Shown here piece by piece: positions 1 to 64,000 of a DNA stretch of 64,000 nt. Positions within the stretch are counted from its first letter, which is position 1; every line of letters starts with the position of its first letter. The translations under genes were made by a program, and so were the position numbers. This stretch comes from Acidobacteriota bacterium (GTDB lineage: Bacteria > Acidobacteriota > UBA890 > WLXD01), in NCBI GenBank assembly GCA_963666215.2, contig CAXWPL010000004.1:448001-512000 (forward strand), written 5' to 3'. Below the pieces are notes generated by a model. It did not search any database. It had not been told where the DNA came from and was given only the letters and a program-made list of their open reading frames with translations.

Positions 1-1131
1 GTAGTAGTACATGAGTGCGAAGGTGGCGATGACCGCGATCGGAATCGAAACGCCAATGATCAGCGTGCTGCGTAGGTTGCGCAGGAACAGAAACAACACC
101 AGCACGGCAAGCACGGCCCCGAAGACGGCCGAGTTGCGCACGTTGGAGATCGATTCTTCGATGTACTTCGACTGGTCGAAGATCGGTGTGATCGTGAGCC
201 CGGCGAAGTCGCGGCGGATACGATCGAGCTCTTCCTTCACGGAGTTGGCGACGGTGACCGTGTTGGAGCCCGACTGCTTGCTGATCGACATGCGCAACGC
301 TGGCTGGTCGTCGACGCGGATCAACTGGCGGACTTCCTCGTAGCCATCGTTGATCTCCGCGATGTCGCGTAGATAAACGGGAACACCGTTGCGCGTCGAA
401 ACCACGATGCTCCGCATGGGTTCGATTTCGGTGAACTCACCCTGGCTGCGGAGCAGGATCTCGAAATCGCCCTCCGGAACCGGCCCGATGGGCTCGTTGC
501 GATTCTCGCGATTGAGCACCGCGACCACCTGGCTCACCGAGATGTCGTAGGCGAGCAGCTGCCCGAGGTTGAGCAGAACCTGGATCTGCCTGCGAAGCCC
601 ACCACGGATGTCGGCCGAAGCAACGCCGGGCACACGCTCGAGGCGGTACTGCAGCTGATCCTCGGCGAACTGGCGCAGCTCGCGCGCGTCCATGTCGCCA
701 CCGACCGCAATGTAGAGGATGGGGAACTGCGAGACGTCGAACTTGAACAGCGTCGGCGGATCGGCCTGTTCGGGGAGAACGCCGCGGATACGATCGAGGC
801 GCGAACGCACCTCCGCCGAGGCTTCGTCGAGGTTGGTGCCCCATTCGAAGCTGATCCGGACCGTGCTACTGCCCTCCGACGACGTGGAGTTGATGCGCTC
901 GACGTTCGGCACCGCCGCCATCGACTGCTCAACCGGCCGCGTAATCAGATTCTCGATTTCCTCGGGACCCACGCCGGCGTAGTCGGTGCGCACCGTGAGC
1001 GTGGGGAACTCGACGTCGGGCATCAAGTCGACCGGCAAGCGCGCGAAGGAGACGAGGCCCAGCAGCACGACGACCACACCCAGCATGAGCATCGTCACGG
1101 GGCGATGAATTGCGATTCGCGGAAGGTTCAT
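1..1131 (-). CDS. RND efflux transporter permease subunit (AcrB/AcrD/AcrF family), 5' part; runs off the left window edge
   Basis: Not in the ORF track because it has no stop in the window. Manual translation from ATG at 1131 gives MNLPRIAIHRPVTMLMLGVVVVLLGLVSFARLPVDLMPDVEFPTLTVRTDYAGVGPEEIENLITRPVE, a typical AcrB-family N-terminus. ATGA overlap with the adaptor gene stop. Confidence 0.93.
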   Translation of the reverse strand, partial: MNLPRIAIHRPVTMLMLGVVVVLLGLVSFARLPVDLMPDVEFPTLTVRTDYAGVGPEEIENLITRPVEQSMAAVPNVERINSTSSEGSSTVRISFEWGTNLDEASAEVRSRLDRIRGVLPEQADPPTLFKFDVSQFPILYIAVGGDMDARELRQFAEDQLQYRLERVPGVASADIRGGLRRQIQVLLNLGQLLAYDISVSQVVAVLNRENRNEPIGPVPEGDFEILLRSQGEFTEIEPMRSIVVSTRNGVPVYLRDIAEINDGYEEVRQLIRVDDQPALRMSISKQSGSNTVTVANSVKEELDRIRRDFAGLTITPIFDQSKYIEESISNVRNSAVFGAVLAVLVLFLFLRNLRSTLIIGVSIPIAVIATFALMYYY

Positions 1132-2300
1132 GCGGAAGTCTCCTCCTCGGAGCGCGATGCACCGGCACCACTCACGCGCACGCTGTCACCGTCGCGCAGC
1201 AGATTCGAGCCCATGGTGGCGACGGTCTCACCAGGCTGCAGCCCGGTGGCGATCTCGATCCAGTCCTCGCCGGTCAGTCCGACTCGTATCTCGCGGAACG
1301 TGGCGATGTCGTCGCTAATGACAAAGACGCCCTGCTGCTCGCCGCGCACCACGAGCGCTTGCCGCGGGATTCGCAGCACATTGCCCTGATCGCCGAGATC
1401 GAGATCGATGCGCGCGAACATCTCGGCACGAAGCCGCCGGTTGGTGTTGGGGACCACGATCTCGACGCGGGCCGTTCGAGTTTGAGGATCGAGCAGTGGA
1501 GCGATCCGCGCCACCGTACCGATAAACGTCTCGCCGGGCATCGCGTCGACCGTAACCCTGCCCTGGGTACCCATTTGCAGCTTCACCAGATCGCGTTCGG
1601 CGACGTTCGCGATCAACTCCACGGTGTCGAGCTTGATCAGCGTAACCACCGGCGTCGCGGCGTTGACGAGTGTTCCAACGTCGACAAACCGACGGCCAAC
1701 CACACCGCTCATCGGCGCGATGACGCGTGTTTGGTCGAGGCGAATCTGCAGCTCTCGCAACCCCGCCTCGGATTGCAGCAGCTGCGCCCGCGCCAGATTG
1801 AGCTGTGCCTCGCCCACCTCGAAGCGCGTCTGCGACTGCTCGCGGTCCTGATCGGAAATCAGCCCCTGCTCACGCAGGCCGTTGTTGCGATCGCGCATGA
1901 CCTGCAGGTTCTGCAGCTCGAGCTCACGTTGATTGATCACGGCGCGCGCAACTTCGAGCGCGGCTTCCGACTGCTGCTCTTGCTGCCGCAGCTCATCGTC
2001 CTCGAGCTTGGCCAGCATCTGGCCGTTCTGCACCGCATCGCCGAGGTCGACATGCATGGCCACCACGCGTCCGTTGATGCGCGGCGTCACTTCGACCACC
2101 TCCTGAGCGCGCAGCGAGCCCACGAGAGTGAGTGACTGGCTCACGGGTCCGAGCTCGGCGATGGCAGCGTTGACGGAACGCGACAAGCCCGCAGACGGAA
2201 ACCCAGCTGCCGCTTCCGCAGCGGGCCACTGCTGGTAAAGGCGTAGACCTATGAGGCCTACGAATCCCAGCAGGGCAACAAGAAAGAGCGTGCGCTTCAT
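1128..2300 (-). CDS. RND efflux periplasmic adaptor (membrane fusion protein)
   Basis: N-terminal TM, lipoyl half-motifs (VTPRINGRVVAMHVDLGDAV; IAPMSGVV), helical hairpin and LDPQTRT motif; coupled to the RND permease. Confidence 0.93.
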   Translation of the reverse strand: MKRTLFLVALLGFVGLIGLRLYQQWPAAEAAAGFPSAGLSRSVNAAIAELGPVSQSLTLVGSLRAQEVVEVTPRINGRVVAMHVDLGDAVQNGQMLAKLEDDELRQQEQQSEAALEVARAVINQRELELQNLQVMRDRNNGLREQGLISDQDREQSQTRFEVGEAQLNLARAQLLQSEAGLRELQIRLDQTRVIAPMSGVVGRRFVDVGTLVNAATPVVTLIKLDTVELIANVAERDLVKLQMGTQGRVTVDAMPGETFIGTVARIAPLLDPQTRTARVEIVVPNTNRRLRAEMFARIDLDLGDQGNVLRIPRQALVVRGEQQGVFVISDDIATFREIRVGLTGEDWIEIATGLQPGETVATMGSNLLRDGDSVRVSGAGASRSEEETSA

Positions 2301-2557
2301 GAGCTACGTTGGGCGCGCGGGGTGGGCGCAGTAAGGGACTCGCCCTCAGGGAACGCCATTTTCACACACCACCCACCCGGCAACGCACCGTCGGCGCGCT
2401 TTTTTGTGCGCTCGCCCTCTACTGCCACTTTTGCCTTCCTTGTTGTCGCTCGGGTGCTACGCGAGTTACGCTCCGCTACCGGCGCGCGTCCCCAAGCGCC
2501 GGCTCTCGGACGTCAATCGTCTGAGAGGAGACCACGGGCCCTGCCTGAGGTGAGCGC

Positions 2558-3703
2558 TTGAGTGATCTGGAGACACGGGACGGCGAAGCCAACACGGCGA
2601 TGTCGAACCCGATCCACAGCGCCGACCTCGCCCGCCTGTTCGACCTGTCACTCGACCTGCTCTGCGTGGCCGGCACCGACGGGTTCTTCAAGAGCGTGAA
2701 CCCGGCTTTCGAGCGGATTCTCGGACACTCTCCTGGCGAGCTGTTGAGCCGCTCCTTTGTCGAGTTCGTTCACCCGGACGACCGCGAGAGTACGCTGCGC
2801 GAGGTTGGACACCTCGCCGAGGGCAAGGTGGTTGTCGACTTCCGTAACCGCTACCTCGCCAAAGATGGCAGCTGGCGCTGGATCGCGTGGCGCGCCACAC
2901 CGGTGGCCGAAAGAGGATTGATCTACGCCGTCGGCCGCGACATCACCGAGCAGATCATCATCGACGAGGATCTGGCAGCCCAAGGGCGCGAGCTGGCGCG
3001 CTCCAACGCCGACCTCGCGGATTTCGCCGCGATCGCGTCACACGACCTGCGGGCACCACTGCGCGGCATGTCCAACCTGGCGCGCTGGATCGAAGAAGAC
3101 TCCGGCGAGTCGCTCACCGAAAAGGTCAGGGCGCATCTCGCCATGCTGCGCCGTCGTATCACCAAGATGGAACGATTGATCGACGATCTTCTGGCGTACG
3201 CGCGGGCGGGAAGCGGCACGAACCGCACCACCACCGAGAAAGCCGACCCGCTGGGAACCAGCAACTGCGAGGTCGTCGACACGAAGTTGCTTGTCGCTGA
3301 GGTGGTGGAATTGCTCGCGCCGCCGGCGGGAATGGAAATTGTCGTCGAGGATAACCTCCCAGCGCTGGAGACCCCGCGTGCTCCGCTGGAGCATGTCTTC
3401 CGCAACCTCATCGACAACGCCGTCGTGCATCACGACCGCGACACCGGTCGCATTGTCGTGGCGGCACGCGAGACTGGCGAAATGTGGGAGTTCGAGGTCG
3501 CCGACGACGGGCCCGGCATTACCGACGGGGAGCGTGAGCGAATCTTCGAACGCTTTCACACGAGTGGCGGCAAGCGCCGAACAGGTCTCGGCCTGGCGCT
3601 CGTCGCCAGGTTCGTTTCACAAGTCGGGGGGACGGTCGAGGTAAGCTCTGGGTCGGGACGTGGAGCGTGTTTCCGCTTCACATGGCCCACAACCACCCGC
3701 TGA
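2558..3703 (+). CDS. PAS-domain sensor histidine kinase (cytoplasmic)
   Basis: PAS (VNPAF...FVHPDD...DGSWRWI), H-box ASHDLRAPL, N-box NLIDNA, G-boxes DDGPGI and TGLGL. Confidence 0.93.
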   Translation: MSDLETRDGEANTAMSNPIHSADLARLFDLSLDLLCVAGTDGFFKSVNPAFERILGHSPGELLSRSFVEFVHPDDRESTLREVGHLAEGKVVVDFRNRYLAKDGSWRWIAWRATPVAERGLIYAVGRDITEQIIIDEDLAAQGRELARSNADLADFAAIASHDLRAPLRGMSNLARWIEEDSGESLTEKVRAHLAMLRRRITKMERLIDDLLAYARAGSGTNRTTTEKADPLGTSNCEVVDTKLLVAEVVELLAPPAGMEIVVEDNLPALETPRAPLEHVFRNLIDNAVVHHDRDTGRIVVAARETGEMWEFEVADDGPGITDGERERIFERFHTSGGKRRTGLGLALVARFVSQVGGTVEVSSGSGRGACFRFTWPTTTR

Positions 3704-3768
3704 CGGGTAAGCACCGTCCGCAAGGGCGGCGCCGACAGCGGTCCCTCCACGAACATTCCGGCCAGCGC

Positions 3769-4730
3769 GTGAGCGAATCGACACTGAGGATCCTGGTAGT
3801 CGACGACGACGAGGTCGACCTGGAAGCGGTTCGGCGTTGCCTGGAGGACTTCGACGACGTGGAGTTGACGTTCGCGTCGGACGGCGCCACGGCGATGGCG
3901 CATGTCGAGAACGCGGCGCCGGACCTTGTCTTGACCGACCTGCGCATGCCTCGTGTTGACGGCCTCGAGCTGGTCGAACAGTTGCACGAGGAGTACCCGC
4001 TCATCCCCGTTGTACTGATGACCGCTCGTGGCAGCGAGCAGATCGCCGTAGCAGCGCTCGAGGCCGGCGCGTCGAGCTACGTCCCGAAACATCTCCTCGC
4101 AGAGGAGCTCGAAGAAACCATCGAGCAGGTTCTCGAGGTAGCCGAGTCGCGCCAAGCGCAACGGGAGCTCATGCAATTTCTCGGAAGTAGGGAGACGCGG
4201 TTCGAGTTGGACGGTGATATTACGCTCATCATGCCGCTCGTGACCTATTTTCAGGAGAGTCTCGAACGCCTGGATTTCGGCGACGAGTCCACCCGCACCC
4301 AAATCGGAATGGCATTGAGCGAGGGAATCTCGAACGCCATCCTGCGCGGCAATCTGGAGGTAGGCTCGGAGCTGCGCGCCAACGATCGCGACGCGTACGA
4401 CGCGCTGATTCGCGAGCGCGCGGCGCAGGAGCCGTACTCACTGCGCCGCGTCACGGTGACCGCGACGGAGTCGACCGAGGTGGTCCGCTACGTCATACGT
4501 GACGAGGGGCCGGGGTTCGATCCAGCCGTGCTGCCCGACCCCACGTCGGCAAAAACCTCCTCGCCGTCAGCGGCCGCGGCGTCATGCTGATGCGCACGTT
4601 CATGGACTCGGTTGAGTACAACGAGGTCGGCAACCAGGTCACACTGACGAAGTCGAACCCGGAGGTTGCGAGGAACGAGGCCGACGACACCAACGCGGAC
4701 GGCGACGCCAGCGCCGACGACGCCTCCTAG
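3769..4730 (+). CDS. Response regulator with C-terminal HATPase (RsbW/anti-sigma-like) domain; frameshifted near 4551-4556
   Basis: REC motifs ILVVDDD, DLRMP, VLMT, VPK, then NAILRGN and DEGPGFD. After the A-run at about 4551 the protein continues in another frame ([33 protein letters not shown]) to TAG 4728-4730. Confidence 0.85.
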
Positions 4731-6406
4731 ATTTCGCCCTCGAGCCCGAGCTCGCCAACGGCGATCTCGCGCATGCGAAATTTCTGGATCTTGCCGGTGA
4801 CGGTCATCGGGAACTCATCGACGAACTTCCAGTAGCGCGGGATCTTGAACGTTGCGATCGTGCCGCGGCAGTACTCGGCGAGGCTATCGCCGTCGATCGT
4901 GTTCTCGATCTCGTGCTGGGCCCGCGCACGGAGCTTGACCCACGCCATCACCTCCTCGCCATAGCGCTCCGAGGGCACTCCAATGACCTGGGCGTCTTCG
5001 ACGTCGGGGTGGGTGTATAGAAACTCTTCGATCTCGCGCGGATAGATGTTCTCGCCGCCGCGAATGATCATGTCTTTGATGCGGCCGACGATGCTGATGT
5101 AGCCCTCCTCGTCGAGCGTCGCCAGATCGCCGGTGTGCATCCAACGCGCCGCGTCGATCGCCGCCGTCGTGGCCTCGTGATCTTTCCAGTAACCCAGCAT
5201 GACGTTGTAGCCGCGCGTGCACAGCTCGCCGCGCTCGCCGAGCGGCACCACCCGACCACTCTCGGGGTCGACGATCTTGATCTCTACGTGCGGGTGCACG
5301 CGGCCCACGGTGGCAACACGCTTCTCCACCGGATCGTCGACGGCCGTGTGGGTGGATGCGGGCGACGTCTCTGTCATTCCGTAGGCAATCGTCACTTCGC
5401 GCATGTTCATGCGCTCGAAGACCTCTTTCATCACCTCGATCGGACACGGCGATCCAGCCATGATCCCCGTGCGTAGCGACGACAGATCGGTGCTCTCGAA
5501 GCTGTCGTGCTTGAGCTGCGCGATGTACATGGTGGGCACGCCGTACAACGAGGTGCAGCGCTCGGCCTCGATCGTGGCAAGCGTTTCACCCGGCTCGAAC
5601 GCCTCACCCGGAACCACCACGCAGGCGCCGTGGCTGGTGCAAGCCAGGTTGCCGATCACCATGCCGAAGCAGTGGTAGAAGGGCACCGGTACACAAACGC
5701 GATCGGCCTCGGTGTACCGTAGGATCTCGCCGCAGAAGAAGCCGTTGTTGAGGATGTTGTGGTGCGACAGCGTCGCCCCCTTGGGCATCCCTGTAGTCCC
5801 CGAGGTGTACTGGATGTTGATCGGATCGTCGAAGGTGAGGCTAGCCTCGCGCGCGGCGAGGGCGTCGTTCTCCACGAGCTGATGTTGCTGGCCCAACTCG
5901 GAGTCGTGCGCCGCGGCGCTCGCCCCCTCGAGCGCTTCCCAGTCGTTCTCGAATACCAGCGCTTCCTCCAGCTCAGGGCACTCGCCGCGGACAGCGTCGA
6001 GGATGGCAACGTAGTCGGTAGCTCGAAAGCCTCGCGACATCAACAACAGCCGTACGCCCGACTGGTTGAGGACATGCTCCAGCTCGCGCGCCTTGTAGGC
6101 CGGGTTGACGTTGACCAGAATCGCGCCGATACGTGCCGTGGCGTACTGGATCACCACCCACTCGTAGCGGTTGGGCGACCAAACACCCACGCGATCACCC
6201 TTCTGGATGCCGCGCGCCAGTAGCGCCCCCGCCACACGAGTCGTCGCCTCCCAGAGCTGCTGGTAGCTGGCTCGGTAGCCTTGTGAGCGCACAACCAGGG
6301 CGTCGCGATCGCCGAACCGTTCCACAGTGCGGCGCAGGTTGTCGCCAATCGTCTCGCCGAGCAGCGGCATCTCGCTGCTGCCGTGGGTGTACGAGGTTCG
6401 CGTCAT
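4727..6406 (-). CDS. AMP-binding acyl-CoA synthetase
   Basis: [35 protein letters not shown] and TGKIQK motifs. Confidence 0.95.
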
Positions 6407-6504
6407 TCAGCGGCTCCTGGGATCGTGGCGCCGACAGTGTAGCGGTCGGCGGCGACGGAACGACGAAACCCGAGGCGAGCGACTCGCGTACTAGCTGACA
6501 TGTA

Positions 6505-6526
6505 TTCCTCACTTTTGAAGAAAAAA
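6505..6526. promoter_or_regulatory. Putative PadR operator/promoter (AT-rich imperfect palindrome TTCCTCACTTTTGAAGAA)
   Basis: AT-rich imperfect inverted repeat about 25-45 bp upstream of the PadR start; function inferred. Confidence 0.45.
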
Positions 6527-6549
6527 CAGCCGCGATCGGACCGCATCTG

Positions 6550-6891
6550 ATGGGAAAAGGCCGATTTCTAGGAGAATTCGAGCAGGTGGTGCTTCTCGCA
6601 CTTGCCCGTCTCGGCGATCGCGCATACGGCATGGCGATCCGCCAGGAGATCGAGCGCAGGACCGCGCGAGAGCCGGCGATTGGCGCCGTTTATTCCGCCC
6701 TCGATCGTATGGAGCGCAAGGGCTACGTCGTGCCTCGAGCCGGCGAGCCCACGGCGGAGCGCGGCGGCAAGGCCAAGCGCTTCTACCGGCTCAGCACCGC
6801 CGGAGTCGAGGCTCTCGAGCGCTCGCGCCGGATGTTGAATCGGCTCTGGGAAGACGTGGAGCTCGATCCTGAGAGCCGCGGCGCGCGATGA
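6550..6891 (+). CDS. PadR family transcriptional regulator
   Basis: LGEFEQVVLLAL, YGMAIRQEI, GAVYSALDRMERKG, RFYRLS; ATGA overlap with the permease. Confidence 0.93.
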   Translation: MGKGRFLGEFEQVVLLALARLGDRAYGMAIRQEIERRTAREPAIGAVYSALDRMERKGYVVPRAGEPTAERGGKAKRFYRLSTAGVEALERSRRMLNRLWEDVELDPESRGAR

Positions 6892-9755
6892 TCTTCCGCC
6901 AGAGGCCAACGGCACCGCCGCCGCTGCCACCGACGAAGTCGAACCCGTGTGACAGCGAGTCGAATCCGCCAGCCTTGAGCCGCTTCTTGCTGGCGATCTG
7001 CGCACCGGCCTCGCTGCGCGCTTCGTTGGTTGCCGACCTCGACGAAGAATTCCTCGCCCGCACCCAGGCTGCCGCGGGCTCGCGCAGGAAGACCGCCCGA
7101 CGCTGGTACCGCCGTCAGGTGCGCCGATCGCTGGCGCCCGCTCTGGCGTGCCGGCTACGGCAGCTCCGCGGCGAAACGGCTGACGGCGATCTTTCCGAGT
7201 CACTCGACTCGGGCCATTCACGCAACTCTCGAAAAATGAACCTATCGCCGAATTTGCGGCGCCAGAGGAACACGATGGACGACTTGATCCAAGACCTGCG
7301 CTACGGCATCCGCACTCTCAGCAGAAGCAAAGGCTACGCCGGCGCCGCAATCCTCACGCTGGCGCTCGGGATTGGCGCGAATGCCGCGATCTTCAGCGTG
7401 TTCAACGCGCTGATGTTCCGGCCCCTGCCCGTGCGCGACGCGCACGAGCTCGTGGTCGTCGCCTCGGTGGATCAGCACGCGCCCGACGGCTTCCCGCACG
7501 GACTGTCGTATCTCGACAGTCTCGACTACGCGGCCTTCGACGAGGTGCTGCAAGACCTCGCGACCTACACACCTTTCATCGTCAGCCTGAGTGTTGATGA
7601 TGTCGCCGAACGTTCTTTCGTCGAGCTCGTCTCGGCCAACTACTTCGAGATGCTGGGCGTCAAGCCTCACCTCGGGCGCCTGATCGGCCGCGACGAGGGC
7701 CCCAGTGGGGGCGCCGGCGGCGGGCACGCCGTGATCGTGCTCACCGAGTCGTATTGGCAACGCCGCTTCGCCGCCGACCCTGACGTTGTTGGCCGCGCGG
7801 TACGCATCAACGGCAACCCCTACACGGTGATTGGCGTTGTTGGCGAGTCGTTCCCGGGCACCGAGTTCATCATGGAAATGGACGCCTACGTGCCGCTTCT
7901 GCAGGTCGCCGAGCTGTCGCAGTCGAACGGGACCATGCTGGAGAATCGCGAGGGCCACTCGCTGAGGGCGATGGGGCGACTCCAACCCGGCGTCGACGTC
8001 GACACAGCGCGGACCGCGCTTCAGGTCCGAGCCGCGCAGCTCGCCGAAGCCTACCCCGACACCAACAAAGGCGTGAGCCTGTACGTCGTCCCGGAGACCA
8101 AAGCGCGCCCGGAGCCCGGCACATCCGACTTCATGCCGTACATCGCGATGGTGTTCATGGGACTGGTCGGCCTGATCTTGGCGATTGCGTGTGCCAACGT
8201 CGCCAACATGATGCTGGCGCGCGCGACCACACGGCAGCGCGAGATTGCGGTGCGCGCGGCGCTCGGCGCCAGCCGCTTCCGCATTCTGCGGCAGCTGCTA
8301 ACGGAAAGCGTGGCGCTGTCGGCTGCCAGCGCGGCGGTAGCTCTGGCCCTGGCCTATTGGGCCACGACCGCACTCGGCTCTGTGAGCTTCTCGGGTGACT
8401 TTCCCGTGCGCATCGACGTGAGCCTCGATCTCCGCGTGTTCGGTTTCGCGCTTGCGCTGAGCCTGCTGACCGGCGTGCTCGCCGGCTTGTTCCCAGGACT
8501 GCGCGCGTCACGCGCCAACCTGCACGACAACCTCAAAGAAGGCGGACGATCGAGCGCGGTGGATCCCGCCCAGCACTGGATGCGTAGCGCGCTGGTCGTT
8601 TCGCAGGTGGCGATCTCGCTGGTTGTGTTGATTGCCGCCGGCCTCTTTCTGCGTAGCGTCCGCAACGTGCAGAACATCGATCTGGGGTTCCGCTCCGACA
8701 ACCTGCTCCTGATGTCGATGGACGCGACGCTTGGCGGCTACGACGAGGAGTTCGCCCGCCCAATGTTCGAAGAGCTCATCGAGAGCACGCGCCAGATGCC
8801 CGGCGTCGAAACGGCGGCGCACGCCACCTTCGTTCCGTTCGGCCTCATCTCCACAACGAGACCCGTGTTCGTGCCGGAACGCGAGTTGAAGGAGGGCGAG
8901 CCCGAGTCGGTGGGTGTGATGACCGACTGGGTGGGGCTCGACTTCTTCAACACCATCGGCATTCCGATCCGCCAGGGTCGGCCGTTCGCCCGCGAAGACT
9001 CCGCCGGCGTAGCGCCCGTTGCAGTGGTCAACCAGGCGTTCGTCGATGAGTTCTGGCCGGGGCGGACGGCGCTGGGCAGGCAGATCAGCCTCAACGGCGC
9101 GGCCGGCCCCTTCGTCGAGGTCGTGGGCGTGGCCGGCAACAGCTACCAGCGGCTCGTCGGCGAGGAGTTTCGGCCATTCTTGTACCTGCCGTGGTCGCAG
9201 ACATACCAGGGAGCTCGCGTGCTCCACATCTATGCGCAAGGCGACCCCACCGCGCTCGCAGCCGCCATCCGCGATCGAGCGCGTGCGTTGGCTCCAGGGA
9301 TGCCGGTCTACGACGTGCTCACAATGGCCGACCATCTGAGTGGCGGCAACGCGTTCATGGCACAGCGCCTGGCGGCCCTGGTGGCAACCATGTTCGGCGC
9401 GGTAGGACTGATCCTGGCGACGATCGGAATCTACGGTGTGGTGTCGTATTCCGTGAGCCAGCGGACCCGCGAGATCGGGGTGCGCATGGCGCTCGGAGCC
9501 GCGGCCGGCGACGTACAGCGGCTGATCGTGCTGCAGGCATCGAAGGTTACGCTCGCCGGGGTTGTGCTTGGCCTGCTGGCCTCCGTGGCAATTACGCGCC
9601 TGATGGGCCAGTTGTTGCTCGACGTCAGCCCTACCGATCCGGTCACTTTCCTGGCGGTCACGAGCGCGCTCACGACGATCGCATTTGCAGCCAGCTACAT
9701 CCCAGCGCGTCGGGCCACGCGGGTCGACCCGATAATTGCGATGCGCGACGAGTAG
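6888..9755 (+). CDS. ADOP-type duplicated FtsX/MacB-like permease with N-terminal prefix domain; no adjacent ATPase
   Basis: DLRYGIRTL, TLALGIGANAAIFS, IACANVANMMLAR, two REI(A/G)VR.ALGA motifs, ARRATRVDP. Confidence 0.93.
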   Translation: MIFRQRPTAPPPLPPTKSNPCDSESNPPALSRFLLAICAPASLRASLVADLDEEFLARTQAAAGSRRKTARRWYRRQVRRSLAPALACRLRQLRGETADGDLSESLDSGHSRNSRKMNLSPNLRRQRNTMDDLIQDLRYGIRTLSRSKGYAGAAILTLALGIGANAAIFSVFNALMFRPLPVRDAHELVVVASVDQHAPDGFPHGLSYLDSLDYAAFDEVLQDLATYTPFIVSLSVDDVAERSFVELVSANYFEMLGVKPHLGRLIGRDEGPSGGAGGGHAVIVLTESYWQRRFAADPDVVGRAVRINGNPYTVIGVVGESFPGTEFIMEMDAYVPLLQVAELSQSNGTMLENREGHSLRAMGRLQPGVDVDTARTALQVRAAQLAEAYPDTNKGVSLYVVPETKARPEPGTSDFMPYIAMVFMGLVGLILAIACANVANMMLARATTRQREIAVRAALGASRFRILRQLLTESVALSAASAAVALALAYWATTALGSVSFSGDFPVRIDVSLDLRVFGFALALSLLTGVLAGLFPGLRASRANLHDNLKEGGRSSAVDPAQHWMRSALVVSQVAISLVVLIAAGLFLRSVRNVQNIDLGFRSDNLLLMSMDATLGGYDEEFARPMFEELIESTRQMPGVETAAHATFVPFGLISTTRPVFVPERELKEGEPESVGVMTDWVGLDFFNTIGIPIRQGRPFAREDSAGVAPVAVVNQAFVDEFWPGRTALGRQISLNGAAGPFVEVVGVAGNSYQRLVGEEFRPFLYLPWSQTYQGARVLHIYAQGDPTALAAAIRDRARALAPGMPVYDVLTMADHLSGGNAFMAQRLAALVATMFGAVGLILATIGIYGVVSYSVSQRTREIGVRMALGAAAGDVQRLIVLQASKVTLAGVVLGLLASVAITRLMGQLLLDVSPTDPVTFLAVTSALTTIAFAASYIPARRATRVDPIIAMRDE

Positions 9756-9856
9756 GATCAACGGCTGCGCTCCGGTATCCTCTCGCTGGATGTCCCATGT
9801 GGGATGTCGACCGCACGCCAGACGCGGCGTGCACAGAGCGGGAGTAGCGGCACCGG

Positions 9857-11233
9857 ATGGAGGGCTCGGAAGTAGCAGCCAGTAGTTGGACGTACGTCCT
9901 TCGGCTGGGAGTCACGCTCCTCTTCGTCGCGCTCAACGGCTTCTTCGTTGCGGCTGAGTTCGCCCTCGTCAAGGTTCGGGTGTCGCGCATCGAGGGCCTC
10001 GCGGATACCGGGAATCGACGAGCCGGGGTGGCGCAATACCTCGTCGAGAACCTCGACTTCTATTTGTCGGCCTGCCAGCTCGGCATCACGCTGGCGAGCC
10101 TGATTCTCGGATGGCTCGCCGAGCCGGCTGTGGCGCAGATCCTGCTCCTGGGCGTCGCGGCGCTGGGCTGGGAGCACGTATTCAGTCCAGCCGTGACACA
10201 CGCGATTGCGCTCATGCTCGCGCTGACGGTCGTCACGATCCTCCACATGACGATCGGCGAGCAGGCGCCGAAGATCTGGGCGATCCGGCGCGCCGACAGC
10301 ACCGTGCTCAACATCGCCTATCCACTGCGCGTCTTTGCAGCCCTCCTGGCGCCGTTCATTTGGGTCATCAACGAGATCTCGATGTGGCTTCTCCGCCTGG
10401 CCGGCATGACGAGCGAGGAGCACGGCGAAGGGACTCACAACGTCGCCGAGATCTGCACGATCCTGGTCACCTCCGCCGAGGCCGGACACCTGTCGAACCG
10501 CCAGCTGCAGCTCGCCGAGAACGTGCTTCATCTGGTCGATCTCGAAGTCCGGCACATCTTCGTCCCGCGAGTGGATGTGGTGAGCCTGTCGCTGGCCCGG
10601 CCGCTGGAAGAGAACCTCGAAGTGGTGCGCGACACCAGCCACACACGTTTCCCGGTTTGTGAGACCGACCTCGACTCAGTCGTCGGTATCGTTCACGTGA
10701 AGGACGTCGCCACCGCCACGCTCTCCGGCCAAGACATCGATCTGCGGGTACTGGCGCGCAAGCCCGTCTTCGTGTCGGATACGCAGCCTCTCGCCGGGCT
10801 CATCGCCGAGATGCAGGTCAAGCGCGCACACAGCGCGGTGGTGCTCGACGAGCACGGCTCGGTGCTCGGACTGGTTTTTCTCGAGGACGCAATCGAGCAC
10901 GTCGTTGGCACAATCCGTGATGAGTTCGACGAAGTCGCACCGGCGCCGCACCAGGAAACGGACGGCTCGCTCCACGTCCCGGGCGGCTACCCGCGGCCGC
11001 AGGCGATCGAGCAACTGGGGCTTCCCGAGCTCGACGACGCGGCCGACACGATTGGTGGCTACGTGACATCGCGGCTGGGGCGTCTACCCACCGAAGGCGA
11101 CGAGCTGGACATCGGATCGTATCGGGTAACGGTAGCCAAGGTCGCACGACGACGAGTCGCCTGGCTCAGCTTCCGCAACGCCGAGGCGGTCGAGGCGGCC
11201 GAAGCCGGGGAAGCGACCCCGAGCGACGCGTAG
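9857..11233 (+). CDS. Hemolysin/CNNM family transporter (DUF21 + CBS pair + CorC)
   Basis: NGFFVAAEFALVKVR, CQLGITLASL, GEQAPK, HTRFPV, DEHG and DTIGG motifs. Confidence 0.93.
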   Translation: MEGSEVAASSWTYVLRLGVTLLFVALNGFFVAAEFALVKVRVSRIEGLADTGNRRAGVAQYLVENLDFYLSACQLGITLASLILGWLAEPAVAQILLLGVAALGWEHVFSPAVTHAIALMLALTVVTILHMTIGEQAPKIWAIRRADSTVLNIAYPLRVFAALLAPFIWVINEISMWLLRLAGMTSEEHGEGTHNVAEICTILVTSAEAGHLSNRQLQLAENVLHLVDLEVRHIFVPRVDVVSLSLARPLEENLEVVRDTSHTRFPVCETDLDSVVGIVHVKDVATATLSGQDIDLRVLARKPVFVSDTQPLAGLIAEMQVKRAHSAVVLDEHGSVLGLVFLEDAIEHVVGTIRDEFDEVAPAPHQETDGSLHVPGGYPRPQAIEQLGLPELDDAADTIGGYVTSRLGRLPTEGDELDIGSYRVTVAKVARRRVAWLSFRNAEAVEAAEAGEATPSDA

Positions 11234-11368
11234 TCGGCCGGGCTCCGAGGACTCTTGATGGGCCTCTATCGGTCGCATAGATTTGCCGACGCCCTTTCCC
11301 GTCCCACTTCAAACGGCGTGTGGTGTTTTGAGCGCGCCGACAACTCGATCAAGCGAGGATTTCTCCAT

Positions 11369-11790
11369 ATGCGCTACCGCCGATCCGCTGCTCTGCTGGC
11401 CGTCAGTCTTCTGCTGTCGGCGGCCGTTGCCGAAGGTAACTTCACGCCACCAGTCAGCAATCGGACCGGTCTCACGAAGCTCAAGCGGGCCAAGGTCAAT
11501 CCCGGCGTCGTGGTTTTCGCGGGGCTCGACGGCGTGATTCAGATCGTCAACATCAATGGCAAGATCGTGCGCCGCCTGCGACCGCCGGCGGGCAGCTCCT
11601 ATTTCTACCCGCGGCCGCTCGACAACGGCAACATCCTGGTACGTCTCAACACCGGAGACGAGCCTCGCACGATTCTCGAGCTCGACCAGCAGGGCAACAC
11701 CGTGTGGAGCTACGTCGCTCCCGAGGGTGTGTTCTTCCACCACGACCATTCGCGGCTCAACAACGGAAATACGCTGATCTTGTGCTCGCT
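11369..11790 (+). pseudogene. N-terminal fragment of a secreted aryl-sulfate sulfotransferase-like beta-propeller protein
   Basis: Signal peptide, LDNGNILV, ELDQQGNTVWSY, HHDHSRLNNGNTLILC; similarity stops abruptly at about 11790. Confidence 0.65.
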
Positions 11791-12178
11791 GCGCAGGCTG
11801 CCGATCATCAGACCGGCGCCAACCAGCAGCACGAACACCAGAGCCGCCTCGGCGGCCACCAGCGCAACACGAATCGAGCGCGCGCGGGCACTACCTCCGG
11901 TTCGGCCCGACGTCTGGCGAAGCATCACTTCAACGTCACGATCGCCCAGGCGCAGCGCGGGCACCAGCCCGAGCACAGCACCGGTGAGAAGCGCCAGCCC
12001 GAGGACCACGGCCCCGACAACGGGATCGAGCCCGATCGACTCGGTTCGGGGTAGGTTCCCGGGCTCCACGGCGAGCAGCGCCCGGGTCATGACTCCCGAA
12101 AGCGCCAGCCCCATCGCTCCGCCCGCCAGCGACAGCAACATCGCCTCCGCAACGAGCTGGCGGCGAACTCGAGCACGG
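11788..12178 (-). pseudogene. Internal fragment of an ADOP/FtsX permease, inverted relative to its neighbours
   Basis: RARVRRQLVAEAMLLSLAGGAMGL...LTGAVLGLVPALR...LVAAEAALVFVLLVGAGLMIGS; no start or natural end. Confidence 0.8.
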
Positions 12179-12498
12179 CAATGAACGCGCTCGGGTGGTC
12201 ATTGGAAGAAACCCGCACGTATATGCGCAACACGATCTTCGAATCAGACGCGCAGATCGCCACCGAGTCGTTGCGCTACTCAACCGACATGCCGGGCCAG
12301 GCGCTCGGCTACATGATGGGCAAGCGCGAGATCGTGCGGCTACGAGAGCACGCGCGCGAGGCACTCGGCGACCGATTCGACATCCGTCGCTTCCACGAGG
12401 CTCTGCTGGGGCCAGGGTCGCTACCGATGACGGTGCTCGCGAGCCACATCGACTGGTTTATCGAGCAGGAGCTGCAGCGGTCAGGCGACGGCGACTAG
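12175..12498 (+). pseudogene. C-terminal fragment of a DUF885 family protein
   Basis: MNALGWS...E.LRY...PGQALGYMMG...LGDRFDIRRFH...GSLPM; only about 105 aa of a normally much longer protein. Confidence 0.82.
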
Positions 12499-12514
12499 CC
12501 GAGCGTCGCAGGAT

Positions 12515-12542
12515 CGCGGCTCGAGCTAGATCTCGAGCTGCG
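12515..12542. terminator. Hairpin between convergent genes (possible bidirectional terminator)
   Basis: CGCGGCTCGAG-ctagat-CTCGAGCTGCG 11-bp stem; no U-tract. Confidence 0.35.
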
Positions 12543-12543
12543 G

Positions 12544-14753
12544 CTACGGCTGAGGCTTCAACTTCGGCTCCGACGGCGGCGCCTCCCATGGCTCCCACTC
12601 AACACCATCGATGTAGCGCTTCAGCCAGCGGATCTCTTCTATTAGATGCACCCGCTCCAAGCGCGGCTCCTCGATGCCGTGGCCCTGGCGCGGGAACTTG
12701 ATGTAGCGCACCGGCGCCTTGCCGATGTCGCGCAGCGCGGTGAAGAACATCAGGCTCTGGCCGACGCTGCTGGTTTGGTCGCGGCCACCGTGGAAGAGGT
12801 CGGCGTCGTGACGTTCCTCACGTGGGTAATCGACGAGCGCTTGGCCCATTCCTCGGGGTCATCCCACGGCGAGCTGCCGATGTACCAAAGGGACACGTCG
12901 AAGTTGAAGCCCGGACCGGTCTCCGCGGCCCAGTTGCCAACCATCGCACCCACCGATGCCGCCTTGAAGCGTTCGGTTTGGGTGATGACGTAGCTGCTGC
13001 TGACACCACCCCAGCTCCAGCCACGCACGCCGAGCCGGTCGGGATCGATCTCGAGGTCGGGATTCGCGAGAACGTGATCGACGCCGGTCATCAGGTCCTG
13101 GTACTCGCCGTCCCCCACCTCGCCCATGAGGCCACGGAGCACCTCGTCGCCGTAGCCGCTCGAGCCGCGAAAGTTGGGCGCCAGCACGGCGTAGCCCAGA
13201 CCGGCGAGCATCTGGTACTCGGGGTCGAACCGGTTCGCCACCACACCGGCGGGGCCGCCATGGATGTCGAGGATCATCGGGGTCTTCGGATCTCGATCTG
13301 AGGCCCCACCGCCGGCGGCGGCGCCGCCGTTTGGCGCCGCATCGAGCGCGGGCAAAAATACACCTTCGATCTCCATACCACCCTTGCTGGTCCACTGGAG
13401 AAGAGCTCCCTCCGAGAAGCTCAGCTCCGCCGCGTTGGGATTGGCATCGGTGAGCTGAACCAGCTCGCAGTTGCCGGCGCCGCCGGCACAGGCGAGATCG
13501 TCACCGAGCTCGAGCGCGTAGAGGTTGCTCGGTGTGGTGAAGTCCTCGAAGGCGACCACCACGCGACGCCGATCGCGCGAGTAGGCGCGGGCGCGCAACG
13601 TGCCACGACGGTCGGTGACGGCCACCGCCTCGTCGCGCGCGACATCGAGCCTGTAGAGGTTGGTGTCGGTGCGCAGGTTCTCGTTGAACAGCACGTAGCG
13701 GCCGTCGGCCGACCACACAACGCCGTCAACCCGTCCGTGTCGCTGGGCTTCGAGCCTCCGGGTCTCGCCGCTGGCGGCGTCGTAGGTCCAAAAGTAGCCG
13801 CTGCGCAGGTCGAAGTCCTGATCCGAGGCAGCGCGATACAGCAGTGTTCGCCCGTCGGGCGACCACAGCGGGTCCTCCTCGGGGGCCAGGTTGTTGGTGA
13901 TGCGTTGGATGCCGCCACTGTTTGAATGATCCGGATCATTGGGATCATAGAGATACAACTCGGCGTGGAACGGATAGTTGGTGCGCCGGTCAGGCCTCGC
14001 CACAATCGCTACGCGACCATCCGCAGCCGGGTCGAAGCCCACAACAACGTGCTCCGCACGAGTGAGTCGCCGCTCCTCGCTGTTCGCCAGATCGAGCAGC
14101 CAGAGGTTGCTGTAGCGCGCCTCGTCCTTGCCGTTGGGCCCCTCGTCGACGAATACCGGATCGCGCCCGAGCTCGTGCTCGCGCGCCGCCGCCTCGTCGA
14201 GCTGTTCGTCGGCAACGAAGTACAGCGCCGAGCTGTCGGCGGCCCATTTGTAGGACCGCACACCGCCCGCGTGTCGCGACGCCTGCACGGCCTCTCCGCC
14301 AGCGGTGTTCAACAGAAAGATCTGAGACTCGTCGTCGACCTCGCGCAGCATCGCGACACGAGAGCCGTCGGGAGCAAACCGCAGTGCTTCCCCACCGGCG
14401 TCGCCGAGATAACGACGCGGCAATCCGCCAGCAAAATCCACCCGGTCGTGGTCGGAGCGACGCTTGTTCTCATCCCAGACGAGCTCGCTCTGGGCGAACA
14501 CCACCTGTGTTCCATCGGGCGAGATCACCGGGGCTTCGATACGGACCACGGCGAGCACGTCGTCTACGGTCATCGAACGCCCCGCGGCCTGTGAGTGGGC
14601 GACCGCCGTGGTCGGCAGCAGCGGCGTGCTCGAAAGAGCCGCCAGTGCCACGACTGCCGTGAGCAGCGTTGGCATCTTCAAGCTCGTCGGCTTCGGTTGT
14701 TGGGTCGGCTTCGTCAACTTCAATGGGGCCGCGCCTCGTCGTCTCATGATCAC
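12544..14753 (-). CDS. S9 (prolyl oligopeptidase/acylaminoacyl peptidase) family peptidase; frameshifted near 12800
   Basis: Beta-propeller, IHGGP, NFRGSSGYG and catalytic GWSWGG. The catalytic Asp/His part (LFHGGRDQ...RQGHG) lies in the next frame (ORF 12544..12849). The true start may be downstream (14747 or 14675). Confidence 0.88.
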
Positions 14754-14991
14754 CTTCCATCTCGCTTTTGGGACAGGACTCGCAACAGCCTACAAGCAAC
14801 GCAGGCCCATCCGAACGGGTCGCAGGTCTCGCCTCGGGGCAAGGTGCCGGCGGCGCGGCTTTCGCGACGCCTCCCCCGCGTTACGATGGCGGCCAGTACA
14901 GCCGCTACAGGCTGACGCTCCGTGACCCACCCCGCCCTGTCGATCTCCGAGCCTTCGGCGCCTCGACAGAGCTCGCAGCGCGAGGAGTCGA

Positions 14992-15909
14992 GTGGACCCG
15001 CAACGCCGCGGCTTGCTGCTCGTGCTGTTCACCAGCGTCTGCCTGAGCACCGTGCCCACCGCCATCAAGCTCGGCCTCGGCGACGCCGAACCGACGCAGT
15101 TGCTGGCGCCGCGCATGATCATCGGCGCAGCACTTCTGTGGCTCTACCTCGCAATCCGCCGCCCCGAGCGACTGCGAATCGAGCGCGCCGGCAAGTGGAC
15201 CAGCGCCCTGGCCGGCGGTCTCAACGCGATCAGCCTGCTGCTGTTCTACATGGCGCTGGGGCGCATCGGCGTTGGCCTGGTCATGCTCGTGTTCTCGGCG
15301 TACCCGGTGCTGTTGCTCGGACTTCTGGCGCTACGCGGCCACACCATCACCCGACTCGATTGGATGCGACTGGCAATGGCCTTGGCCGGCATCGCGCTCG
15401 TGTCGGGCGCCGGCGCGTACTCGGGGGGATCCGGAGCTGGAATCGAGATCGAGATCGACTCAGTGGGCTTCGCTCTCGCCGTGACCTGTGCGCTTCTGTA
15501 CGCGATTTACATGGTGATCCTGCAGGAACGCCTCACCCGCTACCCCGCCTCCACGACTACGGTGTGGATCATCTCGTGGATGGCCCTGGCCGCCCTGCTG
15601 ATGAGCATCGCCTCGCCCGCTCCCGCCCCGCTCGGATCCACCGGCTGGGCGGTGGTGCTGTGGTCCGCCATCATCGGAACCGCGGTGTCGCGCGTCGCCG
15701 CCGTCGAAGGCGTACGCCTCATCGGCAGTGGCAAGGTGGCTCTGCTGATGCCCGCCGAGACCGTCCTCAGTGTGAGCTGGGCTGCTCTCTTCCTGGGGGA
15801 ACGACTCACGGCGATCCAGCTTCTCGGCGCGGCGCTCATCATCGGCAGCGTCGCACTGGCGGCCGTGGGGCGCCTGGCCGCTCGACCCCGACTTACGGCA
15901 AGAGTCTGA
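14992..15909 (+). CDS. DMT/EamA family transporter
   Basis: About 10 TM helices in two repeats; LFLGERLT.IQLLGAALII. Confidence 0.9.
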   Translation: MDPQRRGLLLVLFTSVCLSTVPTAIKLGLGDAEPTQLLAPRMIIGAALLWLYLAIRRPERLRIERAGKWTSALAGGLNAISLLLFYMALGRIGVGLVMLVFSAYPVLLLGLLALRGHTITRLDWMRLAMALAGIALVSGAGAYSGGSGAGIEIEIDSVGFALAVTCALLYAIYMVILQERLTRYPASTTTVWIISWMALAALLMSIASPAPAPLGSTGWAVVLWSAIIGTAVSRVAAVEGVRLIGSGKVALLMPAETVLSVSWAALFLGERLTAIQLLGAALIIGSVALAAVGRLAARPRLTARV

Positions 15910-16301
15910 ACACCCGCCGGTGGCAAGCGGGCAGCGATAGCACAGGTGTCGGCCGGTTGCGGGACGTCAAGCGCAAGCGCCGGGCGCGCCTCGCCGGTAA
16001 AGAACATCTCGTGGGAACTTCAGGGTTGTGAGCTCGCTGTTTTCCAGACTACTGTATGGAGTGATGCGTCGGCAGTGCCAGCCGCACAGCCCACCCCCCC
16101 CCCCCTACCCGTGCATGCAGTAGATCCAGCAAGGGGGGCGTGGGGCCATGGTTGAAAACGATTCCGTCGATAGGTCGCAGGCGAGTGTGGGCCCCGTTCG
16201 CCGCGCTTGGCACGCGCCGAGGCTGATCCGCCTCGACGGCCCCGCACGTAACACGGAGGGTACCGGAGCACTAATGCCCATCGAGATCGACAAGGGCGGC
16301 T

Positions 16302-17710
16302 GGGGATGTCACAGGCTCCGTTGAAAAAGGGTGACGGTGATCCGACCTCGATAGTGTGTCGGGGTCAATCCACTGGCATGGAGGATCACCGTCATGAGCA
16401 AGAGTCGCAGAACAGAGACAAGTAGGAAAGCGGAGCGCCAAGAGAACCCGCTCCTGGAGGCAGTGGTAGCGGCGCGATCGGATCTACGAGCGCTGGTCAT
16501 GGACGCGGGCTTCGGGGTGTTGGGTTCGCTGCTGGAAGAAGACCGGGCGGAGCTCTGCGGAGAGCGCTACGCGCGGTCACAGCAGCGGCGGGCGTACCGA
16601 CACGGCTACGACGAGGGCTCGCTGGTGATGGGCGGCCGGCGGGTCAAGGTACGCAAGCCGCGGGCTCGGAGCGTCGATGGCCAAGAGCTGCCGCTGCCGC
16701 ACTGGGAGAGGTTCAAGGCAACAGATCCGCTCGAAGAGCGCGCCGTAGAGCAGATCCTGTGCGGCGTCACGACGCGCAAGTACGAGCGCTCGTTAGAGCG
16801 GCTCGACGACGGGCGAGCTTCGTCGGGAACGAGTCGCTCGAGTGTGTCGCGGCGGTTCGTAGCGCGTACAGCCAAGCAGGTGCAGCAGTACCTGGCCCAA
16901 CCGCTCAATGAAGTGGACCTGCCGGTGCTGGTGATCGACGGCACGCACATGGGCAAGCACTTGTTGGTGATCGCCATGGGCATCGACGCGGACGGCGTCA
17001 AGCATGTGCTGGGTGTCGTAGAGGGCACCACGGAGAGCTCCCACGTGTGCCGGTCGCTGCTGCGGCAGTTGATCGAGCGCGGCATGCCCGTCGAACGGGC
17101 GCGGTTGGTGGTAATCGATGGCTCCAAGGGCCTCCGTAAAGCAGTGCGCGACACGTTCGGCGAGTGGGCCCTGATCCAGCGCTGCCGTGTCCACAAGATC
17201 AAGAATGTATTGGAGCATCTGCCAGGGCATATCCGGCCCTGGTTCGCAGCCAAGATCCGCAAGGCGTGGAAGGCGGAGACGGCCACGGCAGCGACCAAGC
17301 AGCTCGACGCCGTGGTCAAGGAGCTGGAGACCGATCACCCCGGTGCAGCGGCCTCGCTCAGAGAAGGAATGCAAGAGACGCTCACCGTCACTCGGCTCCG
17401 AGTTCAGGGGCCGCTGCTTCGAACGTTACGTTCAACGAATACGATCGAGAACCTGAACGGGACGATCAAACACGTCAGCCGCAACGTAAAGCGGTGGCGC
17501 TCCGGGAGCATGATCGTTCGATGGGCGGTTACTGCACTCATCGAGGCCGAGAGCAAGTTCCGGAGGGTTCGTGGCTACCGCGACATCGCCAAGCTCGATG
17601 CCGCACTCAACACCGCCGTCGACGTTCCCCTTGAGCAGGAGCGCCGTACTGCGTAACAATCCCCAACCACTTCACCGTCGCCTTAGTTCAACGGACGGTG
17701 GGACATCCCC
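16302..17710 (+). mobile_element. IS256-family insertion sequence
   Basis: About 39-bp imperfect terminal inverted repeats: GGGGATGTCACAGGCTCCGTTGAAAAAGGGTGACGGTGA on the left versus GGGGATGTCCCACCGTCCGTTGAACTAAGGCGACGGTGA (right end, reverse complement). No exact target duplication. Confidence 0.9.
16394..17656 (+). CDS. IS256 family (mutator-type) DDE transposase
   Basis: GVTTRKY, SRSSVSR, VIDGT, VIDGSKGL, QRCRVHKIKN, STNTIENLN. Confidence 0.95.
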   Translation: MSKSRRTETSRKAERQENPLLEAVVAARSDLRALVMDAGFGVLGSLLEEDRAELCGERYARSQQRRAYRHGYDEGSLVMGGRRVKVRKPRARSVDGQELPLPHWERFKATDPLEERAVEQILCGVTTRKYERSLERLDDGRASSGTSRSSVSRRFVARTAKQVQQYLAQPLNEVDLPVLVIDGTHMGKHLLVIAMGIDADGVKHVLGVVEGTTESSHVCRSLLRQLIERGMPVERARLVVIDGSKGLRKAVRDTFGEWALIQRCRVHKIKNVLEHLPGHIRPWFAAKIRKAWKAETATAATKQLDAVVKELETDHPGAAASLREGMQETLTVTRLRVQGPLLRTLRSTNTIENLNGTIKHVSRNVKRWRSGSMIVRWAVTALIEAESKFRRVRGYRDIAKLDAALNTAVDVPLEQERRTA

Positions 17711-18267
17711 GCGCAGCTGGACGACCGGCGAGGCCACGTACTGGGATAACTATGGGGCCCCGTCAGCGGGCCCAGCTAGACCGGCACGAGACACTGAAGA
17801 GCCTCGGCCCCCGCAACCTAGAGGCACCGCCCGACTCGCCGCCGGCAAAGCTTTCGGCCCGCTGATCGACAGCACTTCCGAGCACAGCGCGCTCGCGCTG
17901 CCCTTCCTGCGGGACCAAAACTTTCTCCAGTTCCTCCGAGGGCACTCATTCCATTTATTTCTTGTTAGGCGGGACCCCCCGTACGGTTCGGCGGTCGTCG
18001 GACCTAGCTAGCTGGCCAGCCAAGCGATCGTTGGCGCCCAGCCAAGCCAACGCACGCAGTGTCTCCCAAGCCTGACCAAGTCAGGCTCTCGCTCGTAGAG
18101 CGGGTCGCGCGCTGTACGAATCTCTCAATGGCCTCGTCGGGCAACCCTAGTCCCCTCCGAGCTGAAGTGCACCCCGAGGAATTCGAAACCTTTCTCGATG
18201 CGGCCGATAATATATCTTGCTCGGATGCCTGTTCATGCCCACGCCTCAGGATTGAGCTAAGACACAG

Positions 18268-21200
18268 ATGCCAAGCTCTCGCCGCCGGCGCCTTGTTCTC
18301 GGAGCCCTCGCGCTCCTGGCCGCGCTGGCGATCAACAAGTGGTCGCTCGAGATCCTGTTCTCGCGGGATCTCCGCATCACCGACCTAGTCACGCTCGGGA
18401 CCATCTGGGGGTTCCAGCTCGTTGCGACGGTTTTCGGCGCGTGGCTCATTATCGGTAGACCCCAGCTGCCACGACCGCTGCGCGTGGCAGTCGATCACAA
18501 AGTGCTCGGCCCAGCCCTGATGGTGGCACTTGTGGGCGCGACGGCTTTCGGCGCGTACGTCGATGTCACTGCCTACGGGCTCTTGCGAAACGACCGCGAG
18601 ATGCTGCGCCCGACCGCCGAGATGGTGATGGCCGAGGAGGTCATCGCCGAGCTGCGGCCGCACATGCGCGGCGTTGCCCGAGCCCTGCGCAACCTGAGCC
18701 TGCCGGATCGAAGCTCACCGGGACTCTGGAGCGACGAGGTGGAGGTCATCGATCTCGAGGCCGGACACACGCAGCTCATCGACAAGCGCCTCGCGCTGCA
18801 GCAGACGGCCATGCACGCCGCCGATCGCACGGCGGGTTCGCCGCAGGAGCTCGAGCTGTGGAGCCAACTGTTCGCGGACGTGGCGTGGATCGACAGCGCC
18901 GAAACCCATGTGGCGAGCGGTGAGTTCCTCGACGAGGCGCGCCTGCGGTTCCGGACCCTCGTCGACTTCGAGGCCTTGGCGCAACTGTTGGACGGCAGGT
19001 CGGCGACGTTGCGCGGCGAGATCCGGATCGGCTGGCAACGTGATGCCCCTGGAGCGGCCTGGCGCATCGAGCTCTTCGAGACGATCGAGCTGGAGCAGCT
19101 CGCCGCGGCATCGAGCCTGTTCCGCGACGTGATCCCCGAGGTGCTCCCCGACCCTGCCACTCTGCAAGCGGCAACCCGCTCGCTGCATGATGAGCTCACG
19201 GCGGACAGTATTCGCAGCAACGTGGCGGGAGAAAGGAACCGCTTTTCGATCGCGCCGACGCTCGTGCATCCGTCGGTTGCGGTCGTCGACATCGACGCCG
19301 ACGGCTGGGACGACCTCTACTTCATGCCGGCTTGGGGCAAGAATCTACTGCTCCGGAATCGCGGTGATGGCACGTTCGAAGACGTCGCGCCCGCACTGGG
19401 TCTCGACCTCGAAGGCACGGTGGCAGCCCTGTTCGCCGACTACGACAACGACGGCGACGCCGACGTCTTCATCTCGGCAGGACGGGACTCGGCTCGCTAC
19501 CTCCGCAACGATGCGGGTCGTTTCGTCGACCGTTCGGTGCTGGCCGACGGTGCGCCTCTGCCACGACAGGTCACATCGATGTCGGTGGCCGACTTCGACG
19601 GAGACGGCCTGCTCGACGTTTACATGGCTACCTACGCCGCCGGGCCGGTGGATCTGTCGGTTGGCGCGCGGCTTCTGACCTCGGCGCTGGAGGGCGCCGA
19701 ACGGCCCGGCGCCCTCAATCGTGGCGGGCCACCGAACGTGCTGCTGCGCAATGTGGACGGATCCAACTTCGAGCGTGTAGGCGAGGAGACGATTCCTACC
19801 GTACGGCGCTGGAGCTTCCAGGGAACCTGGGGCGATTTCGATGCCGACGGCGACGCGGATCTGTACGTTGCCAACGACTACGCGCCCGACAACTTGTTGG
19901 AGAACCGAGCCGGCCGGCTGGTCGACATCAGTGAGGCCGCGGGCATCGACCGGCGCGGCTTCGGTATGGGCGCGAGCTGGGGAGACTTCGATCAGGACGG
20001 CTGGCTCGATCTGTACATCACCAACATGTCGAGCCACTCGGGGGCCCGCATCACCGCCCGCTTCCCACAGCTCCCCGAGGCCTACAAGGAAGCGGCGCGC
20101 GGCAACTGGCTGCTGCGCAGCGTTACGAATCCAGAAACCGCTCCTTCGTCGCCGGTGAGGCGATTCGAGAAGGTCTCGTCGATCGACGGCACCGGCTACC
20201 CCGTACAAGAAGCGGGCTGGGGGTGGGGTTCGCAGTTCGTCGACCTCGACAACGACGGCGACCTCGACATCTACGCCCCGGCCGGGTACTACACGGCGCC
20301 GCCGTCGGTGGCGACCGATGTCGACACGTGACCCACGCTCTGGCGCTCGGTCGTGCGCGGGGCAGCGAATCACTCGAGGCGAGAGCCAGAAGAGAGACGC
20401 GGGATCGCCGTCCAGCTTCGCGAGGGCGCCTCGTATAGCGGCCGCGAGCGCAACCGCGTGTTCCTCAATCAGCTCGACGAGCCCGGTCGCGACTTCTGCG
20501 AGCTTGGCGGGGTGTCGGGAGCCGACGACATCGGCGACACGCGCTCGTTCTCCAGGCTCGACTACAACCGCGACGGTGCCCCCGACCTCGCGCTCGCCAA
20601 CCTCAATCGCCCGGTTACACGACTGCTGCGCAACGAGATCGCGCCCGACAAGCTCGGCGGCTACGTCGCCATTCGGCTCGAGGGAGGCAATCGGCAGGCG
20701 GCAACGAGCTCGGAATGGAGCACGCGCGACGCTTGTGGAGCACGAATCGAGATCGAGCGCAGCGACGACGTGCTACTGGTGCGCGAGCACCGCTGCGGCG
20801 AGGGTTTTGCCGGGCAGAATTCAAGCACCGTGATCGTCGGCCTTGGAGAGCACGACGCACACTCGCTGACCGTGACCTGGCCCTCCGGCAAGCAGCAGCG
20901 TTCGACCTCCGTGTCGGCCGGCGACCTGGTGACGGTCTACGAGAACCCGGAGCACGCCCCGACCGGCGATGCATTCGTTCACACGCGCTACGCCGTGCCG
21001 CTGCCAGCGTCGCCGCGCCGGGCGAAAGCGAACGATCTCGGCTCGCCTCCGCTGCCTGGGGCCGTTGTGCAAGAATTGACGCGAGGCGCGCGCCTGACGT
21101 TGCTGACCACCATGGCAACCTGGTGCATCGCCTGCCAGCACGACGTGCCACAGCTCGAGCTGCTGCTGGAGCGTTTCTCCGACAGCGAGCTCAACATTGT

Positions 21201-21439
21201 CGGCCTTCCCATCGAACCCACCGACGATGACGCCAAGCTCGCCGCCTGGGTGGAGCAGTTCCAACCACCCTACGAGCTCGTTACCGAGCTGACGGCCGAC
21301 GAGCGCACCGCGGTGATGGCGAGCGTTGCCGAGCTCACCGGCTACGTTTCTTGTTGACGAGCACGGCACGCTGATCGCCGTGCAGCTCGGTGTGCCAACC
21401 GTGTCCGACATCCGCCGACATCTGGGAATCAAACCGTGA
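18268..21439 (+). CDS. Membrane-anchored FG-GAP/CRTAC1-like + ASPIC/UnbV + thioredoxin-like (WCIAC) protein; in-frame TGA at 20329-20331 and frameshift near 21345
   Basis: Seven DxDxDGxxD-type repeats. ORFs 18268..20331 and 20353..21357 share a frame. ASPIC/UnbV motifs CGARIEI, CGEGFAGQNS, GLG, VTWPSG. The C-terminus ATFLVDEHG...LGIKP lies in another frame and ends at TGA 21437-21439, overlapping the next start. Confidence 0.85.
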
Positions 21440-22398
21440 TCGAGCTTTCTCGCGACGACTTCGCCCAGGCCTACGAGCGCGTTTCGCCGCACGTCTATCG
21501 CACACCGATGCTGACGTCGCGGCTGCTGAGCGAGCACACCGGCTTCGATATTCGGCTCAAGGCCGAGCTGTTCCAGCGCGGCGGCTCGTACAAGGTGCGC
21601 GGGCCGATGAACAAGTTCAGCTACCTGAGCGACGAGCAGAAGGCGCGCGGAGTGGTTTGCTCGTCGGCCGGCAACCACGCGCAGGGGGTGGCGCTGGCCG
21701 CCAAGCTGCACGGCATCCGAGCCGTGGTCTGCATGGCCGAGAACGCCACCCAGTCGAAGATCGACGCCACCGAAGGCTACGGTGCCGAGGTCGTGCTGCA
21801 CGGCCAGATTTGGGACGAGGCCAACGAAAAGGCGCTCGAGATTGTCGAGAAGGAAGGGCTGACCTACATCCATCCATTCGACGATCCGCAGCTCATCGCC
21901 GGTCAGGGCACCGTGGGCTGGGAGATCTACCACGACTGGCCGGAAGTCGAAGTGGCGATCGTGCCGATTGGCGGCGGCGGGCTGATTTCCGGCACCTCGA
22001 TGGCACTCAAGTCGCTCAACCCGGATATCCGCGTGATCGGCGTCGAGTCGTCGGGCGCGCCGGCGATGCAGCGCAGCGTCGAGGCCGGCGAGCTGGTGAC
22101 GCTCGAAGAGGTCGACTGTGTGATCGACGGCCTGCGCGTGAAGCGAGTGGGGCAGCACACCTTCTCGGTGGTACAGCGCTTCGTCGACGAGATCGTTACC
22201 CTCCCCGACGAGCAGATTTTCGAGGCCCTGATCTGGACGATGGCGCACTGCAAGGTAACGCCCGAGGGCGCGGCCGCGGCCCCAGTGGGCGCGTTGCTCC
22301 AAGGACTGATCGACGCGCCCGCCGGCTCGAAGGTGGTCTGCGTCCTGAGCGGCGGCAATCTGGGCCTGGACCAACTGCGCGGACTGAGCTGGAACTGA
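21436..22398 (+). CDS. PLP-dependent threonine/serine ammonia-lyase (catabolic type, no regulatory domain)
   Basis: KAELFQRGGSYKVRG, SAGNHAQG, HPFDDP..IAGQGT, PIGGGGLISG, SGGN. Confidence 0.93.
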   Translation: MIELSRDDFAQAYERVSPHVYRTPMLTSRLLSEHTGFDIRLKAELFQRGGSYKVRGPMNKFSYLSDEQKARGVVCSSAGNHAQGVALAAKLHGIRAVVCMAENATQSKIDATEGYGAEVVLHGQIWDEANEKALEIVEKEGLTYIHPFDDPQLIAGQGTVGWEIYHDWPEVEVAIVPIGGGGLISGTSMALKSLNPDIRVIGVESSGAPAMQRSVEAGELVTLEEVDCVIDGLRVKRVGQHTFSVVQRFVDEIVTLPDEQIFEALIWTMAHCKVTPEGAAAAPVGALLQGLIDAPAGSKVVCVLSGGNLGLDQLRGLSWN

Positions 22399-22580
22399 GC
22401 TCGGCCAGCTCGGGCACCTCGGTCCGGCTCCCCACCCGGAAACCGGATCGCCGCGCCCGTCTCTTTCTAAGAGAGGCCCCGTTCGCAGGCATTTGCACGC
22501 CGACCGGGCGAACGACGCAAGATCCCGAGAGCGCACAAAAGGCGCGGGGAAAACTTGTGATGACGTTATATGATGTCGGC

Positions 22581-22808
22581 ATGAGAACGATCGTGGAACT
22601 GCCCAACCGTCAGCTGGATGCGCTCGCGGCGATCTGTCGCGCGGAGAAAATCTCTCGTGCGGAGGCCATCCGCCGCGCTATCGATTCCTGGATCGAGACT
22701 GTCCCATCCGAAGCGGTCGAAGCCTTCGGACTATGGCGCGAACGCGGTATCGATGCGCTGCAGTACGAGGCCTCACTCCGGGCCGAGTGGGACCGGCCGG
22801 AGTCGTGA
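22581..22808 (+). CDS. Ribbon-helix-helix (CopG-like) antitoxin
   Basis: MRTIVELP...ISRAEAIRRAI...AFGLW...LRAEW; GTGA overlap with the PIN gene; TATGAT ends 6 nt before the ATG, so possibly leaderless. Confidence 0.88.
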   Translation: MRTIVELPNRQLDALAAICRAEKISRAEAIRRAIDSWIETVPSEAVEAFGLWRERGIDALQYEASLRAEWDRPES

Positions 22809-23170
22809 GAGTCGTCTTCGACACGAACGTGCTCATCGACTACCTCAACGGCGTTCCACAAGCGAAAGAGGAAATCGCACGCTACAAGAAACGGTATGTC
22901 AGCATCGCGACCTGGATGGAGGTGCTGGCCGGTGCCCGCGATGGCGCAGAGATGGACCTGCTGCGTGTCTTCCTTGCAGGTTTCGAGATTGTGGAGCTCG
23001 ACCGGCCGATCGCCGAAGCGGCGATTGAGCTACGGAGGACGCACCGTGTTCGACTTCCCGATGTCATCATTTGGGCGACGGCTCGAACGCTGGACGGGCT
23101 CCTCGTTACACGCAACACGCGCGACTTCCCGGAACGTGACCCCGACGTCCGCGTCCCCTATCGCCTGTAA
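22805..23170 (+). CDS. vapC: VapC/PIN-domain toxin
   Basis: VVFDTNVLIDYL, SIATWME, LPDVIIWATA, VTRNTRDF. Confidence 0.92.
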   Translation: MRVVFDTNVLIDYLNGVPQAKEEIARYKKRYVSIATWMEVLAGARDGAEMDLLRVFLAGFEIVELDRPIAEAAIELRRTHRVRLPDVIIWATARTLDGLLVTRNTRDFPERDPDVRVPYRL

Positions 23171-23191
23171 GTCGGTCCCTCGACTACGCGA

Positions 23192-25375
23192 ATGAACACG
23201 ACGCTTCCGTTCGATACTGGGCAGTCCCACGCCGACGTCATCGAGGTTGTGCGTCGGTACTGGGGCTTCGAGATGCTGCGGCCGCTGCAGGCCGAGGCGG
23301 TGCGTGCCGGACTCGATCGCCGCGACTCGCTGGTAGTGCTGCCGACCGGCGGTGGCAAGTCGCTGTGTTATCAGGTGCCGCCGTTGTTGGCCGGGCGAAC
23401 CGACATTGTGGTGTCGCCGCTGATCTCTCTGATGAAGGACCAGGTTGACGGCCTGCGCGCCAACGGATATCCGGCGGCCGCCGTGCACAGCGGGCTCGAC
23501 CGGCAAGAGCGCGCCGAGGCCGAGCGCTTTATTGCGTCGGGCGACTGTCGACTGGCGTTCGTGTCGCCGGAGCGCCTGGTGACATCGTGGTTTCTGCAGA
23601 CCGTCGAGCGACTGGGCATTCGCTCGTTCGCGGTGGACGAGGCGCATTGCATTAGCCACTGGGGTCACGATTTCCGGCCCGAGTACCGGCAGCTGGCGGT
23701 GCTCAAGGAACGCATCCCCGGCGCCAGCGTGCACGCCTACACCGCCACCGCGACGCCGCGCGTTCGCGACGACATCGTGGCGCAGCTCGGGCTCGAGGAC
23801 GCCCAGGTGCTGGTGGGACGCTTCGACCGGCCGAATCTCACCTACCGACTGGTGCCGCGGCTCGACCTGCGAGCCCAGGTGGAAGAGATTCTGGCTCGGC
23901 ATACGAACCAGGCGGCCATCATCTACTGCATCAGCCGCAAGGACACCGAGAAGCTCGCCGAGCATCTCATCAAGCGCGGTCACCGCGCCGCCTGCTACCA
24001 CGCCGGTCTCGAGCCAGCCGTTCGCCGCCGCACGCAGGAGGCGTTCACCAACGAACAGATGGACGTGGTCGCCGCGACGGTGGCGTTCGGCATGGGCATC
24101 GATCGCAGCGATGTGCGGTGCGTCATCCATGCCGCGATGCCCAAGTCGATCGAGCACTACCAACAGGAGACGGGCCGCGCGGGTCGTGATGGCCTCGAGG
24201 CCGAGTGCGTGCTGCTCAACTCTCCGGCCGACGCGGTGCGCTGGCGACAGTTGCTGGAGCGCAACGCGCAGGAAAACGTGCCGGCTGCGTCTGGCGTCTC
24301 GGGCATTTCCGATAGCGAGCCGCCGCCGCCCGACCTCTACGACGCCGACGACCCCGGAATCGCGCAGGAAGAGCCTCCGTATCCTTATGAAGAGCCTCAT
24401 GAAGAGCCTCTCGATGGAGGGCCTGTGGATGAAGGGCCTCTCGACCACGACGCGGCGATCCCGCGAGTTGTGGTGGCACGCGAGAGCAAGCTCAGGGCCG
24501 TGACGCCGCCAGCCACGGGGGTCGACCCACAGAAGGCCGCGCTGGAGCTGCTCGACCAGATGCGGCGCTTCTGCACCCCCGGCACCTGCCGCCACCAGGC
24601 GCTGTCGGAGTACTTCGGCCAGACGTACGAGCCCCCGTGCAGCTCCGAGGCTATCGACACCCACGCCGACGGCGATGACGACGACGCTGGCGTCCAGATC
24701 GCCGAAGGCTGTGGCGCCTGCGACGTTTGCCTCGGGGAAACCGACGGCTGGGTGGACGGCACTCGCGACGCCCAGATGGTGCTGTCTTGCGTGGCTCGTC
24801 TCGGCCAGATGGGCACCGCGTACGGCATGAACCACGTGGTCGATGTGCTGCGCGGCGCCGACACCCAGTCGATCCGTTCGCGCGGCCACAACACACTCTC
24901 GACCTGGGGCGTGATGTCGGCAAAGGGACGCAAGGAGTTGCTGCATCTGACCTTCCAGCTCATCGACCAGGCGGTGCTCGAGCGCAGCGACGGCGAGTAC
25001 CCGGTGCTGACGCTCAACGACCGCTCGCTCGAGGTACTGCGCGGCGAGCGCACCGTGCGGCTCGCCCCGGTGCGCGTCCGAGCCGCCAAGACCTCTGCGC
25101 GTGACGCGGCGTCGTGGCACGGCGTCGATGTCGATCTGTTCGAGCGCCTGCGCGGACTTCGCACCGAGATCGCGCGCGCCCGCGACGTGCCGCCCTACCT
25201 CATCTTCAACGACGCCAGCCTGCGCGACATGGCCAGCAGCCGTCCCGAGACTCCACAAGAATTCCTCGCCATCCACGGCGTGGGCGACAAGAAGCTTGCC
25301 GACTTCGGTGAGACTTTCCTCGCCTGCATTGCCGGAGCGCCCGAGTCGATCGAGACCGCCAGCGACACCGCCTAG
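23192..25375 (+). CDS. recQ: ATP-dependent DNA helicase RecQ with RQC and HRDC domains and a long acidic insertion
   Basis: PTGGGKSLCYQ, VDEAHCISHWGHDFRPEY, TATA, ATVAFGMGID, QETGRAGRDG, CR...CGACDVC, HRDC (PPYLIFND). Confidence 0.95.
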   Translation: MNTTLPFDTGQSHADVIEVVRRYWGFEMLRPLQAEAVRAGLDRRDSLVVLPTGGGKSLCYQVPPLLAGRTDIVVSPLISLMKDQVDGLRANGYPAAAVHSGLDRQERAEAERFIASGDCRLAFVSPERLVTSWFLQTVERLGIRSFAVDEAHCISHWGHDFRPEYRQLAVLKERIPGASVHAYTATATPRVRDDIVAQLGLEDAQVLVGRFDRPNLTYRLVPRLDLRAQVEEILARHTNQAAIIYCISRKDTEKLAEHLIKRGHRAACYHAGLEPAVRRRTQEAFTNEQMDVVAATVAFGMGIDRSDVRCVIHAAMPKSIEHYQQETGRAGRDGLEAECVLLNSPADAVRWRQLLERNAQENVPAASGVSGISDSEPPPPDLYDADDPGIAQEEPPYPYEEPHEEPLDGGPVDEGPLDHDAAIPRVVVARESKLRAVTPPATGVDPQKAALELLDQMRRFCTPGTCRHQALSEYFGQTYEPPCSSEAIDTHADGDDDDAGVQIAEGCGACDVCLGETDGWVDGTRDAQMVLSCVARLGQMGTAYGMNHVVDVLRGADTQSIRSRGHNTLSTWGVMSAKGRKELLHLTFQLIDQAVLERSDGEYPVLTLNDRSLEVLRGERTVRLAPVRVRAAKTSARDAASWHGVDVDLFERLRGLRTEIARARDVPPYLIFNDASLRDMASSRPETPQEFLAIHGVGDKKLADFGETFLACIAGAPESIETASDTA
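24368..24445 (+). repeat. Degenerate tandem repeat (GAAGAGCCTC core, 5 copies) encoding EEPP/EEPH/EEPL/GGPV/EGPL inside recQ
   Basis: gaagagcctccgtatccttatgaagagcctcatgaagagcctctcgatggagggcctgtggatgaagggcctctc. Confidence 0.8.
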
Positions 25376-25387
25376 CGTCGACTCTGG

Positions 25388-25707
25388 CTAGCGCCGGCCG
25401 ATCGCGAACAGGTGCCGGTCGCCGCGCACGTACATGCGGCCGTTGGCGATCGCGGGCGACGCCCAGAGCGACTCGCCCATCGAGTTGGTCGCCAGCACCT
25501 CGTGCTCGGGCCCGGCGCGGACCACGAACATGTCGCCGTCTTGCCCCGACAGCACGATGTTGCTGCCGAACGCAACGGGTGACGCTACAAAGCGCGTCGG
25601 CAGTGGCACGCGGCCGCCGTGCCGCTGATCGCGATCGCCGGAATGGCAACAAGCACCGCCGCCACAGCAGCAACGAGCGCGGCGCCGTTGGAACGGCTGA
25701 AACTCAT
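25388..25707 (-). pseudogene. PQQ-binding-like beta-propeller protein reduced to its signal peptide plus last ~75 aa
   Basis: RBS GAGGGG + ATG at 25707 gives MSFSRSNGAALVAAVAAVLVAIPAIAISGTAA, joined out of frame at about 25615 to GGRVPLPTRFVASPVA...ASPAIANGRMYVRGDRHLFAIG. Confidence 0.78.
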
Positions 25708-25879
25708 GCCCCTCTGTTCGTATCGGATCACACGCTTCCTCCCGAGCCGCTGAGCTCCCGTTTCGACCTCTTTCGATCAATCTCGATCGACTGCTATTGT
25801 CGAGTCTCGACGCGACCGCGGAACAGTACTTGATTCGAACCTACCCGTCGTCGGATCCGATTCGGACGGCCTCGCTCGA

Positions 25880-27046
25880 TCAGCGCCCGCCTGCGCTTCG
25901 TGTTCTGACGCGCTCCAGCAGCTCCTCAACCAGCTCGGTTTGGCGATCCCCGCTGAACCGCGTGGTCGCCAGGCGGCGGGCCTCTTGGCCCATCGTGCGA
26001 ACCGTCGCCCGGTCGGCGGCGAGAGACGCGATGGATCTTGCTAGTTTCTCGATGTCGCCCGACGGGTAGAAGCGCGCGGCACCGGTGAGATGCTCGCGCA
26101 TGTACTCGATATCAACGGTGACAATGGGCAGACCCGCGGCGAGAAACTCGAACAGCTTCAACGGCGACCAGTACCAGCCCAGTTGTAGCGCCGGGTGCGC
26201 GGCCAGATTGAATGGCGCCAAGCCCACGTCGGCCGCCGCCAAGCGCGCCGGCACCTCGAGATGAGGAACGGCGCCGGGAAACTCGACACGATCCTCCACA
26301 CCCGCCGAACGAGCGACGGCTCGGGCGGCGTCCCAGCGTGGGCCGTGGCCGAGGAACGAAACCTGGATGTCGACGCCGAGCTCCACACACCTGGCCACAG
26401 CCCGCACCAGATCTTCGGCGCCGTGCCAGGCGCGAAAACTGCTCAGGTACACGCAACGCAACGGTCCGTCGTTACTGGTCGGCGGCCCGGGCTGGAATCG
26501 CTCGGTGTCGGCGCCATTGACAACGTCGACGTAGCCCTCCCGATACTCCTCCGGCATCACCAGCGCCGCCTGTCCGTAGAACGCCGAGGCCATCTCCATC
26601 TGCGCACGACGCCATCGCGCGATGGGCCGTATGAGAGAAAGCGCGTCGAGGCGATCGCGCCACGAGCCCGGGTACGGTCGCGCCGGCGTATGCACTTCGG
26701 CCACGGCCGGAACGCCCAGCGCGCGCGCAGCCAGCAACCCCGTACCACCGAAAGCATGGAAACGCTCGATGACGATCTCGGGCCCGACCCGCTCGGCAAT
26801 GCGCCGGACCTGTTTTCGTGCGGTCCACTGCAGCTGGTCCATCGCCAGCCACGGTCGTACCGGATAAAGGCGAATGCCCTGCAACCAGTCCGCGGTCTCG
26901 GCGGTCGTGCCAGGCTCGCCTGCTTGGGCAACGAGATGCAGCTCGTGCCCGCGCCGAACCAATCCGCGCGCCAGCTCGATGGTGTGAACGCTGCCGCCGT
27001 GCGAGCCCGGAATCGGAATCCCGGTGGTCACGTAGAGAATGCGCAA
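25880..27046 (-). CDS. Glycosyltransferase family 4
   Basis: LRILYV...GGSVH, RGHELH, NGAD.ERF, WHG, SPLKLFEFLAAGLPIV; TTG start 2 nt after the upstream stop. Confidence 0.92.
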   Translation of the reverse strand: MRILYVTTGIPIPGSHGGSVHTIELARGLVRRGHELHLVAQAGEPGTTAETADWLQGIRLYPVRPWLAMDQLQWTARKQVRRIAERVGPEIVIERFHAFGGTGLLAARALGVPAVAEVHTPARPYPGSWRDRLDALSLIRPIARWRRAQMEMASAFYGQAALVMPEEYREGYVDVVNGADTERFQPGPPTSNDGPLRCVYLSSFRAWHGAEDLVRAVARCVELGVDIQVSFLGHGPRWDAARAVARSAGVEDRVEFPGAVPHLEVPARLAAADVGLAPFNLAAHPALQLGWYWSPLKLFEFLAAGLPIVTVDIEYMREHLTGAARFYPSGDIEKLARSIASLAADRATVRTMGQEARRLATTRFSGDRQTELVEELLERVRTRSAGGR

Positions 27047-27048
27047 GT

Positions 27049-28395
27049 TCAGCGGTGCTGCGGATTCGGGCGATCCGGGCGGCTCAGGGGACCGCCGTCC
27101 CAGTTCTGCGCACTCGAGATGTTCGGCATGCCGTGGTCGGCGCCGTTCCATCCCTGGAAGCCCTCCATGCGGAACGCCCAGAAGCCGCTGGTGGAGTCGG
27201 AAACCACAATCAACCCGTCGGCGTTGCGCACGTCGACGCCGAAGGCGCCGTTGAAGACGTCGGTGAAATCGGTATTCAACGACCCGAGGTAGGTGTCGTA
27301 GTAGGCGACGGTCTGCGGATTCTTCGGGTCGGCGAGCGTGAAGACTTGCAGCCCGTCGACGTAGCCCGAGACGAACACGTAGGGCCAGCGCACCTCGTGG
27401 TTATGAACCAGATGGCGCCAGTCGGCGGTCCAGGCCGAGATCGGCGTTCTGATGTTGCTGGTCTCGCCATCGAGCGCCGGCTTGAGGTCGAAAATCCGCA
27501 GCGGCGCGTATCGGTATTCGGTTTCGCCAATGGCATAGCGACCATCGGGCGACGGCGTGAAAGTGTGACCCCATTGCACGCCGCTGATCCCGGTGAGCGA
27601 GATCCGCAACGCCGGGTTCTCGAGGTCGGTCACGTCGTAGATGAAGTAGCCGCCCGTGCCGCCGCCGTAGAAGCGATCTTCGCCGCTGTCGGGGTGATGG
27701 CCGACGTAGAGGTCGTGGTAGCCCTGGAACGGGCCGTCGGTGCTACCCACGGGAACCTTGGCGACGAGCGCATCGTCCATGTCGCCGGCGATCACATGCC
27801 CCAGATCGTAGACGTAGGCGTACGGCCCGCCGACGGTAGTGAACAGCAGCACACGATCGTTGGTGTGCTTGTAGATGAAGATATTGTGGAAGCCGCCTGG
27901 GTACTCGGGGGCGCGCAGGCGAGCCACCTCTGTGACGCTGTCGGGGTCGGGCAACCCCGTGACGTCGAGCACCACCGCTCCCATGTCGGCGTCGGGACCG
28001 CCCTGCCCGAACTGGGTCGACTGCACCACGTAGTAACGCCCCTGCCATTTGAAATGCTTGACGTCCATGCCGCCCGCGCCGACGTGCAGGTCCTGATCCT
28101 CGATGCGCCAGCTGTAAATGACGCGCGGCTGGGCGGGGTCGTGGAGATCGATGATGTCCATGCCTCGCTCGCCGCCGCCGAGAATGTTGGCGCGACCGAT
28201 ATAGGCGTAGGGCCGCGACAGCTCCTGCTCGACGTCAATGTCGGTGACGCTGATGCGCGCGCCGAGCGGCAGGTGGGCGACAACCTCGAGATTGTCGCTG
28301 CCGCGCTTCTCGGCAGTCCACTGGGCGTGGGCAACCCAGCCACCGCTGAGGCTGGAAACAATCAGGAGCACGAACACACGCAACGGGATTCTCAC
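27049..28395 (-). CDS. Secreted LVIVD-repeat (choice-of-anchor B-like) beta-propeller protein
   Basis: GGAGG RBS + GTG, signal peptide, repeats GMDIIDLHDPAQP, AVVLDVT, FIYDVTDLENP, GLQVFTLADPKNP; periodic His (FHN, YHD, GHT, VHN). Confidence 0.8.
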   Translation of the reverse strand: MRIPLRVFVLLIVSSLSGGWVAHAQWTAEKRGSDNLEVVAHLPLGARISVTDIDVEQELSRPYAYIGRANILGGGERGMDIIDLHDPAQPRVIYSWRIEDQDLHVGAGGMDVKHFKWQGRYYVVQSTQFGQGGPDADMGAVVLDVTGLPDPDSVTEVARLRAPEYPGGFHNIFIYKHTNDRVLLFTTVGGPYAYVYDLGHVIAGDMDDALVAKVPVGSTDGPFQGYHDLYVGHHPDSGEDRFYGGGTGGYFIYDVTDLENPALRISLTGISGVQWGHTFTPSPDGRYAIGETEYRYAPLRIFDLKPALDGETSNIRTPISAWTADWRHLVHNHEVRWPYVFVSGYVDGLQVFTLADPKNPQTVAYYDTYLGSLNTDFTDVFNGAFGVDVRNADGLIVVSDSTSGFWAFRMEGFQGWNGADHGMPNISSAQNWDGGPLSRPDRPNPQHR

Positions 28396-28552
28396 CGGAC
28401 CCTCCAGAAAAGCTTCGTCAGCACGCCCGGGCTCGGGTCGGGATCGAGATCGCTCTTGCGGCTCTGCATGACAGCCGGAAACATTCCACACATCAAAGTT
28501 GCGGGCAACCGGAGCCCGCCCGACGGCCCTTCCACGAGATATCGCTACGGCG

Positions 28553-28978
28553 CTAGCTGGCGGATCCGCGCCTGGCCACGCGCTCGCCAACGATCAACAG
28601 TGCTGGAATCAGCGTCACGAACTGGGTCAGCGTGAACCAGACAGGCTCGGTGACCACCCCGAGAACGATGTTGCCGACGGCCACGAAAACGGTCATCGCT
28701 GCCGCGGCACGGACGGCGGTTTTGCCCCTCACGGCGCCGCCCACGAAGGCGGCAACAACGCCGGCCAGTGAGCCGGTAGCGAGCATGGCCAGCACCACGT
28801 ACACAACACCCACCATACCGGCTGGCAACTCGCCGTGCACGAACCACATCAGTACCGCCACGGAAAGACCGGTGGAAACAACCACGTATCCGGCAAGCGC
28901 TCCCGCGGCGACGCGGGCCCGGCCGCACCACAGGTCCCACGATGCTTTCTTGGCGTTCGCGTTCAACTGCACCTCCAC
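28553..28978 (-). CDS. Hypothetical 4-TM membrane protein
   Basis: Four hydrophobic segments and a C-terminal PVWF motif; start uncertain. Confidence 0.6.
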   Translation of the reverse strand: MEVQLNANAKKASWDLWCGRARVAAGALAGYVVVSTGLSVAVLMWFVHGELPAGMVGVVYVVLAMLATGSLAGVVAAFVGGAVRGKTAVRAAAAMTVFVAVGNIVLGVVTEPVWFTLTQFVTLIPALLIVGERVARRGSAS

Positions 28979-29220
28979 GCACGCCCGAGCCGCGAGCGCG
29001 CTCCATGAAAGAGCGGGAATGGATCAGCAACGCCTGAGCGAGTGCAACGGCGACGATAACAGCAGCGGATCGCGGTCGGTCCGCCGAGACGGCTGCGAAG
29101 AGCGATGGGAGGACGGCACAACAACCTCGCCCTGCTAGAATGCGGCGCGCTTCGGGCGATGTCGGCCTGACGCCCGACGCTGAAGACCGCCATACACGTG
29201 GAGCATACGGAACCTGTCGC

Positions 29221-30258
29221 ATGGCACTCGCCCCAAACACCGCCCAAGACACCGCCTCCGCTGAGCCCCCAGGCTCTTCCCAACGAGCCGGCTGGGCGCT
29301 CGGTTGTGGGCTCGCCCTGCTGCTCGCAGGCCTGGCGGGCTGGCAGATCATCGAACGTGGTCACAGTGGGACGCCCCTGGTTTTTTCGCTGCTGGCGACC
29401 ACGCTGCTATTTCTGCCGTACACGCTGTTCGGCCTCACGAACCTGCCGCAGCGACTGCGACCCCGTCTCTCGCGACACGCCGCGGCTCTCCCACTGGCTG
29501 CGGCAGGGCTACTCGTCCCTTATCTGATTTACGGGCTCGGCACCGGCACCCTGTCGCTCACCAACCTCGCCATCATCGCGGCGTTCGTGATGGTTCCTAC
29601 GGCGATCGTCCTTGCTACTCGTAAGGCGGCGCCGGCTGCCGGAGCCATCATCGCGGTGCTGGCGATCTGGCTGCCTTTCGATTTTCGCTGGGTCCAAGGC
29701 TTGTGGACATGGCCCGAGGGACTCGGCGCCTACGGCCTGAGCACTGTGCTCGCGGTCGACGTCGCGCTGCTGCTTTTCGTTGCCTATCTGGGAACAGAGA
29801 ACGTCGGCTACCGCTTGCGGTGGACGCGTCTGGATGCCCGCGTGATTGTCGAGAACGCGGGGATTTTCGCGCTGATCGCGATCCCTCTCGGGCTGGCGAT
29901 CGGCTTCATCGCTTTCGAGCCGCGCAACTCCGGAGCTTTGTCGGCAATCGGGGCGTTTCTGGCGATCTTCATGTTCATCGCGCTGCCCGAGGAGTTCCTC
30001 TTCCGCGGCCTCATCCAGAACTTTTTCGAGCAGCGCTGGGGCAAGAACGCGGCGACGTTGGGCGCCGCGGCGCTGATCTTCGGCGCCTCGCACCTTAACA
30101 ACGGTGGTTTCCCCAACGTGAAGTACTTCATCCTGGCGACCATCGCCGGGGTGGTCTACGGCCGCGCGTTCCGCCAGTCGGGCGGCCTGATGGCGGGCGC
30201 CACCGTGCACGCACTCGTTGACGCCGTATGGCGCGAGCTCTTCCGCCCACCGGGTTGA
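29221..30258 (+). CDS. CPBP (CAAX/Abi) family intramembrane glutamic protease
   Basis: LPEEFLFRG, FGASH and HALVD motifs; multiple TM helices. Start could be 29140. Confidence 0.9.
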   Translation: MALAPNTAQDTASAEPPGSSQRAGWALGCGLALLLAGLAGWQIIERGHSGTPLVFSLLATTLLFLPYTLFGLTNLPQRLRPRLSRHAAALPLAAAGLLVPYLIYGLGTGTLSLTNLAIIAAFVMVPTAIVLATRKAAPAAGAIIAVLAIWLPFDFRWVQGLWTWPEGLGAYGLSTVLAVDVALLLFVAYLGTENVGYRLRWTRLDARVIVENAGIFALIAIPLGLAIGFIAFEPRNSGALSAIGAFLAIFMFIALPEEFLFRGLIQNFFEQRWGKNAATLGAAALIFGASHLNNGGFPNVKYFILATIAGVVYGRAFRQSGGLMAGATVHALVDAVWRELFRPPG

Positions 30259-30930
30259 GCTCGGTCAAGGAGCGGGGACCGCGCCGTAGGCCACCTGCGC
30301 CGCTAGGGACAGTTCATGATGACCGGGTTGTTCAACGGGGCGAACGGCGACGGCGTCTTGGCCCGGCTTTGAACCCTTCGCCTGTCTCCGGTGGCCGTAT
30401 CGGTGTAGTTGATGACCATCTGGGTCGTGACATCCGCGGCGAAGATCGAGAGATAGAAGCCGGGATTGTTGGTATCGCGACAGCGGTTCTTCGCCTCGAT
30501 GCGAACGTCCCCGGCCGTCCCTAGGCCCGGGCGCGCGAACGTCCCCGCGGCGAAGCCATTTCGCTTGACAACGCCTGTTTGGTCGGTCGCGTCGAACGGA
30601 TCGGTCCAGTCCATCGCGACTTCGAAGCGGTCCCCAAAGAGGCAGATCGTCTCGGAGTCAGGTGTGCAAGTCTCGGCTTGCCCTGCCGTGCATCCCACCC
30701 AGGCCTTGTCGAGCGTCGCGTTCCCGGACACTTCGAAGTCGGCGTGAAGCGTGCCTCCAGTACCCTCGACAAGAAACTCGCGGCCAAGGGCCTCCCTGCC
30801 AATGACTTCCCTGGGGAGATCCAGATCCCAGGACGCGTAGCCGCCGCGGTTGACGCGCGTTCGCCTAGAAAGGGGAACCGGCAGCGCGAAGATCACGTTG
30901 CCGTCATCGTCGAGAAGCTCGCCGACTAGT

Positions 30931-31973
30931 TGTGTTTTCTAAGTAGGTTGTTCACATCGGGGCTCACTTCTGAGATCAATGGGGTTGTTCAAAAGACTCC
31001 ACGACCTCAGAAGGAGCGCCCGATGCAGCTGCATGGTAACGCCCGCACGACGCCGTATATACGCCGAGAGATGGTCCGCCGAGTCCGGGAGCGGGCGGAG
31101 CCCGTGACGGAAACGGCGGCGGCGCTCGGCGTGTCGGCTCGAACGGTTTACAAGTGGCTGGATAGATACGAGCGAGAAGGTGAGGCCGGGCTGCTCGATC
31201 GATCAAGCCGGCCGACGTGCTGTCCGCACGCAACAAGCGCTGGAGTTGTGAGGCAGATCGACAAGCTACGTCGGCGGCGACTGACGGCCTGGCAGATCAG
31301 CCGAAGGTTGGCTGTGCCGCGCTCGACCGTCTCGGCGTGGCTGAAGCGGCTCGGACTCGCCAAGCTTGATGCGCTCGAGCCCAAGCCCGAGATCGTTCGC
31401 TACGAGTACGAGCACCCCGGTGACCTACTGCACCTGGATACGAAGAAACTGGCCCGTATCCGGCGACCTGGACACCGCATCCACGGCGACCGCTCCAAGC
31501 GGGCCTACGGCGTCGGCTGGGAGAACGCCCACGTCGCTATCGACGATCACTCTCGGGTGGCGTACGTCGAAGTGCTGCCCGCCGAAGACCAACACACCTG
31601 CACAGCGTTCCTGCAGCGAGCCGTCGAGCACTTCGCTTCGATGGGAGTAGCGGTGCGCCGAGTGATGACAGACAACGGGCCTGGCTACGTCTCGAAGCGC
31701 TTCAATCGCCTATGCCATCAACTCGAGATCCGGCACATTTACACCCGGCCCTACACCCCCAGAACCAACGGCAAAGCCGAACGCTTCATCCGCACACTCA
31801 AGGAGCAGTGGGCCTACGGCACCTGCTACCAGACCTCAGCTCGACGTACTCGAGCTCTACGGCCCTGGCTCAACCACTACAATCGTCACCGCCCCCACGC
31901 CGGCATCGGCATGACACCGCCGATCGCTCGGCTCTCAGGGGTGAGTTCGTGAACAACCTACCTAGAACTCACA
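30931..31973 (+). mobile_element. IS481-family insertion sequence with 6-bp target duplication ACTAGT
   Basis: TGT...ACA ends; 25-bp IR TGTGTTTTCTAAGTAGGTTGTTCAC versus TGTGAGTTCTAGGTAGGTTGTTCAC; ACTAGT at 30925-30930 and 31974-31979. Confidence 0.96.
31023..31952 (+). CDS. IS481 family transposase
   Basis: AAGGAG RBS; HGNARTTP, GLLDRSSRP, HLDTKKL, IDDHSR, MTDNG, PRTNGKAERF, YNRHRPH. Confidence 0.95.
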   Translation: MQLHGNARTTPYIRREMVRRVRERAEPVTETAAALGVSARTVYKWLDRYEREGEAGLLDRSSRPTCCPHATSAGVVRQIDKLRRRRLTAWQISRRLAVPRSTVSAWLKRLGLAKLDALEPKPEIVRYEYEHPGDLLHLDTKKLARIRRPGHRIHGDRSKRAYGVGWENAHVAIDDHSRVAYVEVLPAEDQHTCTAFLQRAVEHFASMGVAVRRVMTDNGPGYVSKRFNRLCHQLEIRHIYTRPYTPRTNGKAERFIRTLKEQWAYGTCYQTSARRTRALRPWLNHYNRHRPHAGIGMTPPIARLSGVSS

Positions 31974-32325
31974 ACTAGTGTGAAACGAATGTTCCCTTTC
32001 GGCGCACCTTCACTCATGGCGCGGGCCGTACAACGGATGATCGCGTCGTCTTCGTCGGGCACCCACCCCAGGCTGACGGCGAGGTCGTCGTCGGGAAAGT
32101 CGAATGCGCGAACCGGGCCACCGTGGACGTCTCTGTCGATGCCGGCTTCCCGGAAGGAGCCGTCGGCGACGAGGTTCGACGTGCCGCTCAGCAGCGTCAG
32201 CCCGGCGACGGCGAACCCAACCCACGGAAAACGACGCATATTTCCTCCTGCGGTTGGTGGCGCCAGCAGAAAGACACCAGGCACTATATCTGCGTGGGTC
32301 GCGCCAACTCCAGAGATGCCGCGCG

Positions 32326-33555
32326 CTAGTCGCGAAGCAGCTCGCGCGCGATCACCAGCTGCTGGATCTCACTCGTGCCCTCGTAGATGCGCAGGGCACG
32401 GATCTCGCGGTAGAGGCGCTCGACCTCCGAGCCTTTCACGACGCCGGCACCTCCGTGGATTTGCACCGCCTGGTCGATGATGCGCTGCGCCGCCTCGGTG
32501 GCGAACAGCTTGGCCTGCGAACCTTCGAGCGTCAGCCGCGGGCGCTGCCCGCTGTCTCGCAGCATGGCCGCGCGATACACCAGCAGACGGGCGGCGGCCA
32601 GCTCGGTTGACATGTCGGCCAGCTTCGCCTGTATCGCCTGGAAGGTGGCGATGGGCTTGCCGAATGCCCGCCTCCGCTTGGCGTACGCGAGCGCCTCGTC
32701 GAACGCCCGCTGCGCGAAGCCCACGGCACAAGCAGCGACCGTGGTACGGAAGAAGCCGAGGGTCGTCATAGCGATCTTCACACCATCGCCTTCCTCGCCA
32801 ATGCGGTTCTCGGCCGCCACGCGGCAATCGCTGAACACCGGCTCGCCAATCGGATGCGGCGCCAGCAGCTCGATACGCTGCCCGGGGTCGAAGCCCGGGG
32901 TGCCCTTCTCGACGATGAACGCCGAGATATCGCCGTTGCTGCGATCGCCGGCAGCATCGGTCGTCCGGGCGAAAACCGTGTACATATCGGCATCCGGCGC
33001 CATGCTGATGAGCGTCTTGCGGCCGTTGAGAATGTACGCGTCGCCGTCGCGCCGGGCTTCCAGTTGCAAGGCCGACACGTCCGAGCCGGTCTCGGGCTCG
33101 GTAAGAGCGAACGCCGCCACGGCAACGCCCTCCGCGACCTGCGGGAGATATCTGCGACGCTGGTCGGCGGAGCCGCAGAACGATATCGGCCCTGCCCCGA
33201 GCCCCTGCATGGCGAAGATCAGCTCGGCGTTCGGGCAGCGTCGAGCGAGCGCCTCGCGCACCAGGCAGAACGAGACGAGCGACATGTGCTCGGGTGATTC
33301 GAGAGGTGGCGTGGGGGTGCCGTCGGCGGGCGCAGGGGTGGAAGCGGCGCTGCCGGCGCGGCCGGTCCGCCAGTCGCCGGGTACGGTCCAGTCGAGCAAG
33401 CCGGCATCGGCCAGACAGTCGACGAGCTCCCGGCTCACCCGGTTGGTCTCACCGACGCGGGCTTCTATGGCCGCGAGTGGTCCGTTGGCCAGCTGCTCGA
33501 CCCAAGTCACGAGCTGGCGCTGCTCGTCGCTGATCAGCGAGTGGATGAAGTCCAT
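32326..33555 (-). CDS. Acyl-CoA dehydrogenase
   Basis: FALTEPETGSD, LNGRKTLIS, RRAFGKPIATFQ, AVQIHGGAG, RIYEGTSEIQ. Confidence 0.94.
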   Translation of the reverse strand: MDFIHSLISDEQRQLVTWVEQLANGPLAAIEARVGETNRVSRELVDCLADAGLLDWTVPGDWRTGRAGSAASTPAPADGTPTPPLESPEHMSLVSFCLVREALARRCPNAELIFAMQGLGAGPISFCGSADQRRRYLPQVAEGVAVAAFALTEPETGSDVSALQLEARRDGDAYILNGRKTLISMAPDADMYTVFARTTDAAGDRSNGDISAFIVEKGTPGFDPGQRIELLAPHPIGEPVFSDCRVAAENRIGEEGDGVKIAMTTLGFFRTTVAACAVGFAQRAFDEALAYAKRRRAFGKPIATFQAIQAKLADMSTELAAARLLVYRAAMLRDSGQRPRLTLEGSQAKLFATEAAQRIIDQAVQIHGGAGVVKGSEVERLYREIRALRIYEGTSEIQQLVIARELLRD

Positions 33556-33659
33556 GGCTGCGGCAACATAGCGCTGATCGACGCGGCGGTCGACCAGAGA
33601 GGCGAGATCGAGGCACAAAAAAGAGCTGTCAGCGGGGTTTCAGCCGGCATCGTCGCAGA

Positions 33660-33690
33660 GAAAGGGCCGACGCCTTTCTGCGTCGGCCCT
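33660..33690 (-). terminator. Probable rho-independent terminator of the csp transcript
   Basis: 11-bp perfect stem AGGGCCGACGC/GCGTCGGCCCT followed on the minus strand by TTCTCT. Confidence 0.7.
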
Positions 33691-33735
33691 CGGACTTCGC
33701 TTCATCCCGCCGCGCTGGCTTTCGCTGCGCGCTGG

Positions 33736-33978
33736 CTAGGGTGTTGCGATCACCGGTGCTTCTTCTTCCTTCTCTTCCTTCTCTTCCTTTTCTTCTGCCT
33801 CTTCAACCTGCAGGATGCCCAGCCCAACGAGATCCTCGCGGCTTGCCATCTGCGTGCCAACCTTGCCGTGTCTGCGCTCGCGCTTGAGGGCTTGCTTCTC
33901 GGCCTTTCGGCGTTCGCGGGAGCGTTTCTCAGCCTCCCGCTGACGCTTGAGCACCGACATGCGGCGTTTTCTTGCCAT
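33736..33978 (-). CDS. Small bipolar protein (basic N-terminal helix, acidic C-terminus) downstream of csp
   Basis: Starts 3 nt after the csp stop and ends just before the terminator; K/R-rich then E-rich. Confidence 0.7.
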   Translation of the reverse strand: MARKRRMSVLKRQREAEKRSRERRKAEKQALKRERRHGKVGTQMASREDLVGLGILQVEEAEEKEEKEEKEEEAPVIATP

Positions 33979-33981
33979 GGA

Positions 33982-34182
33982 CTAGGCCGGGCGGACGTTC
34001 GACGCCTGGGGACCCTTGGGGCCCTCCTGGATATCGAACTCCACACGCTGGTTCTCCTGCAACGTGCGGTAGCCGGTCGCGACGATCGCGCTGTGGTGGA
34101 CGAAGACGTCCGGACCACTGTCCTGCGCGATGAAGCCGTAGCCCTTGCTGTCGTTAAACCACTTCACTGTACCTGTGGCCAC
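33982..34182 (-). CDS. csp: Cold-shock protein (CspA family)
   Basis: AAGGAGG RBS + GTG; [15 protein letters not shown] (RNP1) and DVFVHHSAI (RNP2); 66 aa. Confidence 0.97.
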
Positions 34183-34490
34183 GTTCCCCTCCTTGAGAGC
34201 GATGATGTGTTGTTTGACGGAGGCGATCGCCGACCACCGGCGCTTGACTGCCCCAACCCAGCAATCAGGTGAGGATGTTGCCACTGCGTCAATCACAACA
34301 ACTTCATTGAACGGTAAGAGCGTATCAGGCGAAGTGCCCCCACTTGTGCACCTGTTCCTGGTAGAGGGTGACGCAGGCGGGTCCTGTGGGCGTCTTCGCA
34401 GGGGTCGCCGGGTCGCCGCCACGCTCGAATTCGGGCATGCCGAAAACGGGCGCAAAGACACCCGATATACGTCGAGTATCATCTGGCCCC

Positions 34491-34832
34491 ATGACCTGTT
34501 CCGAGCGACGTGTCGACGACGTGGTGATCCTCGCGCTGCGCGGACGCTTCGTGCTGGGTGCCGGCTTCCGCTTGCGCCCGCGCGTGGTGGAGCTGCTGGA
34601 CAAGGGTGAGCGGCAGATTGCCCTGGACATGGCCGGCGTGACGTACATGGACAGCACCAGCGTGGGCGATGTGGTCATGAGCTGGAAGGAGGCCACCGAC
34701 ACCGACGCAATCCTCAGGCTCTTCGGGCTCGGAGAGCGGCTCGCCCAACTGTTTTCGTTCCATCACCTCAACGAGATCCTCGAGCCCTTCGTCGACGAGG
34801 CAGCCGCGATCGCGAGCTTCGAAGCGAGCTGA
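34491..34832 (+). CDS. STAS-domain anti-sigma factor antagonist
   Basis: [23 protein letters not shown] with the phosphorylatable Ser, DEAAAIASF. Confidence 0.88.
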
Positions 34833-37800
34833 TGGGCGGAGCACCAGGTTCGTCCATTCGCCGCGCAGCATTCACAACTACGGCGCTCGTGGCGCTTCTT
34901 TCCTGGGATCCGACGAGCGGATCCGCGATTGCGCAATCGGGCGCCGGTCGCCACACGCCATCGAGCGACGAGCTGTCGGGACTCGGCCTGCGCTCAATCG
35001 GCCCGGCCGTGATGGGAGGCCGCATCGACGACATCGCGGTGGTCGAGGAGCGTCCGTGGATCTTCTACGTGGGCACCGCCTCGGGTGGCCTGTGGAAGAC
35101 GTCGAACGCCGGTATCACGTGGCAAGCGCTGTTCGACGATGAGCCCACGGCACCAAATTTCTCGATCGGTGATGTCACGCTCGCCCCCTCCGACCCCGAG
35201 GTGGTTTGGGTGGGTACGGGCGAGCCGAACAACCGGCAGAGCTCGAGCTTCGGAAACGGCGTATACCGCTCGATCGACGGCGGCCAGTCGTGGCAGCACC
35301 TCGGGCTGGCCGACACGCATCACATCGGCCGCATCGTCGTGCACCCGCTCGACCCCAACACGGCTTGGGTCGCCGCGCTCGGCCATCTCTGGGGTCCCAA
35401 CGAGGAGCGCGGCGTGTTCCGCACCCGCGACGGAGGGCGGAGCTGGGAGAAAGTGCTGTACGTGGATGCCGACACCGGCGTCGTCGATATCGCCATCGAC
35501 CCGGCAAACTCGAGCATCCTCTACGCGGGCGCCTACCAGCGTCGCCGCACTCCCTGGGGCTTCAGCGGGGGCGGGGAAGCGGACTCTTCAAGAGCGTCGA
35601 CGGCGGTGATAGCTGGCTGCGCCTCACCGACGAGGCTCTCGATAATGGACTGCCCGCAGGCGCGATCGGCAGAATCGGCCTCGACGTAGCGCGCTCCGAC
35701 CCGAAAGTTGTCTTCGCGACCATCGAGCACCGCGACCTGGCCGGTGTGTACCGGTCGGACGACCGCGGCGAGAGTTGGGCGAGGGTCAACGAGCGGAACC
35801 CGCGACCGATGTACTACAGCAAGATCCGCGTCGACCCGACCGACACGCGTCGCGTTTATATGCTCGGGGGGCCGTTCTACGTGTCGGACGACAGTGGCGC
35901 GACCTTCGCGCCCAACACCGACATGACGCCGTCGTACGACGTGGGCGTGCACGGCGACCACCACGCGCTGTGGATCGACCCGGCCAACTCGCAGCACCTG
36001 ATTCTGGATTCTGGGTGGCGACGGCGGCCTGTACGTCTCCTGGGACGCCTCGCGCACGTGGGACAAGATCGACAACCTGCCGATCGCGCAGTTCTACGAT
36101 GTCGGCGTCGACATGCAAACGCCCTACTGGGTATACGGCGGAGCTCAAGACACCCACTCCTGGGCCGGCCCCAGCGCAACACCGAAGCGCATCGGCATCG
36201 TCAACGGCGACTGGGTGCAGACGAACTTCGGCGACGGCATGGTGCAGGCGCCCGATCCGAACGACCCCGGAACGTTCTACAACGAGTCGCAGGGGGGCAA
36301 CATCTCGCGGGTTGACCTGGTTACCGGCGATCGCCGAGCCATTCGGCCTGTACCGCCGAACCCGCCGGCTGCTCCTGACGGAGCTGAAGCGGGAGACGAG
36401 GCCGAGGCTCTTTCAACCGACCTGTACCGTTTCAATTGGATGTCGCCCATCGTCATCTCGCCGCACGATTCTGCGCGGGTCTACCTCGGCGGCAACCGTC
36501 TGTTCATCTCCGACGAACGCGGCGAGAGCTGGACGCCCACGCGCGACCTGACGCGCGGTGAGGACCGGTCGGAGCTCGAGATCATGGGCACCGTGCCCGA
36601 CGAGAACACACTGTCGCGAAACGATGGGACTTCGCAGTGGGGCACGATCACCACGATCTCCGAGTCGACGCGCGAGCCGGGCGTGATCTGGGCCGGAACC
36701 GACGACGGCCTGGTACAGCTGTCGCGCGACGGTGGCGACACGTGGACGCGAATCGGCACCGGTAACGTGGCGGGCGGCGACACGACAACCTTCGCGGGCC
36801 TCGATCCGTTCCGCACGCTCGTCACCCGGGTCGTGGCCTCACACCACGCCACCGGTCGCGCCTACGTCACGTTCGACCGCCATCGGCTCGACGACTTCGC
36901 ACCGTACGTCTTCGTTACCGAAGACTTCGGCGCTTCCTGGCGGCCGCTGTCGACGGGGTTCCCGTCCGACGAGGTCATCGGATGGGTGAACGCTTTCGCG
37001 GAGCACCCGAAAAGCCCGAACCTGCTGCGCGCCGGCACCGAGACAGGCCTGTTCGTGTCTACAGATCGCGGCACGAGCTGGTCACGAATGCGGGGAGCTA
37101 GCCACGCGGAGGGCGCCGTTTCCAACCCGGTGGGCGAATCGTTTCCGGTGGTGCCCGTCGACGATCTGGTCATTCACCCGCGCGACAATGACCTTGTGGT
37201 CGGCACACACGGGCGCTCGATCTGGATCCTCGACGACCTCGCACCGTTGGTGGAGCTCGCGAACGCCTCGTCGGTGCGCGCCGCCCAACTCTTCGCGCCG
37301 CGGCCGGCAACGCAGTACCTGCCCTGGAAGCACGAGAGCTACGGCGGCCAGCGACAGTACGTAGGCGCCAATCCGCCGTACGGAGCGTCGATCACCTATT
37401 GGCTCGAGCCACCAGCGGCGGCCGAGCTGGACGATGGCGCAGCGACCACGCTGACGATTGTCGACTCGTCCGGGGCCGAAGTACGGAATCTGCTGGGCAG
37501 CGCGAATGGCGGCATGAATCGGGTTGTTTGGGACCTGCGAGCCGCGGCGCCCGAGTCTCTGGAAAACGCACGCGGGCCGCTGGTGCCGCCGGACAGCTAC
37601 ACGGTGCGATTCGAGCGCGAAGGCACGACGCTCGAAGTCGCTCTCGAGGTTCGCGTGGACGATCGCGTGCGTGACCTGACTGTCGACGATCACCGCGCGC
37701 GCTACGAATTCCTTTCCGACGTTCTGGAGCGACGCGCGACGATTGCCGAGGCGATCGATCGACTGCGGTCCCTCGAGGATCAGATCGAAGTCTTTCGCGA

Positions 37801-38188
37801 GGGACGCGAGGCTGGAGAAGCCTCCGAGGACGAAGCCGACGAGCTGCCAGAGTCAATCACCACGGCCATCGACGTGGTGGCGGAGGAGATCGTCGCTATC
37901 CGTCAGGGACTGCGCGGGCCAGCTGGTTTCAATCCGACGAATCGCGCACCGCAACGGCTGCTCGGCCGGCTATGGGGTGATCTCGACGGCGACGCGGTTC
38001 GCCAGGCAACGTTCTCGCCGCCCACCCAAGACCAGCGGCGCCTGCTGGCGACCGCCGAACGTCTGCTCGACGAGCAGCTCGACGCCTTCAACTCCCTGGT
38101 GGCCGATCGCATCCCGACACTCAATCGGCAGATCGGCGAAGCGGGCCTCGCGTGGCTGCGCCCCGGCCAGCCGCTGGCCCGCGAATAG
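34832..38188 (+). CDS. Secreted BNR/Asp-box (VPS10/sortilin-like) glycosyl-hydrolase-like protein; frameshifts near 35575 and 36005
   Basis: RSIGPAVMGGRI, GTGEPNNRQSSSFGNGVYRSIDGGQSW, many SxDxGxTW boxes, HGDHH, GTHGRSIWILDD, spread over three frames. Confidence 0.88.
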
Positions 38189-38297
38189 GCGGGCAAGCTG
38201 AATCGAGATGGCCAGCGCCGGGACAACCGGGAAGCCGAGCAACCGCGCGGACACTGCGAGTGTCGTGATCCCACCTACTGAAGCGTAGGAGTGGCGA

Positions 38298-39188
38298 ATG
38301 CGTTTCCGTCGATGCCGTCAAGATGATCCGGGGAGCCGCACGCCTCGACGCGAGGCTCGTCGGTTCGCCCGGTTCGGCCGGTTCGCCCCGTTCGCTCGAT
38401 TCCTTGGCAGCCTGATTCTGGCCACCTTGGCCACCTTAGTCACGGAGGACCTGGCATCAGCCCGGCAAGAGCCTGCGGCGACCGATCGTGGCCGCTCGCT
38501 CTTCTTGGCACAGTGCGCTCGCTGCCACGGCGCCCAGGGCGCGGGTGGCGAAGGGCCGCGGCTGGCGACGCCCCGACTGCAGCAGGCGGCGAGCGAGGAC
38601 GAAGTTCTCGCGATCATCGTGCAGGGGATTCCAGGCTCGCCCATGGAAGCCACCTGGCAGATCTCCAGCGACGAAGCCCGCCTGGTCGCTAGCTACGTCT
38701 GGTCAATGGGCCGCGCATCTGTCGTTGCCGATCTGCCGGGTGACCCGGGCCGCGGCGAGATCATCTATGGGAGAGCACCGTGCATAGGCTGCCACCTAAT
38801 CGACGGCGTAGGTGGGACGTTGGGGCCAGCACTTACCGACATCGGCAGCGTCAGGGGCCTCGATCACTTGCGCGAGTCGATCGTTGACCCGGGCGCTTCG
38901 CTGCCGGAGCCGCCGAGTCGGTACTACGAGTCGCTCGGTTCTCCCTACCTGCCGGTGCGTGTGCGCACCCACGCGGGCGAGATGATCTACGGCATGCGGG
39001 TCAACGAGGACACCTTCAGCATCCAGATTCGGGGCGCCGAGGACGCCTATTACTCGATCCGCAAGGACGACATTGCCAGCCTCGAAAAGCTCTTCGGCAC
39101 GAGCCTGATGCCGAGCTACCCGCGGCTGACCGACCAGGAGCTCGACGACCTGGTTTCGTATCTGGCAACGCTGCGAGGCAAACAATGA
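38298..39188 (+). CDS. Di-heme c-type cytochrome with putative heme-binding domain
   Basis: CARCH and CIGCH, GPALTDIG, ESIVDP, SLMP; ATGA overlap with the dehydrogenase; start uncertain. Confidence 0.88.
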   Translation: MRFRRCRQDDPGSRTPRREARRFARFGRFAPFARFLGSLILATLATLVTEDLASARQEPAATDRGRSLFLAQCARCHGAQGAGGEGPRLATPRLQQAASEDEVLAIIVQGIPGSPMEATWQISSDEARLVASYVWSMGRASVVADLPGDPGRGEIIYGRAPCIGCHLIDGVGGTLGPALTDIGSVRGLDHLRESIVDPGASLPEPPSRYYESLGSPYLPVRVRTHAGEMIYGMRVNEDTFSIQIRGAEDAYYSIRKDDIASLEKLFGTSLMPSYPRLTDQELDDLVSYLATLRGKQ

Positions 39189-40851
39189 CCGGGTCGCGCC
39201 CGAATCTCCTCTTGCTTGCCCCGGCGCTGCTGCTTCTGTTGGCCGCCGGCGGCACTCCGCAACAGCCCGGGCAATCAGGGCAGCCGAATCGGTCAGATCA
39301 GTTGAGTCAGTCAGATCAAGGAGTACCGATCCCTATCCGGCTGCCCTATTCACGACTCCTCGGGGCGGCGAGCGAGCCACACAACTGGCTGAGCTACTCG
39401 GGCGGGTACAACTCTCAACGTTATTCGACGCTCGACCATGTCAACACGAGCAACGTCGATGAGCTGCGGCCGGTTTGGCTGTACCAGACGCGCCGCTTGA
39501 ACCCGTTCGAGACTTCACCGCTCGTGGTCGACGGCATCATGTACATCTCTGAGCCGCCGACCGCCGTATCGGCCATCGACGCGCGCACCGGGCGCAGGCT
39601 GTGGCATTGGCGCGCTCGTCTGCCGGAGAACGTGCGCAACATCGGTTTCCCGCAGGTCAATCGCGGCGTTGCGCTGCTCGAAGACACGGTCTTCGTCGGC
39701 ACCTTGGACGCACGCCTGGTGGCCCTTGATGCACGGTCGGGAGCCGTGCGCTGGCAGGTCGATGTTGCCGACAACGCCACCGGGCATTCGATCACGATGG
39801 CTCCGCTGGCGCTCGATGGAAAGGTTATCGTCGGTATCAGCGGTGGCGAGGCCGGCATCCGCGGCTTCGTTGACGCCTACGACGCCGGCACCGGCGAGCG
39901 GCTGTGGCGATTCTGGACGATCCCCGATGCTGGCGAGCCCGGAGTCGAGACCTAGGGGGGCGAGTCGTACAAGACGGGCGCCGGCGCCACCTGGCTAACG
40001 GGTTCGTACGATCCGGAGCTCAACCTGCTGTACTGGGGAATCGGCAACCCTGGGCCCGACTGGAACGGCGACGTGCGCCCGGGCGACAACCTCTACACGG
40101 CGTCGCTCGTCGCCGTCGACGCCGACACCGGCGAGCTGCGCTGGTATTTCCAGTTCACCCCCCACGACACTCACGACTGGGACGCCAACCAGATCCCCGT
40201 CCTCATCGATACCGAGTTCGGCGGGCAATCGCGCAAGCTAGTGGCGATGGCCAACCGCAACGCGTTCTTCTACATCCTCGACCGAGCCACCGGGGAGTTC
40301 CTACGCGGCACGCCGTATGCCAAGCAGACCTGGGCCGACGGGCTCGACGAGAGCGGACGGCCCATCCTCATCCCCGGCAAAGAACCCACGGAAGAGGGCA
40401 ACCTGGTCTGGCCGAGCCTGCAGGGAGCAACGAACTGGTTCAGTCCCGCGTTCAGCCCCGACACCGATCTGTTCTATGTCCCTACTCGCGAGATGGCGGC
40501 GATCTACTTCAAGGCCGAGGCCGAGTACGAGCCTGGCGCACCGTTCATGGGAGGTGGTGAGCAGGCGCTCGGCGGGGATCAGGCCCGTGGCTACGTCCGC
40601 GCGCTCGAGCTGCACACCGGGGAGTTGCGCTGGGAATTCGAGCTTCAGTCTCCGCCGTGGGCCGGCGTGCTGGCGACCGCGGGAGGTTTGGTGTTCGGAG
40701 GCTCGAACGAGGGCAACTTCTTCGCCCTCGACGCGATGAGCGGCGACGCACTGTGGGAATTTCAGACCGGCGGCCCAATCACTACGCCATCGACGGCCGC
40801 CAGTACATCGCCGTCGCCTCTGGCAGCGCGCTGCAGGTTTTCGGACGCTAG
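39185..40851 (+). CDS. PQQ-dependent dehydrogenase family protein; in-frame TAG at 39953-39955 and frameshift near 40780
   Basis: QRYSTLDHVNTSNV, ETSPLVVDG, VNRGVA, RGFVDAYD, W.TGSYDPE, RPGDNLYT, HDTHDWDAN, YAIDGRQYIAVASG. Confidence 0.9.
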
Positions 40852-41038
40852 TGTCCCGCGCGACAACTTGCCACGCGCATCCCACCATCCGAGCGCGTCG
40901 TGATCGACCTCGCTGGGCACTGCCCGCTCATCGAGGCGCCCGAGTAGTTCACGGAAGTGGTGCCGCGCTTTCTCGGGCCCGGGCCAAGGCCGCGCGGTGC
41001 GGACTCTCTGTCGTTCAGAAGGGTTCTTTGAAGAGCTT

Positions 41039-42165
41039 CTACAGCCGGTTGTGCGGGCGTAAAGAGAGCGAAAGCGAACCGTTCTCGGCGTTGCGATCGA
41101 GGATCAGGACGTTGCCGTTTCCGTAGTTGTCGACCTGAAGGACGTTGCCCATCGGCAATGGCACGTAGTCCACACCGGCCGTGACGTCGCCGACCGGCTC
41201 GGTGATGCCGGCCCGTCCGTAGGCTCCCTCGAGATCGGCCAGCGCGATCTTCATGGTGCCGCGACGGCTGTTGGTGAGCAGCACGAACTGTGCGCCTTCC
41301 TGTTCGAAGCTCAGCATGTCGATCGGGATGTTGCCGAACCCGAGCTCGGCGATCGTCTTGCCGCGGATCTCGCTGCCCGACTCGAGCTGCTCCACCGAGA
41401 ACGCCACCAGCGGGGTGCAGAGATAGCCGGCGAGAACGTGAGGCTTGCCGGAGAGCTCGATCGGCATGAACGTGTAGATCGGCGCGTGCGTTTCGAACTG
41501 TCCGTGCGCGCCGTGGTAGATCTCCAAGCCCGTCGTCGACGTCCCGGCGCCGAACGGATACGAGGCGCGACGCAGCGACGAGGCGAACTCCTCGTTCGAC
41601 AGCCCGGCGATGTAGAGCTGGTCGCCGATCAACTCCATGTCGGTTACGGCGAGACCACGAGGATCGCGGCGCGACCCTGGGTCGGACGCTGGTGCGTCGG
41701 CCAGATCCAACTTGGTGTAGCTGAGGCCGTCGAAGGCCACGTGATGAAACTCGCCGTCTGGGCTGATCTTGATGAGCGCTGGGGCGGCGTCGGCGCCACC
41801 TCCCCGCATCACCGACAGGTAGACGGCGCCCGAACCGACGGCCATGTCTTTGACGAAGATGTCGCGAACGTCAACGCCGAGCATCGCGGCGATCTTGCTG
41901 TCGACGCCGTCTACACGCTGGAACTCCGTCGCGCTCGTTTCGGCCTGGCCAACGTGCAGCGCGTACACCGCAGCGGCGCGCGAGTCGCCGGCGAACAGAA
42001 CACCGTCGGCGCCGAACTCCAGCGCCCCAATCGATTCGATCGGCGGACCCACGAGCAAGGTCGCGCCTGAGGCTTTCTCATCGGCGCCAACCGCCGTTCC
42101 CGCCACGAGCGCGGCCACGGCCGCAAGAGTCAGGGCCAGTCCACAAGCAACTGTCTTCTTGTTAA
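41039..42165 (-). CDS. Secreted hypothetical protein
   Basis: Signal-peptide-like NKKTVACGLALTLAAVAAL; motifs GLSNEEFASSLR, EIYHGAHGQFET, YLCTPLV, GKTIAELG; start codon ambiguous. Confidence 0.75.
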
Positions 42166-42380
42166 AGAGATCCTCCGTCGTCCACGAGATGGGGATTCGC
42201 TAGATCGGCGTCGCAAGAAATCATTCCGCGAAAACGTCCGCCAGTGGCGGCGATTGTATCGGGAGTGTGCCGCTATGTCGCGGTGGTAGGCGCAAGCATC
42301 GCGGGCACGCTCACGATTCGCGTGGCAGCGTATGATCTCCAAACCCGTTCACTAGAGCTCTGCAACCCAAGGCTGTACGC

Positions 42381-43100
42381 GTGAAAGCGATCACCATCGT
42401 AAAGACCGGCGCCGCCCACCCTCAGGTTATCGCCCAGCATGGAGACTTCGAGGACTGGATTCGACAGGGCCTGGGAATCTCTGTGCAACAGACGGCCATC
42501 GCCGACGTGCGTTACGGTGCGCCGCTGCCGGACGAGCCTCAGGCGATCGTGGTGACTGGCTCTCGCACCTTGGTGACCGACCCCACCGATTGGAGCGAGG
42601 GCACGGCGCGCTGGCTTCGTCGACAGCACGAGAAGAACGTCCCGATCCTGGCGATCTGCTATGGCCACCAGCTGCTGGCGCAGGCGTTGGGGGGAACGGT
42701 CGAAGACAACCCCAACGGCTTGGAGTTCGGCACAGTGCAGATCACAGCCACCGCCGCGGCGGCCGACGACGAGCTGCTGGGCTGCCTTCCACAAAGCTAC
42801 GCGGCGCAAACCACACATTCTCAGAGCGTGATCGAGGTCCCGAAGGGCGCGGCCGTCCTCGCCGGCAACGCCCACGATTCGCATCAGGCTTTCCGCGCCG
42901 GCGTGCGCTCGTGGGGAGTGCAGTTTCACCCCGAGTTCAGCGTGCCGATCATGCAGACCTATCTCGACCGCAACGAGGAAGATCTCAAGGCGCAAGATCG
43001 CGATGTGGACGCCCTGCGTGCCGCGATCTGCGCGTCGCCAGCAGGCAACCTGTTGGGTCGTTTCGCCGAGATCGCCGGCCTGGTGGTCATAGAAGACTAG
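42381..43100 (+). CDS. Class I glutamine amidotransferase (standalone, GMP synthase-like)
   Basis: VTGS, AICYGHQL nucleophile, GVQFHPE. Confidence 0.92.
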   Translation: MKAITIVKTGAAHPQVIAQHGDFEDWIRQGLGISVQQTAIADVRYGAPLPDEPQAIVVTGSRTLVTDPTDWSEGTARWLRRQHEKNVPILAICYGHQLLAQALGGTVEDNPNGLEFGTVQITATAAAADDELLGCLPQSYAAQTTHSQSVIEVPKGAAVLAGNAHDSHQAFRAGVRSWGVQFHPEFSVPIMQTYLDRNEEDLKAQDRDVDALRAAICASPAGNLLGRFAEIAGLVVIED

Positions 43101-43168
43101 TCGGGCGAGCCGTCGCAAAACCCACGCGGCGATGGAGTGTCGGTTTCGTTTCGTCGTACCGTAGCGCG

Positions 43169-44527
43169 ATGCGCCTTCCACATCCGCTCGTTCTGTTGAC
43201 CGCCTGCGTGCTCCTTGGAGCCGCCACCACCTGGGTGCTCCCGGCCGGCGAGTACGATCGCCGCGAGGACGAAGCCACCGGCCGGACTGTCGTTGTGGGA
43301 GGCACCTACCACGCTGTCGAGGCGGCTCCTGTTGGCCTGTTCGCGGCGCTGGTAGCGATTCCGCATGGCATGGCCGACGCCGGGGAGGTGCTGTTCTTCA
43401 TCTTCCTGGTTGGCGGCGCGTTTGCCGTGCTGGAGTCAACGGGCGCCCTGCAGCGCGCCATTGCATGGCTGCTGCACAACGTTGGTGATCGGCAGAGCGT
43501 GTTCGTGGCCACGTCGTGCGTGCTGTTCGGTACCGGCGGCGTGCTGTTCAACATGCAGGAGGAGATCATCGGCCTGATACCGATCCTGCTGCTGCTGGCC
43601 AGACGCCTGGGTGCCGATCCGATGACCGCGGCGGCCATGAGCCTTGGCTCAGCGGGGGTCGGTGCGGCCTTCAGCCCGGTGAACCCGTTTCAGGTGACGC
43701 TAGCGCAATCGGTTGCCGAGCTACCGTTGATGTCTGGCTGGCAGTTCCGCAGTGTCTTTCTGGTGATCGGCATGGCCGTCTGGACCTTGGCGACGGTGCG
43801 CCTGGCGGCGCGTCGGTCGGCAGCACCAACACCCGAGCGGGCGGCGAAGGAGGCGGCCGAAGACGAGATTTCTGCGGACGATCAGATCTCCGGACGCGAC
43901 GCGATTGTCATTGCGGTTTTCATCGGTTCGATGTCGACGTTCGTGTACGGAACGCTGTCACTCGGTTGGGGCTTCGACCGCATGAGCGCGTTGTTCTTCG
44001 CCATGGGCACGCTCGTCGGGTTGGTCTCGGGCAAGGGGCTCAACGGCACCGCCGAAGCGCTCGGCGAAGGCTTCCGCGCCATGACGAGCGCGGCGATCAT
44101 GGTGGGGCTGGCGCGGACCGTCTATATCGTGCTCGAACAGGGCCGCGTGGTCGACACGCTGGTGCACGGGCTGTTCCTGCCCATCGAGCAGCTGCCCCTG
44201 GCGCTGTCGGCGCTGGGCCTGATGGGCGCTCACATCCTGGTTCACGTCCCCATCTCGAGCGTTAGCGGGCAGGCGGTGCTGACAACGCCCGTTGCCGTGC
44301 CAGTGGCTGATCTGCTTGGCATGTCGAGACAGGTTGCCGTTCTCGCGTATCAATACGGCGCCGGGCTGACCGATTTGGTAACGCCAACCAACGGCTCGAT
44401 GATGGCGGTGCTCGCCGCCGCCGGCGTGCGCTACGACGAGTGGATCCGCTTCACGGCGCCGCAGTACCTGTTGCTGCTGCTCGTCGGTGCCGTCGGATTG
44501 CTCGTCGCCGTAGGCATCGGCTTCTAG
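43169..44527 (+). CDS. YfcC family (DcuC-like) transporter
   Basis: MRLPHP, TWVLPAGEYDR, GGAF, EEII, VNPF, SSVSGQA, AYQYGAG, PTNG. Confidence 0.9.
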   Translation: MRLPHPLVLLTACVLLGAATTWVLPAGEYDRREDEATGRTVVVGGTYHAVEAAPVGLFAALVAIPHGMADAGEVLFFIFLVGGAFAVLESTGALQRAIAWLLHNVGDRQSVFVATSCVLFGTGGVLFNMQEEIIGLIPILLLLARRLGADPMTAAAMSLGSAGVGAAFSPVNPFQVTLAQSVAELPLMSGWQFRSVFLVIGMAVWTLATVRLAARRSAAPTPERAAKEAAEDEISADDQISGRDAIVIAVFIGSMSTFVYGTLSLGWGFDRMSALFFAMGTLVGLVSGKGLNGTAEALGEGFRAMTSAAIMVGLARTVYIVLEQGRVVDTLVHGLFLPIEQLPLALSALGLMGAHILVHVPISSVSGQAVLTTPVAVPVADLLGMSRQVAVLAYQYGAGLTDLVTPTNGSMMAVLAAAGVRYDEWIRFTAPQYLLLLLVGAVGLLVAVGIGF

Positions 44528-44567
44528 CGGATCGCCAGAAAGACCGTCGCCAGGCTGGCGAACGATG

Positions 44568-46376
44568 CTAGCTGTTGCTCTCGATCTCGCCGCGAACCAG
44601 AAGCTTTGTGGCCGGATCGAGCTCGATACGAGTCGGCGCACGATCGACCTCGAGCGTGAACGTTTGGCTCAGCTCGACAATCTCGAGAACTTCCCGACGC
44701 GACTCGCCGTCATCGAAGTGGAGCTCGATTTCTAGCGGTAGTGTCAGCGCTCTCTGAGTAGCCTGAACTTGAGACAGCTCGATCACCAGCGCCCCGCCTT
44801 CATGACACCAGCTACCTTCGATCGTAGGGACCCCATCGGCGTAGAGCCATTGCCGGAAGAACGACTCGAGATTCTGGCCCGACGCCTCCTCCATGACATG
44901 CCGGAAGTCGTCGGTGCTGGCGTTGGCGTCGCGGTACATCTCGTAGTACCCGCGGATGCCGGCCCAGAAGGTCTCGTCGTCGATACGCTGGCGCAGCATG
45001 TGCAGCACCCAGGCGCCCTTCTGGTACTGCATACCCGTGGTCACACGACGCATGTCCTCGAGGTTGTCGTGGATAATGCTGTAGTCGGGATTGTCGGCGT
45101 AGAAGGTGTAGACGCGGTCTCGGGCGCTTCGTAGGCCGGCTACAAACTCGTCGCGACCGTATGCGTGCTCGATGAACAGCAGCGTGAAGTAGGTGGCGAA
45201 GCCCTCTGAGAGCCACACGTCGTCCCAGTCGCTCTCGGTGACCGCGTTGCCCCACCACTGGTGCGCGATCTCGTGAATGATGACGTTGCGCCAGCGATCC
45301 GTGCGCTCGCCGGTCACCGAGTTTTCGCCATAGAAGATCGATGTTGCCGACTCCATGCCGCCGCCAACGCTGGCCGCCTGCACGTTTGCCAGATTCTCGT
45401 AGGAATAGGGACCGACGTGGCTCGCAAAGAAATCCATCGACTCGAACGTCGGGTACGCAAAGTCGTAGAACCCGGCGTCGCGATCCTGTGCATAAACCCA
45501 GGTCTGGATGGGCACGTGCTGGCCATCGCCACTGTGCCACTCACCCAGGTGCTGCACCCCGAACCGCGCCACACCGAGCGCGTTGAGCCAGGTCGCGATC
45601 GGCACCGACTGGCGCCAGTGGGTACGGCGCATGCCGTCCGCCAGGCCGGTTTCCTCAACCAGCAGGCCGTTCGAGATGACTTGATAGTGGGCCGGCGCGT
45701 CGACAATCATCTCTGACGTGGCCTTGTCGGACGGGTGGTCAACCGTGGGCAACCAGTGGTGTGCCCGGGTCGGCCAGTTGTCCGAGAAGAACGTGCGTTC
45801 GCCGTGCTTGTTCGGACCGATGCGCAGCCCGGTGTCGGGGGAGCCCGAGTAGACCACGTGGATGCGGATTCGGTCGCCCTGTTCGGCCGGACGCAACAAA
45901 CGTACGAGCAGCCGGTCGTCGCGGTGGTCGTAACTGGCAGCCACACCGCGAGGCGCCGTTGCGGCAGTAGCGGCCTCCGCCTCCATCGTTGACGATCTCA
46001 GCGGCCTCAACGAGCTCGCCCGATCGCTGACGCCGATCGCCCCGAAGGCGCCGACGCGCTCGAGCCGGACCCCGCTGACCGTCATGCCGTGCGGCGCCCG
46101 CGACGCGCTCGTCGACGCGAGATCGAGCACGACTTGCGTCGCCCCCGACTCGCGAAATCGAACGTCGATGCTCGCCCAACCGTCGATCGTGTCGTGATCG
46201 TCGGTCAGCGTCAGGCGGAAGACGTAGTGCAGAACGTCAATCGCCGGTTGTCGTGGGTAGGTGTCGGAGGTTGCAAGAACAGGAGGGGTCGCGACCGACG
46301 CGGCCACACCCAACACCATCGTTCCGATCACCGCCAACGCCGAGGCAACCGCGAGATCGCGCCGCGGCGACGCCAT
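44568..46376 (-). CDS. M1 family aminopeptidase (secreted)
   Basis: GGMES, HEIAH followed by WLSEGFATY, YQKGAWVLHMLR. Confidence 0.94.
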   Translation of the reverse strand: MASPRRDLAVASALAVIGTMVLGVAASVATPPVLATSDTYPRQPAIDVLHYVFRLTLTDDHDTIDGWASIDVRFRESGATQVVLDLASTSASRAPHGMTVSGVRLERVGAFGAIGVSDRASSLRPLRSSTMEAEAATAATAPRGVAASYDHRDDRLLVRLLRPAEQGDRIRIHVVYSGSPDTGLRIGPNKHGERTFFSDNWPTRAHHWLPTVDHPSDKATSEMIVDAPAHYQVISNGLLVEETGLADGMRRTHWRQSVPIATWLNALGVARFGVQHLGEWHSGDGQHVPIQTWVYAQDRDAGFYDFAYPTFESMDFFASHVGPYSYENLANVQAASVGGGMESATSIFYGENSVTGERTDRWRNVIIHEIAHQWWGNAVTESDWDDVWLSEGFATYFTLLFIEHAYGRDEFVAGLRSARDRVYTFYADNPDYSIIHDNLEDMRRVTTGMQYQKGAWVLHMLRQRIDDETFWAGIRGYYEMYRDANASTDDFRHVMEEASGQNLESFFRQWLYADGVPTIEGSWCHEGGALVIELSQVQATQRALTLPLEIELHFDDGESRREVLEIVELSQTFTLEVDRAPTRIELDPATKLLVRGEIESNS

Positions 46377-47837
46377 CTACTGAATCCTCGCTGAAGACGC
46401 GGGGCGCTCGCCACGCAGTCGGTTGGCGACGGATTCCATCTGTCGCATGGCTCGCAGAATATTGCCGCCGGCGATCATCTTGACCTCGTCATCGGTGTAG
46501 CCGCGGCGCAACAGCTCCGCGAACAGATACGGGTAGCTGGTGATGTCTTCGGCACCCTCGGCCATCGATGGGGTGCCGGAGTCGAAGTAGTCGGCGCCGA
46601 TGCCGATGCTCTCCACACCGGCGACCGTGCGTATGTGGTCGATGTGGTCGGCGAGATTTTCCAGCGTCCCGCGCGGCGCCGGGTTGGCCTCGGACCACAG
46701 CTCGAAGGCGCGATCGATCTGCGCCTGGTCGTCGTAGCGGGCGCGCAACTGCTCGAGCATGTCGAACTTGCGCAACGCCCACACCGGCTCGTCACCTCCC
46801 ATGATCGCGATCAGCGTCGCCTCTACCGGATCACGCGTCTGCAGCAGCCGGTTCCACTCGGGCGTCGTCGGAGCGACGTAGCCACCATAGAAGTTGACCA
46901 TCACCACCCCGCCGTTGTCGGCCACCATCTCGAGAATGTCGTCGGGCACGTTGCGCAGGTGCGGATTCACGGCGCGCGCCGACGAGTGCGAATACATCAC
47001 CGGCGCCTCGGTCACTCGCAGCGCATCGCGCATCGTGGCATCGGACACATGGGACAGGTCGACGAAGATCCCCAGCCGGTTCATCTCGCGCACAACTTCT
47101 TCGCCGAACTCGGTGAGTCCACCGTGCAACGACTTGTCGGTGGCGGAGTCGGCCCAATCGGTGCTGCGGAAGTGCGTCAGCGTCATGTACCGCGCGCCGA
47201 GCGAGTGGAACAGCCGCAGCGCACCCAGTTGGTTGTTGATCATGTGCCCGCCCTCGACGCCGATCATCGAGGCAACCCTGCCCTCCGAGAAGATGCGCTC
47301 CACGTCGTCGGCCGTGCTCGCGAACTCGAGCTCGGGGTACTGATCGACGAAGCGATGCACCACGTCTATGGCGTCGAGCGACACGTCGAGCTCGGTGTCG
47401 GTCCACATCGTCGCCGAGTCGGCGTAGGCCGACCAGAATTGCCCGCCCACCTGCCCTTCGCGGAGCCGCGGGATGTCCGCCGAGAGCTGGCCCTGGACCT
47501 GATACAGATCAACGCTGCTAACGTCGCCGGCAGCCTCGTTGATGATCGTGTACGCCAGATCGTTGTGGCCGTCGATGAGCGGGGACTCGCGGAGAAGAGC
47601 TCGAGCGCGCTCGAGCAAGGCGGGATCGACATCGTCTCGCGACTGAGGGCTGGGCTGCGAGCCAGGCAATTCAGCCCGGGCGCTGCCCCGCTCCGCGGCC
47701 GCCGTTGCTTCGCCAGGCAGCACGGCCAGCAGCGAGGCCAGCGCGGTCGCAACGACCGCAAGCGTGACGATGGGTGCTATTGGACCGGACTCGAAGGGTC
47801 TGCGCATCTCTGCAACTCCGTACGGCGTGGCCGTCAT
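46377..47837 (-). CDS. M19 membrane dipeptidase
   Basis: IDGHND, GGQFWS, GVEGGH, YMTLTH, DLSH, SHS, HIDH, GIGADY. Confidence 0.94.
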   Translation of the reverse strand: MTATPYGVAEMRRPFESGPIAPIVTLAVVATALASLLAVLPGEATAAAERGSARAELPGSQPSPQSRDDVDPALLERARALLRESPLIDGHNDLAYTIINEAAGDVSSVDLYQVQGQLSADIPRLREGQVGGQFWSAYADSATMWTDTELDVSLDAIDVVHRFVDQYPELEFASTADDVERIFSEGRVASMIGVEGGHMINNQLGALRLFHSLGARYMTLTHFRSTDWADSATDKSLHGGLTEFGEEVVREMNRLGIFVDLSHVSDATMRDALRVTEAPVMYSHSSARAVNPHLRNVPDDILEMVADNGGVVMVNFYGGYVAPTTPEWNRLLQTRDPVEATLIAIMGGDEPVWALRKFDMLEQLRARYDDQAQIDRAFELWSEANPAPRGTLENLADHIDHIRTVAGVESIGIGADYFDSGTPSMAEGAEDITSYPYLFAELLRRGYTDDEVKMIAGGNILRAMRQMESVANRLRGERPASSARIQ

Positions 47838-47889
47838 ATCAGGGTAGAGGCCGGCAGTGTAGCCGCTCCGGTTGTGTCTTCTGGTTAAA

Positions 47890-47910
47890 CTAAGTTAACT
47901 TAGCTAAGTT
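47890..47910. promoter_or_regulatory. Overlapping palindromic operator upstream of a TA module
   Basis: CTAAGTT-AACTTAG-CTAAGTT gives two perfect 14-bp palindromes (47890-47903, 47897-47910). Confidence 0.7.
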
Positions 47911-47969
47911 CGATGGCCAAGATGCCTCAACGCCTCAATGATGGATCGACCGACCAAGCGATCGAGCTC

Positions 47970-48206
47970 ATGGAAGTTGTCAACGTGCACAGCGCCAAAA
48001 CCCACTTGTCGAAGCTCCTCGAACGAGTTGCCGCCGGCGAGGAAATCGTCATCGCCAAGAGCGGCACCCCCGTCGCCAAGCTGGTGCCGTTCGTGCGGCA
48101 GGCGCGCGCACCCGGCCGGCTCAAGGGCAAGATTCGAATGTCGCGCGACTTCGACGCGCCGCTTCCCGAATCGATCGCCGAATCGTTCCGAGGCGAGCGC
48201 GAATGA
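47970..48206 (+). CDS. Phd/YefM family antitoxin
   Basis: VNVHSAKTHLSKLLERVAAGEEIVIAKSGTPVAKLVP...DFDAPLP; alternative start 47913. Confidence 0.92.
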   Translation: MEVVNVHSAKTHLSKLLERVAAGEEIVIAKSGTPVAKLVPFVRQARAPGRLKGKIRMSRDFDAPLPESIAESFRGERE

Positions 48207-48577
48207 GACTGCTGCTCGACAGCCACGCGTATCTGTGGTGGCTCAACGACGACAAGCGGCTTGGCGCACAGGCAAGGGCGGCAATCGCCGCCCCCGACTC
48301 GATGGTCTGCGTCAGCGCCGCCACAATCTGGGAGCTGGCGATCAAGTCGAGACTCGATCGACTCGAGGTCGCGGGCGACCTCGTTGCCGAGATCGCCGCG
48401 AACGACTTCACCGAGGTGCCCGTTAGCGCGACTCACGCAGCGGCGGCTGGACAGCTACCACGACATCACGACGATCCGTTCGACCGAATGCTCGTGGCGC
48501 AGGCACAACTCGAGGGACTCGTATGCGTCACGCGCGATCAGGCGTTTGACCTCTACGAGGTTCGGACGATCTGGTAG
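48203..48577 (+). CDS. vapC: VapC/PIN-domain toxin
   Basis: LLLDSH, SAATIWE, HHDDPFDRMLVAQA, VTRD. Confidence 0.93.
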   Translation: MRLLLDSHAYLWWLNDDKRLGAQARAAIAAPDSMVCVSAATIWELAIKSRLDRLEVAGDLVAEIAANDFTEVPVSATHAAAAGQLPRHHDDPFDRMLVAQAQLEGLVCVTRDQAFDLYEVRTIW

Positions 48578-48582
48578 GCTGC

Positions 48583-49356
48583 CTACTGGGGCTTGCGGAA
48601 CTTCAACAGCATGCGGTCTGTCTGATACCGTTGCGTGTCCTCGCGCGTGTAGACGGTGTAATCGTCGTCGTCGGTGCGCAGAATCTCCGAGCTGTCCACG
48701 TACTCGAACCCCGCGGCCTCGAAGTCGGCGATCACCAGGCCCTCGCCAACGCGGTGGATCTCCATGTCGTGACCGTCTTCACGATTGTTGCGCGTCTCGA
48801 CAACGGCAACCGTGCCGCCCGGCACGAGCGCACGATGCAGGTGACCCAGCGTTTCGGGCACATCGGGGAACAGGTGATACGCCCGGATCGCTAGCGCCGC
48901 GTCGATGCTGCCGTCCTCGAGCGCCTCCACGCCGTCGACAAACGCGACATTGGGAAGCTCCTCCTGCCCCATCTCCACGCGGGTACGAAACTCCGGCCGC
49001 GGGCCCTCGATGTAGACCATCCCGTCGCGACCGACCACCTCCGAGAGCAGCCGCGAGTTGTAGCCCCCGCCCGCCAGGATATCGATCACTCGGTCGCCCT
49101 CGCTCAAACCGGCGAACTCGAAGACCTCGTGCGGCTTCGAAAACGCCGCCCGCGGGTCGTGTTCTGCGCCCGGCTCGGGGTCCCCGTGATCGTGATCTGC
49201 GGCGTCGCCGTCGGAGTCGCCGTCGGAGTCACCGTCGGCGTCATGCGCGTCCGCCACCGCGTCGTGCGCCTCCTCGGCGACATAGTGCATGCCGGCGCAC
49301 GCGAAGATGGAGACTGCAAGAAACATCAATACAAGAGGCAGCAGGCGACGCTTCAT
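48583..49356 (-). CDS. Putative lipoprotein with class I SAM-methyltransferase-like fold and His/Asp-rich linker
   Basis: Lipobox-like IFAC, VIDILAGGGY motif I, ALVPGG, TDRMLLKFRKP. Confidence 0.82.
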   Translation of the reverse strand: MKRRLLPLVLMFLAVSIFACAGMHYVAEEAHDAVADAHDADGDSDGDSDGDAADHDHGDPEPGAEHDPRAAFSKPHEVFEFAGLSEGDRVIDILAGGGYNSRLLSEVVGRDGMVYIEGPRPEFRTRVEMGQEELPNVAFVDGVEALEDGSIDAALAIRAYHLFPDVPETLGHLHRALVPGGTVAVVETRNNREDGHDMEIHRVGEGLVIADFEAAGFEYVDSSEILRTDDDDYTVYTREDTQRYQTDRMLLKFRKPQ

Positions 49357-49472
49357 TCGAGTGATCCTCCAGTTGCGGCAGTGGCGACCGAGTCGGCCGG
49401 ACGCCCGATTCTATGCGCGTCGCCCAGCGCGGACAACGATTGCGTCGCAGTACGCTCCGCGACCGCGCGCCC

Positions 49473-49883
49473 TCAGTCGGCGAGGAGTCCGGCCAGCGGG
49501 GTGTCGAAGCCGGCGCGCTGCGCGATCTGCAACTGACGCTGATCGAGGGTGAGAAACGACCAGTGTCCTCCGAGCCGTTGGCGGAAATGGCTGGCGCAGC
49601 CCAGGTGCCTCACGTCGGCGCCACGTAGGTAGCCGAGCTTCAGCGCAGCGTCAATCTCGATCGTGAGCCGGCGCTCCGGCCGCAGCCAGCTGATCTGCGA
49701 CAAGAGCTCTGGTCGGTAGCCGTCGACGCCCTCACGTCTCAGGGTCGCGAGGAGCTCGGCCTCGAAAAGGTCCGACGTGACGAGCCGCTCTTGTTGCTCG
49801 AACGCGGCAGCCACGCTGGCCGCCGTCGGCTCACCGAAAACGAGCGCCACGGCGCAAGACGTGTCGAGGTAGGCGACGTTCAA
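49473..49883 (-). CDS. PIN-domain toxin
   Basis: TTG start overlapping the antitoxin stop; AYLDTS, SDLFEAE, LRGADVRHL, FLTLDQRQ. Confidence 0.87.
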   Translation of the reverse strand: MNVAYLDTSCAVALVFGEPTAASVAAAFEQQERLVTSDLFEAELLATLRREGVDGYRPELLSQISWLRPERRLTIEIDAALKLGYLRGADVRHLGCASHFRQRLGGHWSFLTLDQRQLQIAQRAGFDTPLAGLLAD

Positions 49884-50149
49884 TCTCGCGAGGCCAGAAA
49901 ACGTGCCAACGCCCCGGGGCGATCCGCGATGGTCTCCATCGGCGCGTTCGTATCGGCCGCTGGCTCGATCAGCCCCTGCTCCACGAGCCGATCCCAAGTC
50001 CGCTCGCTCGACTCGACACCGTCGATGGGTCGGATCTCCGCGACTTCGCGACCGCGATAGCTGATTCGCACCGACTGTCCTCGACGCACCTTGCGCATGA
50101 CCTCGCTGAACTTGGCCTTGGCCTCGTAGGTGGAGTACACAGTTGGCAT
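49880..50149 (-). CDS. Phd/YefM family antitoxin
   Basis: YSTYEAKAKFSEVMRKVRRGQSVRISYRGREVAEIRP. Confidence 0.88.
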   Translation of the reverse strand: MPTVYSTYEAKAKFSEVMRKVRRGQSVRISYRGREVAEIRPIDGVESSERTWDRLVEQGLIEPAADTNAPMETIADRPGALARFLASRD

Positions 50150-50461
50150 TGTTGCGTCCAAGATCATCTATATGTCTAGTCTGACTCGTCTGAAGCATAT
50201 CATCGACCGGATCGGTGAAGCTGGGCGATGCGTATCGCCTCACCTCTGTTCGACCGCCGCGCGAGGTGATTCTCCGAAAACAAGCCGGCAGGCGAATGGC
50301 TGCGGTGGACCCGGCAGAGCTGACGAAGCAAGATGGCGGCTGCTCGAGGTGCTCGTCGCGACAGCACAGCCGGCCACGCCAGCGAGTGCCACGCGCCGGC
50401 CGGCGTCGCCGGCTGGAGTCAGAGCTCAGCGATTAGGTCAGGAACGTCTAGCGAGGTGCAG

Positions 50462-51982
50462 ATGTCTGTTTTGAGGCCCATTCACTCAGCCCCCATCGTG
50501 TTCTGCATAACGAGCGTTCTCGCTCTCGGTTCCGCCGCGTGCGCGCCGAGCTCCGAGCTCGCGCCAGCGGGGAGCTCGATCACCGCCGACGATCTGCGAC
50601 GCGACCTCTACTTTCTGGGCTCCGACGCCATGGCGGGGCGGCTCACAGACACACCCGAGAACGCCTTGGCGGCGCAGTTCATCGAAGCACGCTTCCGCGG
50701 CCTCCAACTGCAGCCGGCCGTGGACGGCTCGTACTTCCAGCCCTACGACCTCAACACCTTCAGCCTCGGCGCCGACAACCGGATCGAGATCATCGGAATC
50801 GGCCCCCGCTTGTTACTCGCGCCGGGAGAGGAGTTCGTGCCGCAGCAGTTCAGCGGCAACGGCACCGCCAGCGGACCGGTTGTGTTCGCGGGCTACGGAA
50901 TTGTTTCGGACGCGCTGGGCTGGGACGACTACGGCAACGCCGACATTGCCGACAAGATCGTGCTCGTTGTCGACCACGAGCCCGGCGAGGAGAATCCCGA
51001 CAGCCTTTTCGACGGACTCGTGACGGCCGAAGCGGCGCGTAATTGGCGCAAGGCGATCTACGCGCAACAGCGCGGTGCGGCGGCGATTCTTTTCGTGCGT
51101 GACATCCAGGTGCACGGCCAGGGCGAGGACTTCGACCAGCTACAGCAAAGCACCTGGCCAGCGCGAGAGCGGCGCATCGAGCGCTACTCGCTGGCTAGCT
51201 GGATGAATCAGATCGACATTCCCGCCGCGATGATCTCGGCAGCGTTGGCGGCCGACCTGCTAGCGGCGGGAGGTCAGTCGCTCACCGGGCTGCTGGCAAC
51301 AGTCGACGCCGACAGCCCCTCGTCCCCGATCGATGTCGTGGGGCCCCGGGTAACGCTCACCACCAACGTCGAGCGAACACGTGTGCCCGATCGCAACGTG
51401 GTGGCGATGATCGAGGGCTCCGACCCGGGGCTCAGCCACGAGCTGGTGATTGTTGGTGCGCACTACGACCACAATGGTGCCGACGGCAACACGATCTACA
51501 ACGGTGCCGACGACGACGGCTCGGGCATCGTCGGGCTACTGGAAATCGCCGAGGCCTACGCGCTGGCCGCGGGCGACACCCGCCGTTTCCGTGGGCTCGA
51601 GCCGCAAACGGCTGAGTCGAACTCCGACGCCGTCCACATCATGGCGTACAGCTTCAGCAGCTCGCTGCGTGAGTCGGTGCAGCGACTCAACGAGGCTTCC
51701 GACTCGGCCGGCCCCATCGCCCTGCGCCTGGAGCTCGAGTACGACAACAACGCCTCGAACCTGCTGCGACGTAGCGACCAGTGGCCGTTCCTGCAGCGCG
51801 GCGTGCCGTCGCTTTTCTTCCACACCGGCCTGCACCCCGACTACCACCGCGAGACCGACACGCCCGATCGCATCAACTACGAAAAGATGGAGCGCATCGC
51901 GCGGCTGGTACACCGAATGAGCTGGGAGCTCGCCAACGCCGACGAGCGTCCGGCGCTCGATGAGCGGACCGGGACGCTCTAG
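50462..51982 (+). CDS. M28 family peptidase with PA domain; apparent in-frame internal deletion near 51570
   Basis: GAHYDH, NGADDDGSG, RSDQWPF, HPDYH. The usual segment carrying EE.GLLG and LNMDMIG is absent between ALAAG and DTRRF. Confidence 0.85.
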   Translation: MSVLRPIHSAPIVFCITSVLALGSAACAPSSELAPAGSSITADDLRRDLYFLGSDAMAGRLTDTPENALAAQFIEARFRGLQLQPAVDGSYFQPYDLNTFSLGADNRIEIIGIGPRLLLAPGEEFVPQQFSGNGTASGPVVFAGYGIVSDALGWDDYGNADIADKIVLVVDHEPGEENPDSLFDGLVTAEAARNWRKAIYAQQRGAAAILFVRDIQVHGQGEDFDQLQQSTWPARERRIERYSLASWMNQIDIPAAMISAALAADLLAAGGQSLTGLLATVDADSPSSPIDVVGPRVTLTTNVERTRVPDRNVVAMIEGSDPGLSHELVIVGAHYDHNGADGNTIYNGADDDGSGIVGLLEIAEAYALAAGDTRRFRGLEPQTAESNSDAVHIMAYSFSSSLRESVQRLNEASDSAGPIALRLELEYDNNASNLLRRSDQWPFLQRGVPSLFFHTGLHPDYHRETDTPDRINYEKMERIARLVHRMSWELANADERPALDERTGTL

Positions 51983-52102
51983 GGTGTGAAGCGAGTTCTT
52001 CTCGACGGGCCAGGTGCGTCAAGCAGGTTGAGTGGGTGCGGGCGCGTTGCAGACGCTGAGAGGGCATGCCCCTCTGCGGGCGCGATGCCCTCGCCCGCCG
52101 GA

Positions 52103-54286
52103 TCAGTCGGATCGTAGGGATTCGATCGGATCGACTCGTGCAGCACGGAGCGCCGGCACCAGGTTTGCCGCCAAAGCAACCGTGGCAAGAAGCGCCACGA
52201 CGCCAAGGACCACCAGCGGATCACTCGGCTCGACTGCGAACAGCAAGCTGCTCAGCAAACGGCCCGAAGCCAAGGCAGCCGCGCAACCCAGCACGAGCCC
52301 GATCGCCACGGGAACCATTCCAGAGCCGATCGTGTGCCGCACCACCGCGCCGCGCGAAGCGCCGAGAGCCAGGCGCACACCAATCTCGTGAGTTCGTTGC
52401 ACCACCAGGTAGCTCATCACGCCAAACACGCCGACTGCGCCAAGCCCTAGCGCCAGCGCCGCGAGGCCGCCGAACAGGACGGCGTAGGAGCGCGGCGCGG
52501 CGAGCGAGGAGCGAACAACGTCGGTCATCGAGCCCTGGCGGCTAATGGGGACGGTCGAATCGACGTCCCAAACCGCGCTTCGCAGCGCCGGCAGCACGTC
52601 CATCTGTTCGGCGCGAACCAAGAGAGACATACCGGTGAGCCAAGCCTCCTGGGCGTAGGGCACGAAAACCTCGGGCGTCGGGTCGGTACCCAGGCTCGAC
52701 TGGTGCATGTCGCCGATGACGCCGACGACCTCGAACCACGGGTCGCCGGTCGACCACCGCAACTCCCTGCCAACCGCATTCTCGCCAGGCCACAAGCGCT
52801 CGGCCAACGCATGGTTGATTATGCCGACGTCGGTCGCGTCGGCGGCATCTTCGGCGCTCAGATGGCGACCGGCCAGCAGCTTGACCCCCGCGGTGCTCAG
52901 GTAGCCGGGGGTCACCAGCCGGTATCCGACCATCATCGGCCGCGTCCCTTCGGGCACGGGAAGCCCATCGGGCGAGATCGCGGTTCCCATAGCGTCGGGT
53001 GTGAGCGGCAGACCGCTCGCGGCACCCACGGCCACGACGCCCGGGATCGCGGCGATCCGTTCTTCGACGGCGTCGTAGAACTGCGCGCGCTCGGCCTCCT
53101 CGACGTAGCGTGACGGCGAGGGCGCGAGCTGCATCGAGTAGAGATGCTCGACCACGAGCCCGGGATCAACTCTCTGCAGCGCCCACAAGCTCTTCGCCAG
53201 CAACCCCGCGGCCATCACGAGCACGACGGCAAGCGCCACCTCGGCAATCACCAGCGAGCGGTGCAATCGCACTGCCCGACCGCTCAGCGACGAGCGGCCG
53301 GCGACGGCGAGCTCCGAGCCGCATGGCGCGCTCGTCCGCAGCGCCGGCGCGAGGCCGAATCCCACACCGCAAACGAGCGACAGCGCGAGTGTGAATCCGA
53401 ACACAACCATGTCGGGCTCCACCTGAGCTTGGCGCGGCATTCCGGAGAGCAGCGAGGTGGCTATCGTCCGGGTCGCCAGGAGCGCCAGCAACTATCCGGC
53501 AACGCCGCCGGCGAGCGCCAGCAGGGTGCTCTCAGTCAATAGCTGGCGAACAATGCGGGCGCGGCCGGCGCCGATCGCCGAGCGGATGGCCATCTCCTGA
53601 CGCCGCGTGCTGCCACGCGCTAGCAGGAGGTTGGCGACGTTGGCGCACGCCATCAGCAGTACGGCGGCCACGGCGCCGAGCAACAGCCACAGCGTGCTCC
53701 CCACGCCTGCCGAACGCGCCGCGTGAAAGCTCACGACGTCGACGGCGGCAGCCGTCTCGCGGTCGAACAGCGGCTCATCAGCGTTGGTGAGGCGATCGAC
53801 CACAGCCGCGAGCTCGTTCGAGGCCCGTACACGCGCCAGCAACCAGAATCGCGCCATGTCGCTGTAGTCGTGACTGCCGCGCTCCAGAGTCACCGGCACC
53901 ACGATGTTCGACGGCCACGGCAACGGGTCGACCTCGGGTGCCAGTATCCCGACGATCGTCCTTTGCTCCGCGCCCTCGCCTTCGATCGGCAGGGTACGGC
54001 CGATCACCGCTGAGTCGCCCGCGAGCTGCGTGCGCCAATACTCGTGACCGAGCATGGCCACGGGATCGCTTCCGACCTCCGAGTCGGCCGCCGCGAAGCC
54101 GCGCCCCAGCGCTGGCGGCGCTCCGAACACGCCAAGCCAATCGGCCCCGACCACGGTGCCCCGCACTCGAGTGGGCTCTGTTTCTCCGGCTAGCGTGAAC
54201 GTGGCGCCACCAGCCAGCGCCATCGCTTCGAAGGTCTCGCTTTGAGCCTCGAGCATGTCTGCCTGCTCGGCCGAGAACCAGTGCGA
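52103..54286 (-). pseudogene. ADOP-type duplicated permease, 5'-truncated, with in-frame TAG at 53492-53494
   Basis: ORFs 53492..54256 and 52103..53491 are in the same frame; ACANVANLLLAR, EMAIRSAIGA, EIGVRLALGA, RVDPIESLR; first TM (TLALGIGAN) missing. Confidence 0.87.
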
Positions 54287-54353
54287 TCAAAAGTTGATAC
54301 TTCCACGCAAGCACGCGACCGCAAGAGATTCTCGCGCTGGCGCCGTACGAAGC

Positions 54354-55649
54354 TCAGCCGGCCGCCGATTGTTCGGCGCGAGGAGCAAGAACCTCGGCGA
54401 ACTCCGCCGACTTGCGCGCCACGTTGACCAGGCTCTGGTAAGCGAGATCCGTCAGGCACCAGTGCATCTGGCCATCCTCGATCACAACCTGGCGGAGGTA
54501 GCCGTCCTGCCGCAAGAAACGAGCACACTGAGCGTCGCGATCGCCTTCGAGTCGACGCGTGTCGACGCGGTGAAGCAGCGTGTTACCGCGCTCTAGCCGT
54601 ACGCCATCGAGAGCCCCCAGCCAACGTCGCGCGCCGTCCACCGCCCACTGCCCGTAGGCCATCTGCATCCACTCACCGAGTGGCATCCGCGACGCCGTGA
54701 TGGAGACGCCCGACTCACCGGCAATGAACGCGAAGAAGACGATCATCGTGTCGATGAACAGCGCGATAAAGGCGAACACGATCGCGGTGGGTGATCCCGC
54801 AGCGAGCTCGCTGACGGCACGCTCCCAGTACTCCTCGTTCTCGAGCGGACGCGTATCGAGAATCGCCGGGTCGACCGTCAGCGGCACGAACTCGCCGGCA
54901 ACCTCGCCGATGCGCGCAGCCGGAACCGCGGCCGAGGCGCGTGAGTAGGAGGCCCGAAGCTGTTCGTGGTCGACGCTGGTGCCGTCGGTGAGCAATGCCA
55001 GCTCCGCATCGAGCTTCCCCAGACCCTCGCCGACCTCGAGCTCCATCTGCTGGATGCTGGGTAGCACAGTGGTCAGAAAGCGGTAGCGCTCGCCTGTACC
55101 GCTCGCCACGGTGCGCGTGTCGACGCTCAGATCCGATTCGGCCACCAGCCGCTGGAGGTAAGGATTCGAGATGTTGCGTAGCCCACCGCCGCTCGCCGCC
55201 TCGATCTCAATCCGCCGCTCGAGCTCGGCCGAAGCCTGGCGCAGCGTTCCGAGCGTCCCGGAGGTCTGCACGCGAGCGTCAACCAGGTACGCACGCAACG
55301 ACTCGTAACGCTCGATACGGCGCTCCTTGGCGATCGTCTCCTCGGAAAAGCCGCGGTGATAGAAGACGTACGACGTGAAGCTCGACATCACCACGGTGAA
55401 AACGATCACCGCGCCCAAGAAAGGCCTGTGTCGGTTGGGCTCACGGAGCGCGAGCGTCGACGTGAGCATGCCGAGCTGGATGATCGCGGCGAGGCCGAGC
55501 GCCGCCAGCACGGCGTACTGAAACTGCGGAAAGATCTCGGAGATGCCGTTGAACGTGCTGTAGCCCGAGACCAAGCAGCCGATCGCCGCGGCGAGCGCGG
55601 GGAACGTGTGGACTGGCGACTTGATGAAGTTGATCAGTGTGCGGAACAT
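54354..55649 (-). CDS. Membrane protein: 3 TM + long helical/coiled-coil region + TM + small C-terminal domain (DUF4407-like architecture)
   Basis: Hydrophobicity pattern; IEIEAASGGG...SGTGERY motif. Family assignment is tentative. Confidence 0.65.
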   Translation of the reverse strand: MFRTLINFIKSPVHTFPALAAAIGCLVSGYSTFNGISEIFPQFQYAVLAALGLAAIIQLGMLTSTLALREPNRHRPFLGAVIVFTVVMSSFTSYVFYHRGFSEETIAKERRIERYESLRAYLVDARVQTSGTLGTLRQASAELERRIEIEAASGGGLRNISNPYLQRLVAESDLSVDTRTVASGTGERYRFLTTVLPSIQQMELEVGEGLGKLDAELALLTDGTSVDHEQLRASYSRASAAVPAARIGEVAGEFVPLTVDPAILDTRPLENEEYWERAVSELAAGSPTAIVFAFIALFIDTMIVFFAFIAGESGVSITASRMPLGEWMQMAYGQWAVDGARRWLGALDGVRLERGNTLLHRVDTRRLEGDRDAQCARFLRQDGYLRQVVIEDGQMHWCLTDLAYQSLVNVARKSAEFAEVLAPRAEQSAAG

Positions 55650-55775
55650 CGGCGGCGACTCCCTCGAAGGGTGGCGCCTCCCGTCAATCCCGACTAGCTG
55701 CCCCAACTCTATGGTACTTCAGACGCGGGGTGGGGCGTGAGGGTTCGGTTTGACTGTTGTGAGGGTCGGAGGGGG

Positions 55776-55923
55776 GGCTTGCGGAGAGACGCCCCCCCTC
55801 TCGGCGGGACGCGCATCGGCGGTGGTTGCCGCTGCCTACGACCTGGCCTGATGAGTCTGGCGGGGACGATTGGCGGCGAGCAAGTGCGGGCCCCGCTACG
55901 AGGCGGGCGTCTCTCCGCAAGCC
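55776..55923 (+). repeat. 148-bp hairpin element, copy A
   Basis: 19-bp perfect terminal IR GGCTTGCGGAGAGACGCCC; full-length similarity to the reverse complement of 58880-59026. Confidence 0.88.
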
Positions 55924-55953
55924 GGCACGGGTAGTTGTGGAGCCTGAAACGAC

Positions 55954-58428
55954 CTAGTCGACGCTGAGGACGATGATGGGGTCGACGTTGGCGGCGCGCA
56001 GGGCGGGGGCTGACGCGGCAATCAGAGCCACGGAGAGCAGACCCAGAATGACCGCGGCGAGCACGGTGGGGTCGAACGGGGCGACATCGAAGAGGAGCGG
56101 CGCGACGAAGCGGATGGCGCCCGACAACCCGGCGGCGTGGATCTCGCGGCGCACAGTCGGTAGGAGCTCCCCCACCCGATCGGGCGCTGTGCGGACAAAG
56201 ATCGCCATCGGGGGATCGCTGACGATGCCTTGCCGCAGCGGCACGTAGTACTGGGCTGTCTCGTCTTCGACCAACTCCTGACGGCGCGCGTTCTCGGCAA
56301 TCCCCACGACGGTGGTGCACGGCAGATCGTCGCCGGACCCAACGAGCAGACACTTGCCGAGTGGCTCCTCGCCCGGCCAGTAGACGTCGGCCATGTGCTG
56401 CTCGACAACCGCCACCTGCTCATTCCCGAGCACGTCGTCGTCGGTGAAACCTCTGCCGTGCACAATCCGGACCCCTAGAGCGTCGAAGTAGCCCTCCGTG
56501 ACGGCGTTGATGTAGGGCCCACCGGTGGCGAAGCGCGGCATTTCTTCGCGGCTGAGGCCAGGTAGCAGCAGGCGCACCGAGGAACTCGACCAGAACGGCA
56601 TCGATTGCGAGGCACTCGCAGCCTCGACACCGGGCTGCCGAGTCAGACGCTTGACCGCGTCCAAGTAGAATGGCCGTACAAGCGCCTGGTCTATCGACGT
56701 CGGGTCGATCTCCGGTAGCGCCACCACGACGCCGGCGGTGTCGAAGCCCATGTCGAGAGTGATCACGTTGCGCAGACTCTTGAGAAAGAGCCCGGCACCT
56801 ACCAGCAGGACCACGGACAGAGCTGTCTGGGTGACCAGCAGCAAGGCGCGCGTTCGAGGCGCCGTGCCGCGGCCGCCGCGCTCACGGCCTCGGAGGGTGT
56901 CGCTGAGGTCAGGATCGCTGGACTGCAAGGCCGGTACGACGCCGGCCAACAGCCCGGTCAGGAGCGAAACCGCGGCCGTGAACAGCAAGACGCGGGTGTG
57001 CACCGGTGAGTCGGACCAGTGGACCTGCGGAAGCAGAACTGTCCGAACGAGAGCGCCGCCACGATCGGCGACAAGCAGGGCGAATCCCCCGCCGAGCAGA
57101 GCCAGTGCCAGGCTCTCGGTGAGGAGCTGGCCGACCAACCGGGCTCGCGACACGCCGAGAGCCAAGCGAATGCCGATCTCGTGACGACGGCGCAGAGAGC
57201 GCGCCAGCATCAGGTTGGCGACGTTGGCGCAGGCGATAAGCAGAACGACGCCGCTGACTCCCATCAACCATCGCGCCACCACCGAGGCGCTCGTACGCTG
57301 CAGACCACGTGCGGCAATCAACGAACCGGTGATCATTTCGGCGTCCGGATCGTAGTTGGCGTCGTCGGCGCGTCCGGCACGGTGTGCCGCGGTGGTCTCG
57401 GCCTGCACCGCGGCCACCTCGGCGCCAGCTGTCAATCGACCGAAGGCGCGCAGCCAGTAGTAGCCGCGACTTTCCTGCCAGTTGATTCCCGAGTCGGCGC
57501 GCCAGGCGTTGGCCGGATTGGCCGGCGAGCGCAGTGGCAGCCACAGATCGACGCGCCCCAGATCAGCCCCGGTGAATCCGTCCGGCGCCACGCCTATGAC
57601 GGTCACAGGAAAGCCGCCGACGCGAATCGAGCGGCCGACGATTGTCGGATCGGCGGCGAGCTCGTTCTGCCAAAAGTCGTGGCCGACGACAACAACGTCG
57701 TCGATACCTGCAGCTTCGTCCGCGTCGGTGAAGAACCGCCCCAGCGAAGGCGCCACACCGAGCAGATCGAAGTAACTCGCGCTGATCAAGCGACCGGGCA
57801 CCCGCTGGGCAGCCTCGCCCTCGCCCAGGGTCATGCGGCTCAGACCGCTAGAAACGGCGATCGCCTCCAGGCTCTCGACCGACGCCAGGTCGGCGTAGTC
57901 GGGATACGTCATCGTTGCTGATGTCGCGCTCTCGCCCCTGAAGTCGCGCCGCACGTAGAAGCGCACCACCCGGTCGGGCTCGACGATGTGCTCTGGCGCT
58001 CGCAAGAGCAGCCTGTCCAGAATGCCAAACATCGTGGCATTCGCACCCATCCCGAGCGCCAGCGTCGTCACGACGGCGGCTGTGAAGCCGGGGTTGGCGC
58101 GCATGCCACGGATCGCAAGGCGCAGGTTGTCCACCATCACGCCCACAACGCTCACCAGCCTCTCGCGTCGGGCACGACCCCGATCAATAGCGTGCAGGCC
58201 GCGTCGATGCCGGTCGAGATCGCCAAAACGTCGCCGCGCCCGTTCAGCAGCCTCGCCAGCCGGGATCCCTTGATCGATCAAGTCGCGTTGAGTGCGATCG
58301 AGGTGGTAGCCGATCTCGGCGTCGATCTCCCCCATCGACTCGCGCTTGGCGCTGCGAAACTGGAAGATGCGCGACCATCGCGCCCAGCCCCGGCGACCAC
58401 GCTCCTGCGGCGATCGTGCGGCGCACAT
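55954..58428 (-). CDS. ADOP-type duplicated permease with permease-prefix domain; apparent in-frame deletion near 56130
   Basis: EIDAEIGYHL...ARRRFG prefix, TLALGMGANATMF, IACANVANLMLAR. The second FtsX module lacks its first TM and EIGIR.ALGA motif. Confidence 0.88.
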   Translation of the reverse strand: MCAARSPQERGRRGWARWSRIFQFRSAKRESMGEIDAEIGYHLDRTQRDLIDQGIPAGEAAERARRRFGDLDRHRRGLHAIDRGRARRERLVSVVGVMVDNLRLAIRGMRANPGFTAAVVTTLALGMGANATMFGILDRLLLRAPEHIVEPDRVVRFYVRRDFRGESATSATMTYPDYADLASVESLEAIAVSSGLSRMTLGEGEAAQRVPGRLISASYFDLLGVAPSLGRFFTDADEAAGIDDVVVVGHDFWQNELAADPTIVGRSIRVGGFPVTVIGVAPDGFTGADLGRVDLWLPLRSPANPANAWRADSGINWQESRGYYWLRAFGRLTAGAEVAAVQAETTAAHRAGRADDANYDPDAEMITGSLIAARGLQRTSASVVARWLMGVSGVVLLIACANVANLMLARSLRRRHEIGIRLALGVSRARLVGQLLTESLALALLGGGFALLVADRGGALVRTVLLPQVHWSDSPVHTRVLLFTAAVSLLTGLLAGVVPALQSSDPDLSDTLRGRERGGRGTAPRTRALLLVTQTALSVVLLVGAGLFLKSLRNVITLDMGFDTAGVVVALPEIDPTSIDQALVRPFYLDAVKRLTRQPGVEAASASQSMPFWSSSSVRLLLPGLSREEMPRFATGGPYINAVTEGYFDALGVRIVHGRGFTDDDVLGNEQVAVVEQHMADVYWPGEEPLGKCLLVGSGDDLPCTTVVGIAENARRQELVEDETAQYYVPLRQGIVSDPPMAIFVRTAPDRVGELLPTVRREIHAAGLSGAIRFVAPLLFDVAPFDPTVLAAVILGLLSVALIAASAPALRAANVDPIIVLSVD

Positions 58429-58429
58429 A

Positions 58430-58780
58430 TCAGCGCCCCTCCGGAGTTACCCCGGCGCCGAGTACCTGGAACACGGCGTCGGCGTAGTTCGCCCAACTGT
58501 CTGTGCTCGACTGCAACTGCTTCCGGCCTTTCCGCGTCAGCCGGTAGAACTTGGCGCGCCGGTTGTTGTCAGACAGCCCCCAACGCGACTCCACCCAGCG
58601 CCGCTTCTCCATCCGATGCAACGAGTTGTAGAGCGCCCCATCCTCGATCGCGATCCGCCCGTCCGTGATCGCGCGAATCCACTCGACGATCGCGTAGCCG
58701 TGCGCCGATCCGTCGTCCAGTGCCTTGAGCACCAAGACGTCGAGCGTCCCCTGCAGTAGTTTCAGCGCTTGTTCCGACAT
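58430..58780 (-). CDS. PadR family transcriptional regulator (acidobacterial type)
   Basis: LLQGTLDVLVLKAL, HGYAI, GALYNSLHRME, WGLSDNNRRAKFYRLT. Confidence 0.94.
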   Translation of the reverse strand: MSEQALKLLQGTLDVLVLKALDDGSAHGYAIVEWIRAITDGRIAIEDGALYNSLHRMEKRRWVESRWGLSDNNRRAKFYRLTRKGRKQLQSSTDSWANYADAVFQVLGAGVTPEGR

Positions 58781-58792
58781 GCCTCTCTTCGC

Positions 58793-58837
58793 TCCCATGA
58801 AATGTTCATGTCAATTCCCATGAAGTATTCATGGGAA
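58793..58837. promoter_or_regulatory. Tandem palindromic operator for PadR
   Basis: TTCCCATGAA-gta-TTCATGGGAA (58815-58837, perfect 10-bp arms) plus a weaker copy TCCCATGAA-atg-TTCATG (58793-58810). Confidence 0.78.
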
Positions 58838-58879
58838 GGAGGGCGGGCGTCAAGTCCGAGCGCAACTCCGAGGCATGGC

Positions 58880-59026
58880 GGCGTGCGGCGAGACGTGCCC
58901 CTCGTAGCGGGGCCCGCACTTGCTCCGCACCCAGCGTCGCCGCGATTCCCATCAGGCCAGACCGTCCGCGGCGGCCACCAGCGCCGAAGCGCGTCCCGCC
59001 TAGAGGGGCACGTCTCGCCGCACGCC
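58880..59026 (-). repeat. 147-bp hairpin element, copy B (inverted relative to copy A)
   Basis: 24-bp perfect terminal IR GGCGTGCGGCGAGACGTGCCCCTC; shares the exact 26-mer GAGCAAGTGCGGGCCCCGCTACGAGG with copy A. Confidence 0.88.
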
Positions 59027-59073
59027 TGCACCACCGTTGGGTCGCGTCGCTTACCCTCGAACCACCGCGAGAC

Positions 59074-60333
59074 TCAGACGGATCTGGCGGCGACTTCGTC
59101 CGGGTAGAAGTAGTTCAGCACTCGGCCGAAGGTGACGCCCTGCACGAGAATCGTGAATGCGACCACTGCGTAGGTGATGCTCACCAGCAGGTCGCGCTCT
59201 GGGCCGACGGGGAGAGAGAGCGCGAGGGCGACCGAGATGCCTCCGCGTAGACCGGCCCAGGTGAGGACCTTGACGGCGTGGGGACTGAAGCGCCGCCAGC
59301 GGCGCAACACCAACACCCCGAACCCGACGGAGATGAAGCGAGCTACGAGGACGACGGGAATCGCGATCAGGCCTACGATGAAGTACTCGGGGCGCAGGGT
59401 CAGGGCGAGCACTTCAAGGCCGATGAGCACGAACAAGGCGGCATTGAGGATCTCGTCGAGCAGCTCCCAGAAGGTGTCGAGGTTCCGGCGTGTCGTTTCC
59501 GACATGGCGAAAGCGCGGCCGCTGTTGCCGATGAGCAGGCCGGCCACGACCATCGCGAGGGGCCCTGAAGTGTGCAATGCGCCGGCCAGCGCGTAGCCGC
59601 CCATGACGAGCGCCAGCGTGATCAGCACCTCTACCTGATAGTTATCGACGCTCTTGAGCATACGGAACGCCAGGTAGCCGATGATCAGCCCGAACGCCAT
59701 GCCGCCGACCGCCTCTTGCAGGAACATGGTGATCACGCCACCGGCCGTCACAGCGTGGGTCGATGTCGTGATGTCGAAGAGCATGAGGAACACGACGACG
59801 CCGACGCCGTCGTTGAACAACGCCTCTCCGGCGATCTTGATTTCGATGCTACGCGGTGCATCGACCTGCTTGAGCACGCCCAGAACGGCGATCGGGTCGG
59901 TGGGCGAGATCAGCGCGCCGAAAAGAAAGCAGTAGAGCAAGGGGACGTCGAACCCGAGGGCGTCGAACACCAGGCTCATGGTGCCGCCGATCAGTACCGT
60001 CCCCAGCAGCACTCCGACCGTCGCGAGGTTGGCGATAATCGATCGTTGCTCGCGCAGAGAGTGGAGATCGATATGCAGCGATCCGGCGAACAGCAGAAAG
60101 CCGAGCATGCCGTGCATCACCGCCACGTTGAAGTCGATGGTGCGAACCGCGTCAGCCAGCAACAGAGCCAGAGGCGTCCATTCGGCCATGCCGAGCAGAA
60201 GCAGCACGATCGACACCAGCAGCGCCATGAGCATGACGCCGATCGTCGTCGGGAGGCCGAGGTAGCGATGATTGAGGTAGCTGAACGCCGCGCACAGCAC
60301 AATGAGGACGGCCGCGAAGTTCAGCAATTCCAT
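59074..60333 (-). CDS. CPA1/NhaP-type Na+/H+ antiporter
   Basis: FGALISPTDPIAV, GEALFNDG, WAGLRGGISVALALSL. Confidence 0.94.
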   Translation of the reverse strand: MELLNFAAVLIVLCAAFSYLNHRYLGLPTTIGVMLMALLVSIVLLLLGMAEWTPLALLLADAVRTIDFNVAVMHGMLGFLLFAGSLHIDLHSLREQRSIIANLATVGVLLGTVLIGGTMSLVFDALGFDVPLLYCFLFGALISPTDPIAVLGVLKQVDAPRSIEIKIAGEALFNDGVGVVVFLMLFDITTSTHAVTAGGVITMFLQEAVGGMAFGLIIGYLAFRMLKSVDNYQVEVLITLALVMGGYALAGALHTSGPLAMVVAGLLIGNSGRAFAMSETTRRNLDTFWELLDEILNAALFVLIGLEVLALTLRPEYFIVGLIAIPVVLVARFISVGFGVLVLRRWRRFSPHAVKVLTWAGLRGGISVALALSLPVGPERDLLVSITYAVVAFTILVQGVTFGRVLNYFYPDEVAARSV

Positions 60334-60454
60334 GGGCGTTGGCGCTCGCTAGGGGAATGGTGTGTAGCAGATCGAGAGGCGAATTGTATGCGCCGGCAAC
60401 GCCGGGCGGTGGACCGCTTTGACGCGTGCTGACGACAGAACGTAGCTTGGCCGC

Positions 60455-60688
60455 ATGATCTTTCCGAAACTGGTCAAAGAAGCGTGCTTCGCACGCGCGG
60501 AGCTGCGCTGCGAGTGTAGCGTCAGCCACCCGCACCATGGGGGCAGTTGTGGCAACCGCGTGCAACGCTACACCTCGTTCTACCACTTCAAGCGCTCGCC
60601 TCAGCTCGGGGGGCGGGCCGACAAGAGCAACTGCGTGGTGGTTTGCAAGCAGTGTCACGAGGTGATGCTCAGCAGCGCCGAGGGCTAG
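60455..60688 (+). CDS. Small standalone HNH-like zinc-binding protein
   Basis: RCEC...H.H...C N-terminal cluster and YHF...GG....SNCVVVCKQCH, the spacing of an HNH motif. Confidence 0.7.
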   Translation: MIFPKLVKEACFARAELRCECSVSHPHHGGSCGNRVQRYTSFYHFKRSPQLGGRADKSNCVVVCKQCHEVMLSSAEG

Positions 60689-61167
60689 GCGCCGGCAGCT
60701 CCCAGCGGCACACGCCTGAGCTCGATCCCCGACTGCTCGATGAGATCGGCGAACGCCCCTTCAAGCTCGTCGGGGTAGCTGAACGGATCGTCGAAGACAA
60801 ACTCGCCGATGCCCGCCTGAATCGCCTCTTTCACACAGCCGAAGCACGGGCGGAGGGTCGTGTAGAGCACACCACCCTGGGTGGCGTTGCCGTGGCGCGC
60901 GGAGAGCACGATGGCGTTCTGCTCGGCGTGTACACAGATGCACGTGTCGTACCCGTGCCCCGACGGGGCGTCGGACATGCAGCGCGGGCAGCCGCCGTCG
61001 ATGCAGTTGCGCACCCCCATCGGCGTGCCGTTGTACCCGGTGGAGATGATGGATCTGTCGACGACGATGAGGGCACCCACCTGGCGGCGGCAGCAGTTCG
61101 ACCGTGTTGACACCGCGTGGGCAATCCCCAGGTAGTACTCGTCCCAGTCGGGCCGGCTCACGAGCAC
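60685..61167 (-). CDS. dCMP deaminase family protein (ComEB-like)
   Basis: RPDWDEYY, STRSNC.RRQVGA, TGYNG, HAEQNA, PCFGC. Confidence 0.93.
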   Translation of the reverse strand: MLVSRPDWDEYYLGIAHAVSTRSNCCRRQVGALIVVDRSIISTGYNGTPMGVRNCIDGGCPRCMSDAPSGHGYDTCICVHAEQNAIVLSARHGNATQGGVLYTTLRPCFGCVKEAIQAGIGEFVFDDPFSYPDELEGAFADLIEQSGIELRRVPLGAAGA

Positions 61168-61260
61168 GCCCTGGTCGAGGTCGCGATCAAATTCCCTGCG
61201 CTTCGCATGCCCCCGGATGGTACCGGGCGCTCAGCGCCACCGCGACTCCTGTGCTCGTAC

Positions 61261-63666
61261 CTAGCGCAGCCCGTCGATCGCGCCACGAAGGCCCGGCAGC
61301 TTGGCGTCGAGACGCTTCTTGATCTCATCGACGCGACGATCGGCATCGAGCGCCTCGATCTGGACCTCGATCTCATCGACGCTCTCTTCGACGCGCAGCT
61401 CCTCGATCTCACGCTCGATCTCGGCCACGCGGCGCTCGACCTCGAGGGTCTCGATCTCACGCTCGACCTCCTCCACCTGGCCGCTGGTGTGAAGCTCTTC
61501 GATCTGCTTTTCCACCTCCGCGACCCGCGAATCGGCACCGTACTCCTCGATCTCACGGTCGATCTCGGCGATGGCCGCCTGGTGCTCCTCAACGCTGCGC
61601 TGGGTTCGCTGACGGTCGTCATCGGTGGCTCTGCTCGGGTTGCCGAGCCGTGCGCGCAAGCTGGAGATCGCTCCCTGATGACTCGAGATCGCACCCCGAA
61701 GAGAGCTGACTTGTCCACGCACCGACGAGATCTTGCCCTGTAGCGTGCTGCGCTGGCCATGCATCGTCGAGATCTTGCCGTGCAGCGTGCTGCGCTGGCC
61801 GTGGACTGTCGAGATCCTGCCGTACAGCGTGCTGCGCTGGCCGTGGATCGTCGAAATCTGACCGTGGAGCGTGCTCACGCGCCCTCGCAACTGGGCGATC
61901 TCCCAGTAGTCCGCCAGCACGGACAGCACTTCGTTTTGCCAAAGCCTGGCCGACTCATCGTAGGGACGCGCCGCTCCGTCGACTCTGAGGTCGTAGCTCA
62001 ACGAGCCATCGACGCCCGGCGCCGCGGAAATCTCGAGCTGCTGCATGCCGCCCGAGCTGACTTCAGTCTCGATCCGCACCGACCCGTTGTCGCCCACGGA
62101 GATCACCCGATCGCCACTGTCGCTGAGCTCCACATCGCCCGACACTCGCATGCACAACCTGGTGCCCTCGATGAGGTACTGAACAATGCGATCGCCATCG
62201 CTGGTGCCGGCGAGCTGAACACCGTCGCGACGAGTCGACATCGAGCCCCTGAAGTTGCCTTGCAGACGGCTCCCCCGTCCGCAGGTGCTCTCGCGCCAGT
62301 CATTCCGCGTTGCGGCGACGGCGGCTGGCGCCAGGGTGATGGTCGCAACAGCTCCGGCCGGCGTACCGCCAGAAGCCTCCATCCCGTTGAGCGGCTCCGC
62401 GCTGACATTTACCACCGCGCCGCCCAGCTGCGCGCCACCCTCTCCAGCCACGGGCCGCTCTCGCGGTGACGCCGAGGCAATCGACAGTGTGGCCAGCAAG
62501 ATGACAACGAGCGTGGTTGTGGCCAGCGGAGCGCCAACACGGCTTCGTCCGGTGCCGTCAAGAATCGCCATGAGTCTTCTCTCCAATTGGAGAATTTCGA
62601 TCATCGGTAGGGCCGGCGCCGGCGCCCACCCCGATGCTGCGGAGTCGAGTGTGTCGGCGAGGTCGAGCAGATGGCGCGCGTACTCCGACGGCCTGACGCC
62701 GAGCGCCAACACGGCTTCGTCGCACGCCTGCTCGCGCGCCAGTCCAGCGCGCCGTACGGCGATCCAGGTCAGCGGATGGAACCAGTAGAGCGCCGTGGTG
62801 ATTCTGCCGACGCAATGGCGCAGAAGATCGTTGCGTCGGATATGCACCAGCTCGTGTCGCAGAACGACTCGCCGGAGTTCCTCCGACCATCCCTCGGCGT
62901 CGCACGGTAGGACAACAAACGGCGAAAGAATGCCGCCCGTCGAAGGTGTACGGACCTCGGAGCTGAGCAGCAGCGAAACTCCACGTCGAATGCCGACCTC
63001 GCGCCGTACGGCGTTCGTCGCTCGGCTCCAGGGCTCGTCGCACAGGCGCCGGGCGCGCCCTCGCAGCCGGCGTGAAGCCACCAGCGACGCCGCAAGGCGC
63101 AAGCAGACGAACAGGCAGCCCAGAGCCCAGACCCCGAGCGCGAAGGCCGGCAAATTCGTCCACGTCCACCGGCCGCCTACAGACTGAAGCCCGGGACCAC
63201 CACCAGCGTCCCCAGCGCGCTCTGAGGACAGCTCACCAAGCGCCTGCTCGCCGGCCGTCGAGGCAGCGCGGTCGCCGGCTTCGAACGGCGAACCCGATGT
63301 CGCGCGACCCGCGACGGTGGTCTCCCCGGTGCTCGGGCTCGAGTCGATCGGATTCGTGAAGGCGGCGCTTCGATTCGAGGGAACCGAGCTCGCGTTCTGG
63401 AGAATCGCCGCGATCCGATCGGCCGTCCGCGCCGGCAAGAACGCCACCGGTGTGGCCGGAAGCAGATACGCCAACCCCGGCAGCAGGAGGGCGGAGGCGA
63501 TCATCAGGCTCCACAGCGAGTGACGCGAGCCGGCCGATGCCCGGCGAAGGACCCGTTCGCCGAGGAACGCCAGGCCGAGCAGAAAGGTGAGCTTGCCGAC
63601 CAACACTGCCACCGACGCTACGATCGAGAGCCCTCCCGCAGAGGTGATGTCTGTCAGATCGAGCAT
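61261..63666 (-). CDS. M56 (BlaR1/MecR1-like) metallopeptidase sensor with repeat-rich C-terminus
   Basis: RHSLW, HELVHIRRND, WFHPLTW, REQACDE, YARHLL, LERRL; downstream of BlaI. Confidence 0.92.
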   Translation of the reverse strand: MLDLTDITSAGGLSIVASVAVLVGKLTFLLGLAFLGERVLRRASAGSRHSLWSLMIASALLLPGLAYLLPATPVAFLPARTADRIAAILQNASSVPSNRSAAFTNPIDSSPSTGETTVAGRATSGSPFEAGDRAASTAGEQALGELSSERAGDAGGGPGLQSVGGRWTWTNLPAFALGVWALGCLFVCLRLAASLVASRRLRGRARRLCDEPWSRATNAVRREVGIRRGVSLLLSSEVRTPSTGGILSPFVVLPCDAEGWSEELRRVVLRHELVHIRRNDLLRHCVGRITTALYWFHPLTWIAVRRAGLAREQACDEAVLALGVRPSEYARHLLDLADTLDSAASGWAPAPALPMIEILQLERRLMAILDGTGRSRVGAPLATTTLVVILLATLSIASASPRERPVAGEGGAQLGGAVVNVSAEPLNGMEASGGTPAGAVATITLAPAAVAATRNDWRESTCGRGSRLQGNFRGSMSTRRDGVQLAGTSDGDRIVQYLIEGTRLCMRVSGDVELSDSGDRVISVGDNGSVRIETEVSSGGMQQLEISAAPGVDGSLSYDLRVDGAARPYDESARLWQNEVLSVLADYWEIAQLRGRVSTLHGQISTIHGQRSTLYGRISTVHGQRSTLHGKISTMHGQRSTLQGKISSVRGQVSSLRGAISSHQGAISSLRARLGNPSRATDDDRQRTQRSVEEHQAAIAEIDREIEEYGADSRVAEVEKQIEELHTSGQVEEVEREIETLEVERRVAEIEREIEELRVEESVDEIEVQIEALDADRRVDEIKKRLDAKLPGLRGAIDGLR
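61665..61890 (-). repeat. 21/42-bp tandem repeat encoding heptads (HGQRSTL/HGKISTM)
   Basis: AGCGTGCTGCGCTGGCC recurs three times at 42-bp spacing; about 11-12 heptads in the protein. Confidence 0.9.
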
Positions 63667-63667
63667 T

Positions 63668-64000
63668 TCATCTGCCCTCGCTCGCGGCATGGTCGATGAG
63701 GCGCTTCAACTGCGCCCGCTGCTCATCACTCAGCTTGTTGCGTTCGAGCTCCAGCAGGCTCACGAGCGCTCCCTCGGCCGAGCCCCCGAAGAACGTGCTC
63801 ACCAGATGCGCCAGCGCCGAGCGGCCGGCGGCGGCGCGCGGCACGGTTGGCAGGTAGACGTACCGCGGCCCGTCCTGCTCGTAGCGCAAGTGTCCCTTTT
63901 CCACCAGGATGCGCAAAGTCGCGCGCACAGCGGCGTCGGTAGGCGGCGCATCCATCGCCTCACGCGCCTCGGCCGCGGTGACTCTTTCGAGCCGATAGGC
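63668..64000 (-). CDS. BlaI/MecI/CopY family repressor, 5' end beyond the window
   Basis: TAAEAREAM.APPTDAAVRATLRILVEKG, DGPRYVY, TFFGGS. Confidence 0.92.
   Translation of the reverse strand, partial: AYRLERVTAAEAREAMDAPPTDAAVRATLRILVEKGHLRYEQDGPRYVYLPTVPRAAAGRSALAHLVSTFFGGSAEGALVSLLELERNKLSDEQRAQLKRLIDHAASEGR

What the first reader, a model, noticed from the sequence alone, without database searches (positions are those of the whole stretch)
18268..21439. Candidate selenoprotein: FG-GAP/CRTAC1-ASPIC/UnbV-thioredoxin fusion split by an in-frame UGA
Seen: the 687-aa FG-GAP ORF stops at TGA 20329-20331 and the same frame stays open (...APAGYYTAPPSVATDVDT-UGA-PTLWRSVV...SYSGRERNRVFLN) into another FG-GAP repeat, an ASPIC/UnbV domain and a TlpA-like WCIAC domain. 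The downstream ORF has no evident RBS. A possible stem-loop follows the UGA (CCCACGC 20332-20338 with GCGCGGG 20355-20361; apical loop containing GGU about 15-20 nt downstream). Established: bacterial Sec insertion needs an in-frame UGA plus an immediately downstream SECIS hairpin. Inference: a roughly 1050-aa membrane-anchored beta-propeller redox protein with Sec and its own CxxC domain. My recollection that homologs carry D-x-[C/S/stop]-x-x-x-W at this site is unverified. Caveats: the window has other nonsense changes, and GC-rich DNA folds easily.
Basis: partly seen in the sequence, partly recalled or inferred. Interest (0 to 1): 0.78.

Follow-up and report, generated by a model that had tools for sequence, protein, structure and literature searches.

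The report
Selenocysteine codon in CRTAC1-like propeller gene
The stop codon that seems to cut this large exported repeat protein in two is almost certainly an inherited selenocysteine codon of a widespread protein family that selenoprotein catalogues do not list, but this copy also carries a real frameshift that breaks its thioredoxin-like tail.

Summary
ORF 18268-20331 ends at TGA 20329-31 and the frame stays open to 21357. The TGA is not a chance break. It sits at the same column, four codons before a conserved Trp-Arg, in 18 of 18 homologous loci of related genomes, in the genome's own intact paralog, and in the four closest homologs, two of them from Verrucomicrobiales. Eighty-two of 119 database relatives end exactly one residue before it. 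The genome has tRNA-Sec, selA, selB and a TGA-containing selD. A hairpin with a GGUC loop starts 17 nt after the UGA; it is conserved, with compensatory changes in relatives. The window's copy has one U.U mismatch. Contigs from four studies reproduce the sequence exactly. They therefore also confirm a frameshift at 21317-21322 that cuts off the last third of the TlpA-like CxxC domain, so this copy, next to an IS element, may be decaying. The family is missing from a 2026 catalogue of 119 selenoprotein families. It appears only as candidates in a 2016 supplementary table.

The parts
16301..17711 (+). IS element just upstream of the gene. It holds a Mutator-family transposase ORF at 16394-17656 and has about 35 further copies in the genome.
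   Evidence: blastn of the window against its own genome; Pfam Transposase_mut, E 4.7e-46
18268..20328 (+). Part of the gene before the Sec codon: a hydrophobic N-terminal anchor, a region shared only with the Verrucomicrobiales-type homologs, and the FG-GAP beta-propeller (about 19288-20307).
   Evidence: The anchor is inferred from the sequence only.
20329..20331 (+). In-frame TGA read as selenocysteine (residue 688), in the motif DVDT-U-PTLWRSVV.
   Evidence: Identical in contigs of 4 runs.
20343..20358 (+). SECIS-type hairpin: arms 20343-48 and 20353-58, apical loop GGUC 20349-52, starting 17 nt after the UGA. U20347 and U20354 form a mismatch.
   Evidence: Model constraints are quoted from the Fig. 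2 legend of PMC13188914.
20332..21354 (+). Same-frame continuation after the Sec codon: last propeller blade, UnbV_ASPIC domain (20731-20928), and the first two thirds of a TlpA-like domain (21082-21309) with WCIAC at 21121-21135.
21317..21322 (+). Six-base interval in which the reading frame shifts from frame 0 to frame +1 (a frameshift mutation).
   Evidence: A frame +1 stop lies at 21314-16. The conserved ALP motif starts in frame +1 at 21323. The sequence is identical in contigs of 4 runs.
21323..21439 (+). Rest of the TlpA-like domain, now out of frame (ALPSSPATFLVDEHGTLIAVQLGVPTVSDIRRHLGIKP, stop 21437-39). The stop overlaps the next gene's GTG as GTGA.
21355..21357 (+). The stop codon (TGA) that now ends frame 0. 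The read-through product is 1029 residues.
21436..22398 (+). Next gene, a PLP-dependent enzyme (PALP). No evident functional link to the finding.

Best explanation
TGA 20329-31 is an inherited selenocysteine codon. SelB and tRNA-Sec decode it, directed by the hairpin 14-30 nt downstream. The gene encodes an exported, membrane-anchored protein with four parts: a CRTAC1-like FG-GAP beta-propeller, the Sec residue, an ASPIC/UnbV domain and a C-terminal TlpA-like CxxC domain.

Shown:
- conservation of the codon and the hairpin;
- the Sec machinery;
- the domain architecture;
- the reality of the sequence in independent contigs.

Inferred: in a confident model of a relative, Sec is the first residue of an alpha-helix that follows a strand, as redox-active Cys/Sec residues typically are. 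I infer that Sec is a catalytic nucleophile or metal ligand outside the cytoplasm. I also infer that the fused TlpA-like domain keeps it reduced, itself fed by a CcdA/DsbD-type membrane reductase.

This copy: it is closest to Verrucomicrobiales genes, lies beside an IS element, has a U.U mismatch in the hairpin, and has a real frameshift that removes the TlpA fold from the cis-proline loop onward. It is therefore probably a decaying or partly disabled copy. An intact paralog lies at G000:C5, with its TGA at 921002-921004.
For: Codon conservation:
- TGA at the same column in 18 of 18 relatives' loci that reach it, in the own paralog, and in L122, L135, L042, L043, L053, L125 and L180.
- 82 of 119 database relatives end exactly one residue before the column.
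- Downstream domains stay in frame in all of them. 14 of 16 scanned relatives carry a Redoxin/AhpC-TSA domain.

Sec machinery:
- tRNA-Sec at 67.8 bits, called SeC(tca) by ARAGORN; selA 518 bits; selB 340 bits; selD 341 bits with one in-frame TGA.
- selA is over its cut-off in 36 of 41 related genomes and in 3 of 3 outside-phylum genomes that hold a TGA form.

Hairpin:
- Window type: 29 of 30 cells paired, 2 pairs with compensatory changes.
- Main type: 86.7% of 128 cells paired, 3 compensatory pairs, covariation reached by 0 of 500 shuffles.
- Folding energy downstream of the codon: median -14.3 kcal/mol in 18 TGA genes, -6.9 in 21 others, -11.0 in the window.

Sequence reality: contigs of 4 runs from 4 studies match 20242-21696 with 0 differences and 0 gaps.

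Structure: model of relative L028 has pLDDT 91.2 and pTM 0.91, and the helix 546-557 starts at U546. The closest folds are murine CRTAC1 9etn and ResA/TlpA.
Against: - The window's hairpin has a U.U mismatch next to the loop-closing pair. The core is only -5.2 kcal/mol, and -8.8 with outer pairs. An 81-nt fold is not better than shuffles.
- The window-type covariation rests on 5 sequences, and 28 of 500 shuffles reach it.
- TGA-free homologs rarely have Cys at the column. With the window as query: E 98, C 1 of 119. With a relative as query: S 11, R 5, C 4 and others among 33. This is unusual for a catalytic Sec.
- The same gene carries a real frameshift and the genome is IS-rich, so expression of this copy is not assured.
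- No RNA or protein data exist, and no selenium incorporation has been shown.
- The redox mechanism and the TlpA-to-Sec electron path are inference only.
Confidence: 0.8

Rival explanations
1. The TGA is an ordinary nonsense mutation in a decaying gene and translation stops there.
For: The same gene has a real frameshift. It lies beside an IS element in a genome with dozens of IS copies. The window's hairpin is imperfect.
Against: A random nonsense change would have to hit, out of about 1000 codons, exactly the column that is TGA in every close homolog and in many distant ones. It would also have to keep a hairpin of the same architecture and register as in L042, L043, L122 and L135.
Confidence: 0.05
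2. There are two separate genes: a propeller protein ending at TGA, and a second protein restarted downstream, for example at GTG 20353.
For: Annotation pipelines call it so: P0099 is the 687-aa ORF, and 82 database relatives are annotated as ending at the column. An ORF 20353..21357 exists.
Against: In all 18 relatives and the closest homologs the downstream part is in the same frame, with the alignment running straight through the TGA. TGA-free homologs are single proteins. The TGA falls inside a conserved motif (D544, S547, W550 and R551 are nearly invariant). In the model it lies at a helix start within a folded region.
Confidence: 0.03
3. The UGA is read through, but by something other than Sec, such as near-cognate Trp or Cys insertion or a reassigned code.
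For: No direct evidence of selenium. The column tolerates many residues in homologs.
Against: There is only one in-frame TGA per roughly 950-1000 codons, and several homologs end at TGA as a true stop. The Sec machinery is complete. The hairpin has the spacing and G-first loop of the bacterial SECIS model. Every genome with a TGA form that I checked has selA, apart from one 69%-complete bin and one match truncated at a contig end.
Confidence: 0.04
4. The TGA and the frameshift are assembly or sequencing errors.
For: The assembly has indel-type differences between its two copies of this region: 16 differences over 11.3 kb, 8 of them single-base indels.
Against: None of those 16 differences lies inside 18268-21439. 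Contigs of four runs from four studies match 20242-21696 (X9: 20249-21696) with 0 differences and 0 gaps. One run may be the source sample, so this is at least three independent confirmations.
Confidence: 0.02

Closest known systems
Bacterial SelB/SECIS-dependent selenoprotein genes (archetype E. coli fdhF; bSECIS consensus model as quoted in PMC13188914)
   Same: An in-frame UGA followed by an in-ORF hairpin. The loop is 3-4 nt with G first (GGUC or GUS), the spacing is 17-21 nt, and the genome has the full selA/B/C/D set. From memory only, the fdhF apical loop is also GGUC.
   Different: The protein is an exported beta-propeller, not a cytoplasmic redox enzyme or a thioredoxin-fold protein. 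There is no UxxC or CxxU motif around Sec. Homologs mostly have Glu or Ser rather than Cys at the site.
[quoted passage not shown] 2016, PMC4807772, S9 Table)
   Same: The same domain content, each candidate split into two gene calls by an in-frame TGA. Four rows are listed, and SECIS is marked present in three (I saw the supplementary table rows and main-text passages only).
   Different: They are listed only as candidates in a supplement, in another phylum. No TlpA fusion, column analysis or covariation is described in what I saw. I did not compare their sequences with the window.
CRTAC1 (cartilage acidic protein 1; murine structure 9etn)
   Same: FG-GAP propeller plus ASPIC/UnbV domain. Sequence match E 1.9e-25. 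Fold match E 1.2e-28, TM 0.73 normalised by the target. Both were obtained with relatives: L024 and the L028 model.
   Different: The animal protein has no Sec, no TlpA-like domain and no membrane anchor of this kind. Its function gives no clue to a redox role.
TlpA/ResA-type extracytoplasmic thiol-disulfide reductases, and enzymes fused to such a domain (for example the N-terminal domain of Neisseria MsrA/B, PDB 2fy6, 2jzr, 2h30)
   Same: The W-C-x-x-C motif and the fold. Relatives match TlpA 1jfu at E 4e-19. The idea of a reductase domain fused to the enzyme it recycles comes from established knowledge of PilB/MsrAB.
   Different: In the window the domain is cut by the frameshift before the cis-proline loop, and its Pfam score is below the cut-off. 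Its partner within the protein is not shown.

Membership tests
Bacterial selenoprotein gene (SECIS/SelB-dependent UGA recoding) | In-frame UGA with conserved coding sequence continuing in the same frame | tested here: met
Bacterial selenoprotein gene (SECIS/SelB-dependent UGA recoding) | UGA conserved at the homologous column in other genomes | tested here: met
   18 of 18 relatives' loci; own paralog; L042, L043, L122, L135, L053, L125 and L180; 82 of 119 database proteins end at column -1
Bacterial selenoprotein gene (SECIS/SelB-dependent UGA recoding) | Homologs with Cys at the Sec position | tested here: inconclusive
   Cys forms exist (1 of 119; 4 of 33) but are a minority. Glu and Ser dominate.
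Bacterial selenoprotein gene (SECIS/SelB-dependent UGA recoding) | [quoted passage not shown] | tested here: met
   Loop GGUC, spacing 17 nt, 5 pairs plus one U.U mismatch, -8.8 kcal/mol with outer pairs. The same hairpin is fully paired in the 4 closest homologs, with 2 compensatory pairs. The fit is borderline in this copy.
Bacterial selenoprotein gene (SECIS/SelB-dependent UGA recoding) | Genome encodes tRNA-Sec, SelA, SelB and SelD | tested here: met
Bacterial selenoprotein gene (SECIS/SelB-dependent UGA recoding) | Selenium actually incorporated at the UGA | not testable with these tools
   Needs 75Se labelling or mass spectrometry.
CRTAC1 / ASPIC-UnbV FG-GAP propeller family | FG-GAP repeats plus UnbV_ASPIC domain above Pfam cut-offs, and a CRTAC1-like fold | tested here: met
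   Pfam: FG-GAP_3 119.8 bits, FG-GAP 68.5 bits, UnbV_ASPIC 53.3 bits. The fold was tested on the model of relative L028, with 9etn_A as top hit.
TlpA/ResA-like thiol-disulfide oxidoreductase domain | W-C-x-x-C active-site motif | tested here: met
   WCIAC at residues 952-956, nt 21121-21135
TlpA/ResA-like thiol-disulfide oxidoreductase domain | Complete thioredoxin fold in one reading frame, including the cis-proline loop | tested here: not met
   A frameshift at 21317-22 puts ALP...FLVDEHG... in frame +1. AhpC-TSA scores 20.1 bits, below the cut-off of 26. Relatives meet this feature.

The most novel reading that the evidence does not exclude
The family is a new class of exported selenoenzyme. 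A selenocysteine at a helix N-terminus on a CRTAC1-type beta-propeller acts as catalytic nucleophile or metal ligand outside the cytoplasm and is recycled in cis by a fused TlpA-like reductase. Unlike nearly all known selenoproteins, the site interchanges with Glu, Ser and Asp rather than mainly Cys. That would point to chemistry, or an evolutionary route to Sec, not yet described.
Probability: 0.3. Interest if true: 0.8.

Novelty: new member of a known kind. Interest (0 to 1): 0.6.

Why it matters
If the reading is right, a large exported protein family found in Acidobacteriota-type genomes, Verrucomicrobiota and Planctomycetota is routinely annotated as two truncated genes, such as 'VCBS repeat-containing protein'. 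It is also missing from the catalogues used to estimate how microbes use selenium. It would add a selenoprotein with a non-thioredoxin, beta-propeller scaffold that works outside the cytoplasm, and would give the enigmatic bacterial CRTAC1-like proteins a first functional handle: redox or metal chemistry at a defined residue. This copy also shows a selenoprotein gene caught in probable decay, with a weakened SECIS, a frameshift and an IS neighbour, while a paralog stays intact.

Tried and rejected
- Folding energy alone: the 81-nt fold has z = +0.91, which is uninformative in 65% GC DNA.
- My strict perfect-stem bSECIS scan gave only -2.7 kcal/mol for the window. Allowing the single mismatch, as the relatives justify, was needed.
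- The search for related loci in genome contigs and metagenome contigs found no ortholog above 42% identity, so no dN/dS or close-ortholog test was possible.
- Complex prediction, with the propeller-ASPIC part and the TlpA domain of the Cys-form protein P0126 as two chains, returned 'no answer'. This is no evidence either way.
- No RNA holder was listed among the public runs, so expression is untested.
- The gene neighbourhood offers no functional link: S9 peptidase, transposase, PLP enzyme, RecQ and a glycosyltransferase, with no CcdA/DsbD nearby.
- The selA versus TGA-form correlation does not discriminate, because selA is nearly universal in the relatives (36 of 41).
- The careful tree search did not finish, so I used the quick IQ-TREE tree.
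- Literature searches for FG-GAP, VCBS, ASPIC, UnbV or CRTAC1 together with selenoprotein or selenocysteine found nothing relevant, until an earlier scan note pointed to PMC4807772.
- One Pfam call failed because a reference I gave contained stops. I repeated it without that reference.
Full report
**1. The observation**

The window has an ORF 18268..20331 (+, 687 aa) that ends at TGA 20329-20331. Read with TGA=U, the frame stays open to a second TGA at 21355-57, giving 1029 residues with U at 688. Pfam finds five FG-GAP_3 stretches, FG-GAP, and UnbV_ASPIC (residues 822-887). It also gives a weak AhpC-TSA match (939-1014, 20.1 bits, below the cut-off of 26) that contains WCIAC.

After about 21317 the thioredoxin-like domain continues in frame +1 (ALPSSPATFLVDEHGTLIAVQLGVPTVSDIRRHLGIKP, stop 21437-39). 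That stop overlaps the GTG of the next gene as GTGA. A frame +1 stop lies at 21314-16, and the conserved ALP motif begins in frame +1 at 21323. The frame change is therefore confined to 21317-21322.

**2. Is the sequence real?**

The assembly has 5 contigs, 4.65 Mb and 65% GC. It holds a second copy of window 16317-27632 at the end of contig C1. The two copies differ at 16 places, half of them single-base indels, but none lies inside the gene.

Logan contigs of four public runs from four studies cover 20242-21696 (one run: 20249-21696) with 0 other letters and 0 gaps. They cover 19500-20269 with 0-1 differences. One of these runs may be the source sample. Even so, both the TGA and the frameshift are properties of the DNA and not assembly errors.

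**3. The Sec machinery**

The genome has:
- a tRNA-Sec (67.8 bits, over the Rfam cut-off; ARAGORN calls it SeC with anticodon tca);
- selA (518 bits);
- selB (340 bits, or 366.8 with its C-terminal piece);
- selD (341 bits), which itself contains one in-frame TGA.

**4. The same column in homologs**

*Related genomes.* A search of 41 related genomes with the read-through protein found homologs in 38. I aligned residues 601-800 of the window protein to the 20 loci returned. All 18 loci from other genomes that reach the column (L023-L040) have a stop exactly where the window has it, and the codon is TGA in every one. L041 gave only a 27-residue match that does not reach the column, and L022 is the window's own second copy. 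The motif is ...DT-U-S.FWRHVV...; the window has DVDT-U-PTLWRSVV. In both, U lies four residues before the Trp.

*Own paralog.* The genome has an intact paralog on C5 (TGA at 921002-921004, MDDT-U-STFWRHVV) with a complete WATWCVPC...VPLSVLLDD domain.

*Database relatives.* I used a relative (L024) as query. Of the 119 database proteins returned, 82 end exactly one residue before the column. These are annotated as truncated 'VCBS repeat-containing protein' or 'hypothetical protein', and the named ones come from Acidobacteriota. Thirty-three have a residue at the column: S 11, R 5, C 4, L 2, E 2, A 2, D 2, I 2, V 1, T 1, M 1. Four align only partly.

With the window itself as query, the top database hits are ~1030-1092-aa 'CRTAC1 family' proteins; the few that carry a source name are from Verrucomicrobiota or Nitrospinaceae. 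Of these, 119 of 120 align at the column: E 98, L 8, S 3, F 3, M 2, V 1, A 1, D 1, C 1 and one gap. The one that does not align is the window's own 687-aa ORF.

That search cannot return TGA-containing genes as whole proteins. The DNA searches fill the gap. Of 160 further loci, 27 aligned at the column under my criteria, and 6 of them have TGA there (L122, L135, L042, L053, L125, L180). A seventh, L043, was misregistered by one codon and also has TGA.

*The closest homologs.* L122 (42% identity over residues 119-1017), L135, L042 (Verrucomicrobiales MAG, 1034 aa, U640) and L043 (Roseibacillus MAG, 1044 aa, U674) are the window's closest homologs (L122, L042 and L043 also align with its N-terminal region from residue ~118). 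L042 and L043 carry a C-terminal ATWC..C...ALP....D..G domain.

*Tree.* A quick maximum-likelihood tree (the careful search did not finish) places the window, with support 100, beside the TGA-free members of this Verrucomicrobiota-type clade. U occurs in at least five separate places on the tree. A chance nonsense mutation at exactly this column can be dismissed.

**5. The hairpin**

The bacterial SECIS model is quoted in the Fig. 2 legend of PMC13188914, which I read in section 5. It asks for:
- a 3-9 nt apical loop with G in its first two positions;
- a 4-16 bp stem;
- 16-37 nt between the UGA and the loop;
- MFE <= -7.5 kcal/mol.

*Main type.* The hairpin is GGCGCCAC-GUS-GUGGCGUC, with the loop 18 nt after the UGA. 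On 16 sequences, 86.7% of 128 cells pair and three pairs show changes on both sides (C-G to A-U or G-U; A-U to U-A; C-G to G-C or G-U). No shuffle out of 500 reaches the covariation score, and slid registers score far lower.

*Window type.* Five sequences share a 6-bp stem (columns 15-20 with 25-30) and the loop GGUC (L122: AGUU), 17 nt after the UGA. Twenty-nine of 30 cells pair, and two pairs show compensatory changes. With only five sequences, 28 of 500 shuffles do as well. The single unpaired cell is the window's U20347.U20354. Its core hairpin is -5.2 kcal/mol against -7.4 to -9.4 in the other four. With outer pairs it reaches -8.8, and the local MFE is -11.0.

*Comparison with TGA-free homologs.* The 36 nt from +9 fold to a median of -14.3 kcal/mol in 18 TGA genes and -6.9 in 21 loci scored as non-TGA. 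One of those 21 is the misregistered L043.

**6. What the protein is**

Relatives are 925-1014 aa. They have an N-terminal signal or anchor, an N-terminal domain, the propeller, U, ASPIC/UnbV and a Redoxin/AhpC-TSA domain. Fourteen of 16 scanned relatives have that last domain; L039 and L040 lack it.

By sequence, the nearest solved structures are CRTAC1 9etn (E 1.9e-25) and TlpA 1jfu (E 4e-19). An AlphaFold2 model of relative L028, built on a 38-sequence alignment, has pLDDT 91.2 and pTM 0.91. By Foldseek its best matches are murine CRTAC1 and ResA/TlpA.

In the model, U546 is the first residue of helix 546-557. D544, S547, W550 and R551 around it are nearly invariant, even in TGA-free homologs. 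From established knowledge, a strand-loop-Sec/Cys-helix position is typical of redox-active residues, and TlpA-type domains are extracytoplasmic reductants.

I therefore infer an exported enzyme whose Sec is a nucleophile or metal ligand kept reduced by the fused CxxC domain. The residues seen in TGA-free homologs (Glu, Ser, Asp, Cys) are mostly potential ligands or nucleophiles, which fits either role. None of this mechanism is shown.

**7. This copy**

- It lies 557 bp downstream of a Mutator-family IS that has about 35 copies in the genome.
- Its closest homologs are from another phylum.
- Its SECIS has a mismatch.
- Its TlpA domain is cut before the cis-proline loop.

I read it as a probably acquired copy in early decay or with reduced function, while the C5 paralog is intact. 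Whether it is still expressed is open.

The genome is probably an acidobacterium. I infer this from a database protein 99% identical to L024, which comes from a genome of the same order and is named Acidobacteriota.

In genome G001 selA starts about 460 nt after the TGA-form gene. In G007 it lies 3.7 kb downstream. This is a weak extra link.

**8. What is known**

Table 1 of the 2026 review PMC13188914 lists 119 prokaryotic selenoprotein families or subfamilies. I read section 7, parts 1 and 2. It contains no FG-GAP, VCBS, CRTAC1 or ASPIC entry.

The same words are absent from the main texts of PMC12013277, PMC13326102 and PMC2398784 (word searches only). NCBIfam has no model for the propeller part. 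Full-text searches gave nothing relevant.

Eight earlier reports of this scan reached the same reading in other genomes. They are not independent evidence. I could not see supplements of bioRxiv preprints or the BSepDB database itself, and either could list the family.

**9. Verdict**

The in-frame TGA is an inherited Sec codon (about 0.8-0.85) in a member of a widespread selenoprotein family that catalogues omit and annotation splits in two. The window's copy is damaged in its TlpA-like tail. It is a new member of a known kind of system, of solid but not exceptional interest.

Noticed in passing
window 16301-17711 and 30922-31978: Two IS elements occur in very many near-identical copies across the 5 contigs: roughly 35 copies of the first, which holds a Mutator-family transposase, and roughly 45 of the second. 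The genome is IS-rich.
   Followed up: partly
window 16317-27632 = G000:C1:763048-774370: An 11.3-kb stretch that includes the gene is present twice, the second time at the very end of contig C1, at 99.86% identity. Half of the 16 differences are single-base indels. This is either a real IS-flanked duplication or assembly redundancy.
   Followed up: partly
G000:C5, about 919.8-922.9 kb (minus strand), TGA at 921002-921004: An intact main-type paralog of the same selenoprotein family, with a complete TlpA-like domain.
   Followed up: yes
G000:C2:219892-220839 (L017): The genome's selD has one in-frame TGA, so it is itself a selenoprotein gene.
   Followed up: no
G001:C1:1154259-1158321 (L032) and G007:C9:31329-38751: In two genomes of one related genus, selA lies directly downstream (about 460 nt) or 3.7 kb downstream of the TGA-form CRTAC1-like gene on the same strand.
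   Followed up: partly
L035 (G027): One TGA-form relative is 1369 aa long and carries TPR repeats after the TlpA-like domain. TPR/peroxiredoxin/FG-GAP/ASPIC fusions also occur among the TGA-free database hits (P0111-P0121).
   Followed up: no
P0122, P0124, P0125, P0171 (database proteins): Some very close full-length relatives of the TGA forms have Val, Arg, Leu or Ser at the column. Arg, Leu and Ser can each be reached from TGA by one base change, which suggests recent losses of Sec.
   Followed up: no
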